DNA of 64,000 nt from Mobula birostris (lineage: Eukaryota): contig NC_092374.1 in NCBI RefSeq assembly GCF_030028105.1, positions 58,723,016 through 58,787,015 of the forward strand, written 5' to 3'. A program made the translations under genes and the position numbers. The notes below the pieces were generated by a model. It was not told where the DNA came from and ran no database searches. It saw only the letters and a list, made by a program, of their open reading frames with translations. This document shows, one piece after another, positions 1-64,000 of the stretch; positions within the stretch are counted from its first letter, which is position 1; the number at the start of each line of letters is the position of its first letter.

Positions 1-199
1 AACTTCAGATTTTTAGCACCATGATATTTCACTATTGTCATTTAATTACATTCACTTTTTTGTTTAAACAAAAACATGGATTGCAACTGTGCAGCAGTTT
101 AGGTGGCTACACTAGCATGTCAACAGGTGGCCAGATGGAAAAAATTTCAAATGTACTCTCCATTTAACCACCATTCCAGAGGATATGCCTTGATGTTGA

Positions 200-605
200 T
201 AACTTCAAGGGAGAGAGTAAAGAGCACAAAGTTCCTTGGTGTGCACACAAAGTTCAATTTAACCTGGACCCACAATACCTCATTAGTCAATAAGGAACAG
301 CAGTGTCTACATTTTCTGAGGAGATTGAGGTGTGCAAGGCTCTCTGCCCCCATTCTAACAAATTTCTACAAGAACACCATCAAGAGTGTCCTCTCCCGCT
401 GGAACATTGTGTGACACGGAACTGCAAGGCATCGTACCATAAGACCCTGCTGAGGATTCTAAAAAAAACGCAGAGAGGATTACTCAGGCCACACACCCCC
501 TTATCTGTGACATGTACTGGGAGCTTTGGATACAAAAGGCCCTAAGCATTGTTGAGGATCCCTATTACCCATCCCACAATCTCTTTAACCTACTACCATC
601 AGTAA
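200..605 (+). mobile_element. Rex1/Babar-type LINE 3' fragment, interrupted by a CR1 and resuming at about 3965-4110
   Basis: KFLGVH...LTWTHNT...QQCLHFLRRLR...ILTNFYKNTIKSVL and DPYYPSHNLFNLLPS motifs, similar to the C-terminus of ORF 49668-50828. Confidence 0.65.
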
Positions 606-3600
606 GGAAAGTGAGGGAGAGCAGCCAGATACATATTGATACCAATGACATAAGAAGGAAAAGTAAAGGGGTCCTGAAAAGAGAATTTAGAGAGCTGGGT
701 AGAAAGCTGAGAAGCAGGAACTGCTGGGTAGTAATTTCTGGATTGCTGCCTCTGCCATGTGCCAGTGAGGGTAGAAACAGGATGATTTGGCATATTAATG
801 CATAGCTGAGAAGCGGGGCAGGGCTTCAGGTACTTGGACCATTGAGATCTCTTCCGAGGGAGGTATGACCTGTTCAAAATGATGGGTTGCACCTGAACCC
901 AAGGGGAACTAATACTCTCGCAGGCAGGTTTGTTAGAGCTGTTGGGGAGGGTTTAAACTAATTTGGTAGGGGGTTGGGAACTGGAGTGAAGGGACTCGGG
1001 ATAGGACGGATGGTAACAAAGCAAAGATAGTGTGCAGTCAGACTGTCAAGTAGGGTAGGCAGATGATAGGACATAATTGCAGCCAGCAGAGTGAGTATCA
1101 GTGCATTAGGGATGCAGAATCAAAAAGGCTACCAAATACAGTACTCAAAGTGTTATATTTCAATGCACAGATTATAAGAAATAAGGTGGATGACCTTGTT
1201 GCACTAATACAGATAGTCAGGTATGATGTTGTGGCCATCACTGAATCATGGCTGAAGGGTAGTTGTAATTGGGAGCTGAAAGTCTAAGGTTATACGTTAT
1301 ATTGGAGCGATAGGAAGGTAGGCAGAGGGGCTGGCATGGCTCTACTGGTAAAAAATAGCATTAAATCAGAAAGATGTGACATAGGAATGGGAAATGTTGA
1401 ATCCTTGTGGGTTGAGTTAAGAAACTGCAAGGGTAAAAGGATCTTGATGGCAGTTATATATAGTCCTCCCAACAGTAGCTCGGATGTGGACCGCAGATTA
1501 CAATGGGAAATAGAAAAGGTGTCTCAAAAATGTTATGATAATCATGAGAGATTTCAACATGCAGGTCAATTGGGAAAATCAGGTTGGAAATCCATCTCAA
1601 GAGAGTGAGGCTGTTAAATGCCTAAGAGATGGCGTTTTAAGAGCAGTTTGTCATTGAGCCTACTAGGGGATCAGCTATACTAGATCGGGTGTTATGTAAT
1701 GAACCAGAGGTGATTAAGGAGCTTAAAGTAAGAGAACCCTGAGGAGGCAGTGATCACAATATGATTGAGTTCAACTTGAAATTTGACAGGGAAGGAGTAA
1801 AGTCTGACATCCCAGTATTTCAGTGGAGTAAAGGAAGTTACAACGTGAAGAGAGAGGAGTTGGCCAAAGTAAATTGGAAGGAGATGCTGGCAGGGATGAC
1901 AGCAGAGTATCAATCATGCAAGTTTCTGGAAAAAATGAGGAAGGTGCAGAACAGATGTATTGCAAAAACAAAGAAATACTCAAATGGCAAAATAGTACAA
2001 CCTTGGCTGACAAGGGAAGTCAAAGCTAATGTAAAAGCAAAAGAGAGGGCATACAACAAAGCAAGAATTAATGAGAAGACAGAGGATTGGGAAGCTTTTA
2101 AAACCCTACAGAGAGCAACTGAAAGAATCATTAGGAGGGAAAAGATGAAATATAAATGCAAGCTAGCAAATCAGTATCAAAGTGGATAGTAAAAGCTTTT
2201 TCAAGTATGTAAAAAAGACAAGGACATGGCAGATGAACTAAATAAGTATTTTGCATCAGTTTTCACAGTGGAAGACGCTAGCAGTGTGCCAGGTGTTGAA
2301 GGCTGTGAGGGAAGAGAAGTGAGGGCAGTTACTATTACAAGGGAGAAGGTGCTCAAAAAAACTGAAAGATCTAATGGTACATAATTCACTCAAACCAGAT
2401 GAGCTGCACCCTAGGGTTCTGAGAGAGGTAGTGATAGAGATTATGGAGGCATTAGTAATGATCTTTCAAAAATCACTGGAGTCTGGCATGGTGACTGAAG
2501 ACTGGAAATATTGCAAATGTCACTCCACTCTTTAAAAAAAAGGACAGCAGCAGAAAGGAAATTATAGTCCTGTTAGCTTGACCTCTGGGTGGAAAGATGT
2601 TGGGAGTCAGTTGTTAAGGATGAGGTTATGGAGTACTTGGAGACACAGGACAAGATAGGACTAAGTCAGCATGGTTTCCTTAAGGGAAAATCTTGCCTGA
2701 TAAACCTTTTGAAATTCTTTGAGGAGATTACAAGTAGGATAGATAAAGGGAATGTAGTGGATGTTATATATCGGGACTTCCAGGAGGCCTTTGACAAGGT
2801 GCCACACATGAGACTACTTACCAAGTTAAGAGACCATGGTATTACAGGAAAGTTACTGGCATGGTTAGAGCATTGGCTGATTGGTAGGAGACAGTGAGTA
2901 GGAATAAAAGGATCCTTTTCTGGTTGGTTGCCAGTGACTAGTGGTGTTCTGCAGTGGTCTGTTTTGGGACTGCTTTTTATGCTGCATATCAATGATTTAG
3001 ATGATGGCTTTGTTGCCAAGTTTGCAGATGATATGAAGATTGGTGGAGGGGCAGGTAGTGGTGTGGAAATAGGTAGACTCCAGAAGGACTTAGACAGATT
3101 AGGAGAATGGGCAAGAAAGTGGCAAATGAAATACAATGTTGAAAAATGCATGGTCAAGCACTTTGGTAGAAGAAATAAATGTGCAGACTATTTTCTAAAT
3201 GGGGAGAAAATTCAAAACTCTGAGATGCAAAGGGACTTGGGAATCCTTGTACAGAACAACCTAAAGGTTAACTTGCAGGTAGAGTCAGTGGTGAGGAAGA
3301 CAAATGCAAAGTTAACATTCATTTCATGAGGTCTAGAATACAAGAGCAGGTATGTGATGCTGAGGCTTTGTAAGGCTCTGGTGAGACCTCACCTTGAGTA
3401 TTGTGAATAGTTTTGGGCTCCTCATCTAAGAAAAGATGTGCTGGCATTGGAGAGGGTTCAGAGGAGCTTCAGAAGGACGTTTCTGGGAATGAAAGGGTTA
3501 TCATATGAGGAACGTTTGATAGCTCTGGGTCTGTACTCCTTGGAATTTAGAAGTATGTTGGGGGTGGGGGAATCTCATTGAAAGGGTGACCATTCAAATG

Positions 3601-3965
3601 TTGAAAGGCCTAGAAAGACTAGATTTGGAAAGGATAGTTCCCATGAAGGGGGAGTCTAGGACAAGAGGGCACTGCCTCAGGATAGAGGGGCACCCATTTA
3701 AAATAGATGCGGAGAAATTTCTTTAGCCAGAAGGTGGTGAATTTGTGGAATTTATTACTGCAGGCAGCTGTGAAGGCCAGGTTGTTGGGCAGATTTAAGG
3801 CAGAGTTTGGCAGGATGCGGCATCAAAGGTTATGGGAAAAAGGCCGGGGAGTGAGGCTGAGGAGGGGAAGAAAGGATCAGCCATGATTGAATGGCGGAGC
3901 TGACTCGACGGGCCAAATGACCTAATTCTGCTCCTGAGTCTTATGGTGCTGTGGTCTTATGGTCT
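606..3965 (+). mobile_element. Degenerate CR1 LINE (ORF1 esterase C-terminus, ORF2 endonuclease and RT, 3' tail)
   Basis: HIDTNDI...VVISGLLP (SGNH-like), VLYFNAQ...DVVAITESWL (endonuclease), QHGFLKGKSCL, DFQEAFDKVPH, KFADD; TTATGGTC-type tail. Many frameshifts and stops. Confidence 0.9.
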
Positions 3966-4749
3966 AGGAGGTGCAGGAGCATCTGGGCTAAAACAGCCAG
4001 ATTAGATAACAGCTGTTTCCCTCAGGCTATTGAATACTCTGCCACCACCGAGGTCTTGTCGCAGGACAGTGAGCTATTTACTGTTTACCTGTGCTGTGCA
4101 CTTCATGCATTTTGACACACAAAATGAAATACAGCAGACTGCAGGTAAAATCACAGAGCGGAATACATACCATGGAACTCAGTCACAAACCTGCAGAGCT
4201 CAAGAATTCCAGCTTTTACAAACATACAAAATCATGATCAGTTGGCACTGTAAGATCCTGCTGCTGACAAACTACAGTGGCTGTACAGCATCTTTATTTC
4301 TGGGCAGACACTGAACCATGTCTGATATGGAGCTCCAACTTTTAGGAATATCTTGAAGGGGTTCTCATTTTGTCTATTTGCTGTTAGATATACCTCCAGT
4401 GATGTCCTGTGAGCTAGACTGTGTTTGAAATGGCCTGTCAATTTTCTACATTTTCAAAGCCACCATCAGAGACACCTAAGGTAATGAATCATTGCAGACT
4501 GTGAGCAATAGCTGATGTGTTCAAAGGCAAATGGCTCGCTGCACCTTTCACATTTAGTGTACCTTTGATACTAATTATTGCTTTTCATTTAATATTTCAT
4601 CCTTTTGCAACATCCAAGAACTATAATGCACACTTTTTATTGATAACTTACCATTAAAGCAAATGATTGTCAAGTCTATAGCATCAATCAGGTGTACTAT
4701 GACTGCAAGAAAACATATTACCCAAGGGTGTTCAATAAACTCCAGTCAA

Positions 4750-5900
4750 AGCAATGGCTACAATCTATATCACTGCCATATGTCATGAAATTTGTTGTTT
4801 TGTGACAGCAGTGCATTGTAATACATAGTAAAACAAAAACCTATAAATTAGAAGTATATTTTATATACAAAATTAAATTAAATAAGCAGTGCAAAAAGAT
4901 GGGAAAAATACTCAGGCAGTGTTCATGGCTTTATTGTCCCTTTAGAAACCTGATGGTCAGGAGAAAAAGCTGTGTCTGAAATGTTGAGTGTGTCTTTAGG
5001 CTGCTGTGCCACCTGCCTGATGATAGTAATGAAAAGAGGACATGTCCTAGGTGATGGGGGTCCTTAATGATGGACACTGCCTTTTTGAGGCATTGCCTTT
5101 TGAAGCTGTCCTGGATGCTGGGGAGGCCAGTGCCCATGATGGAGCCTGCTGAGTTTACAGCTTTTTCATGTGCAGTGCAGTGGCCCCTCCATGCCGGACA
5201 GTGATACAACCGGTTAGAATACTCTGCACAGTACATCTGTAGAAATTTATGAGTGTTGTTGGTGACATATCAAGTCTCTTTAAACTCAGAATGAAACATA
5301 GCTGCAGTTGTGTCGACTTTGTAATTGCATCAGTATGCTAGACCCTGGATAGATCCTGAGATGTTGACACCCAGGAACTTGAAATTGCTCAACCTTTCCA
5401 CTTCTGATCCCTCAATGAGGACTGGTTTGTGTTCCCTCAACTTTTCCTTCCTGAAGTTCACAATCAATTCCTTGGTCTTACTGATGTTTAGTGCAAAGCT
5501 GTTGCTGTAACACTCTCAACCAGCTGATCTACCTCACTCTTGTATGCCTCCTCATCACCATCTGAAATTCTGCCAATGATAGCTGTGGGCAAATTTATAG
5601 ATGTTTCAGCTGTGCCTAGCCACACAACTGTAGGTTAGAGCGTAGAGAACTGGGCTAAGCAAGCATCCTTGAGGTGCACCAGTGTAGATTATCAGCAAGG
5701 AGGAGATGCTCTGAGGGTGTGATAGTGTTGAATGTCAAGATGTCAATAAACAGCAGCCTGACATGGGTAATGCTATTGTCCAGGTGATCCAAGGCCAAGT
5801 GGGAAGCCAATGAGATTGCAAGCACTGTAGACATACTGTGGTGATAGGCAAATTGCAGCTAGTCCAAGTCCTTGCTTAGGCAAAAATTGATTCTAGCCAT
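4750..5900 (-). mobile_element. Rex1/Babar-type LINE, RT and 3' part
   Basis: Minus-strand CLKKAVSIIKDPHHLGHVLFSLLSSGR motif and RT remnants. Confidence 0.7.
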
Positions 5901-5904
5901 GGCC

Positions 5905-7790
5905 AACCTCTAAAAGCAGAGGGAGGTAGTCACCTCTACCTGCAAGAGGCAGGCAACCAGGTGACTGTCAAGATCGTTCTCCTCAATAATGTCACTTTGG
6001 ATGCTTTTGGGAGGGCCAACCTACCAGGAAGAAGCCACAGCGAGCAAGTCTCTGGCAGTGTCTGGCTCTGTGGCTCAGAAGGGAAGCAGGGAGAAGAGGA
6101 GTGCAATAGTGTTCAAATATATAAAGAGTAAAAGGGAGGTGAGAGTGGATATCAGACTACTGGAAAATGATGCTGGAGAGGTAGTAATGGCGAAGGAACT
6201 TAAGTATTTTGTGTCACTCTCCACTATGGAAGACACTAGCAGTATGCCAAGAATTTGAAAGTGTCAGGAGGCAGAAGTGAGTGTTTTTGCTATTACTAAG
6301 AAGGTGCTTGGGAAGATGAAAGGTCTGAAGGTAGATAAATCACCTGGACCAGATGGACTCCACCCCAGTGTTCTGAAAGGGGAAGCTGAAGAGATTAGTA
6401 ATCATCTTTCAAGATTCACTAGAATCTGGGATGGTTCTGGGGGACTGGAATATTGGAAATATTACTCTACTCTTTAAGAAGGGAAGGAGACAGAAAAAAG
6501 GAAATTATATGCCAGTTAACCTCACTTTAGAGGTTGGGAAGATGTTGGACTCCATTATTAAGGATGAGGTTTGGAGTGCTTCAAAGCACATGATAAAATA
6601 GGCCAAAGTCAGCATAGTTTCCTTAAGGAGAAATCTTACCTGACAAATCTGTTGGAATTCTTTGAGGAAACAACGAACACAATAGACAAAGGAGAAGTCG
6701 GTGGGTGTTGTTTACTCGGATTTTCAAAAGAACTTTGACAAAGTGCTGCACATGAGGCTGCTTAACAAGATAAGATCCATTAGTATTACAGGAAAGATAC
6801 TAGCATGGATAGAAGATTGGTTGACTGGCAGGAGGCAAAGAGTGGGAACAAGGGCCCTTTTCTGGATGGCTGATGGTGACTAATGGTTTTCCGCAAGGGT
6901 TGGTGTTGGGAATGCTTCTTTTCACGTCATATGTGAATGATTTAAATGATGGAATTGATGGCTTTGTGGCCAGGTTTATGGACGATATGAAGATAGGTGG
7001 AGGGGCAAGTAGTGTTAAGGAAGCAGGGAGACTGCAGGAAGATATAGACAGATTTGGAGAATGAGCAAAGAAGTGGCAGAAAGAATATAGTGTAGGAAAG
7101 TATATGATCATGCACCTTGGTAGAAGGAATAAAGGCATATCCTCGTGCAGGCTTCCTTGAAGGTTAACTTGTTGGTAAGGAAGTCAAATGCAATTTTAAC
7201 ATTCACTTAGAGAGGACTAGAATATAAAAGCAAGGATGTAATGCTGAGGTTTTATAAGGCATTGGTCAGATCATACTTGGAATATTGTGAGCAGTTTTGG
7301 GCCACTTATCTAAGTAAAAATTTGCTGGCTTTGGACAGGGCCGAGAAGAGGTTCACGAGAATGATACTGGGAATAAAACGGTTAAAGTATGAGAAGTGTT
7401 TGATGTCTCTGAACCCTTACTCGCTGGAGTTTAAAAGAATGAGGTGAGATTTCATTGAAATTCATCTAGTATCAAAAGGTCTCGATAGAGAGGATGTTTC
7501 CTATAGTGGGTAAATCAAGGATTAGAGGGCACAGTCTTTGACTAGAGGGATGTCCATTTAGAACAAAAATGAGGAGGAATTTCTTGAATCAGATGGTAGT
7601 GAACTTGCAGAATTTGTTGCCACATGCATTGAATATATTTAAGGCAGAAGTTGATAAGTTTTCGATTAGCAAGTGTATCAAAGGTTACAGGGAGAAGGTA
7701 GGAGAATGATGTTGAGAGATAATAAATCAGATCTAATGGAATGATGGAGCAGATCTGATGGGTCCCCTATGTCTTTTGGTCTTATGGTCT
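5905..7790 (+). mobile_element. Degenerate CR1 LINE
   Basis: KSPGPDGLHP, DFQKNFDKVLH, GFPQGLVLG, RFMDD, FYKALVRSYLEYCEQFW; TTATGGTC tail. Confidence 0.88.
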
Positions 7791-7794
7791 TTTG

Positions 7795-8975
7795 TTCTGA
7801 CATCTGCCTCCAAGACAGAGATTACAGGGTCATCAGTTGCTGCACGTATTTGCACAGGTGTAGTTACATTCTCCCCTCAAAGCATGCACGAAAGGCATTC
7901 AGTTCATCTAGGAGTGAAGCATCACAACCATTTATGATATTAGGTTTTATAAGAAGTAATAGCCTGCAAATACTGCCAGAGCTGATGTGCATCCGATTGC
8001 ATCTCGAACCTCAATCAGAATTGTCTTCTCACTCCTAAAACCACAAGTTGTATCTGGGGATGTTGTATAGTTCTGGGTCACCAGTCTTGAATGCCATAAA
8101 TCTAGCCCCAGCAGACTACAAATCTCCTGGTTTATCCAGGACATTTGGTTTGGTTATGTCTGATATGTTCTTAAAGGCACTACTTATCCACACAGGTCTT
8201 GCCGAAGTTGATAACTGTGGCGTACTCAGACCCAAATGAATCCCTAAATATTGTCCAGTCCACCAACTCATATAAGTCTTGTATGCACTCCTTCGCCTCC
8301 CTTGACCATACCTTCTTGGTCCTCACCACTGATGCTGCCGTCTTTCGTCTCTGCCTATATCCTGGGAGTATAAGTACAGCCAGATGATCAGACTTGCCTA
8401 AGTGCGGGTATGGGATGGCACGGTAACCATTCTTGATGGTGGCATTAGTGGTCAAGTGTGTTAGCTCCTCTGGTTCCACAGGTGATACACTGGTAGTAGT
8501 TACATAGAACAGTACAGGCCCTTTGGCCCACAATGTTGTGCCAACCCTTAAACCCTGCCTCCCATATATCCCCCTACCTTAAATTCCTCCATATACCTGT
8601 CTAGTAGTCTCTTAAATTTCATTAGTTGTTCAGACTATTAGTTGAAATCTCCCACGATGATAGCAAGGGCATCAAGATGTGCAGTATTGTGCCTGCTGAT
8701 TACGTTTCTTAGCTCCTCCAGTGTTGCCTGACGTTGGCCTAAACTGGAATGTACACTGCTACCAGGATGACAGCAAAAAACACCCAGAAGATAAAATGGA
8801 CAGCATTTGACTGCTTGGTGTTCCAGTTCAGCTGAACAGGACTAACAGAACTGACATGTTTGTACACCACAATGAGTTAATCATACAGCACACTCCATCT
8901 CCTCTGCCTTTAAGACTCAGCTCTCCTGTCTTTGCAGAGAATCGTGAAGCCATTGGAGTAGTGTACTTCTCAGAC
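7795..8975 (-). mobile_element. Rex1/Babar-type LINE endonuclease region, with a short CR1 3' end nested at about 8500-8625
   Basis: YRAIPYPHLGKSDHLAVLILPGYRQ...KVWSRE...DWTIF motif. Plausibly the upstream part of the element at 4750-5900. Confidence 0.65.
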
Positions 8976-8984
8976 AACAGCAAC

Positions 8985-9660
8985 TGCATGTGGAGGCAAA
9001 TAGCCTAGTGGCAGGGTGTCAAGAAACAAACATTCTCTCGATGTCAGTAAATGTGATCTAGTCATTAACTTCAACAAGAAGGCAGAGCATATGCCTGTCT
9101 CCATCAATTGTGCTAAGGTAGAGATGATTGAGAGTTTGAAGTTCTGAGGTATAAGTACCACCAATAACTAGTCTAGCTTCAGCCACATGGATGCTATAGC
9201 TGCAAAACGCTCACCACCACCTCTACTCCCAAGGAAAGGATAAAGGCTAAGGAAATTTGGCATGTCCCCATGACTCAGAAATTTTCATTTGATGCACCAT
9301 AGAAAGCATCTTATTCAGGTACATCACAGATTGACATGGTAGCTGCATTGCTAAACTGCTCCACAGACCACAAGAAATTGCAGAGTTGTAAGCATAATAA
9401 AGTCCATCACACAAATCAGCCTCCTCTCTAGTGACCCTGTCTACATTTTCCGTTACCTTGGAAAAACCGTCAACATCAAGACCCCACCCATTCCGGTCAT
9501 TCTCTCTTCTCCCCTCCTATTGGCCAGAAGATAAACAAATCTTGAGAACAGATGCCACCATCTGCTGTGAAGAGAACTTTGAACATACACTAAAGAGTAT
9601 TGATTTCTCAGTCTACCTGGTCATAGCCTTGCCACTTTATTCCTCTACCTGCACTGAAAT
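8985..9660 (+). mobile_element. Old Rex1/Babar-type LINE 3' fragment
   Basis: Remnant VESLKFxGI and LRKFGMSP-like motifs. Confidence 0.55.
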
Positions 9661-9689
9661 TTCTTGATAAGTTACTTGTTATTTTTCTT

Positions 9690-10104
9690 AAGTGTTAAAA
9701 GTGCAAAATTCACTGACAGTGGCCATACAAAGTTGTGAAGAAAGCATTCTGCATGTTGGCTCTCATCAGTCAAGCCAACAAGCTTAGGAATAAGGACTCT
9801 CTGTTGGGAGTTATACAAGCCGTTATGAGGCTAACCTTGAGTTTTATGTAGGTTTGGTCACCTTGTTATAGGAAAGGCATTGTCAAGCTGGAGAGAATGC
9901 ATAAGAGATTTACAAGGATGCTGCCTGTACTAGAGAGCCTGAGTTATAGGGAGAGCTTGGTCACATTGGATCTTTATTTCTTGGCATTTAGAATGAGGGA
10001 TGACCTCATAGAAGCCTATAAAATCATGAGGGGTATGAGGTAACTTTTTTCCATAGGGAGTCTAAAGCTAGAAGGCACAATACAAAAGGGGAAAGATATA
10101 AAAA
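9690..10104 (+). mobile_element. CR1 3' fragment
   Basis: Similar to the RT C-terminal region of other CR1 copies (RFTRMLP..LSYRE). Confidence 0.7.
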
Positions 10105-10163
10105 ACACACACAAAATGCTGGTGGAACACAGCAGGCTAGGCAGCATCTGTAGGAAGAGGTAC

Positions 10164-10199
10164 AGTCGACGTTTCAGGCCAAGACCCTTCATCAGGACT
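10164..10199 (-). ncRNA. Minimal type I hammerhead ribozyme motif, intact core
   Basis: Minus strand reads AGTC-CTGATGA-A-GGGT-CTTG-GCCT-GAAAC-GTC-GACT: stem I AGTC/GACT, core CUGANGA and GAAA, short stem II, GUC cleavage triplet, palindromic ACGT in place of stem III. Confidence 0.75.
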
Positions 10200-10574
10200 A
10201 ACTGAAAGAAGAGGTAGTAAGAGATCTGGGAGGGGGAGATCCGAAATGATAGGAGAAGACAGGAGGAAGAGGGATGGAGCTAAGAGCTGGAAAGTTGACT
10301 GGCAAAAGGGATACCAGGCTGGAGAAGGGAGAGGATCATGGGACAGGAGGCCTAGGGAGAAAGAAAGGGGGAGGGAAGCACCAGAGGAAGATACAGTGAG
10401 GGACAGGGAGCAGAGAGAGAGAGAGAAATGGGAAAATATATATTTTTCTCCCTTTTTCAGCCTGGTATCCCTTTTGCTAATCCACTTTCCAGCTCTTGGC
10501 TCCATCCCTCCCCCTCCTGTCTTCGCCTATCATTTCGGATCTCCCCCCTTCCCTTACTATCTCTTCTTTCAGTT

Positions 10575-10610
10575 AGTCCTGACGAAGGGTCTCGGCCTGA
10601 AACGTCGACT
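10575..10610 (+). ncRNA. Minimal type I hammerhead ribozyme motif, intact core; predicted cleavage after 10606
   Basis: AGTC-CTGACGA-A-GGGT-CTCG-GCCT-GAAAC-GTC-GACT; same architecture as the copy at 10164-10199. Confidence 0.75.
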
Positions 10611-10680
10611 GCACCTCTTCCTAGAGATGCTGCCTGGCCTGCTGCGTTCACCAGCAACTTTGATGTGCGTTGCCAGTGTT

Positions 10681-10861
10681 CCCGCCCACATTTTGGTCCG
10701 GCCCATCCGAACAGTACGCATGCGCAAGCCTCTCGCTTTTACTTCCGGTCGTTTTCATGCCGGCGCCCGGTCAGGGTGAGCGTGCAGTACAGCCAGCCGT
10801 ACCCGAGGCAGGGCGCAACTAACAGACATTTGATGACAGCGTTAGCCTGCTGCCGGTGACA
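10681..10861 (+). promoter_or_regulatory. FXN core promoter / 5' leader
   Basis: GC box CCCGCCC at 10681-10687, NRF1-like TACGCATGCGCA at 10715-10726, ETS/GABP ACTTCCGG at 10741-10748. CpG-rich from about 10580 to 11230. No TATA box seen. Confidence 0.8.
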
Positions 10862-10981
10862 ATGGCAGGCATTCTGAACCGGAGTCGCCTCTGCCTCTGC
10901 CCAATGATCCAACAGTTTGCTCGCTACCCGAGGCCGACAGACATCAGGGGACTGCGGCACGCAAATAGCCGCTTTCCCAAG
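10862..10981 (+). CDS. FXN: Frataxin coding exon 1 (mitochondrial targeting presequence, MAGILNRSRLCLCPMIQQFARYPRPTDIRGLRHANSRFPK)
   Basis: ATG in strong context (ACAATGG). Arg-rich, acid-poor 40-codon peptide ending at donor AAG|GTGAGT (phase 0). Lies in a CpG-rich segment downstream of NRF1/ETS motifs and joins in frame to the later exons. Confidence 0.85.
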
Positions 10982-12189
10982 GTGAGTCCTTGATCCAGCT
11001 GCTGCTGTTTTATTGTTGTCTTTTTACGCCTCCATTCACGTGCTACTGGCTTTCCCGGCCGCTATTCCGCGCCCGACATTCCCTCAATTCCGCCCTCTCG
11101 GCTTCATCCGACCGGATGTCCCGCCCTCTTCTTGTTTTGCGATGTTATTGGTGCACCGTTGCCCCCGCGTGCCCCTGGAATCGTTGACGTCATGCTCGTC
11201 TGTTTAAGCCAATCGTGAGCGCTCTAAGCCAACTCACGGTCAACTCAACACCTGTCCTCTACCTCGGGCAAAACTCTCAATGCTGGGCAATTCAGCAAGT
11301 CAGGCAGCATTTATGGAGGGAATCTCTGTCTCACACGTATCTAGAACACGCCTTCTCTACACTCCACTCCGGTTTTTGTGGCTGGTTGATGGCCCATCAA
11401 ACAAATACAGTTCGGCAAATGTGAAAGTAGAAAGGCAGAACCATCATCTGGGGAAGAAAACTGATACTTTCGGTTTGTGTCATCACAGCTTTTGGCCATA
11501 TAATTAGTGTGCGTACTTGCTACAGAGGGAGTGCAACGACAATTTACCAAATGGTTCAAGGTATTCAAGATTAAAGATCGTTAAAAATCATTACACAGGG
11601 AGAACGAAATAATGGTTACTCCGGATCCGATGCAGCGCCAAAGACACACAAGAAGGAAAAGAACACAATAATTTTAAAAAACACAATAAACATTAATACA
11701 TAAGATAGATGTTGGGTTTGTTGTATGCAATAAGCTGGAGACTGCATTTTTCAGTTTAATAGAATGGAGGGAAGGGGAATCCAATAAAAACTTATGTTCT
11801 AAAAGGGCTCAAGAAGCTTGGTGAAGGGCGGCTGATTCTCCTACTCTTGGACTGGAGTATGGGGGTACACTTAAGAATGAGTAAGCTGCAAGTAACAGCC
11901 TTACTGAAACAGAAAGTGAAAGGCTAAATAGTGGACAAATGGAGAGAATGGAAAGAAAACAGCAGTTCACACAGAAGAAACCGAAAATCCTTCATTAAGT
12001 ATATAAGTGAGAATGAGAGAACAAATTGAATGGATTATGGATAGCAGTGGGCCAACAAGATTGCAACTACTGGCCTAGTGAGGTGTTTGGGAAGGATTTA
12101 ATCCTAATTGGAAAGGGGATAATCATGGTAGAGTGGACACATAATGGGGAGATGGAATTTAGAACAGTGAAGATAGAAGATTTAAACAG

Positions 12190-12475
12190 CGTTATTTGCC
12201 ATATGTACATCAAAACATGCAGTGAAATGCGTCATTTGCAACAACGGCCAACAATCAAGGGTTTGACAATTGTTGCCATACTTCCAGCACCAACATAGCA
12301 TGCCTATATCTTACTGTCCCTCACCGGACACCCTTGGGTTTGTGGTAGTAAACCAGATCACCCGGAGGAATCACACAGGGTCACAGGCAGAATGCACGAT
12401 TTCCTTACTGTTAGTGGCAGGAATTAAACCCCAATAACTGGTGCTGTAAAGCACTGCCCTAACGTCTACGCTATA
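12190..12475 (-). mobile_element. tRNA-derived SINE, V-SINE/HE1-like
   Basis: Reverse-complement V-domain-like AAACCAGATCACCCGGAGGAATCACACAGGGTCACAGG and a B-box-like segment. Confidence 0.5.
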
Positions 12476-14199
12476 TGTTAGAAGTGATATATTTTGGCAG
12501 AAAGAAAAATGACAAACTATATAGATGAAATGATGCACTTCTAAAGGGTATGTAGGAACAGAGGAACCTCAGCGTAGCAGAGCTGATCGAAAGAGAGGCC
12601 AGTAATGTAGATGCGGTGCCAAGGATGGGAGCATCAAGTACAAAAGTGGTGAGGTTATGTTGCATGAAACAATGTTTGGGCCACATCTGGAGAAATGCAT
12701 CTAATTTTGGACGTTTATAGATATTTAGATCCTAAAAGTGGTGCAGAAAAAATTTACTAATATAGTTCCAGGATGAGGGAATTCAACCATAAGCTTGGAG
12801 TGGGGACGCTGAGCTGTTCTTAGAGCAAAGAACACTGAGAAGAGGTGTATAAGGTCATGACTAGTTTAGATGGGATAGAGGTTCAAGAGTAAAAGGTGTC
12901 CACATTTTTATATAATTCTTATAATTGTTGAATGATGTTTTCATTTGCATGTTGCACCAACACACCACAGAAAATTCCTAATACATGTATGTAGCGATTA
13001 AAGTTGAATCTGATTCTTAATCCTTGATCAAATCTGTGGCATGGACCTGAAATCACAATCATTTCAGAGAGTTCAACAAATCCATCTTGTCAATTAAATT
13101 TTATTCATTTCTTGATACTTTTTTGTTGTTTCATTGACATTTTTATATGATCATGGTTCTGTAAAGTGGCAATTACATACTTTTATCCATGGAAAAGTGC
13201 CAGTATAAACTTATCATTAACTCTACTTCATTAGTCATATGATGGGTGATACACTTAACGCGTAGTGATGTTCAAAGTGGAAATTGATATTGACATTTTT
13301 CTGGCTGGCTCTTCGTGCTCTGACTTCTGCCTTGATTCTAATGTCAAAAACCAAACCCCATGGGAAAGACATTTGGATAGGTAGATACTTTATTGAACCC
13401 AGAGGAAATTACAATGCCATAGAAGCATTACAAGAACACAGATATACAAATACTGGAAGAGAAGTAAGAAAGAATTAAAAAATAAGTTACCTCAAGCAGT
13501 CTAAAAGGATAGCGTCATCACTTACCCAGCTACAGATTGACTCATTATAGAGCCTGATGGCCGAGGGTAGGAATGACTTCATGTAAGTGCTCTTTGGAGC
13601 AGCGCAGTTGTTACAAATATAATTTTAAGCTCCTTAGGAAAATCAGGATACTCACAGCCACAGAGACAACATGTTATAGAGCAAGTAGTCAACATCATAA
13701 AAATATCACAGAAGGGACCCACTTGTAGCCCAGTTTCTTTTGCACCACAAATTTAAACTAGTTATCTGGTTAGTTCCATTCCCATGCTACTTTTTACCTC
13801 TCCATTTAAGTTCCTGTCCAATTTACTTTTAAAAGTTCTTATTGAATTTGTTTCTGCATCCCTATCAGCCCACACATTATACATCATAAAAGCTTTGTAA
13901 AGAAAAATCTCATTTCCTTGTTTGATTCTTTTCTGGTTACCTTGTATGTTTCGTTGTAACAATTTCTTCTTGTTCCACTAGATGGAGCCTCAGATAGACT
14001 GCGTTAATGCATTCCACTACTAGAGGGTGTTAAATGTCAGCAAGTGTTTTTTACACACATGAAGAACTACAATCATAATAAGTGTGGTGCTGTGTGAAAT
14101 CCTTCTCATTGCAGAAGCAACATAACATCATAGAGGAATACAGCGGAAACAGTTTGACCTTCCACACTGAGTAGTTGCTCAGATTTTGCTATGTTTTAG

Positions 14200-15030
14200 G
14201 TTTGTAGGGATGGTTTTGGCGACAGCTCAGGAAGACGGGGGACGGGTTAGGTTTAGGGAATAAGGAGAGTTAGAGTCAGAGGCAGTAAATAACGAGCCAG
14301 GGCAGGAGCTGGAGTTCGGTCAGAGCGCTCCATAGTAGAAGGCCAGTGATCCCCGTGGATGGATGTTAGGTCGGTTGTCCCCATGGACAAGGACTGGTGA
14401 CAACCAGAATGGTGAGCCTTGGGATCAGAGGCCCATGTGGTTGAATACGGAAGGTTGAAGACTAAAGTAACCAAGCCCGGAAATCGAGCCTGAAATTTGG
14501 AGGCCTGATGTCTATGAGTCAGGGCCAGAGATGGACCTTACCTTCTCCCCACCCCCACCCCCACCCCACCCAAGTTGGCAAGTACCAGGGTAAGAAACCC
14601 ATGCGATTCTGAAATTTGAGACCAGGAGTTCACGCCCCATGATTGGCGAGTCCTGGGGTCACTGCCAAAGGTGAAAGCCTGAAAGTTGAAGACCAAAGTC
14701 TGCAAGTCTGAAAGTCAAGACCCAATGGTGTGGAGTAAGGTGGTCTGGAAGTCAGAAGCCTCTTGACTGGGACACTGAAGGTTGGAGGCCAGGAGACAGC
14801 CTGTCTTCAGTTTGGAGACCTGTCTGTGGGTGAGTGGGTGGGAGGGAGGGAGGGAGAAAAGGGGCTTGTTTTGCCATTGTTGTTCTGCCCAAACGTTGTG
14901 GGCATGCTATGTTGGCGCTGGAATATGTAGGGAAACTTGCAGGCTGCCCCTAGCGCGTTATTAGAAACACAAACAACATATTTCACTGTATGTTTTGGTG
15001 TATATATGTCAACAGAATCTGAATCTGATA
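14200..15030 (+). mobile_element. Probable non-autonomous retroposon with (AATCTG)n tail
   Basis: GC-richer body ending in a LINE-like 3' UTR and AATCTGAATCTGA. Confidence 0.4.
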
Positions 15031-15279
15031 CAGGCCTTTCAGTCCAACCAGTCCATGCTGATCACGGTGCCCATGCAGTGAGATTAAAATTCCTGTATTC
15101 ACCCTGCATCGACATCCCTGTGAGTCCCACCCCTCCATGTACCTATTAGGCACTGTTTAAATAGTACTATTTTACCTGGTTTTAGCTACCAAGTATGGCT
15201 CTTGCACAAGTGTGAACATGTTGCAGAGTGTGTGATATGACTTGTATGGACATGTGCACAGATCAAAAAATATGAATGA

Positions 15280-16095
15280 TTCAGATTAAGTCATACATAC
15301 TAGAATAGAATGGCGTTCCTTGCTCATGCGAAGCTCACAGAGCAAGGCATATTCATGGTAATAATAACACAAGAATGTATACAGCCAGTGCAAAACAATG
15401 GAATGGTGCAAAATATAGCAATGTTAAGTGAAATTGTGCAAAGAGAAATGCAATAGTGACGATAACAGGGGGTAGAATTAAGGGGTTGAGAATGTGTCAG
15501 TACTACTGGGAAAGGGATGTGAAAGATACTGGTTCAGAAGTCTGTTAGCAGTGGGGAAGAGGCTGTCCTAAGTTGGGTCGTTCAAGCTTTCAAGCTCTTG
15601 TTTCTACTAAAAGATAAAAGAGAGACAGGAAGTGGCCAGGGTGACAGATATCTTTGACTGCTGTCAGCTTTCCTGAATGCAACACCATGAAGATGGATGG
15701 GATGGAAGGAAGTGGGAGGCCTGCGATAGACTGAACAGTGCCTTCCACTGTGGGTTCTGTCAGTCCTAAACTGAGCAGTTGTTACATCAGCTCGAGAATA
15801 GAAGCTATCCGTCAATATACTTTATATGGTGCTTCCTTTGAAGTTCACGAGAATCTTCATGAACAAGTTGAATCTCGTCAAACACCCTAGAAAGTATATA
15901 CCCCAGTATGCTTTCTTGATCACCACTTCATTGTGAAAGTTGCTGGTGACCTGGATGCCTAGGAATTCAAAGCTGTTGACTATCTTTACAGAATCTCCAT
16001 CAAATGAATAGGGTTGTGTTCAAACCCTATAACCATCCCCTTCCCCGTTCCCGCTTCCTTAGTGTGACAACAAGCTCCTTCATCTTGCTAACATT
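15280..16095 (-). mobile_element. Old Rex1/Babar-type LINE 3' fragment
   Basis: Minus-strand VNSFEFLGIQV-like motif and 3' UTR. Confidence 0.5.
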
Positions 16096-17544
16096 TCTCT
16101 GCTTTTTTTGGATAATTCTTACTGCTCTGCATTGTATCAAGTTTTGATCTGTGACAATATTTAATGTTTGTGCCATCTGGGTTCTCATAATCCTGTATGG
16201 TAATTCAGAAACCCCAAAAGTTCAGACTCTGGGCTCACCAGATAATACTTCCTGCTCAGCGTTTTGACTCACTAAGGCCCCAGTTCCATACATCTTTTTA
16301 AATTACCAGGTTCACTGAAGCATTTATTTTCTTTTTTGTTAAGATGTTTAACACCTTTAAAACAAAGTGAATTACAATTGTTGAAGTGTTAACAGGAAAA
16401 ACATTGAATGGCCTTGAAAATCTGCTAATCTGTCCCCACCAGAGTCACAGATAAGATGGATAAACTGAATTTTAGCTAAACATAGCGTATAGTGTGCAAA
16501 GAACACACAGGGCTCCAGGAGGTGTGCTTACTGTATTGAAGGTCTGGCACAAGTTATGTCATGCAGTCAAGCAGCAGTTGTGATGTGAGAATCAATCAAT
16601 GTTTCAGGTAGATTCTTAATTCTGGAGGTTCTCAATAAGCCTCGGCAATTGTTTATTTATTTATTGATATACAGTGCGGAACAAGCCCATCTGTCCCGTT
16701 GAGCTGTGCTGCCCAGCAACCCTAGCCTAATCATGAGACAGTTTACAGTGACCTGTTTGCAGACGATTTGCTGAAGACTTGTTCAAGTCTGATGGGGATG
16801 AAAGTTTTTTTTTGTGCAGATGGTGGTGAATCTTTGGAACTCTGTACCTCAGAGGGCTTTGGAGACTCACTCCTCAAGTTCATTCAAAGCAGAGATTTCT
16901 TAGGTAGTCTCTTAAGATCAAGAGATAAATTCCATTTCATTCTTGGATATTCTTAGGAGATATGAAGGAAATGAAGACATATGGGAATAGTCTAGAAATA
17001 GTGTTGAATGAGATTACTCATGATCTTGATCAATAGGATTCAAACTGAAAGGGCAAACTCAGACTTCTACTCCCAATTTTTATTTTCATACCTTAAATTC
17101 CTTTTCAGCCTCATCCCTATTTATCATTATGTGTCTCTGTAATATCCTTCAACTTGCTGTTCACCAGCTCTCCATTCAAATGAAATTCCTTTAGCCAGAA
17201 AATGTGGAACGTACTTCCTTATGGAGTGGTTGAGGTGTACAGCACAAATGCATTTAGGTAAGGACATGCAGGAATAAGGAATAGAAGATTATGCTGATAG
17301 TTAAATAAGAAACAATGGGGGTCTATTGAAACGGAGCTTTAAACTATACTTTGGGTATGTTTGTGAAATGAGCTGAATGTCAACTGTGTATTGTCTAATT
17401 CTGTGCAACTCAGTATTTGCTGTCCTAACTGGGATCCGCTAACTCAATAGTGAAGATTGAGCTTGCACATTGGCTGGGGTTTGTGGCTTCTGTGATAAAT
17501 GTATCACAGAGCCTGCCCATTAAGCTTTTGACCATTGGCTGGTA

Positions 17545-18645
17545 TTTCAAAGATTCAAAGTAGATTTTTATCAAATAATATATAAATTGTACAACCTTGA
17601 GATTTGTTTGCTCACAGGTAGCTACAAAGCAAGAAACCTGAAAGAACCCAACTAAAGAAAAAAAAAGACTTGCACCCAATGTGCAAGAGAAAGGAAAAAA
17701 ACACAGATCAAGCAAACAACTGAAGCGAACAACAACATTCTGAATCATGAAGTTAAGTCATCAGATCGAAACTCCAGAGTAGGCCCAAAGCCTTGCTTAT
17801 CAGTTCATCATACTAGCAGGCACAGAGCACAGCAGCTGGGGTTGTCTTCATAGACTGCGCCATGGAGAGAGGAGTGACCATTATGTAGAGCGAGCAGAAT
17901 CGGCTCTGGCCTTGGGTCCTGACGCCCTATCTTTTCTTTCAGTCTATCTGTGCTGCAGTTTAAATTAACCAGACAACAGAAGAGAGAACGGTTCCAGCAT
18001 CCTGGAGAGGGGAGTGAACTTCGTGGAGAGTGAGCGAAATTGGCTTTCGCCTCCGATCTGGGCCAACGATTAAATTGCCTAAACAGCGATCTCACCTTGC
18101 ACTGGAACCTGGCTACTGTGAAAGGCTCGGGGCCTAGACCGCACCGCCAGCAACTCACTCTGGGCCCAGATTTCACTGCCCAGCCCGAAGCCGCTCTCAA
18201 GCTCTTCAAATCAGCTCCATGCCCAAGGCAATCCAACCTCACACCTGGTCTAGTTGTTTGGGCATCAGAGCTCCTCTGCCCCAGCCGCGATTTCTCCTCT
18301 CGGTGCCTAGAGCCATCCAACCTGGCACCCGGGCCAATTGTACAGGCATCAGAGCTCCTCTGCCCCGGTCCTGATTTCTCCTCTCAGAGCCCAATTTGAT
18401 GCAACCTCACACTCAGGCCAGGTGTATGGGCATCAAATCTCCTCTGCCCTGGTCCCAACTTCTCCTCTCTGAATGGCTCACTCCATCTGCATTGATTCTG
18501 TAACACAGTATCTTGACACATCCCCCAAACTCGCCTTGCCACCGCTAGCCCTTTCACTGTTTGTGGCGGTAATTTAACATAATTTACCTCAGAAATGGTG
18601 TTTTTCGTGATGTTTTTTGTCGGATTTCTCAACTTAGTACGTGCA
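17545..18645 (-). mobile_element. Probable non-autonomous retroposon containing an internal tandem repeat
   Basis: LINE-like 3' tail at the left end (TTCAAAGATTCAAAG), GC/CpG-rich body. Ends about 70 bp before FXN exon 2. Confidence 0.5.
18232..18475. repeat. Tandem repeat, about 3 x 84 bp
   Basis: Units start at 18232, 18316 and 18400 (TCCAACC/TGCAACC...GGCATCAGAGCTCCTCTGCCC...TTCTCCTCTC). Confidence 0.85.
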
Positions 18646-18713
18646 AACCTTTTCTTAGCTAAATTTATCACTTGAAGAATTTCACTAATCGTTTGTCATG
18701 TTACCTTTTGCAG

Positions 18714-18793
18714 AATTTCCATTCAGAAAAATGTTTAAAGCTCCAAACAAAAGAAATCCATTCCTCAATTTTAAGAAGAATGGAAAATACAAG
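18714..18793 (+). CDS. FXN: Frataxin coding exon 2 (NFHSEKCLKLQTKEIHSSILRRMENT-S)
   Basis: Branch-like CTAAT and acceptor CCTTTTGCAG, donor AAG|GTACCC. 80 nt, phase 0 to 2, exactly the phases needed to join exon 1 to exon 3. The peptide itself is poorly conserved. Confidence 0.75.
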
Positions 18794-19539
18794 GTACCCT
18801 AGATTGACAAAAGGTTTTGTTCATTGGTCTGTGTGCACAGTGTCTGTGTGTAATATGTGCATGTAGTGTGGGTTGTCAGTGCTCACTGTGTGTGTTGGTT
18901 GGCTGTTCAGGTGTACACTTGAGCATGCTCTACATGTAACTGCATGTCAGTATAGTCCACAGTATATACGAAAATGCACATGTGCATTCTTTACATATTG
19001 CGTGTGTATACAGTAGTTTCTAACTGCATATATTGTCTAGATGCTTGTAATGTCTCATTTGGTCATAGTTAGTAATTCATCTTATAAATTAATTTGGGTT
19101 TGTGTTGACAAATCCTATTTCCAACACAACAAAAGCATAATGATGTAAAGACATTTGGAAGAGGAGAGTAACAGAGCTTCAATAATTTGAAGATCTACCA
19201 TTCATTATGGTATTTCTGATTTGGGGTATCAAATACAAAGGATTTGTTTGCCTTGACAACGAAAAGTTGTAACAATTAATTTGTTGTCCACAAAATTAAC
19301 ATTTCTAATCTCTTTTCCATCTTGTCTGCAAGAATCCCCCTCCTACTACCTGATTCCTGTAAACTGCTGACCACCTAACATTAAAGCCCAACCATCTTCT
19401 CCAATATATTTCCTCAATTATTCATTTGATTACTTGAGATTTAGATGTTCAGAAGTGCCATGTGGAGTAGAGAAAGTGACAGGTAATCTATGCATTTCAA
19501 ACTTTCATGGGACAATGTAGTAATAACTAAACTGTCCAA

Positions 19540-20330
19540 TTGTCGTAACTACAAAGAGGTTTCCCTGCCCTCAGCCACATCACCAGAATCCTCCTCAACT
19601 GCCTTTGTCTAGTGGCTACGTGACTTGTAATGTAGATCCTGTCCACTAGAGTCACAGTAGATGTAAACTTCATCATGGAACAATTTCAACAGAAGAGCAA
19701 GGAACAGTATTAACATAAACAAGAGAGAATCTGCAGATGGTGGAAATCGAAGCAACACACACACACACAATGCTGGAAGAACTCAGCAGGACAGGCAGCA
19801 CCTATGGAAAAAGTACAGTCGCTGTTTCAGGCTGACACCCTTCAGCCGTACTAGAGAAAACAAAATGAGGAGTAGATTTTAAAGGTGGGGAGGCCATTAA
19901 CATGGCCTTTTCTGACTTCACTAAAGCATATGACTGCATCAACTGGGAAGGACTATAGAATTGTTATCTTACATTTGCATCATGATGATATGGAAGCCCT
20001 GAAACTCCTCACAACAGAACCAATTTCAGTAGAGGCCATTCCTGTGACTTGTTTTCAGTCTTACTACAATGCTTTATGTCACTTCCAACAAGCTTCCCAC
20101 AGAGAGGAAGAAATCCATAGGATTTATGGGAAACAGAACTTGCAAAACTTGTATCATCCCCATTTCCAGAACTAAAGTAAACCTAAATTCCATAATTACG
20201 CTGCAAGACACAGATCACACTTGTTCCAAGCCACTACTGATTCACAGACATATCTGAGAGAATTGGCCTAACATTCAACATCTGCAAGACAAAGGTCCTC
20301 TGCTAAGATACTCCCAGTGTATGATATTAT
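19540..20330 (+). mobile_element. Degenerate RTE-type LINE RT fragment, interrupted by a PLE-derived short element at about 19715-19890 (minus strand)
   Basis: MAFxDFTKAYDCINWEGL-like motif at about 19900-19955. The insert carries the AATGCTGGAAGAACTCAGCAGG motif and a decayed hammerhead. Confidence 0.55.
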
Positions 20331-20553
20331 ACTCAAATAATAACAATTCATAGCAAGATCCAGGAAACCAAGAACTAAATTACATTTCTATGGTGTGCTT
20401 CATTAATTGTTGGAAATGGAAAGAGAGTAAATAGTACATTTCTACAATATAACCTGCTAGTTCTTTGTTAAAGAGGAAGGTTTGTTGTAGTGTTTAGAAG
20501 GGGCAGAAAATGTTGAAGCAAAGAAGGACTGAAACTATTTTTCTTCTCCGTAG

Positions 20554-20674
20554 CTTGCTGGATGAAACCACCTATGAAAGAATTGCAGAGGAAACACTGG
20601 GTCTTTTATCTGACTTCTTTGAAGATCTTGCAGATCAGTCTTTTGTTCCAAAAGACTATGATGTAACATTTGCG
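20554..20674 (+). CDS. FXN: Frataxin coding exon 3 ([41 protein letters not shown]), acidic helix 1
   Basis: Matches the frataxin [14 protein letters not shown]...FFEDLAD...DYDV motif. Acceptor TTCTTCTCCGTAG, donor GCG|GTAAAA; 121 nt. Confidence 0.97.
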
Positions 20675-21759
20675 GTAAAATCTGCTTGTCTGTATCTTAT
20701 TGTCCAATTTCATACTTGTGGAACCCTTGTGTTTCCATGATACTATTTACCCTTTGGCCCTGTAAAAGGGACAAACTGCTGACTTACTACATGGGAAGAA
20801 ATGTATGAGCATAGCTTGAGAGAAATTACCAAGTGATGATCTACTCTTGACTGTTGCGCATGCATAGGTCAATGAGTGGAGCCAAATGGTTGTGCTAAAT
20901 GGACGCCATTGTACACCACTTACCATTTCAGTTGTTACTCTCCACCTTGTCTGCTGACCTCCAAGAGGTCAATAAGTCATCAGGCTAATGGGCTTATACT
21001 ATGAAGTGGTACAGGTCAGAGCCCAGCAAAGTTTGGACAATCAGGGCAGAGAAAAGAAAAATGATGGTGGCAACAGGAAAAGGGCTAGTTTAAGGACTGG
21101 AAATGTCTGAATAGTGATTGTACAAGTGCTGGACCTGAAAAATGAGTGTCCAGGAATACGTAGATGATTGTGATGTTGGGAAACAGCAAATCACCCATAT
21201 TTAGATGGTGCCAGGAGGGGGATGGGAAGCAGGAATCCAAAGATGTTCTGGTGGGGAGACAGTTGGAAATTGGGAGACCAGTAGCATAAACCAATAGAAC
21301 ACAAATGCTGGAAATCGGATGTAACAACACTAACTGTTACATGTATTTGGTGGGTGAGGCAACATCTGTGGAAAGAGATATAATTAACATCTCAAAAGCC
21401 CTAGACCTAGTATCAGAGACAACAATGCTAAATGGTAATAGTGCGGAGGAATCCTTTTAAGGTGGCTTAAGAGTGATGTGTCTTGGATTTGGTTGATGAA
21501 AGTGGGTGAGACCTGGCAGCTACCCAATCTAGCACCACGGGTGGACCAGTTCTGTCAAAGGGAGTACTTCAGGGAGATATGGTGTAATTCCATGGGTCCC
21601 TGACACTTGAGGATATCTTGTTCTGGAGTAAATTTCCAGTGTAGCGCAAAGTGTCCTGAAGATTGCTATTATTATGTTCTTCAGATAATATTTTTTTCAA
21701 TTGTATAATGTAGAAAAGGAGCATATGTAATTGAAGTTCCAAATAAATATGTCATCATT

Positions 21760-22078
21760 ATGTTCAGCCACAATTATAACAGTGAATGGTAAGGCCCTGG
21801 GAGTGATGCAGAATAGAGAGGCCTAGGGGTACAAGTACGTAGTTCCTTGAAAGTATGTGCTACAATTAGATAGACTGGCAAAGAAGATGAATGGCATTTT
21901 TGCCTTCATCCAGAGTTGGGATGACAAATTACAGATGTACAAGATGTTGGTGAGACTGCACGGAGTATTGTGTGTAGTTTTCGTCATCACACTATAGGAA
22001 ACGTGATTAAGCTTGGAAAGTGTGAGAAAAGATTCACAAAGCTGTTTCCAGTATTGGTGGACTTGAGCTACAAGGACC
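21760..22078 (+). mobile_element. CR1 3' fragment, split by the minus-strand CR1 and resuming at about 26180-26425
   Basis: YTVNGKALGS..E.RGLGVQV motifs. The continuation matches the next part of CR1 ORF2. Confidence 0.7.
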
Positions 22079-25000
22079 AGAAGGCCACAAGACATAGGAG
22101 CAGAATGAGGCCATTCAGCCCATTGGGTCTTCACTGCCATTCCACCATGGCTGATTAATTATCCTGCCTTCTCCTGATAACATTTGATGCCCTGATTAAT
22201 CAAGAACCTATCAACCTCTGCCTTAAATATACCCAATAACTTTTCCTGCACAGCTGTCTGGCAATGAATTCCACAGCTTCATCACCCTCTGGCTACAGAA
22301 ATTTTTCCTCATCTCTGAGCTAAATGGACTTCTCTCAATTCTGAGGCTGTGCCCTCTGGTCCTAGACTCTCCCACATTAGGAAACATCCTCTTCACATCC
22401 ACTCTATCTAGGCTTTTCAACATTCGATGGGTTTCAGTGAGATCCCACCCTCATTCTTCTAAATTCCAGCGAGTACAGGCCCAGACCCATCCAACACTCT
22501 TCGCATGTTAACCTTGCCATTCCTGAGATCATTCTCGTGAATCTCCTCTGGACCCGCTGCAATGCCAACACATCTTTTTCATCGATAAGGCGCCCTAAAC
22601 TGCTCAAATACTCCCTTTGCCCCTCTGATTTTTGAATTTTCTCCTCATTTAGAAAATAGTCCACACTTTTATTCCTTCTACCAAAGTGCATGACCGTACA
22701 CTTCCCTACACTATATTCCATCTGCCACTTCTTTGTCCATTCCCACAATCTGTCTTAAGTTCTTTTGCAGACACCCTGCTTTCTCAACACTATCTGGGTA
22801 TCATCTGCAAACCTGGCCACAAAGCCATCAATTACTTCATCCAAATCATTGACATATAACATGAAAAGAAGTGGTCACAACACTGAGCCCTGCAGCATAT
22901 CACTAGTCACTGGCAGTCAACCAGAATAGGCCCCCTTTATTCCCACTCTTTGTCTCCTGCCAGTTAGCCAATCTCCTACCCATCTAGTACCTTTTCTGTA
23001 ATATCTTGGGCTCCTTGAAACAGCTTCATGGGTGCAGCCCCTTGTCAAAGGCCTTCCGAAAATCCAAATTTGTTTATCCTGCTTGTTATTTCCTCACAGA
23101 ATTAAATCAGATTTGTCAGGTAAAATTTCCCCTTTAGAAAACTGCTGACTGGGGCCTATTCTATTATGTGTCTCCAAGTACTCTGAAATCCCATCCTTAA
23201 TAGTAGACTCAAACATCTTTCCAACAACTGAAGTCAGGCCAACTGGCCTATAATCTCCTTTCTTCTGCCTCCCTCTCTTCTTATAGGGTAGAGTAACTTG
23301 CAATTTTTCAGTCCTCCAGAATTCTTGAAAGACCATTACAAATGCCTCCACAATTTCTTCAGCTACCTCTTTCAGAACCCTGGGCTGTAGTCCATTTAGT
23401 CCAGGTGACTTATCTACCTTCAGACTTCTCAACTTCCCAAGCACCTTTTCCTTAGTATTAGCAATGACACTCACTTCTGTCCCCTGACACACTCACGTTT
23501 CTGGCATTCTGCTATTCTTTCACAGTGAAGGTTCACATAAAATACTTACTAAGTTCGCTCATCATTTCTTTGTCTTCTATCACTACCTCTCCAGTGTCAT
23601 TTTCCACAGGTCTGATATCCACTCTCTTCTCTCTTATGCTCTTTAGTGTATGTATCTGTAAAAACTTTGTGTCCTCGTTTATATTATTGGATAGCTTACC
23701 TTCATATTTCACCTTTTCTCAGTTTATGGCTTTTTAGTAGCTTTCTGTTGGTTTTAAAAAACTTGCAAATCCTCTTACCTTCCCACTAATTTTTGCAATA
23801 TTATATGCTCTCTTTTGCTTTTATGCTATCTTTGCTTTTCCCTTGTCGCACACACTTTCCTCATCCTCCTTTATCTTTGCGATGTATCTTTCCTGGTGCC
23901 TTCTGAATTTCCCCCAGATACACCAGCCATTGCTGTTCTGCTGTCATCCCGAATAGTGTCCCCTTCCAATCAACTTTGGCCAGTTTCTCTCTCATCCCTC
24001 TGTAATTCCCTTTACTCCGCTGTAATATTGAAACATCTGGCTTTAGCTTCTTCTCAAACTGCAGGGTGAATTCTATTATATTATGATCAATGTCTTCTAA
24101 GGTTTCCTTTGTCTTAAGCTCCCTAATCAAATCTGGGTTGTTACATAACACCCAACTCAGAATTGCAGTTAGCCTAGTGGGCTCAATCACAAGCTGCTCT
24201 AAAAAGCCATCTTGTAGGCATTCTACAAATTTATTTTTCCAGGGATCCAGCACTAACCTGATTTCCCCAATCTACTTGCATATTGAAATCCCCCATGATT
24301 ATTGCTAGATTGCTCTTTTTACAGGTCTTTTTTATCTCCTGTTGTAATTTGTAGCCCACATCCTGGCTACAGTCCAGAGGAATGTGTATAACTCCCATCA
24401 GAGTCTTTTTACCCTTGCAGCAGTTTCTTAGCAGTACTCAGAATGATGCTATATCTTCCGATCCTACGTCACCTCTTTCTAAGGATTTAACTTCACATTT
24501 TACCAACTGAGCCACACTACACCCTCTGCCTGCCTGCTTATTCTTTCAATACAATGTGTCTCCTTGGATGTTAAGCTTCCAACTATGATCTTCTTTCAGC
24601 CACAATTCAGAGATGCCCTCAACTTCATACCTGCCAATCTCTAGCTGCACTACAAGCTCATCTACCTTATTCCATATTCTACCTGCATTCAAATATAACA
24701 CTTTCAGTCCTGTATTCATCACCCTTTTTGATTTTGCCCCCACGTTACACTTCAATGCATCCCACAGACATTCCTCACAATCTTACTACACACTGCATCT
24801 AGTTATATAGGAACTGTCCAGTCCTCAGCCCTATCACTCCAATTCCCATCCCCCTTTAAAGTCACCCCACAGTTCAAGCAAACATGCCTACAAGGATATT
24901 AGTCCACCTTGGGTTCAGGTGTAACTCTTCCTTTTTGTGCTGGTCATACCTTCCCCAAAGAGATCTCAATGATCCAGAAATCTGAAACCATGCCATCTGC

Positions 25001-26170
25001 CCCAATTCTTCAGCCACACATTCATTTTCCAGATCATCCTATCCCTACCCTCACTGGCACACTGCGCAGGTAGGAATCCAGAGATTACGACCCTGGAGGT
25101 TCCGTTTCTCAGCCTTCTACCTAACTCACTATATTTTCCCTCTGGGACCTCTTCCTTTTCTTATCTACGTCATTGGTATCAATAGGTACCACAACTTATG
25201 GCTGCTCACCCTCCCCCTTTAGGATGCTTTGGACCTGATCCGAGACATCTTTGACCCTGACGTCTAGGGGGCAATGTACCATTCGAGTGTCTCTTTCATG
25301 TACACAGAATCTGCTTTCTGCTCCTAATAATGGAATTCCCTATCACTACTGCACTCCTTTTCTCCCACCCCCCCACCCCGCCACTTCCGTTCTGAGCCTG
25401 AGACCTGGTCATAGAAAGATAGAAAACCTGCAGCACAATACAGGCCCTTCAGCCCACTAAGCTGTGCCGAACATGTCCTTACCTGAGAATTTACCTAGGG
25501 ATACCCATAGCCCTCTATTTTTCTGAGCTCTATATACCTGTCCAGGAGTCCCTTAAAAGATCCTATTGTTGCAGATTCCCCCGGTAGGTCCCGCCTCCCC
25601 CCCCCAAACACTTTCCAAAGTGGTATATCTACTATTGAGGGGAATGGCACAGGGGTACTCTGCACTGGCTGCCTATTCTGTTTTCCCCTCCTATCTTCAG
25701 CAACTTGGGGATGACTACCTCCCTCGTGCTCCTATCTATCACCCCTTCATTTTCCTGTAAGAGCCGAAGATCAACCAGTTGCAACTCAAACTCCTTAACA
25801 GGGTCTGTAAGGAGCTGCAGCTCAGTGCACTTCTGCAGATGTTATCAGGAAGACTGGAGAGGTCCCACATCTCACACAAAGAAAATACGTTACCTCCAGA
25901 CCTATTCTCAGCACACTAGTCACGTACTACAGAAAGTATCTTACTCGAAACTTACTTACCTACTTAGAACCTGTACTTGCCCAGGCCTGTACTCTTAGGT
26001 GCCTGTTGAGTCAAAGCCAGACCACTCTAACACTGCCCCACTGCAACAATGGCTGTTACACCTCCCTTCCTTGTATTAGCCTGCACTGATTGCAGCCTGT
26101 CGAAAAGAGCTAAAAGCACTGGAATTCCTTTTAAACCTCGCACTGTGTCACCAACAAAGGACGGTCCTCT
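22079..26170 (-). mobile_element. Long degenerate CR1 LINE (ORF1 region, endonuclease, RT, 3' end), with a CR1 3' end nested at about 25410-25565
   Basis: LKVLYLNAG, FVECLQDGFLEQLVIEPTR, YRPVGLTSVVGK, WQMEYSVGKC motifs on the minus strand. Confidence 0.88.
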
Positions 26171-26427
26171 CGCACTGATATATGGAGAGACTGGGACTGC
26201 TTTCCCTCGTGTGAAGGGGTGAACTTACAGAGGTCTATAAGACCAATAAGAGCATAGATAAATTTCCTTTCAGATTAGGGGATTCTAAAACTAGAGGGCA
26301 TAGGTTTAAGTTAACAGGGGAAAGACTTTGGAGACCTGTGGGTTTTTCCTCACAGAGTGGTGGTTATATGGAACAAGCTGCCAGAAAAAACGAAAGAGGG
26401 GGGCAATTTTTAAAAAACATTTGGGTA

Positions 26428-26915
26428 CTTGGTCTTCATGTACCGAGATTGGCAACAGTGGGTCATGCTCCCATAAACAAGTTGAGAGTTTACACATTCT
26501 ATCTGCCAACAGCGTTCTACACTGGTGATCGTACACCACATCGTTTTACTTGTTTAAGGGAACATTTGTATACGGAGACATGATCCACTCTCGCTGATCT
26601 CGGTACATGAAGACCAAGAAGGACACCACTTTAACTGGGACATTGTGGAGGTTCTAGCGCAGGCAAACACGAGACAGGCATGAGAATTTTTAGAAGCGTG
26701 ATTCTCTTCTGATAAGTCCATAAACAACATTGAAATAGATGCCATCTACAAACCCCTAAGAGGTAGCTAATCAGGACTGAGGCAAGCGAACAGGGGCCTC
26801 TGTAAACGCGAGCACTCCCAGAGAGAAGCACTAACTATTGTGCACTGAGGGTGTCATCTTGACTGGTGATTAAATGTTTGCAAGCTAATTGCCAAGCTCA
26901 GTGAACACTGGAGTA
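26428..26915 (+). mobile_element. Penelope/Poseidon-like PLE 3' fragment (GIY-YIG C-terminus, decayed hammerhead, inverted 5' piece)
   Basis: SLISVHEDQEGHHFNWDIVEVLAQANTRQA*EFLEA* motif. Perfect 22-bp inverted repeat at 26428-26449 / 26597-26618. Hammerhead-like remnant at 26841-26882. Confidence 0.65.
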
Positions 26916-28151
26916 TCAGACAAAGCTATACAAGAAGATATTAGTATATTTAAATGGAATGGATAATGAAATCATAGCTCGGTAACAGTTTATGCTGACT
27001 CTCCACCAGAATAAATCCCAATTTGCAACCTTTCCCTACATATGTTTTCTTTCAAATACTGATCCAGTTCCCTTGTGAAAATTACTTTTGAACCTGCTTC
27101 CACAACTCCATCAGACTATGCCAGATTCCAGATACAACTTGCTCACATCAGAAAAAAAAATCTTGTTGCTTTGGTTCATTTTCCAGTTACTTTTTTGTGT
27201 TATTAGGTTAGGTACTAAGACATGTCCTAACTGTTAGGCCAATCACTTACAAAGGAGATTTTAGAGTACGTAAGGCAGGGAGCATTAAGGAGTGGAATTC
27301 TGAAGTTAAGCATGTGAAAATTGGAGCAATGAAAACTGTGGTCAGAATTCTAGATTATGGAAAGAAATGCAGTATTTTATAATGCACATTCTCTTCAATT
27401 GAAAAAAAAATTCCCAATTTTAGACAGACCTTATTTAAAGAAGCAAATCAAAACCAAAAACAAAGTATAAATTAAATAAAATGAAAGATTTTTTACAAGA
27501 ATTGACTAAGTATCTTTGCAGATGGATATTCATAAGGAAGCTCAATAAAAATGGCTGAGTCCTGCTGTATGCACCATATCAGTAACACAATTCCAACCAG
27601 CCAACAGCCTAAATAGGGTGAACAGGAGGAACCTATTTCCTTTGTAACCAAGAATTTATAACCAAGCTGAAGATTAGAGGGGAATTGAGAGAAAAAAATC
27701 TTAACAAGGGTGGAGATCTGGAATTCACATCCTGAAAGGGAGATGAAAATAGAAACTTGCATCATATTTAAAAGGAACATGGTTGAGTGCTCGAAGAGCC
27801 AAAAATAACAAATAGCCTCCATTGTTGTTGAATATTTTAATGATGTGAGTGATGTGTGTTTTTTTTTAAAGTCACTTGGAACTTTTTATACCGATAAAAT
27901 TCCCAATCTAATGTCAGTTGCTTACTACTAAAGTAACGTCATAAAGGTACTCACAACATTGACAGGCAATATGTATGTATTGAGATTGAAGTTACCTGAT
28001 AACCCAGTTTTAAAATGTACACAATTGACTTAAAAGCACAGGAGCAAGTCTGGAGCTTGGGGTTTGAGGTGTTTGGCATACCTATGTTGGAAATCTTCCC
28101 AGTAGTTAACGTTTTTGCTCTAACCAGATCTGCGTTTCATTGTTAATAGTA

Positions 28152-30464
28152 CGAGGGGTGATTGATAAGTTTGTGGCCTAAGGTAGAAAGAGTCAATCTT
28201 ACAAAACCTAGCACATTTATTTTTCAACATAGTCCCCTCCTACATGTACACACTTAGTCTAGCAGTCGTGGAGCATACAGATCACTTCTTTATAGAAGTG
28301 GTCCACAGCAAGGGTGATTGATAAGTTTGTGGCCTAGGGCAGAAGGAGATGAGTTATTAACTTCAAACTTCCTGCATAATCGCTCAGAGTTGAACTGCAT
28401 GTGCATGTAACGAGAGCCTCTTGGACCTCCAGGTGGTCCACAGCAGGGGTGATTGATAAGTTTGTGGCCAGAAGGAGATGAGTTATGCAGCTCTCGTTAC
28501 ATGCACGTGCAGTTCAACACTATGAGTGAAAATGCAGAAAGTTTGAAGTTAATAACTCATCTCCCTCTACCTTTCCACCTTAGGCCATGAACTTATCAAT
28601 CACCCCTGCTGTGGACCACCTGGAGGTCCAAGACACCGAATTCTACAAAGGAGGGATCCGTATGCTCCACGAACGCTGGACTAAGTATGTAAATGTAGGA
28701 AAAATAAATGTGTAGACACGAGGAATTCTGCAGATGCTGGAAATTCAAGCAACACACATCAAAGTTGAGACTGTACTTCTTCCTAGAGACACTGCCTGGC
28801 CTGCTACGTTCACCAGCAACTTTGATGTGTGTTGGTTGAAAAATAAATATGCTAGGTTTTCTAAAATTGACTCCTTCTACCTTAAGCCACGAACTTAAGA
28901 TCCCTCGGACCTTGAAGGAGACTAGTGTTGAAATTGCGGGGGTCCTGGCAGAAATATTTAAAATGTCGCTGTCTACGGGTGAAGTGCCGGAGGATTGGAG
29001 AGTGGCTCATGTTGTTCCGTTGTTTAAAAAAGGATCGAAAAGTAATCCGGGAAATTATAGGCCGGTGAGTTTAACGTCAGTAGTAGGTCAGTTATTGGAG
29101 GGAGTACTAAGAGACAGAATCTACAAGCATTTGGATAGACAGGGGCTTATTAGGGAGAGTCAACATGGCTTTGTGCGTGGTAGGTCATGTTTGACCAATC
29201 TGTTGGAGTTTTTCGAGTAGGTTACCAGGAAAGTGGATGAAGGGAAGGCAGTGGATATTGTCTACATGGACTTCAGTAAGGTCTTTGACAAGGTCCCGCA
29301 TGGGAGGTTAGTTAGGAAAATTCAGTCGCTAGGTGTACATGGAGAGGTGGTAAATTGGATTAGACATTAGCTCGATGGAAGAAGCCAGAGAGTGGTGGTA
29401 GAGAATTGCTTCTCTGAGTGGAGGCCTGTGACTAGTGGTGTGCCACAGGGATCAGTGCTGGGTCCATTGTTACTTGTCATCTGTATCAATGATCTGGATG
29501 ATAATGTGGTAAATTGGATCAGCAAGTTTGCTGATGATACAAAGATTGAAGGTGTAGTAGACAGTGAGGAAGGTTTTCAGAGCCTGCAGAGGGACTTGGA
29601 CCAGCTGGAAAAATGGGCTGAAAAATGGCAGATGGAGTTTAATACAGACAAGTGTGAGGTATTGCACGTTGGAAGGACAAACCAACGTAGAACATACAGG
29701 GTTAATGGTAAGGCACTGAGGAGTGCAGTGGAACAGAGGGATCTGGGAATACAGATACAAAATTCCCTAAAAGTGTCGTCACAGGTAGATAGGGTCGTAA
29801 AGAGAGCTTTTGGTACATTGGCCTTTATTAATCGAAGTATTGAGTATAAGAGCTGGAATGTTATCATGAGGTTGCATAAGGCATTGGTGAGGCCGAGTCT
29901 GGAGTATTGTCTTCAGTTTTGGTCACCAAATTACAGGAAGGATATAAATAAGATTGAAAGAGTGCAGAGAAGGTTTACAAGGATGTTGCCAGGACTTGAG
30001 AAACTCAGTTACAGAGAAAGGTTGAATAGGTTAGGACTTTATTCCCTGGAGCATAGAAGAATGAGGGGAGATTTGATAGAGGTATATAAAATTATGATGG
30101 GTATAGATAGAATGAATGCAAGCAGGCTTTTTCCACTGAGGCAAGGGGAGAAAAAAACCAGAGGACATGGGTTAAGGGTGAGGGGGGAAAAGTTTAAAGG
30201 GAACATTAGGGGGGGCTTCTTCACACAGAGAGTGGTGGGAGTATGGAATGAGCTGCCAGACGAGGTGGTAAATGTGGGTTCTTTTTTAACATTTAAGAAT
30301 AAATTGGACAGATACATGGATGGGAGGTGTATGGAGGGATATGGTCCGTGTGCAGGTCAGTGGGACCAGGCAGAAAATGGTTCGGCACAGCCAAGAAGGG
30401 CCAAGAGGCCTGTTTCTGTGCTGTAGTTTCTATGGTTCTATGGTAACTTATCAATCACCCCTTG
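28152..30464. mobile_element. Mariner-derived palindromic non-autonomous element hosting two later insertions
   Basis: TA-CGAGGGGTGATTGATAAGTT ... AACTTATCAATCACCCCTTG-TA termini. Transposase C-terminus FYKGGIRMLHERWTKYVNVG at about 28640-28700. Internal TIR-like copies. Confidence 0.85.
28898..30444 (+). mobile_element. Young 5'-truncated CR1 LINE (RT), inserted in the mariner right TIR
   Basis: Single reading frame with only two nonsense codons (29218-29220, 29368-29370). GVPQGSVLGP and KFADD motifs; (TTCTATGG)2 tail. Duplication AACTTA at 28892-28897 and 30445-30450. Confidence 0.95.
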
Positions 30465-30892
30465 TATATTGAGATTATGTTATAACCAAGTCTTTGGGAA
30501 GGTGCCAACAAGTTCCACTGAAGCCAATATTCATCATATTGCTTTCTGCAACTAGCTCTAGATCAACACATGCATAATCGTTTAACTAGTTACTCAACCA
30601 AAGTTTAATCAAATGAATTTAAATTGAAGAAATATTGTATGTTTTTGTTATTTAGGAATAAATATTAAATAAATGTATAATTTTATTGAAACAAATATGA
30701 GGAAAGAATGTTTGCCTTTTAAAATATAGTCAGAATTAAGTTTATGAGCTCTACCTGTCCAAACCCATAAGTCTGTCTCTGGTCTCAAAACATTAAATCC
30801 ATAGCAGATAAAAGAATATTTATAAAACTTTTATTTTCAAGACTATTAATAAAATAAACCTTCCAGTAGATTTATTTTTATCCTTTTTATAG

Positions 30893-30990
30893 ACTGGTGT
30901 GCTGACAATAAAGTTGGGGGAACCTTTGGGAACTTACGTGATTAACAAACAGACTCCAAACCGACAGATCTGGCTCTCATCTCCAATCAG
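30893..30990 (+). CDS. FXN: Frataxin coding exon 4 ([33 protein letters not shown])
   Basis: Frataxin/CyaY signature [19 protein letters not shown]. Acceptor CCTTTTTATAG, donor CAG|GTATGT; 98 nt. Not in the ORF track. Confidence 0.98.
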
Positions 30991-31859
30991 GTATGTACTG
31001 AAAAAAGAACAAAGCTCCTTTCCTCTGACATATGACAATGGTGCTTAACAAAAGAGTTTAAAGAGATTAATTTTTATGTTTTCTTCCCTTTTGCTGCATT
31101 TCTCACAGCATCACTTTTCACAATCTTGAATCATGAACAACCTAACACAGTTGGCGGACACCTGGCCCATTATATCTTCTATGGCTCTTGCGTCTAGTCC
31201 TAATTTGACCCACTGTCTTGTTCTTTTCCTAAATGTTTGCAGTCCTTTCTCCTTTAAGTATTTATCCAATTCCTCCTCTGAAGGAGACAGTTAAATTTGG
31301 TCCAACTACCCTTTCGGCAATATGTTCCAAACTGTAACCACATTGATAAAAAGTTTTTCTCTTATCACGTCTGGCTGTTTTGCCATTTACATTAATTATG
31401 TTTTCTGATTATCAACTCTTAATATGTTGGAAATTATTCTTTTTATTTAATCTACCAAACCAATTTGAGCATTGCATTAAATCTCCTATTATTCTTCCTT
31501 GGGGTGAACACCTCCCAGTTTCAGCAGTTATAACACTTAATGTCTGGATTCATTCCAGTAAATCTCATCTACACACTTTCCAAGGCTTTCATATGTTTTC
31601 CAAAGTATAGTTTTCAGAGTTTGCCACAACATTTAATAGATTTCTTCCTTGCCTTTGTATACTCTTTACATTGTAAAGTCCGTGATTCCATATATTTTTA
31701 ATGGTTTTGAAATTTTTCTTGCCACCTTCAAAAATTATGTGCACAAAAGCTCTGTCCTTTCTGTTCTTTTACTGATTTTGGCACATTTAATATCCATGGT
31801 CTCTTGCTGTTCCTTTAATTTTAAAAAAATGACAGCGCAGAAGGTGGGACCTATACAGA

Positions 31860-33200
31860 AGAGACAGTTTGCACCTAAACTGGAGAGGGACTAATATCCA
31901 AGTGGGAACGTTTGACGGTATTGCATGGGTGGGAGGATTTAAACTAGAGTTGCAGGGGATGGGAACCAGAGTACCAGAACAGATACTAGAGTGGTTGTGG
32001 AGACAAATGTTAACACCTCAGACAAAGTCAGGGAGCAAAGGGTGGCAAAAGGAAGCAAAAGCATAGTGGGACTAATGTTCTGAGCTGTGTATATTTCAAT
32101 ACAAGAAGTATGTAGGAAGGGTAAATGAGCTTAGGGCGTGAATCAACATGGGTTATGGCTGGTGGTGTAGTGGCATCAGTACTGGACTCTAAGGCAGATG
32201 GTCCTGAGTTCAAGCCCAGCCGGATCCCAACCTGGGCAGCAGCAGTACCTGCGCAGAAGAAAGGCCTGGCGATCTACTTCCATATCTTGCCATGGAAACA
32301 CTATATGGTCCATGAGATCACGAAGCGTCAGACTTGACTAAACGACTGAACAACAACAACAAAGCCATTAGTGAAACTTGGTAGCAGGAAGCTCAATATT
32401 CCGGGATTACATTGTTTTAGACATTAAAGGGGGAGGAGTGGCGTTACTAGTCAGGGAAAATGTCACGGCAGTGTTCAGTCAGGACAGACTGGAGAACTCA
32501 TCTAGTCAGGCTTTATGGGTGGAACTAAGAAAGGTATGACCACATAATGGGTCTATATTATAGACCACCCAATAATCCACAAGATTTAGAGGAACAAATT
32601 TGGAGAGATATCGCAGACTGTTGCAAGAAACAAGGTTGCGATAGTAGGTGGTTTTAACTTTCCACACATTGACTGGGATTCCCATATAGTAAAAGGACTA
32701 GATGGGATAGAATTTGTCAAATGTGTTCAGGAAAGTTTAGTTAATCAGTCCATAGAAGTCACAATGAGAGAGTGTGCAATACTTGACCTCCTTTTAGTGA
32801 ATGAGACAGGGCAGGTGACAGAAGTTTTGGTGGGGAACACTTTGCATCTAGTGATCATAATACCATTAGTTTCAATGTAATTACGGAAAAGGATTGGTCT
32901 GGTCCTCGGGATGAGATTCTAAATTGGAGAAAGGCCGATTTTGATGGTATCAGAAAAAATCTGGCAAGTGTGGATTGGGACAAGCTGTTTTCTAGCAAAG
33001 ATGTACTGTACTTGTTAAATGGAAGAACTTCAAAAGTGAAATTTTGAGAGTACAGAGTTTGTATATTCCTGTTAGAATAAAAGGCAAGGATAACAGAGTT
33101 GGAAACCTTGGTTTTAGAGAGATATTGAAGCCCGGGTTAAGAAAAAAAATGATGTATAACAGGTACAGACAGGTAGGAACAAATGAGGTACTTGAGTATA
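31860..33200 (+). mobile_element. CR1 fragment (ORF1 end and endonuclease), interrupted by a SINE
   Basis: LHLNWRGTNI, CVYFNTRS, AISETW, GGFNFPHIDW, SDHN motifs. Confidence 0.8.
32157..32362 (+). mobile_element. tRNA-headed SINE with RTE/BovB-like body and (AAC)n tail
   Basis: A box TGGTGTAGTGG, B box GAGTTCAAGCC, 3' GTCCATGAGATCACGAAGCGTCAGACTTGACTAAACGACTG(AAC)n. Confidence 0.8.
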
Positions 33201-33444
33201 ATTCATATAATCAATCTATGTACAGTATATAAGCTTTCTTAAGTATTTCTATTTATTGTGTTTTTTATTATTCTGTTCTTTATCTTAGTGTTTTTGTATG
33301 CTGCATTGTATCTGGAGTAACAATTATTTTGTTTCCTTTACACTTGTGTACTGGAAATGACATTACACAATCTTGAACAGGAAATGCACGTACTATATAA
33401 TATCAGGGCCCAATTATTATAAAGGCAATCTTCATGTTATGAGA

Positions 33445-33632
33445 TACATGGGAAAATCTGCAGATGCTGGAAATTCAAGCAACACACACAGAATGCTGGA
33501 GGAACTCAGCAGGCCAGGAGGTGTTACTGTTTTCCATAGATGCTGCTAGGCCTGCTGGTGTTGGCCCGAACCATCTTTTCCATAGATGCTGCCTTGTCTG
33601 CTGGGTCCCTTCTGCATTTTGTGTGTTGTGCC
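33445..33632. mobile_element. PLE-derived fold-back short element
   Basis: AATGCTGGAGGAACTCAGCAGGCCAGG followed by reverse-complement copies of the same family. Confidence 0.7.
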
Positions 33633-34049
33633 TCATGTTATGAAGATGAGGTTGCAGTCCTAGAAAATGACACATACTGTGATTAATACAAAGCTACATT
33701 ATCTGTACATGTGTCTAGAAATGTGATGAAAAAATAAACTTCGTGTTCATTTCTTTTATTCATGTAAATTATGTAAGCAAACTTTATTCTACATCTCAAA
33801 ATTTTGAGTAATGCTTTGTGACTTTTGTAAGGACAAATTGTCATTGTCCAAATGGTTGTAATTGGAACAGTATGTTTGTTATTTTTTTTAATTTATTTTC
33901 CTTTAAATCTCTTGTTCCTTGGATATCATTGCCATAGAGACAAAACAAATGCCAGGTGTAACTTAAGAGAGACACATTTGCTTCTAAGTCAGAAAGCTCT
34001 GTGTTCAAATCCTCAGCATAAGTCTTTAGAGACAAATTCAAAAATCTAC

Positions 34050-34340
34050 CCTACTATTCCTGGGTAGCATGAAAGAAGAATGAATGCTGTTGATTCATGT
34101 CAATGTAAAATATGCTATGGCACAATTTTGAAGAAAAGTAGGGGAATTATCTCCACTACCCTCTACAGTACCTATCCCAATCAGAATTAGGTTCCACAAT
34201 TAACATTAATAAAATGGTGTTTGGTTTAAATACATTGCTGTTTATTGGAGCTTGCTGTACACAAACTGGCTGTTATGTTTTCTACACAGCAATATTGATT
34301 ACATTTCAAAAGTACAATATTGACTGTAAAGTGCTTTGAG
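34050..34340 (+). mobile_element. Ancient DeuSINE-like (SacSINE1/AmnSINE1-type) fragment in FXN intron 4
   Basis: CATTGCTGTTTATTGGAGCTTGCTGTACACAAACTGGCTG...CATTTCAAAAGTA...CTGTAAAGTGCTTTGAGAC resembles the Deu domain. Confidence 0.55.
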
Positions 34341-35256
34341 ACTGATCTGAAGATGAAAATGAAAAAAGATCTGAAAAGGATTGTGAATTGTGGTCAGAAA
34401 TGCAAGTTTTTCCTCTTCCTTTACAATGTTCAGAAAATTAAAGCTCATTCATTACTGGGCTGTTTGATTAATTTTCTTCATGGGTATTTTTTTCCAAAAT
34501 TATTGCATGGGTTAGGAATTAATTGGAGTCAATGGAGAAAATGTAATGAAACTGCTAATATGTTAATGAAAATATGTTCCCATTTATCATTATTCTGGAG
34601 TTTCTTTGATCTTTATTGCAGCAGCTGTTGGTAGTCATTTCTTATTCAGAACTATTAAGGTTTTGCAACTTCTTTCTTCAAAGTTAGTCAAACTTGAATA
34701 TCTGAATCTATGCCATCTGGAAGGGTCTTTCTCTTGGCTCTACTTTCTCTGAACCTTTATTTTAATGATGGCATCTTAAAACATGGACTAGATGGAGGCA
34801 GGCAAGTGATCCTGTTTGACATTTGAGGGCCCTAGCATCATCAAGTTAGTGAAATGATATTAACTTCACAATGATGCCTAAAGGGGTTGAGTATGATGTG
34901 TGGCAATCCTGTCAATCTGGAGCTTGGAAATAAACTTGCGGTAACATGTCGTCATGAATTTTGATAAGTTTGCTTCAATTTGAAAAGCTCATTAGAATTG
35001 GCTACCCTGCTTAAGCCTCTCCTTCCTTAATCACACTGCATCCTTTAAGTAGCTTTCAGATGTCACTGGTAGTGACCTATCCTTTGTATCATTTACAGTG
35101 GCTCCTTGCAGGTGAATTCCTGCCTCTGCCCACCAGACAAGTCAAAAAAAGTCTTGGATCTTTCATCTAAAGGAAATCCTGCTGACAGGATGCCATGTTG
35201 TGAGGTTTAAACTGTTCTCATCAGTTTTTTTTTCCCCTCTCTATATTTTTCCTCAG

Positions 35257-35404
35257 TGGTCCTAAACGATATGATTGGACTGGAAAGAATTGGATCTATT
35301 CTCACGATGGAGTTTGTTTACATGAACTGCTCACAAAAGAGTTCTCCACGATGTTCAAGACCAAAGTGGATGTACTTGCAGTCGTTGATATGAGTTATGT
35401 GTGA
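35257..35404 (+). CDS. FXN: Frataxin coding exon 5 ([49 protein letters not shown])
   Basis: Signature SGPKRYDW...WxYSHDG..LHELL. Long pyrimidine tract ending CCTCAG; stop TGA at 35402-35404. Spliced CDS is 567 nt = 188 aa + stop. Confidence 0.97.
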
Positions 35405-36365
35405 CCCTGCAAGAAACTATAAGGAATGATTCTGAAGAAATATTTTGCAGATATTATGTATGGAACCTTGTTCTTTTGATGGGAACTGGAACACTGTGAA
35501 GACTGGATTCAACTTATATATTCCTGATTAAATTACTGCACTTCTTTCCACTGGAGTCTTGCTCATCACTGAATGATGGGAAACTCTTCCAATATATTTT
35601 GTTTTCTTAGTCTGGGTTTTTTTAAAAATTTCATGCATACTTTCCATGATAAATTGCTGATTTGTTTTCTAAATTTAGTTTATGTAATGCATTGGAAAAT
35701 AATATTGGATTGTTGGCTCATTTGCTTTCTGTTAATTATGACAATCTTCTATAATTTTGTTTTGCTGCAGCATGGAATTTAAGCATTAATACCAAACTAC
35801 ATTTAACCTTAATATCCTCGATCTTTAAAAAATCTATATTTTCTTAGCTGTGGAAAAATTATTATATCATCCATTAACAAATGGGTAAACATTCCTTTCT
35901 GGGTTCCTGCTGGGGAGCAGAATATGAAAGGATGGCAGGATGGATATTCAAAGCTGCAGCCTCGTAGTCCTATTCATAGCTCAATTTTAGTTCGGGGAAG
36001 GAAATTAACTGAAACATTTAAAGCAAGGATTATGTAACTTTTTTGCATTTATTTTGAAGTGCTATTAACTAGATCATATTTGCCAATCACTGGTATATGA
36101 CAGGAAAGAAGATTATTCTTGTTTCCATAGTAGCTGAATTTGCCCTCTTTGTCCTGTTTGGTAAGGTGGGAGACAATTCCAAGGTTGCTCATTGTTTGAA
36201 ATGTAGGTTAATGCTTCAGTTACTTTTCACTCATCAAAAATAATTTGTATCATCATCTAACAACAAAAAATAATAGTGGTACAGGACGTAACTGGATGAG
36301 GAAGCATACATATGGTGACACAAAATGGACTGAAGAAGGAGGGGAAACAAAACAGTATACAGTGG

Positions 36366-36562
36366 ACAAACAAGAGAAGATCTGCAGATGCTGGAAATCC
36401 AAGCAACACACCCAAAATGCTGGAGGAACTCAGCAGGCCAGGCAACATATCTATTTAAAAAAGTAGCTGATGTTTCCAGCCAAGACCCTTTGGCAGAACT
36501 GGAGAACTACTCATCTCTATTTCTCCATTCCTGCTGAAGGGTCTTGGCCCAAAATGTCGAGT
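36366..36562. mobile_element. PLE-derived fold-back short element with two decayed hammerhead remnants
   Basis: Family motif, then GCCAAGACCCTT and its inverse CCTGCTGAAGGGTCTTGGCCCAAAATGTCGA. Confidence 0.7.
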
Positions 36563-36565
36563 ATA

Positions 36566-37349
36566 TAGTGGATTCTGATTAATTGCACTATTGGTTAATC
36601 GAGGGAGCCGCTTATCTGGAACAACTCTTAAAGCACAAAAACTAATTGAGAAAATAGCCAGGATTTCCATTGTTTATTTGGGACACTATATTGCTTAATT
36701 GGGTCAGGAGACTGTTGCCGAACAGTTTCTAACTAGAGTCAGACGTGTGCACTTACATGGCCGTTAGACACTACACTGCTTAGAGTGAACAGTTTTTAAA
36801 TAGTGTCAGCTGCATGAGCTTGTGTTCAAAAAGCAGTGATTTCTGTCACTGCTAGTTAGCAAGAAATAAGCAGCAAGACAATTCAGAACTGGCTGTTGTT
36901 TCAAGCATTCAGGCTTGGAAATGGCTGAGAGTGAAAATGAAATGATTTCAGTACTTCAACAAGTTAGGAACTACCAAGTATTTGAAGGTATCAACAAGCA
37001 TCTTGAATGTTACAATGGAAATGAAGATTTGGAGGATGCAGTCGTCGATAGCATTGTATGAAGGAAGTCCATTATCTACACTAGGTGTCTGCACTGATTT
37101 TCATTGTTTACAGTCAAACAAAAGAACGTGGCAGCATACAGGTACACTGAATGAATTTCTCTGTCAGTAACAATTGGGTATTAATACACAGTTTTATAGT
37201 ACTGTAGTATTGATAGTGTCAAATATGTTCTTTATTTCATTTAAGTACATAATTTGTTACTCAGTTAATGGTAGTTTGTCTTTTTTATACCTTTATAACT
37301 TTCCAAAGTGTACTAGTCCCAAGGTGGCCATATTAACCAGAATCCAGTG
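36566..37349. mobile_element. Tigger/pogo-type non-autonomous DNA transposon
   Basis: Imperfect TIRs TAGTGGATTCTGATTAAT ... ATTAACCAGAATCCAGTG, flanked by TA on both sides. Confidence 0.65.
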
Positions 37350-38449
37350 TATTTGCTTACCACTTCTGTCAAGTGGAGTAGATATACAGTCTGAAAACTA
37401 ACCTCAATTACCAATCTTCTCAGTATGTACTCTACGGTTGCCTTTAATATTTTCATTTCATACAGTTACAGTTAACTATGATAGAAAAGCAGCAGTTTGA
37501 TGTTGCATATTGAGATTTAACAGCCAATTGACAACCACCTGGGCTAAGTGGATTGCTTCAATTCCTCCATGATGTTCAAGGTTGGAATAGGAATTTAGAA
37601 TATGACTCTTTAATTGTACTTCCCTGCAAAGAGTTTAAATCTATATTGTCACATTTTGGTACATAATAAACCCACCTTGCATTTCCAAACAAGTCTTGCT
37701 CAGTCCGCTATTGTACTTGGAATCCCATTAGCTCTCCAAATGCAGTGAATTTACAGAAAGGCGGATCTAAATGGCATGAAGATTGATAGAACTGTGTAGC
37801 TCCTTCCCTACTTAAGGCTGATGAAATTCAACAGCCTTAAGTGAATAAATACTGTCTTTGGATAACCAAGTTTCTTCTCCGTGTCCTCAGATGATTAAGA
37901 ATCAGGCATTTGGACCATCCATGGTGAGTCTGAATAACGACTCTAGTAAGTCAACTTCAGAACTGAGCTGCAGAGCCATTTTTGACTCTTGTGAGTAGTT
38001 AGAAAGAAGTGTTGAGAAAGTAATAGAGGTAGGAAAGGCCGGAAAAATTAGTATTATTTATTTTTGAAGATTTGATTACTGAATATATAAAATACAGGAA
38101 ATGCAATAATCACTATTTGCTTCAATTGTATTAGAAAAGTAAATATCCTGTGTAGTATGGAAGCAACAATTTGCAATTGCACATTGTTTTCAGTGTAGCA
38201 AAGTATTTCTGACCAGAGCACATCAGCAACCAGGAGGAAGGTTAAAGATGCCCTTTAAGTAGGTCAACAAAATGTTCCAGAATGTCCTTGCAGACATAAC
38301 AAGGAAAGCTGCAACTTCTCCCATCCTATCATCATTAACCAAAGACTCAGAGCAGAAGATTGTTAAGACAATAAATAATAAATGGAGCACCTTTTAGTAC
38401 TCTGAAGCATCCCAAAATGCTTTGTTGCTAGAATAATACTAATGAAGCA

Positions 38450-38822
38450 AAAGTCAAACTGCTGGAGAAACTTGGCATCTGTGGAGACAAAGGGATAATC
38501 AACGTTTTAGGTTGAGACCTGCATCACAACTCGATCAATCATCTCATTGCCTCCACAGACACTGCCTGACCCACCAAGTTCCTCCAGCAGTTTGTATTTT
38601 TGCACCATATCCTCATACCTGCAGTCTCTTGCATGTCTTTTTTATTGTTCCACTATGAAATCTCTTCAAAGTATGCCCATTTTGAATAAGTTTTCCTTCA
38701 GTCCTGATGCAGGGTTGTAATTTAAACATCAACTATCCCTTTGCTTTAACATACTGTCTGACCCACTGAATCTCTGGCAGTTTGTTTTTTCCAGTGCCCA
38801 GCACCTGCAGTCTCTTGTGTCT
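38450..38822. mobile_element. Older PLE-derived short elements (fold-back pair plus a + strand copy)
   Basis: AAACTGCTGGAG.../...CTCCAGCAGTTT inverted arms. CAGTCCTGATGCAGGG hammerhead remnant at about 38699. Confidence 0.55.
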
Positions 38823-38844
38823 TCATAGTACTCTTGAAATTTGC

Positions 38845-39305
38845 TCACTTGTATTAAAATCATCAGACACAGGAGCAGAATTAGACCATTTGGCCTATCG
38901 AGTCTGCTCCGCCATTTCATCATGGCTGATTTGCCATCTTTCTCAACCAGGTTCTCCTGTCCTCTCCTGCCCTTACTAATCAAAAATGTATTAATGTCCA
39001 CTTTAAATATAGCCAATGACTTGGCCTCTATAGCCGTCTGAGGCAATGAATTCCACAGATTCACCACCCTCTGGCTGAAGAAAATCTTCCTCACTTCTGT
39101 TTTATAGAGATGGCCTTCTGAGGTTGTGCCCTCTAGTTCTAGACTACCCCTCTGCAGAAAACATCCTCTCCACATTTAATCAATGCAAGCCTTTCTAAAT
39201 TGGATAGGTTTTAATGAGATCTTCCCCCCCCATTCTTCTAAACTCCAGTAAGTACAGGCCCAGAGCCATCCAATACCCTTCATACATTAACCCTATCATT
39301 CCAAG
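38845..39305 (-). mobile_element. CR1 3' end
   Basis: FFSQRVVNLWNSLPQ motif and the CR1 3' UTR. Confidence 0.85.
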
Positions 39306-39868
39306 GGTAAGTACAGCAAGGCCTTGGTGCTTCCTTTCCAAGTTGATCTGTGTTCAGACGCAGAAATCAGCAGATGAGATTGAACTCATGGCCGACATTC
39401 TAGATTTGCTCGACCACTTCATTTATTATTTACAAAGGGCTTCTATTTAACAGTGCCTTCAATTTAGTAAAATACTTAAGAATTTTTTTGTGATAAGGGT
39501 TATTTAAAACAGCCGAGTCATATAAAGACCTAATAGGGCAGATGAATAAATGTTAGGTCTAAGAAGAGGGAATATTTTAAAGGAAGAAACAGGTGAAGAG
39601 TCTTGGGAAGTCAGTTACTGAGCTTGGCAGCCAATAGAGGAATTTTTAAATTCATGGATGCACAAGGCAGCAAAATTAGAGGAAGGGAGATCGATGGTGA
39701 TCAAAGGACCAGAGTAAATTACAGAAAAAAAGAGGGTGAGAAGAAGTTGGTGTACATGAATAATTGTTTTTGTTGTGATGCTTCGAACTTCTGCAACACC
39801 CAACATCCAAGACAGTAAGGGAGTTGCACCTTTTGTACATCAGCAGTTTTGGCGGTTATTGGAGGAGA

Positions 39869-40060
39869 AGGGCCAGCTGGTGGTGTAGACTTCAAGGCAG
39901 ATGGTCCTGAGTTCAAACCCAGCCAGGTCCAAACCTGGGTGGCAGTAGTATCTACGCAGAAGAAAGGCCTGGCAATCTACTTCCATATCTTGCCACGAAA
40001 ACCCTATGGTCCATGAAGTCATGAAGAGTCAGACTCAACTCAATGACTGAACAACAACAA
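39869..40060 (+). mobile_element. Second copy of the tRNA-RTE SINE, with 11-bp target-site duplication
   Basis: Homologous to 32157-32362. ATTGGAGGAGA at 39858-39868 and 40061-40071. Confidence 0.85.
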
Positions 40061-40479
40061 ATTGGAGGAGATGAGACTGTGTGATCGGAAGTATAGGGGA
40101 GGGATGATTGTGAGGGAGAGGAAATGGGTCAGTGGAAGTGCATTGGGCCCTGTGCTAATTGTAGGGTTGTTGTGAAATCATGAGTGGAATTGAACTTGGG
40201 GCATCAGAGATGGTGGTGGGGGGAGAGTTTGGTAATGCAGAGTTGGGAGGGGTGGGAGTAGCTCAAAAGATAGAAGTTGATTGTAGGTGTTGGTGGAGTC
40301 TCAGTTCATTACAGCATTTGGAAGACTTAGTTGTCCTGGGAGTTAACAATAATGGATTCTCCCAGAACAGTTTGGTTTACAATGCCTTTCAGGAAGGATT
40401 TCAGAGGGTGTACATCAGATACACAAACTTAGTGCGTATTCTGCAGTGCTGCAAAACAACCTAGAAATGGTTATTAAAT

Positions 40480-40708
40480 GAGCTACTGGCGGAACTCAGC
40501 AGATCAGGCAGCATCGGAAGAGGAAAATAGACAGTAGATGTTTCAGGTTGAGACCCTTCATTTCCACGGAAAAGAATAGAGGGTCCAAGTGAAGGTTTTT
40601 GACCCAAAATGTTGACTATTTCTCTCTACAGATGTTGCTTGACCTGCTGAGTTCCTACAGCAGTTCATTTTTTGTTCTGAATTCCATCATCTTTCTTGGG
40701 TCTCTGTA
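40480..40708. mobile_element. PLE-derived fold-back short element
   Basis: GGAACTCAGCAGATCAGGCAGCATC ... GATGTTGCTTGACCTGCTGAGTTCC inverted arms with decayed hammerhead remnants between them. Confidence 0.7.
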
Positions 40709-40854
40709 GATAATCAATACAGCATTTCACTCCATGGTTAGTATATTTTCAATTGAGAAACAGCACAAATTGAACTAATTTCTTGGGATTTCTGTTTTCC
40801 GAGTGAATTGTCTTTGTTGTGCAATTAATTAATTGTTTTGTGCCTTATTCTACC

Positions 40855-41548
40855 TGTAAGGGGGTTTCGATTTTTATGTTACTGCGGAGGCTAATTAAAA
40901 TGGCGTTTTTGTTATGTTAATCTGGGGAATGCGGCTTTGTTGTGCTTTAACGCTGAGAAAGTTTGCGCTAGCAGCTTATTGTGGTTTAGTGTGTGATAAG
41001 AGAGTGCTATTAACCAATTGGGATAGTTGTTATGGTTTTGGTGTATTTGAAGATACTGTATGCGCGGGGTTTTGGGGCAGAAGGCGGGAGAGCGAGACAG
41101 AGGATGGACCAGGTGCTGTGAGTCCGCTAACGGGGTCGGACCCCGAGCGGGACGTTCGGCGAGGAGACGGAGACGGACTCGTGTGGAGCGTCTGGTCGAC
41201 CACCGTTGTTGGTCCCAGGCGGCCGGTCGAGGTGGTCCGAGGGGTCACAGGGTGAAGAAGAAGGTCCTTGAGCTCCAACGGTTTTTGTGCACGAAGAGAG
41301 TGAACTTTGATAAGTGTGGCGCCTTTTATTTTCCTTTTATATTTTATTCTCTTTTATTTATATAGTTCTAGTAATATCTATAAACTGTAAATCATTTAAT
41401 TGCATCTGGTGTATTGTCTGTTATTTGGGCGGGGTGGGGTACCTCACACAGCATCCACACAAACGAATTACCCAGTTTGGCGGGGCCGAGGCTGTTTCCC
41501 TAGACGACAGCGAGCCGAGCGACCCTGAGGGTGGCCAGGGAGGCTACA
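40855..41548. mobile_element. Solo LTR (Gypsy-like), 694 bp
   Basis: TGTAAG...CTACA termini with exact 4-bp duplication TACC (40851-40854, 41549-41552). CpG-rich interior. Confidence 0.85.
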
Positions 41549-41749
41549 TACCCAACCTCCAACCCTTTGGCAATGTCAGTGATGTCAATAAATAATCTTT
41601 TTAACAACTAATAATGACGGGCACAATTAACATAGTGATATTTTCCATCAATAATGACCTTTTAGATTTTAATGCACCAAGGAAAATAACCTCGATTAAT
41701 TTACTGGTGTACTATTATCTTTAACCTCTCAATTTGGCAGTCTGAAGTA

Positions 41750-43250
41750 CCCACCTGCTTCAATAACATGGCTTCAATTATACCCATGCCTCAGAAGAAG
41801 AACGTAGTAACCTGTCTCAATGACTATCGTCCAGTAGCGCTTACATCTGCTGGAGTGAACAGCTTTGAGAGGTTGGTGATGAAACATATTAACTCCTGTC
41901 TGAGAAGCGACTTGGATCTGCTCTAATTTGCCTAGTGGCACAACAGGATAACAGCAGATACCATTTCATTTGCTCTTTACTCAACACTGGAACATCTGGA
42001 CAGCAAAGTTGTATGCACCAGGATACTCTTTTTTCAATTACAGCTCGACATTCAATACTGTCATCCCCTCAAAACTATTTAATAAGCTTCAAGACCTTGG
42101 CCTCAATACCTCATTGTGCAATTTGATCCTCAATTTCCTCACTTACAGACTCCAGTCAGTTCAGATTGGCAACAACATCTCAACACTCTCCATCAGCACA
42201 GATACACAACAAGGCTGTGCTCTACTTACTTCATATTTATGATTATGAAGCTAAGCACAGCTCCAGTACCATATTTAAGTTTGCTGATGACACCACTGTT
42301 ATTGGCTAAATCAAAAGTAGTGATGAATCAGCATATAGGAGGGAGATTGAAAATGTGGTGGAATGGCGCCACAACAATCTCAATATCAACAAGCCCAAAG
42401 AGCTGATTATTGGCTTCAGGAGGAGGAAACTGGAGGACCATGTGCCGGCCTCATCAGGGAAATAGAGGTGAAGACGGTTAGCAATGTTAAGTTCTTCGGT
42501 GTTACCATATTGGAGGATATATCCTGGGTCCAGCATGTAGGTGCATTTACGAAGAAAGCATGGCAACACATGGCAAAATTCTTTAGAAGTTTACATAGAT
42601 TCAATGTAACGTCTAAATCTTAGACAAACTTCTGTAGATGTGTGGTGGAGAGTATATTGACTGGTTGTATCATAGCCTGATATGGAAACACCAATGTCCT
42701 TGAGCAGAACATCTCACAAAATGTAGTGTATATGGCTCAATCCATCACAGGTAAAGCCTTCCCCATCATTGAGCACACCCATACCGAGCACTGTCACAGG
42801 AAAGCAGCATCCGTCATCAGGGTCCTCTACCACCAGGTCATGCTCTCTTCTCGCTGTTGCCATCAGGAAGGAGGTAGAAGAGCTTCAGGGCCCACAACAC
42901 CATGTTCAGGAACAGTTATTACCCCTCAACTATCAGGCTCTTGAACCAGTAGGGATAACTTAACTTGCCTCCATCACTGAACTGTTTCCACAACCTATGG
43001 ACTCACTTCAAGAACTTTTCATCTCAATATTTATTGTTTATTTTTTATTATTATTATTTATTTTTTCTTTTCTACTGTATTTGCACAGTTTGTTGTCTTT
43101 TGTAAGTTGATTGTTTGTCCTGTTTGCCCTGCCTGTTAATTGAATTATGTTTCTTGGATTTACTGAGTATGCGTAAATACGAATTTCAGGATTGTATACG
43201 GTGACATATACGTACTTTGATAATAAATTTACTGTGAACTTCGAACTTTC
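41750..43250 (+). mobile_element. Rex1/Babar-type LINE, degenerate RT through 3' tail
   Basis: CLNDYRPVALTS, FNYSSTFNTVIPSKL, KFADDTTVIG, KFFGVTI motifs; AATAAA then (TGAACT)-type tail. Confidence 0.85.
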
Positions 43251-45989
43251 TGCATGTTACAACAAAAAAAACCTAATCTTTATATCTTTTCTTCTTTTCA
43301 GCCTGATTTCCCTGTACTAAACTAATGGGATTAAAGTCTGTCAGAAAGAAGCAGTAAAGCAAAAGGAATACATCGAATGCCATTCAGGAAGGCCACTGTT
43401 GCAACTACAGTATCGGTAACAACTTAGCATGAAGGGCTTCAGACTGCAGAGCAAATGAGAATGTATGCTGTCGCTATAGACTGACACCTATTTACCTGTT
43501 GGCTGCATTACCTAATGAAACACCCACTAGTTATACAGAGAGGAAGTTGCAATGAGTCACCTGTATGTCATTTCAGTTTCGATGCTAAACAGGAAGTTGA
43601 CTATTTCTGCTTATTTGAGGGGCCCCACAACAGAACAGATATAGTGAAGTTAAAACAGAATCCTGGGGAGAGCTGCTTCTGGTGTTCGGTGAACAGTAAG
43701 TTTCTTTTTTGTGATTGTGAGCAATGTGTACTTGTGTGCGTGTGTGAGAGAGAAAGTTTCTGGGTAGATGGGTGTGTTCAGTTTCCAAATACAATAGGGC
43801 TGCAAAAATAAAAAGTAATTGATTCCATTTCTTAATTATGTTTTCCAAATGTAGTTTGCAAGGAAAAAATACTTATGTCAATTAATGGAAAATTAAATTC
43901 CTGGTTCAAACGTTCATTGGCTGTGAGGATGTAAAGCAGATCTGTTTCAGTGCAGCTTACTTGTGGACCTTGCATTCATTAACTAAAACATAATTTGAGC
44001 ACTTTAAAACACGTAACCTGAGTCCATATTGAATGCATCAAGTGGTCTAACTACAAATCAAATGATCTCAAGTTGCATTTGGGCACACCCATCAAGATCA
44101 GCATTTTTGAAGCAAAATTTAAATGAGGTATTTGTTGCTTTCCTTGTTGCCATGTAATGTAATTTAATTCCAATAACTGGGAAGTGATTATAGCCATGTG
44201 ACTTCTTTGCTGTTTTTTGCTGTACTTTATGGCTGTTTTTTTTACCTGCCAGCCTTCCTTTGTTACAAGCTGATAAGGAGCAGGCAAATAGCTAAAGGAA
44301 AGGTTCAATATTATGCAGTGGAATGATTTTTAAAATATGCTATTGCAGATTCAGTGATCTGAATGTACCAGGGTAGTTAAAACATTGTTTATTTTGGATG
44401 GCAGCAGATACTTCATAATTTCACAATTTTTATGAGTTGTACTCTTGAGACCACTGTGTATTTTGATTATATGTACACTTTACTGCAATTCCTGCGCTGC
44501 CAGTGGAATAATGGAGTTCAAAGGTTGGATTTCTATTGCCTGCACTGAAACTGTGATTATGGTTGCTTCAACTTTAGAGAGAATTTTTTTTCTATTTCTT
44601 TCTTGATTCCCATACCATGTGCTATTGGAAATAGAGCAAGATCACGCAATTTCTTCAAAGCCATCTTCCAGTGCTCTCTTGGAACCAACTCAGCATATCT
44701 GCAATGGCATGTCCACTAATTGCTTTGTTTTTATATGGTAAAATACCTAAACGTATATCATGGCTACATTGTGAGGAAAAAATTGATTCTCAGCTACAGT
44801 AGATGTATCCCCTGCTCAATCTTTCACATCCACAGATTTCACTGCTCCATCATTGGCAGCTGAGCCTTCATCTGCCTGCACCTTAATACTGCAATTCCTG
44901 CTCTAAACCTTTAACTCTTTCCTCACTGTCAGGATTTTTTAAAGCCTCCCTTTTTGGCCCAGTCATTTTTCCAGATACTGTACCTCCTTATGTTGTTCAG
45001 TGTTAAATTCTGAATGATTGCATTCCCCCAAAGTACCTGGGAATGCTTTACAACATTAAAGATGCAAGTTGTTGTATTTGATAACAAATATTAAACCAAA
45101 TTTTAAAAAGGCAGCATCATTCATAGCCATTGTCTACACTTTACGGATACCCTGAATGTGAACAAATTCCCTAATTATTATTAAATTCAATATTTTTATA
45201 TATGTACATATTTTCATTCCTATTAACAGCAGAACAAGTTTCCCCTCTTTCCACTTTTAGTAATTTTTCATTCTAAACAGTCTTATGTGCTTTCTATGTT
45301 CTATAGACATTGTGCAAGTAGGAGGGATTAGTGTTTGGATGTTTTTGATTTGCTTTGTAGCTGGTTCAGCACAACATTGTGGGCCGAATGGCCTGTTCCT
45401 GTGCTGTACTGATCTATGTTCTGTGCATTTGATGCTACCACTACAGTCCCGTAGAAGTATGGTTACCACATCAAGAGTTTATTGAGTATTTTCTGACTAA
45501 TGGACAAAATCAACATGAATGTCTATAAAAATGACCTCTTCATTACCTAGGGATGACCTATACCAGCACCGTGTATTGTGTTCCTTATTTGTTATATGTA
45601 GTCTATGTTTAATTGTTCTGAATTTTGTCCATGACTTCAACTCCACCAGCAATGTTTGCGCAAGAAGGTGTGCTGAAATGCTGATTGTACATTAACAGAC
45701 AATGAGTACTCCATTATCCTCCATGGAAGCCCATCCTGTGGTACAATGCATAATAAGGAAGAACCTCAGCTTTGTATTCCTGCATGTAAATCTAAGATTG
45801 GATACTCTTGGATTAAACCTCCTGTTTAATTTCTTGTTTTAGTTCCACAGTTTCTGGCTCGATTTCTTCCTCATCTTGTTTTTCTTCAAACTTGACATCA
45901 GACATTGGTGCCATGTAGTTCCATTAAAGTCAAAAACAAAGATTTTTTAAAATTTCTGGTTTTGCACTACTTATTTAAACAATTGAATA

Positions 45990-46106
45990 TGCATGAAAGT
46001 CAGCAGATGTTGGAAATCTAAAGTAACACACATAAAATGCTGGAGGAACTCAGCAGGTCAGCCAGCATCTATGGAAATGAATAAACAGTCAATGTTTCTG
46101 GCTGAT
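45990..46106 (-). mobile_element. PLE-derived short element, truncated within the hammerhead
   Basis: AAAATGCTGGAGGAACTCAGCAGGTCAG...ACAGTCAATGTTTC. Confidence 0.65.
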
Positions 46107-46107
46107 A

Positions 46108-46545
46108 CTAGTCTTGGATGCTACAGAGGCTATTTTCCATTATGTAACTGACTAATTTTACAACTCTCTGCAGCTTACTATGATCCTGTGCTGTAGCCCC
46201 CCCCTCCCCACATACCAGACAGTGATGCAGCCTGTCAGGGTGCTCTACACAGTACATCTGTAGAAATTTTCGAGTGCCAAATCTCCTCAAACTCCTAATG
46301 AAATATAGCTGCTGTCTTGTCTTCTTTATAGCTGCATAGATATGTTGGAACCAGGTTAGATCCTCAGAGACATTGACACCCAGGAACTTGAAATTGCTCA
46401 CTTCTCCACTTCAGGTCCCTCTTTGAGGATTGGTGTGTGTTCCTTCATCTTGTCCTCTCTGAAGTCCACAATCAGCTCTTTGGTCTTACTAACATTGAGT
46501 GCAAGGTTGTTACTGTGACACTACTCAACTAGCTGGTATATCTCT
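46108..46545 (-). mobile_element. Rex1/Babar-type LINE fragment
   Basis: SNFKFLGVNVSEDLTWFQHI...QQLYFIRSLRRFG. Confidence 0.8.
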
Positions 46546-46724
46546 CTCTATTTTTCCAGTTCTCCTACAAAGAAGGTTAATATTGTAGGGAAAATAGCTG
46601 GGATATTGCAGATTCAGTCACAGTCTGTTCAGAGTCAGCTACTCTAAGTTGGATGGCTGTAGGTGTGTTATACTGCCAGAATGAGGGAAGAGAGAAACAC
46701 CCATTCAATCAGTGTACCAGTGGA

Positions 46725-47450
46725 AGGCTTGCATTTCTGTACTACTTTTAACAATGTAAGCCAATGATGTACCTCAGAAGTGTAGTCACTGTCATAGTGT
46801 AGGAAGCACAGTAGCCAATTTGCACACAACTATGACGCACACACAGCAAGACAATGGCCAGACACTCAGTTATTTTGTAGTGTTGACTAAGATAAATAGT
46901 TGACCATGACATCAGAGAGACTCAGCTGTCCTTGGAAACACTGACATACTTTATGAGGGAGTGGAGCCTTGGTTTGGCATCTGGGTTGAAAGGCATTTCC
47001 AACAGTGTAGCAATCCTTCAGCACGATTGGGGCAGGAACTCTCAGCCACATGCCTCAAGCAGCACTGAGCTAGGTTCCACGCTCTCTTAAGAACCTACTT
47101 AATTCATTTGCATTAAAGGGATTCACTGTAGAAGTTTCACTCATAAAATAACATCAATTGTCCTATGTGGAAATGAAAACTCAACAGCTCGTGCACCAGT
47201 AGGGGGCAGCCATGTTAGCTACCCAGGATCAGAACTGTCTTTTCAGATAGATGCAAAAGATTCCGCATCATTATGTTAAAGCACACCAGGTGAGTTCAGT
47301 GTTTATCCTTCTGCAAACACTACCAGCACAGATTATCTACTCATTATCAAATTGCTGTCTTTGGGAGATTACTATGTGAAAACTGGTTGCTGTATTTCAT
47401 ACAAAACAATGACTATACTTCAAAAACACTTTGTAAAATGCCAGGGTTGT
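46725..47450. mobile_element. DeuSINE-like fragments (minus strand about 46725-47100, plus strand about 47230-47450)
   Basis: AAGTGTAGTCACTGTCATAGTGTAGGAAGCACAGTAGCCAATTTGCACAC resembles the reverse complement of the Deu domain. Confidence 0.55.
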
Positions 47451-48489
47451 TCTTTGCTGGTCCCTGACTTCTCAGGAATTTCCTCCCATCCTCTTCATAT
47501 TCTACAAGTTCTTTGTCTCTTGTGTGTTTAGCAAGTTTCCATTTCAACATGCACTGTACAGAGAATATTGCAATTTTATTTACCTTTTCACAGCACAAAA
47601 TAATTTCCATTTTTAATTACTAACTTGACATTTAATTTATCCTTACTTATGCACCTGGACTATAGTAAATTGCTGATGATGTTGTCTGAGACCTGTTGTA
47701 GCAAATGCTCAGCATGGTGGATTCAAAATCATATGGAACCTTTATTTGGGGGAGTTGGATACTAACTAGAAGGAAATACAAGGCTAAGAGGAAATGCTAT
47801 TGTCCAGCTAAGTAGAGTGCTTTCCTTAAAAATAAAAGTGCAAGTTTGACGAACTGAATGACTTTCATGCATTATTGTACTCTCTTTATTATTGTGTTCA
47901 GGTAATCTATTGAGTGGTCTTATAAATTTGAGTTACAAGTCCTCATTATACTGGTGCTAAAATCCGCAAGTTCTCAATATTAAAACCTGATGTGTTTTTT
48001 TGAATTCCTTCATGGTTGCACTCCCTCTCTATCTTCATGATGACTTCCACAGCTATAAACTTTCAAGGTTCCTTTGTTTATCTGGTTCTAGTCTCTTAAT
48101 CCTCTTGAATTTAATTATTAATCCATTGGCAGCCATGTCTTCACTTAGCAAGGCTCTATTGTCTGGAACTCCCTTCCTAAATTTCTCTTCTTTAAGATTC
48201 GGTAAAACCCTACTTTATTGAACAAGCTTGTAGTCACCTACCCTAATACTTTCTTACATATGTAGCTCATTGTTATATTTGTTTTGTAACATTGCAGAAA
48301 TGACTTGGGAAAGATTGCTATGTTCAATAAGTGCATACATATAGCACCTTTAAGTTATTTTTACACATGTAAATACCACAGCAAAGTAACCAAGCAATGT
48401 AATCTCTGTATAATAACTCAATGGGTAGTTGGCCAAAAATGTGACAAGTCTAAATAACCATCGTAAACAAGTTGCAGCAATACCTATTG

Positions 48490-49521
48490 CAACACACACA
48501 ACATGCTGGAGGAACTCAACAGGTCATGTAGCATCTATGGAAATGAATAAACAGTCAATGTTTTGGGCTGAGACCCTTCTTCAGGACTGAGGAAAAAAAG
48601 GGGGAAGATGACTGATTAAAAAGGTGGGGTGAGGGGAAGCAGGCTAGCTGGAAGGTGAGAGGTGAAGACAGGTGGGTGGGAAAGGTAATGGGCAGAAATC
48701 TGATAGAGAGGAGAGTGGACCACAGGAGGAAGGGAAGGAGCAGGGGATCCAGGGGGAAGTGATGGGCAGATAAGAAGGCCAGAGTGGGGAAAAGTAGAAG
48801 AGGGGAGGGAGAGGTAAAACATTTTATTACCGGGAGGTGAAATCAATATTCATGCCATGATGTTGGAGGGTATCCATAAGGAATATAAAATGCAGCTCCT
48901 CCACCCTGCGGGTGGACTCATCTTGGCAAAAGAGGAGGCCAAGAACCAGCATGTCAGAACAGGAATGGGAATCAGAATTAAAATATTTGGCCACCGGGAA
49001 GATCCGTTTTGGCAGTTGGAACCGAAGAGCTCAATGCAGCAGTTCTCCAATTTACGATGGGTCTCACCAGTGCAGAAGGAGGCTGCATCAGGAGAACCGA
49101 ACACAACAGATGACCCCAGCAGGTTTGCAGGTGAAGTGTTGCTCACCTGGAAGGACTGCCTGGGATCCTGGGTGGAGATGTATGGACCGGTGTAGCATTT
49201 AGGCCACTCGCAGGGATAAGTGCTGGGAGGGAGATTAGTGGGGAGGGACAAATGGACAAGGGAATTGCAGAGGGTGGGGGGGGTGAAGGTAAAGATATGT
49301 TTAGTGGTAGGATCCCTTTGGAGTTGGCGGAAGTTGTGGAGGCCGATGTGTTGGATGCGGAGGTTGATGGGGTGGTAGGTGAGGACAAGAAGAACTCTTA
49401 ACACTATTAAGGCAGTGGGAAGACAGAGTGAGTGTGGATATTCAGGAAATGGAGGAGATGCGGGTGAAGGCAGCATCAGTAGTGGAGTGAGGGAAACCCT
49501 GTTCTTTGAAGAAGCGGGCAG
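48490..49521 (-). mobile_element. 5'-truncated Penelope-like element (Neptune-like): RT C-terminal/linker, degenerate GIY-YIG endonuclease, 3' terminal region with decayed hammerhead at 48552-48589
   Basis: LVLTYHP..LRIQHI..HNFRQLQRDPTTKHIF, Cys-rich linker TYPCEWPKCYT, and HFTCKPAGVICCVRFS*CSLL/CTGET (GIY-YIG). Duplication TACCTATTG at 48481-48489 and 49522-49530. Confidence 0.8.
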
Positions 49522-49696
49522 TACCTATTGGTATTTCAACTATTTTTGATATAATAAAATAAATTTCACGTCACATGTCGGTGATAATAAACCTGATTCT
49601 GATTCTGAAGTTTAAGAGTTGCACTTAACAGCATTCTAAGCATTTCACAATTAAGGTCACCGCATTTTTGGAAGGATGTGGAAGCCTTCCAAAAAT

Positions 49697-50978
49697 GGAA
49701 GTGGAGCTGCTCCAGCCTATGGTCAGGCCACACTTAGATCCCCTCCAGTTCGCCTACCAGCCCCGACTAGGAGTTGAGGATGCCATCATCTACCTGCTGA
49801 ACCGTGTCTATGCCCACCTGGACAAGCCAGCGAGCACTGTGAGGGTCATGTTCTTTGACTTCTCCAGTGCGTTCAACACCATCCGTCCTGCTCTGCTGGG
49901 GGAGAAGCTGACAGCGATGCAGGTGGATGCTTTCCTGGTGTCATGGATTTTTGATTACCTGACTGGCAGACCACAGTACGTGTACTTGCAACACTGTGTG
50001 TCCAACAGAGTGATCAGCAGCACTGGGGCTCCACAGGGGACTGTCTTGTCTCCCTTTCTCTTCACCATTTACACCTCAGACTTCAACTACTGCACAGAGT
50101 CTTGTCATCTTCAGAAGTTTTCGGATGACTCTGCCATAGTTGGATGCATCAGCAAGGGAGATGAGGCTGAGTACAGGGCTACGGTAGGAAAGTTTGTCAC
50201 ATGGTGTGAGCAGAATTATCTGCAGCTTAATATGAAAAAGACTAAGGAGCTGGTGGTAGACCTGAGGAGAGCTAAGGTACCAGTGACCCCTGTTTCCATC
50301 CAGGGGGTCAGTGTGGACATGGTGGAGGATTACAAATACCTGGGGATACGAATTGACAATAAATTGAACTGGTCAAAGAACACTGAAGCCGTCTACAAGA
50401 AGGGTCAGAGCTGTCTCTATTTCCTGAGGAGACTGAGGTCCTTTAACATCTGCTGGATGATGCTGAGGATGTTCTACGAGTCTGTGGTGGCCAGTGCTAT
50501 CATGTTTGCTGTTATGTGCTGGGGCAGCAGGCTGAGGGTAGCAGACACCAACAGAATCAACAAGCTCATTCGTAAGGCCGGTGATGTGGGGATGGAACTG
50601 GACGCTCTGACGGTGGTACCTGAAAAGAGGATGCTGTCTAAGTTGCATGCCATCTTGGTCAATGTCTCCCATCCACTACATAATGTACTGGGTGGGCACA
50701 GGAGTACATTCAGCCAAAGACTCATTCCACCGAGATGCAGCACAGAGCGTCATAGGAAGTCATTCCTGCCTGCGGCCATCAAACTTTACAACTCCTCCCT
50801 TGGAGGGTCAGACACCCTGAACCAATAGGCTGGTCCTGGACTTATTTCATAATTTACTGGCATAATTTACATATTACTATTTAACTATTTATGGTTCTAT
50901 TACTATTTATTATTTATGGAGCAACTGTAACGTAAACCAATTTCCCCTGGGATTAATAAAGTATGACTATGTCTATGA
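49697..50978 (+). mobile_element. Young 5'-truncated Rex1/Babar LINE with uninterrupted RT ORF to the stop at 50828
   Basis: LDPLQFAYQP, FFDFSSAFNTI, GAPQGTVLSPFLF, KFSDD, YKYLG motifs; AATAAA then (TATGAC)-type tail. Confidence 0.92.
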
Positions 50979-51402
50979 CCTTAGAGAGGAAGCAGTGGAG
51001 ATATACCAGGATGCTACCTGGATTAGACAAATATCTTATGAGGAAAGGTTGAGCAAGCAAAAGAGGTTGAGATGCGACTTGATAGAGGTGTATAAGATGA
51101 TAAGAGACATGGAGCGAAGAGCCAGCACCTGTTTCCCAGTGTAGCAATAGCTAATATAAGAGGACGTACTTTTAAGGTGATTGGAGGAACGTTTAGGGGG
51201 GAATGTCAGAGGTAGTATTGCACCACTGTGGATGGTTGTAGAGACAGATATATTAAGGACATTTAAGAAACTCTTAGATAGATACATGGATAAAAGAAAA
51301 TGAAGGGATATGTTGGAGAAAAGGGTTAGATTAATCTTGGAGTAAGAAGGATGGCACAATATCATGGCCAAACCGTCTGTACTGAGCTGTACTGTTCTGT
51401 TC
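50979..51402 (+). mobile_element. CR1 3' end
   Basis: TRMLPGL, DLIEVYKMI motifs; (CTGTT)n tail. Confidence 0.75.
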
Positions 51403-52039
51403 TTCTGGTGTATTGTTATAATTTAGGAATTTTGACACATTAAGTTCCCTCAAACGGCAGTGACCCAAGAGTTGGTCAGTTTTGCTGGTATTTCCATAAA
51501 GAAATGTGGATATTTCTTAGCATAAGTACCAGCAGATTTCAGGATTCTGATGTCAATTCAAGTGCCAATATTTTTGGTTTGAACATCACTGGCTAGTTCC
51601 TGGTTCTGCTTCTCACATGGCATCCAATGACCAAGCAGGAACTTGCCGAGATTCCCAGAAATATCGATGGAATACAGTGTTACCTGCTTTTATTGCCCAT
51701 TCCTAATATCCTACCTGAAATTTATAATCTCTGACAGTGCTGCTCTCCTTCAATACCACATTGCACAATCAATGTAGATTACATGCTCAAGTTTCTGTTA
51801 AGAAACTTGAACCAACTAATATTAACTCAAACTCAAGGAAGCTACCTACTGAGTTGCTGTGACTCATACTATAGAAACTGTGATTCAATCCCAGCTACAA
51901 CCCTCTGTTTTGAATTAAATGTATGATTTGTCTGAAAATCTGACAGCTATTTGATAACACATTGTCTGGCAGTTATCTAGAATAGTAACCTTTGAGCTTT
52001 GCTGCATTTCGAAACCAGTCTTCAACTGACAGCACCTTT

Positions 52040-52260
52040 CACCAGACCTGCTGCCTCACAATACCAAAGACTGGGTTCAATTCTGACTTTGGATACGGTG
52101 TATATTGAGTTTGTACGTGAATTTCCTCCATCCTCCTCCCACATTTCAAGATGCATGTGTTGGGAGATTAATTGACCATTATAATTCCCCTCAGTTTGTA
52201 GGTGTGGTTGAATGTGGAAGGAGATCTGTGAATAATATGGAGTTGTTTTTGAACTCATGT
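52040..52260 (+). mobile_element. tRNA-derived SINE, V-SINE/HE1-like
   Basis: CTGCTGCCTCACA...GGGTTCAATTC B box, followed by V-domain-like GAGTTTGTACG...TCCTCCCACA. Confidence 0.55.
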
Positions 52261-55200
52261 AAATTCAATGTTGATGATTCCAATATTTGTATTTTATTCT
52301 AGATTTTCAGCATCTACAGTGTTTAGCTTTTGAATGAATAAACCTCTTCTTTGAATGTTTGAGTATTAACAGTGGATGAAGTTTGATCAACAGTTCCCAG
52401 AGTTCCAGGTGCATGAAAAATTGTCTTTTTAGACATTAATCTGAGACCTGTTTGGCTCTTCTGAGGAAGAACAATGTCCTGGATATTTTCCCCCCTGCCT
52501 TGTCATTTGAGTCATGCAAGGAGTACAGCTAGGAAATCATCGTAATTAGTGTCACTATCGGCAGACCATGTGGACACTAGTCAAGTTTTGCAGGATCTTT
52601 CAAATTTTCAGCTGAGTTCAGTACATGGATTGAATGATCTTTCACTATGATAGCTGTAGATCTTTCCTTAGTGATAGAGGTTGTGGGCTTGGGAGGTAGT
52701 GTTGAGTAATCTCTGCGACATTCTTTGCAAGATATTTCCAAGAAGGATTGTGAATGGTTTTAGTTTCTTTCTGAAAGTCTGCAAACATGGAATAAAATCT
52801 GTTCTTTCAGGAGTTTACCTGGTTTCCAGGATTTTGACCATTCTTCAAGTATTGTAGCAGCTTCAGCAGTGCTGGGTATTGTGGGGTAAGCATATGCAGC
52901 ACTTGCCCATGAAATTATATCAAGCTGTGACTTGAACACCTTGATGCTTTAAACCTCGGGACTTCCATATGGAGTTCAGATGAATGAGATCAATTTCAAT
53001 AAAATCTGAATTCAAAGAGAACTTCGGAGCTTAAATAGGGTGAAGGCTGAGTCCAGCATTTGGGCTTATGGTGCATATAATGGATCAGCCATAGCAGACT
53101 ATTAAATTGACGATAACACTGAATCTTTAAATCACCCCAAGGTGTGATAGACAGGCTTCATAGATGCTTTGAGGGATCTGAGATTTTTCTCCTCAGACAG
53201 TAAATATCTTGGACGGCTACTGTTCTCAGTTATGTTTCTCTGCAATAATACACGTTTAGGGCACTAAGATGGGGTTTGTAAATTGATACAGAATTTACAA
53301 GCGGCAATGTAAAAATGTAAAGGAAATTACTAAAGAAACAATGTAACTAAAAACTGGTGAATTCTGACAATCATGCACTTTCTCTTGCCCATAAAATTAC
53401 AATCTTACTTCTAGCTGCTCTCTGGAACTTTGACAAATTAGTTTGTAACATTAACACATTTTTAACAGCAGGAAATTGTAATGTTACTTAATGACAGAAA
53501 ATACAATATCTGGAATTCTTCAGAAATCTTAGAATTATCTAGACATGATGTCAGTTATAATATAGGATATCCAATCAGGTCAGATTTGCCTTGAGTAACT
53601 GAAAAACTGTGTTACACTCACTGTTGAGAAAAACTTTAGCTCTTTTTAATTAAAGCTATCACAATGGAGCTGAAAGCATATTTTTATACTGCATTATTTC
53701 TCACAAGTTGTTTAATGTATCTATCTTGTTCAAAGACTTAACTAAGTGTGGTATTATTCAGCTGAATATGCTGTCTCAAACTGCATTCATCAATCCTGGA
53801 GAGTAACTCTGATACAGGGTTTAGCTGATTTCATAGCTGTGTATATTATTATTATCTATGTAATCAAGTCTTATTCAGAGATATTTATTTGACTTAGCCC
53901 ACATATAACTTGGAAGTCAATTATCCCTGAAACCCAGGCTCGTCTAACCGTTGTCTAGTTATGTTCATGTAAGTTTAGTCAACTATCCTTGATCAAAGCC
54001 CACTATTGGTACTGGTATCATTGCTTTTGTGGGTTTTTATTTAGCTAAATATCTTCAAGGTTTTGATTAGTCAGTTTCCCTTAAACAATTATTACAAAGT
54101 TTCCCTGATGATGTGATTGCTTGCATTCTTAACTCTGTTTTTTGCTTATGGTTCATGATTTGTTTAACCATCATTGTCCATGAATTATCAAGTTTTAAAA
54201 TTCCTTCACAGTGTGGTATATGGATTCCTATATTTCAAAGTACAGCTGTTTCTCACAGTCAGCTGGGAGCTAGTTATAGTAGGTTGTTTGTGGAATATAT
54301 ATTGGCCAAAACTCCCTTGTCCTTGATTTATTGTCACAGAGCCTCATTTTAATATCTCATCAAAAAGGCAATACACGTTCCTTCAGTACCGCACTAGCAT
54401 CAGCCTGAATGATTATACTCAAGTTTCTGAAGATAAGACTTCAATCATCAATTGAATGTCAACACTAAGGCTTTCTATGTATCACGTTATTAAATCTGGG
54501 AGCTCATTCAGATCTAAAGTGGAAGTCAGATGCTGTGTTTAGAAATGTCTGTACTTCAAACCACTTTACTGACTGCATGGCATTTTGTTTCTTCCCCAAA
54601 AAGAGTACAGAAAGTCCACGTAAGCCTTATCCCACCCTTCTGCTCAGTGTCAACAAATTCCTGTATTTCACTGCAGCAGGCTCAGTGGTTGAATGGCTTA
54701 ATTCTGCTCCTATATCTTCTAATCTTTCTCTTTCAGGATGATCCAGCTGACCCTAAAACACACTTCCACTGTTTGTCTCAGTGTTACATATTCAGCACCC
54801 TGCAGCGAAGACACTTATCTTAAATTTACTAGTGACTCTTATATTCGTAAATCTTTAGCTCTGGACATAATGTCTTTTCAATTCACAGATGCTGACCAAT
54901 CTATGTCATCACACCTTTTACCTTTTTTCACCCCTCTAAACAAGCATTGGGTGAAAGTTTTCTTCTGCAACTGCCACAAGCACACCACATCCTTTTTTTG
55001 GCTATTGCGGTTCCCATCAGCTTGCACTGACAACCAGCAGCCACTTCCTACTACCAAGCGTAACTTTCCTTTTTTAACTGGGACTCTCCCATGCCCTGCC
55101 ACACTACTTTATTGTGTTTGTCAAAAATAACACTGGATTTCATTTATATGGTATCTGTAAGCAAAGCAAACTTGTGATTTTCCACACAGTAATTATTTGG

Positions 55201-55305
55201 CAGAGTTTCTCATCAGACCTCTGAAGGAGATGTTAGGACAAGTGACCAGAAGGTTAGTCAAAGGCTAAGTGAAGTCAGAGCCTTGATGCTGAAAATGTTG
55301 CCCAG

Positions 55306-55498
55306 GTTTGTCATTCCTCCCTGTGCCTTGGGGTGCATTGGGCAGCAACCCTGCCATTCCTTTAGCATTTGTCTGTTTGTTACGAGTCCGAGTTGCTAGC
55401 TCGAGGCTCAACTCAGCACGGATGGAAAGCATGCAAGGTGCTGGCCAGGACCACTCGCCTCGAAGCCCAGTGCAGATGCCACTACACTACCAGCCAGC
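55306..55498 (-). mobile_element. tRNA-headed SINE sharing its head with the 32157 family but with a different body
   Basis: Minus strand begins TGGCTGGTAGTGTAGTGGCATCTGCACTGGGCTTCGAGGCGAGTGGTCCTG. Confidence 0.65.
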
Positions 55499-56539
55499 AA
55501 TACTTAGGTTTGGGAGTTGGTTAGGTTATCATGCAATTGGAGGGCTTTGCAGAGATAATATTCGTATTACTTCCCCAGTTCTTGGTGCCTAATGTAGGTT
55601 CTCCTTGTCTCTGAATCACACAACAGGATGGGTACTACTGCTGTTCAGTAGACCATGAATTGATGCAGTGTTTGAAGAACAAGATCACAATCCCTCATTT
55701 CTCCAGTCAGCCAAAGATCATGCTAGTGCAGTGTTGTCACTTTCATTGAGTAGTAGCTCCTGTGAGGTCAAAAGAAAGGTCATTTATATTCCTCCTTGAA
55801 ATTAATGCGTGGTGAAATTTATCTCCACTACCTCTAGATAGACAATTTCCAGATGTAATTCTTCAGCCAGTGTAAGGAGCTATTTGAGGAAAAGTTTTCC
55901 AGTGACTTTCCTTACTCACAGAGCATGTAAACAGGCACTACAGCCCAACTCAACCAAGATACCCATCTAACTTAGTCCCATAGCCTCCAAATCTTTTAAA
56001 TCCATATGCCTGTCTTTGTGACAGACTAGGGGAGAAACACCTCTATTATAATTCTGACATCAAGCTACCTTTTTTGCCAATGATCACCACAATGTCTATG
56101 TGATTCCAGGGTATGCTGTTCTGTTCCCAAGCTGGGGAAATGAGGAAATAAATTCAGGGCATAAGTACTTCCTCACCATTGTTATGTGCTGAAGATGGAA
56201 TTTCGTCCATTCCAGGGAACATGTTGTTTTTCAACTATTAGATGGTCTTCATCCGAGAAGCTAAACAAGGCCTCGATCTAACGTTTTACCTGAAGAACAT
56301 TATCTTTGTCAGCAGTACAGCAAGATTCTCTCTGCATTGGGAACTCAACCCAAAAGTATTTTTCAGAGTACTGACCACTGGGCAGCTGATGAGGCACAAT
56401 TCTTTTTCTTGTAAGGTTTAATGGAGGTTTGCAGACCAAATAATGTGCATTACTGCCACCTCCTGAGTTGGAATGTGGAGCAAAAAGACGTGAAGTAAAC
56501 CCCCAACCCACAACTCAAATAATATCAAACTGTCTAATG

Positions 56540-57380
56540 CTTTTCAGAAAACTAACTACACATTTATATACATTACAACGGCAGTGATATCCCAACAAAC
56601 TTCACAAGTTGAATTGTGCCTGTCCCAAAGATCTCAATTTAGCAATTATGTTTCACTTTGCACTTCACTGGAACTGTATTCAAATAATACATGCTGCACT
56701 GTTTCTTGACAAGTGCACTCCCTACTAATGCCCAAATCACACGCTTTAATTCTGAGAAAGGAATTATTTAACCTAGTATATCCAATGCGTAAATGTGTAA
56801 GCATAACTTCTTCCTCCCTTTTATACCCATCTCCCAGTGGAGTTCCCACTATCCTCTGAATTTTAAATGCTGTCCTTTTTTTCTTTATCCAAACTTTGTT
56901 GCCACAGTGCTCAAAGAGACTTTTTAATTATGGCTTTCACCTCCCCTTTATCCAAAGTCACCACTACATTTATGTCCTTAATTTTAAGTGATTGCTTGGC
57001 TTAAATCCCTGCCTGCCTTCAACCCCAGCAAGAGCAGAGACCTGGCCCATAAGAAATGCATGCACCAGCAACCTCAACAGATGTTGTCCGATCTTAAGAC
57101 AAATGTCTGGCCTACAATTTGAAGTACCTGTTTTAATAGATGTCAAAACAGAGAACAAATCAGAGCACCAAAATAAATAATCAGGGTGTACTTCTTCAAC
57201 CCATTCCAAGGCTAAAATGATTGCAACCATCTCAGATGTGAGTACTGATACTTTGTCTGATCATCTTTTCCTAATAGTTGCCTGAAACTTTGAAACATAA
57301 ACAGAAACGCCTGAACAACCGGTCAGTGGATCTTTTGAACCGTAGGTGTAGATATGTATGAAGTGTTAAAAAGCCATAAT
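56540..57380 (-). mobile_element. RNase H-containing LINE 3' fragment (Nimb/I group)
   Basis: IYTYGSKDP, EMVAIILALEWVEE, CSDLFSVLTSI, AGVEG, REEEVMLTHLRIG, ETVQHVLF motifs. Confidence 0.75.
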
Positions 57381-57599
57381 TCTTGTTTTTTTTTCTTGAA
57401 GGCTTAAATCAACTGCAGGCAAAGTGGAAAACCATGGAGGAGCAACAGGAAGGGATACACGGGGCCATGTTCCACAATAAACAACCCAAGATGTTGTGCC
57501 CATTCATTTCCCATCCACCCAAAACGTATAAATGCAGTGCTCCCAACACTGTACCAGTGTTGCCAATATTGGAAAACCTGCTTTATGACCCCTTACGTT

Positions 57600-58134
57600 A
57601 ACCCAATACTGTAAATCATTGCGAACTGTGACCTGCGTTAAAGCACAATGACGTCAAACTCCTTTGAAGTTTGGATTCTTTCATCCTTTCGCAAAAAGCA
57701 CTGAGGCGTTGGCCATACGTGGAGCATGCCATTCTGCACACAGAAGGGAGGCGGGGAAGGGAGTGTCACAAATAGGCTATTTGTAAAACAGTCGAACGCA
57801 ACACACGGTGTACAGCTCTTGATGAACTAATTTCAAGTACTGCAACTATAGATGTCGAGCCCTGCGCTCGAAGTAGTGTATGTAATGAGTTCGCTCTTTC
57901 TTTGCCGTTCCCACCCGCCCCAAGTCGCAGTGTCCAATCCCGAAGGTTTAATAAGAATGTTGCAACCAGCATTGTTGCGAGTTTCAGGGAAACTCATTCA
58001 GAGCTGGAAAGTGATTGGGATAACTTCACCCAGCTATTAGCTACCTCTTTGTAGTGAAGAAATTCGTTTCTGCAGACCCCAACTCGCATTGATGTGAAAA
58101 GATATTTCCCCCCACTGTCGCTTCAACAGGAAAA
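57600..58134 (+). promoter_or_regulatory. CpG-rich promoter / 5' leader of the downstream gene (probably TJP2)
   Basis: CpG enrichment in non-repeat DNA. Perfect CRE TGACGTCA at 57649-57656, GC boxes at 57748-57756 and 57914-57921, CCAAT at 57934-57938. Confidence 0.6.
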
Positions 58135-58155
58135 ATGCCCGTCAGAAGAGGAGAG
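58135..58155 (+). CDS. TJP2: Candidate first coding exon of tight junction protein 2 / ZO-2 (MPVRRGE)
   Basis: AAAATGCCCGTCAGAAGAGGAGAG|GTGATT, phase 0. MPVR matches the recalled vertebrate ZO-2A N-terminus, and TJP2 is the usual same-strand neighbour downstream of FXN. Only 7 codons; no PDZ exon seen in the window. Confidence 0.5.
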
Positions 58156-59224
58156 GTGATTGTAATCGCATCTTGTTTTGTAACTGAATTTCTTCCGACC
58201 TTTTGTTTCTCTGAACCCTCCTCCTCCCACTACAGTACAATCTTAACTTTTTTTAAAACCCGCCCGCATTTTTCTTAAAGTTAAAAATCTAGCTGTAACT
58301 TTATTTTAGTTGCGGTAAAAGTATTCTTAAGATAATGTAACTGAAATAGTAATAAGATTTGCGCAAACGGGTACAATTTACGTACAGGGAACTGCCATGT
58401 AAACAAGACCGAACGAAACCAAAGTGATCATAGAACCGTTCAGCGTTGAAACATGCCCACCAGCCCACCATTTCCATGGTGACCATAACTGACGTAGAGT
58501 TGACAGAGTTCTGTAAAGAGAGATTGGGGTAAATCGAGTGTTTTTATTTGAGGGGCAAGACGATATAATGGGCAGAAGGTCCTTTTCTGTAAGACTGGGT
58601 TTACCAAATGATTGAGATACTGCAAGGCTAAGGCATGATGACATGTAATGCTGTAACAGTTCCCAAGCAGAGTTCTGGCTCTCAGATGGTCATTTCATCC
58701 AGTGTTTATTGATGTAAATGTTTAAAGCGTTGTTGTGTATACTGTGCACATTTAATCTTTATAAAAATTTTTTAAAAAAAGTGGGAAGATACGGAACTGA
58801 TACGGAGATTGAAACAGTTAATATTTTTCTGTCCCTGACCTTCCATCTATGTTTAACAGTGGAGTGCTCAGGACGCTATTGTCTGGCTTCTTTTAAAGAA
58901 GCAATGACTAATTCTACGCTGAAAGGGTGGCTGACCTGATGGTGAGATCAGATGGAAATGTTTTACCTAGTAATTGTATTACCCTGTTTTCCTAATCTAA
59001 TATCTTGAAAATGGAAAACGTCTGCAGTTTACATCATAATAGAAACTCTTTGCATATATAAATAGTAAACGTTCAGTTACAAATGCCACAAACTGAAAGA
59101 CATCTGGCTCTGCCACCAGGCATCCATGTTACAAAGGTGGTCAACACAATCTTTATTTTGTTTGGGAAATGAAATCATGAGTATTGAAGGTAAGTTTATA
59201 TATTTTCATCTTAAATCCTCAAAA

Positions 59225-59673
59225 AGTTTTTGTCTGAATTTTAATTTCTCCAACTTCTGACATTTCTCTCCCCCCCCCCACCCCTCGCCCCTCCCCCCCC
59301 TTTTTCATTCTTCATTCTGTTTACCCTCTTACCTTTTCATCTCCTCACCTGCCCATCACCTCCCTTTGGTTGCCCTCTCCTATTGGATTCCTCCTCTTTC
59401 AATTCTTTACTTCCACGTATCCTCTCCCAACTTTTTACTTCATCCCCCTCACCTGGTGTCCTTTATCACCTACCAGCTTTTACTCCTTCCCCTCCCCCCC
59501 TCACCTTCTTATTCTGGCTTCTGCCCCCTCGCTTTCCAGTCCTGATGAAGGGTCTTGGCCTAATACGTTGACTGTCTATTCCCCATCATAGATGCTGCCC
59601 GACTTGTTGAGTTCCGCCAGCATTTCGTGTGAGTTGCTTAACAATTCCAGCATCTACCAAATCTCTTGTGTTT
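59225..59673 (+). mobile_element. PLE 3' terminal fragment with mutated hammerhead (59537-59574)
   Basis: Pyrimidine-rich tract, then CAGTC-CTGATGA-A-GGGT-CTTG-GCCT-AATAC-GTT-GACTG and the family tail. Confidence 0.75.
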
Positions 59674-59915
59674 ATTAACCACTGGCTATTGGGATTGCAT
59701 GTAAGTTGCTGCTGCAGTCACTACTCATACCAGTATCATGTTGAGGCAGCTATTTTGAGTCAACCCAATATGGTTAAATTTACAAAAGAAATGTAGACGT
59801 TTTGTAAAATGTTGTTATACAAGGCCATTGCAGCAGATATTAGTTGTAATTAGCAGTAATAGAAGCATTTAATTCTGCAAGATTTTTTCACAAAATTAAA
59901 TATCCTATTAAAATA

Positions 59916-60599
59916 CAGTCAGCCCTCCGTATCTGTGGATTCCACATCCGTGGATTCAACCAACTGGGGATGGGGAAAACCTGGAAGTTCTCTCTCCAGC
60001 ACTTGTTGTTTGAGCATTGTTTGCCTCGCATCTCGTTCGGGTTATATGGGAAAAATTTTTGAGCATTCCCAGATCCAAAAAAAAACCTACCAAATAACAC
60101 ATAAAACCTAAAATAACACTAACATATAGTAAAAGCAGGAATGATATTCTACTAGCAGAATCAATACCGTAGTAACATTCGGCAGCTTTCAAGATTCTTT
60201 CTCTCTGCGTGTAAATACATAATACGAATGGTGGACGCAGGCAAGTTCAACGCACGCGCAATGTCTTTATTTCGTTCACCACGATTGAAACGCTTAATTA
60301 CGTCCAGTTTTATGCTAAGTGTAACACCCTTACGAGCTCTCTTAGGCTTCTCTAATACCTTAGGACACATCTTGCTAATGGATACACAAAATAAATCGAG
60401 ATAAAGCAATCTCGCTGCTCGGGGTGCACGCTGCCTCTATAACAGCTCGCTGCAAAACAAATGCTGAATGCTAGTTTCGCTTTTCATAACACCCTTACGA
60501 GCTCTCTTAGGCTTTTATATAAGGGACTTAGCATCTGCGAATCTTGGTATCCGCGGGGGGTCCCGGAACCAATCCCCCACGGATACGGAGGGCCGACTG
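59916..60599 (-). mobile_element. Tigger/pogo (MER2-like) internally deleted DNA transposon
   Basis: TA-CAGTCAGCCCTCCGTATC ... GATACGGAGGGCCGACTG-TA TIRs. Minus-strand CENP-B/psq-type HTH KRARKGVTLSIKLDVIKRFNRGERNKDIARALNLPASTIR. Confidence 0.9.
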
Positions 60600-60904
60600 T
60601 ACACACATGCAACTTTGACAATGTTTTAATTTGGCCATCCAAGCATTTGTAGTTACGTACAGCAGAAACTTTTTTTTGATCGCACCACATTTATCTTGTC
60701 CGTGTGCATTTAGTGATGTGGAGGCCTTGCACTGTAAAGTCCGCTCCCTTCAACGTCCCATTCCCATTTGGCATAGGTTTCCCCTCTTGTGAGTACACTG
60801 AATTTCACTGTCAAGAAGTATATGATATGTGCTTGTTGGCAGTGCCTACTGGTAGCATGTTGAAGCTAGTCAGATTGGTGGAGCAACGCTGCATAGCCTT
60901 TTGG

Positions 60905-61272
60905 TAACCATTCCCTCCTTCTGTTTTTCCTTATCCCTGTCACCCCACCACCCCTCCTCTTCCCCACCCTTGCCCTCACCATCTGTCTTCACCTTTCTTT
61001 TATTCCTTGGTCTATTCTGTCCTATCAGAATCCTCCCCCTTTAGTCCTTTGTCTCTCCCACGTATCATCTCCCAGCTTCTTGCATTATTCCCTTTCTTCA
61101 CTCCCACCCCTCCCTTCTGGCCTGGGTTAAACTATCTCTTGCCAGCTTATGCCTCTCCCCCTCTCCCTACCCTTTTATTCTTCCTTTCTAGTCTTGATGA
61201 GTGGTGTTGACTGGAAACGTTGCAAGCTTTTGGACCTGTTGAGTTCCTCTATCATTGTGTGTGTGTGTTGAT
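60905..61272 (+). mobile_element. Old PLE 3' terminal fragment with decayed hammerhead
   Basis: Pyrimidine-rich tract, then TAGTCTTGATGA...GAAACGTT and the family tail remnant. Confidence 0.55.
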
Positions 61273-62389
61273 ACTGGAGAATAATTCCCATTCTGGAAGA
61301 TCAGCAGCTTTCAGGAAGATAACAAGGCCTCTTGTGCTAAGTTGATGTACTCTGAGCTGCATTCAAATCCATCACCGTGCACCTGGAAGCAGATTGTGAG
61401 CAGAATCCTCAAGCCACTGCTGATGAACTGGATCAAATATCGCTGCCCATATTTCTCATGCAGTGGGGCATTTCAGCAAGGGAAGGTTGAGATTGTGGCC
61501 TTGTAGCACAAGGGTTTTCAAGCTGGGGTCCACGGACCCCCTTGTTCAAAGGTATTGGTCCATGGCAAAAAAAAAGGTTGGGAACCTCTGCTGTAGCAGC
61601 TGGAGAACAGCTTGCTGTGGTGCAGAGGTTCTGGGTGTTTTGTACAAATGCACAGAGTGAGATCTTTCTTGCCACCATCCTGGCCACATCATTGTACCTG
61701 TAAAACCAACCAAGAGGGTGATCGTTGAGTTTGAACTGCCCATTCAAAAGCTCTCTCTTTGGACTATTATGTACTGTTCAGGCCAAGATATTCTGGTAGT
61801 GAAATAGATTGTTTATTGGCATTCCTCAGTACTTGCGTGTAAAGCAGAACAAAATCATTGTTACTGGGGATCCTATGCAGCCTAAAAAGCATTATAAATA
61901 TAAAGGCAATCCTATAAAACACAATGTACATGTAGCTGTTGTATCCAAGACTATCTGTATGTCATAAAGTGACATTAGGTGATTGTGTGTGTAATGGTGA
62001 TAGGGAAGATAAAGAAACAGTAAAAATGTATTTGAATTAGATTAAAACTTCTATTGCAAAGAGCCTAAAAATTGGAAAATTTGCAGACTGGTAAATCTTT
62101 AAAATAGCTCTAATCTTTGCATTGGTGAATACTGAGGAATCATTTTCAATGGTCGATACAATGACTTGGATAAATATCAAGGGAAGTTTTAAAATGCTGA
62201 TGTGAGGGATTATTGAATGAGTGGAGAATGCTATACCACAACTGGCAGTGGATATATTAATATTTTGTAATATTCTGTGTGTTGCTCTTGAAATACTAAT
62301 AATCTAGTTTATAAACAAGCACTTGAAACGAGTGGAGAATGTTGTTAAGATTTGTTTTCTGAACTAAAAGTAGTATGGTTGTATACGAT

Positions 62390-63370
62390 AAGGCTTGGGA
62401 TCCAGGGAAGTTTGGCCAGGTGGATTCAGAATTGGCTTGCCTGCAGAAAGCAGAGGGTCATGGTGGAGGGAGTACATTCAGATTGGAGGATTGTGACTAG
62501 TGGTGTCCCACAAGGATCGATTCTGGGACCTTTACTTTTCGTGATTTTTATTAACCACCTGGATGTGGGGGTAAATGGGTGGGTTGACAAGTTTGCAAAT
62601 GACACAAAGGTTGGTGGTGTTGTGGATCGTGTAGAGGATTGTCAAAGATTGCAGCGAGACACTGATAGGATGCAGAAGTGGGCTGAGAAGTGGCAGATGG
62701 AGTTCAACCCGGGGAAGTGTGAGGTGGTACACTTTGGAAGGACAAACTCCAAGGCAGAGTACAAAGTAAATGGCAGGATACTTGGTAGTGTGGAGGAGCA
62801 GAGGGATCTCGGGGGTACATGTCCACAGATCCCTGAAAGTTGCCTCACAGGTAGATAGGGTAGTTAAGAAAGCTTATGGGGTGTTAGCTTTCATAAATTG
62901 AGGGATAGATTTTAAGAGTCGCGAGGTAATGATGCAGCTCTATAAAACTCTGGTTAGGCCATACTTGGAGTACTGTGTCTAGTTCTGGTTGCCTGACTAT
63001 AGGAAGGATGTGGAAGCATTGGAAAGGGTACAGAGGAGATTTACCAGGATGCTGCCTGGTTTAGAGAGTATGGATTATGATCAGAGATTAAGGGAGCTAG
63101 GGCTTTACTCTTTGGAGAGAAGGAGGATGAGAGGAGACATGATAGAGGTATACAAGATATTAAGAGGAATAAATAGAGTGGATAGCCAGCGCCTCTTCCC
63201 CAGGGCACCACTGCTCAATACAAGAGGACATGGCTTTAAGGTAAGGGGTGGGAAGTTCAAGGGGGATATTGGAGGAAGGTTTTTTTACTCAGAGAGTGGT
63301 TGGTGTGTGAAATGCACTGCCTGAGTCAGTGGTGGAGGCAGATACACTAGTGAAATTTAAGAGACTACTT
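62390..63370 (+). mobile_element. 5'-truncated CR1 LINE RT region, cut off by an LTR
   Basis: GVPQGSILGPLLF, KFANDTK, WQMEFNPGKC, ERVQRRFTRMLPGL. Confidence 0.9.
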
Positions 63371-63375
63371 CTCTG

Positions 63376-64000
63376 TGTTACGTACCCCATAACTGGGTTG
63401 CCAAACCAGCAGAAATGGGCCACGTGTTGGAGTCTGGTTTAACAGAAACTAATGAAGTTTTATTAAAGAGATAAGTAACACAGTTCTTTAATTGTAAGGA
63501 TATAAATGCTACAGGTTAGCAATGATAAAACACGCATGTACACAGAACTAGGGTAATAGGAATCAACCAATCTCTATCGCAGTCTAGGGGTAAAATGATC
63601 AGTCTCAAGTGACGTACAGTTCAGTTCAGCTTAATACAGTTCACAGTAATCACTGTTGTGCCGTTGGAGAGATGGAGAGAGAGAATGCAAATTTTGATTC
63701 AAACAGACCTTTGATGTTCTTCGCAGTTAGCTTTAGGGCAAACCCTTTTATGTCTTCTGTGGTCACTGACTGTGACCCCCTCCATTCCGGATACGACCGT
63801 TCTTCTGCGGTGAACCCGGCACAGACACACACACCAGGTTCCCGCTGATCGTACCTTTTCACCCTGTGCGTCTATGGTCGGTTCCCGCGACCAGACCTCC
63901 AAACTCACCAACTTGTGGGGGCATACCGCTCTTCCAGGGTCTCATTATCTCGTGGTGTGTGTCGTGCCTTAGCGAACCTGTTCTTTTCATCCCCCTGCTG
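63376..64000 (-). mobile_element. Probable LTR (Gypsy-like), incomplete at the window edge
   Basis: Abrupt start TGTTACG interrupting the CR1. Minus-strand AATAAA at 63459-63464; CpG-rich. The other end is not visible. Confidence 0.55.

What the first reader, a model, noticed from the sequence alone, without database searches (positions are those of the whole stretch)
10105..10672. Back-to-back intact hammerhead ribozymes in an inverted repeat abutting the frataxin promoter
Seen: two arms of about 215 bp in inverted orientation (spacer about 135 bp) end about 8 bp before the FXN GC box. Each carries a complete minimal type I hammerhead core, one per strand and pointing outward (minus 10164-10199, plus 10575-10610). 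Established: Penelope-like elements carry minimal type I hammerheads in their terminal repeats and often insert with an inverted 5'-truncated copy. Inference: the + motif could cut read-through or upstream-initiated RNA about 255 nt before the FXN ATG, and the minus motif could cut divergent upstream antisense transcripts. Alternatively, any RNA spanning both arms folds into a long dsRNA that sequesters the ribozyme. It may also be just a recent neutral insertion.
Basis: partly seen in the sequence, partly recalled or inferred. Interest (0 to 1): 0.8.

Follow-up and report, generated by a model that had tools for sequence, protein, structure and literature searches.

The report
Penelope retroelement stub beside frataxin promoter
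The two back-to-back hammerhead motifs are real, but they are the tail ends of a very common Penelope-like jumping gene that landed head-to-head just upstream of the frataxin promoter, so this looks like ordinary retroelement debris rather than a gene switch.

Summary
Both minimal type I hammerhead motifs and the inverted arms are real. They are the 3' ends of two 5'-truncated copies of a Penelope-like element (RT plus GIY-YIG, Neptune-type linker), joined head to head. The 'spacer' is the longer 5' part of the left copy. The + motif occurs 20,082 times letter for letter in this genome. Of 30 such loci, 3 have a second intact motif back to back, so about 2,000 equivalent pairs exist, and the layout is in print (PMC4209133). 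Any RNA entering from the promoter or from upstream copies the complementary arm first, so the motif ends up in a -401 kcal/mol duplex. Published motifs of this class did not cut as monomers or without the element's protein. Spliced contigs from three runs guessed to be RNA begin at 10744-10761, about 140 nt downstream of the cut site (weak hint). The left arm decays at CpGs like its siblings. A relative about 3% divergent appears to share the right-hand junction. Verdict: ordinary insertion; a regulatory ribozyme is unlikely.

The parts
10104..10445 (-). Left copy: 5'-truncated 3' end (pseudo-LTR) of the Penelope-like element, older subfamily, short (tail-less) end
   Evidence: Matches positions 1839-2177 of natural copy L031; 85-90% to older-subfamily copies L088-L106; 5' extent to about 10445
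10164..10199 (-). Minimal type I hammerhead motif, predicted cut 10168/10167
   Evidence: 231 exact copies genome-wide
10431..10453 (.). Head-to-head junction inside a short AT-rich palindrome; no true spacer
   Evidence: Sequence; comparison with subfamily 5' sequence
10447..10673 (+). Right copy: 5'-truncated 3' end of the same element; older-subfamily type to about 10549, youngest-subfamily type from 10550; short (tail-less) end
   Evidence: differs from the left arm at 6 of 9 diagnostic columns
10575..10610 (+). Minimal type I hammerhead motif, predicted cut 10606/10607
   Evidence: 20,082 exact copies genome-wide, 0 for the reversed control
10682..10748 (+). CpG-island promoter motifs: GC box 10682, NRF1-like 10717, ETS-like 10742 (motif names recalled)
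   Evidence: CpG o/e 0.72-1.24 over 10601-11200 against 0.12-0.35 over 9801-10600
10744..10981 (+). First exon, inferred to be FXN exon 1; ATG 10862, donor after 10981
   Evidence: Contigs of runs guessed to be RNA cover 10744-10981, 10747-10981 and 10761-10979; 40-aa basic leader
20554..20674 (+). FXN coding exon (121 nt)
   Evidence: only acidic exon candidate found; identity read from the peptide by recall, not searched
30893..30990 (+). FXN coding exon (98 nt)
   Evidence: PF01491 match E 5e-9; splice sites
35255..35365 (+). FXN last coding exon (part)
   Evidence: PF01491; frataxin structures E 6e-16

Best explanation
This is a passive insertion of a very abundant endonuclease-bearing Penelope-like retrotransposon (Neptune-type linker). 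Reverse transcription began just 3' of the hammerhead and stopped early, and two truncated 3' ends were joined head to head, which is the standard insertion form of these elements (architecture shown here; mechanism from literature). The distal 124 bp of the right arm are of a younger subfamily than the rest, so the unit was probably reworked by conversion, template switching or a second insertion (inferred). The hammerheads are inherited parts of the element's terminal repeat. At this locus they most likely never cut: FXN transcripts seem to start about 140 nt downstream, any RNA crossing the unit from outside folds into a ~215-bp duplex that buries the motif, and the motif lacks helix III. 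Both cores are intact because about a quarter to a half of such copies still are; the CpG-island edge may have helped the right one.
For: Family copies carry an RT plus GIY-YIG ORF directly 5' of the same repeat. Exact + motif: 20,082 copies; G-C variant: 4,596; left variant: 231. In 500 kb of grid-sampled DNA: 68 3'-end fragments, 41 spanning the core, 10 intact, 13 outward pairs. Of 30 loci taken by the exact motif: 9 with an inverted partner, 6 partners spanning the core, 3 intact. Three further pairs with both exact motifs were confirmed as adjacent head-to-head copies. Whole-unit fold -401.5 kcal/mol, z -28.8; stem I and II probability 0.0 when both arms are present. The left arm keeps 3 of 7 family CpGs against a 65% mean; 5 of 19 core-spanning fragments at loci chosen without regard to the motif are intact. 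Literature passages read: PMC4209133, PMC11167929, 10.1101/2021.04.23.441226, PMC3846280.
Against: Both cores intact is the minority state: 0 of 3 both-core pairs in the grid sample, 0 of 6 among loci chosen by the right arm and 0 of 1 among loci chosen by the left arm. The right end appears to be kept in a relative, which fits age as well as selection. Both arms lack the one-sided 30-40-bp tail usual for such pairs. The unit ends only 8 bp from the GC box and its CpGs form the edge of the island. Only assembled contigs, not raw reads, were available, so rare transcripts are not excluded.
Confidence: 0.85

Rival explanations
1. Non-catalytic effect: upstream antisense RNA from the FXN promoter, or read-through from the PIP5K-family gene upstream on the same strand, forms the long duplex, which is edited, diced or triggers decay, and so insulates the promoter. 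The hammerhead chemistry plays no part.
For: Very stable duplex; a same-strand PIP5K gene has exons 58-70 kb upstream of the window; right junction apparently kept in a relative.
Against: Outward pairs are generic, 13 in 500 kb. The arms have drifted to 87% with indels and no sign of co-maintenance. The 3' end of the upstream gene was not located.
Confidence: 0.08
2. Co-opted ribozyme: transcription starting inside the unit, between the two motifs, gives RNAs with a free hammerhead. The + RNA runs into FXN as a long 5' leader and is cut in trans-dimers with the abundant element RNAs or with help from the element's protein.
For: Both cores intact. Pseudo-LTRs are proposed to hold promoters, in one case a two-way TATA-like motif (PMC3846280, passages). 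The junction here is an AT-rich palindrome. Element-derived sequence is plentiful in the contigs of the RNA-guess runs.
Against: Contig 5' ends at 10744, 10747 and 10761 in two studies, where the DNA contig continues (weak hint). Even single-arm RNAs are not predicted to form stems I and II. G10.1-U11.1 replaces the usual G-C. A monomeric minimal motif did not cut and dimers cut weakly (PMC4209133); the Anolis motif needed protein and no RNA-seq ends were seen at its cut site (PMC11167929).
Confidence: 0.04
3. DNA-level contribution: the right arm's CpG-rich 3' end extends the CpG island or supplies promoter activity to FXN, whatever the RNA does.
For: CpG o/e rises to 0.98 in 10601-10800, which includes the arm end.
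Against: Arm CpG retention (5 of 7) is within the range of other copies. The GC box, NRF1-like and ETS-like motifs all lie outside the arm.
Confidence: 0.03

Closest known systems
Minimal hammerheads of metazoan Penelope-like elements (Cervera and de la Pena 2014, PMC4209133; results and discussion read)
   Same: Core-only type I motif, 4-bp helix I, extra nucleotide between 9 and 10.1, palindromic 15.2-16.2, thousands of dispersed copies. The paper reports dual motifs about 100-700 bp apart on opposite strands; here they are 375 bp apart.
   Different: Helix II is 4 bp, not the 7-8 bp of the Schistosoma families; G10.1-U11.1 instead of G-C; copy number is higher than the 2,000-9,000 quoted there.
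Endonuclease-bearing Penelope-like elements, Neptune clade (Craig et al., 10.1101/2021.04.23.441226; 12 passages read)
   Same: RT followed by GIY-YIG, CX2-5CxxC linker motif, 5' truncation, inverted truncated copy adjoining the 5' end, two classes of 3' end.
   Different: At this locus both arms have the short end and the right arm is a subfamily chimera. Clade assignment rests on the linker motif only; no RT tree against named elements was built.
Poseidon element of Anolis, PAc (Frangieh et al. 2024, PMC11167929; main text read)
   Same: Vertebrate element with a helix-III-less hammerhead in the pseudo-LTR and two reverse-transcription start sites defining the tail.
   Different: Different clade by the linker motif; activity was measured there and not here.
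Non-LTR retrozymes (10.64898/2026.07.22.740005; abstract, introduction, part of methods and 7 passages read)
   Same: Type I hammerheads related to pseudo-LTRs.
   Different: Retrozymes are direct tandem arrays that allow cis dimers; this unit is an inverted pair with one motif per strand.
Host-domesticated hammerheads of amniote introns and rodent Clec2 3' UTRs (recalled, not looked up)
   Same: Hammerhead near or in a host gene.
   Different: Those are recalled as low-copy, conserved and active as monomers; this motif has 20,082 identical copies and no helix III.

Membership tests
Endonuclease-bearing Penelope-like element | [quoted passage not shown] | tested here: met
   In longer family copies: RVT_1 in 4 of 7 ORFs and GIY-YIG in 2 of 7, all below Pfam cut-offs (19.7-27.5 vs 29.6 bits; 19.8-20.3 vs 22.6). 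One 594-aa frame of L031 shows both sets of motifs. The window copies hold no ORF.
Endonuclease-bearing Penelope-like element | Hammerhead motif in the terminal repeat 3' of the ORF | tested here: met
   Core at position 2085 of 2213 in the L031 copy, after the ORF stop.
Endonuclease-bearing Penelope-like element | 5' truncation with an adjoining inverted truncated copy | tested here: met
   Window unit; 13 outward pairs in 500 kb; 9 of 30 loci.
Endonuclease-bearing Penelope-like element | 30-40-bp tail usually on one end of the unit | tested here: inconclusive
   Family: 15 of 30 ends at 2171-2190 and 15 of 30 at 2205 or beyond. This locus: both ends short, 2177 and 2179.
Neptune clade | CX2-5CxxC zinc-finger motif between RT and endonuclease | tested here: met
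   C-X4-C-X2-C in P0001 and P0004; criterion. The motif is shared with Nematis and Naiad.
Neptune clade | RT phylogeny with named Neptune elements | not tested
   No named reference sequences were fetched.
Penelope/Poseidon clade | Linker zinc finger absent | tested here: not met
   Motif present.
Minimal type I hammerhead | Conserved core C3-U4-G5-A6-N7-G8-A9, G12-A13-A14-A15.1, U16.1, H17 | tested here: met
   Both motifs pass my descriptor; 0 hits in each of 10 shuffles of 500 kb.
Minimal type I hammerhead | Helix I of 4-5 bp, extra nucleotide after A9, palindromic 15.2-16.2 | tested here: met
   sequence.
Minimal type I hammerhead | G10.1-C11.1 pair (highly conserved per PMC4209133) | tested here: not met
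   G-U in both window motifs; the G-U form is the family's commonest exact variant, 20,082 against 4,596.
Minimal type I hammerhead | Self-cleavage as dimer or with protein help | not testable with these tools
   No assay; contigs cannot show RNA ends.
Rfam hammerhead families | Covariance-model match | tested here: not met
Non-LTR retrozyme | Direct tandem units each with a hammerhead | tested here: not met
   Inverted pair; no matching direct repeat family in 8000-13000.
Domesticated host ribozyme | Locus-specific conservation above neutral | tested here: inconclusive
   The left arm decays like its siblings. Only 30 nt of the right end could be seen in one relative, and they do not include the motif.

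The most novel reading that the evidence does not exclude
A two-way promoter at the head-to-head junction fires outward and gives a long FXN 5' leader with a free hammerhead. That leader is cut only when it dimerises with element RNA or binds the element's protein, so a minor FXN isoform would report Penelope activity: a retroelement sensor wired into an essential mitochondrial gene.
Probability: 0.03. Interest if true: 0.75.

Novelty: new member of a known kind. Interest (0 to 1): 0.12.

Why it matters
As it most likely stands, little: one of thousands of equivalent retroelement stubs, a few of which should sit beside promoters by chance. The family is more useful than the locus. An estimated 80,000 intact-looking minimal hammerheads and near-identical young copies make this genome good material for asking whether these motifs cut in vivo and whether the G10.1-C11.1 pair matters to the element. 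If the novel case held, it would be an example of a Penelope ribozyme co-opted to regulate an essential host gene; I found none in the four literature searches run.

Tried and rejected
Rfam, at gathering and E-value thresholds: no hammerhead. The run search listed no holder on record as RNA; this is no evidence on expression. The three runs guessed to be RNA have zero depth at 10705-10740 and no listed contig bridging 10673; a part without cover proves nothing by itself. I tested whether paired arms generally come from different source elements: most pairs differ at fewer diagnostic columns than random copies (background 0.44; for example 1 of 31, 4 of 30, 5 of 28, 8 of 31, 10 of 27), so this was not supported as a rule and the window pair (6 of 9) is at the high end. 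I looked for 5' ends piling at the predicted cut site (position 2113): 1 fragment in the window, no cluster in the grid sample. No target-site duplication was evident by eye at 10104/10673. FXN exon 2 was not fixed: none under strict filters, 19 candidates under loose ones, the most plausible 18714-18793. The end of the upstream PIP5K gene was not located. Of 60 grid stretches requested, 10 did not exist and 50 were used. The literature search for frataxin + hammerhead ribozyme + promoter gave 2 papers, unrelated by title. Earlier-findings look-ups returned nothing. Supplements of the cited papers were not read; they may list cartilaginous-fish motifs.

Full report
Observation. The features described are in the sequence. 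Two inverted arms of about 215 bp lie at 10104-10332 and 10447-10671, 87% alike over 231 columns. Each holds a core-only type I hammerhead motif, minus 10164-10199 and plus 10575-10610; the core pattern matches only these two places in the window and never in 100 shuffles. Rfam models miss them, which is unsurprising for motifs without helix III. The GC box, NRF1-like and ETS-like motifs follow at 10682, 10717 and 10742 in a CpG island (motif names recalled). Frataxin-domain exons lie downstream on the + strand. That the first exon at 10744-10981 belongs to FXN is inferred from position, its basic 40-aa leader and the spliced contigs; exon 2 was not fixed.

What it is. The right arm matches dispersed copies across the genome at 93-98%. 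Six long copies were followed upstream and share up to 2.2 kb. Their frames give weak RVT_1 matches (4 of 7) and GIY-YIG matches (2 of 7), all below Pfam's cut-offs. One uninterrupted 594-aa frame shows RT motifs, a C-X4-C-X2-C linker and the GIY-YIG domain. This is an endonuclease-bearing Penelope-like element; the linker points to the Neptune group by the criterion in 10.1101/2021.04.23.441226, but no tree with named elements was built. Against natural copy L031 the left arm covers positions 1839-2177 and the right arm 1951-2179. Older-subfamily copies extend the left match to about 10445 and the right match to 10447. The 'spacer' is therefore element sequence, and the unit 10104-10673 is two truncated 3' ends joined head to head.

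How common. The + motif occurs 20,082 times letter for letter (9,871 + 10,211; reversed control 0), the G-C variant 4,596 times and the left variant 231 times. In 50 grid-sampled 10-kb stretches (60 asked, 10 absent) there were 68 3'-end fragments, 41 spanning the core and 10 intact, which scales to about 80,000 intact motifs (Poisson range 38,000-148,000), and 13 outward-pointing pairs; shuffles gave 0 motifs. Both-intact pairs are a minority: 0 of 3 both-core pairs in the grid, 0 of 6 and 0 of 1 in two BLAST-chosen sets. Among the first 30 loci with the exact motif on contig C1, however, 9 had an adjoining inverted partner, 6 partners spanned the core and 3 were intact. Among the first 100 listed matches I counted by eye 6 minus/plus pairs within 1.7 kb; the 3 closest were fetched and are adjacent head-to-head copies. 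Three in 30 of 20,082 gives roughly 2,000 double-intact pairs (wide error; the sample is from one chromosome end). At about 0.5 per Mb and an assumed 20,000 promoters, 2-5 should fall within 200-500 bp of a start site by chance (inference). The layout is in print: dual minimal motifs about 100-700 bp apart on opposite strands (PMC4209133), inverted truncated copies and head-to-head junctions with palindromes (PMC3846280).

History of this copy. The left arm has the older subfamily's marks throughout. The right arm shares them to about 10549 and then, from a short deletion onward, has the marks of the youngest subfamily; the arms differ at 6 of 9 diagnostic columns. Both ends are of the short class, whereas most pairs carry a tail on one side. 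A conversion, template switch or second insertion is likely; I cannot tell which. One DNA contig of organism B aligns over its whole length to 10644-11318 with 20 other letters in 666 (3%) and includes 30 letters of the element's end without gaps. That is one letter short of the tool's bridging rule, so it is suggestive that the right junction predates the split; it does not reach the motif. The left arm keeps 3 of 7 family CpGs, below the 65% mean, and the right 5 of 7. The left losses fall at N7, loop II and 11.1, which my descriptor tolerates; 5 of 19 core-spanning fragments at loci chosen without the motif are equally intact. Across 41 copies, core CpG positions are changed 13.7% of the time but core non-CpG positions only 0.8% against 5.2% elsewhere. 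This fits a core held constant among source elements and decaying after insertion; base composition and subfamily differences contribute to the contrast.

Would it cut here? Three things argue against it. First, geometry: the motifs point outward, so read-through from upstream copies the left arm's complement before the + motif, and antisense RNA from the promoter copies the right arm's complement before the - motif. The unit folds as one duplex of -401.5 kcal/mol (z -28.8), and stems I and II have probability 0.0 there; they were also 0.0 in the three single-arm contexts tried, though stem I forms in the isolated 38-mer. Second, chemistry: the motif has only a 4-bp self-complementary ACGU for helix III (-3.1 kcal/mol), and the two motifs cannot dimerise in cis because they lie on opposite strands. 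A Schistosoma minimal motif did not cut as a monomer and cut weakly as a dimer (PMC4209133). The Anolis motif cut only with the element's protein, was dispensable for insertion in vitro, and showed no RNA-seq ends at its cut site (PMC11167929). Third, transcription: contigs from three runs guessed to be RNA, in two studies, end at 10744, 10747 and 10761 with no unaligned letters at that end, where the DNA contig goes on. This is a weak hint that FXN starts about 140 nt downstream of the + cut site. No raw reads were available, so rare upstream RNAs are not excluded, and a same-strand PIP5K gene upstream could supply read-through.

Verdict. Observation confirmed with small corrections; interpretation partly supported. 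Best reading (0.85): passive Penelope-like insertion. Rivals: non-catalytic duplex effect (0.08), co-opted ribozyme on transcripts starting inside the unit (0.04), DNA-level promoter contribution (0.03). Searches listed no paper on this locus or on hammerheads at frataxin promoters; the library lacks most subscription journals. Earlier AI notes from other genomes describe the same kind of stub; they are not independent evidence. Novelty: new member of a known kind. Interest 0.12.

Noticed in passing
window 28721-28840 (FXN intron): A second, 120-bp head-to-head pair of the same family; its + arm begins exactly at the first base after the predicted hammerhead cut (position 2113 of the L031 copy), and this pair has the one-sided tail. 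One case only.
   Followed up: partly
L039, L047, L054, L073, L083 and others; equivalent to window 10571-10579: 5' ends of young copies cluster at positions 2077-2085, the 5' edge of hammerhead stem I, right after a pyrimidine tract and an acceptor-like CAG/TAG (about 6 of 21 copies at 90% or more, counted by eye). Loose ends in the RNA-guess runs also gather at 10573-10576. It may mark a splice acceptor or the start of the copied RNA.
   Followed up: partly
genome-wide: The commonest exact motif has G10.1-U11.1 (20,082) rather than the canonical G-C (4,596); the most successful young subfamily seems to have given up that pair. CpG decay of the G-C form adds to the gap.
   Followed up: partly
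L114 (G000:C1 near 2.26 Mb), L109, L138, L139: Copies 98.5-100% identical to L031 over 130-150 bp, so the family was active very recently.
   Followed up: no
L032:930-3581 (-): A near-full-length element with a longer N-terminal frame (RT at residues 391-553 of 632), broken by a stop before the endonuclease part, with an inverted terminal repeat at 3668-4084.
   Followed up: partly
window 9800-10100: Another interspersed repeat (9-10 hits in the grid sample) abuts the left end; it looks like a CR1-type LINE fragment (recalled).
   Followed up: no
window 11281-11320: Short minus-strand fragment in FXN intron 1 resembling the element's 3' end; it could pair with the right arm (pair I4; high repeat depth).
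   Followed up: no
G000:C6:58652869-58664529: PIP5K-family exons on the + strand 58-70 kb upstream of the window, matching the PIP5K1B-FXN order recalled for mammals.
   Followed up: no
L107, just 3' of the element copy: A GC-rich tandem repeat of about 65-70 bp units directly after a head-to-head pair.
   Followed up: no
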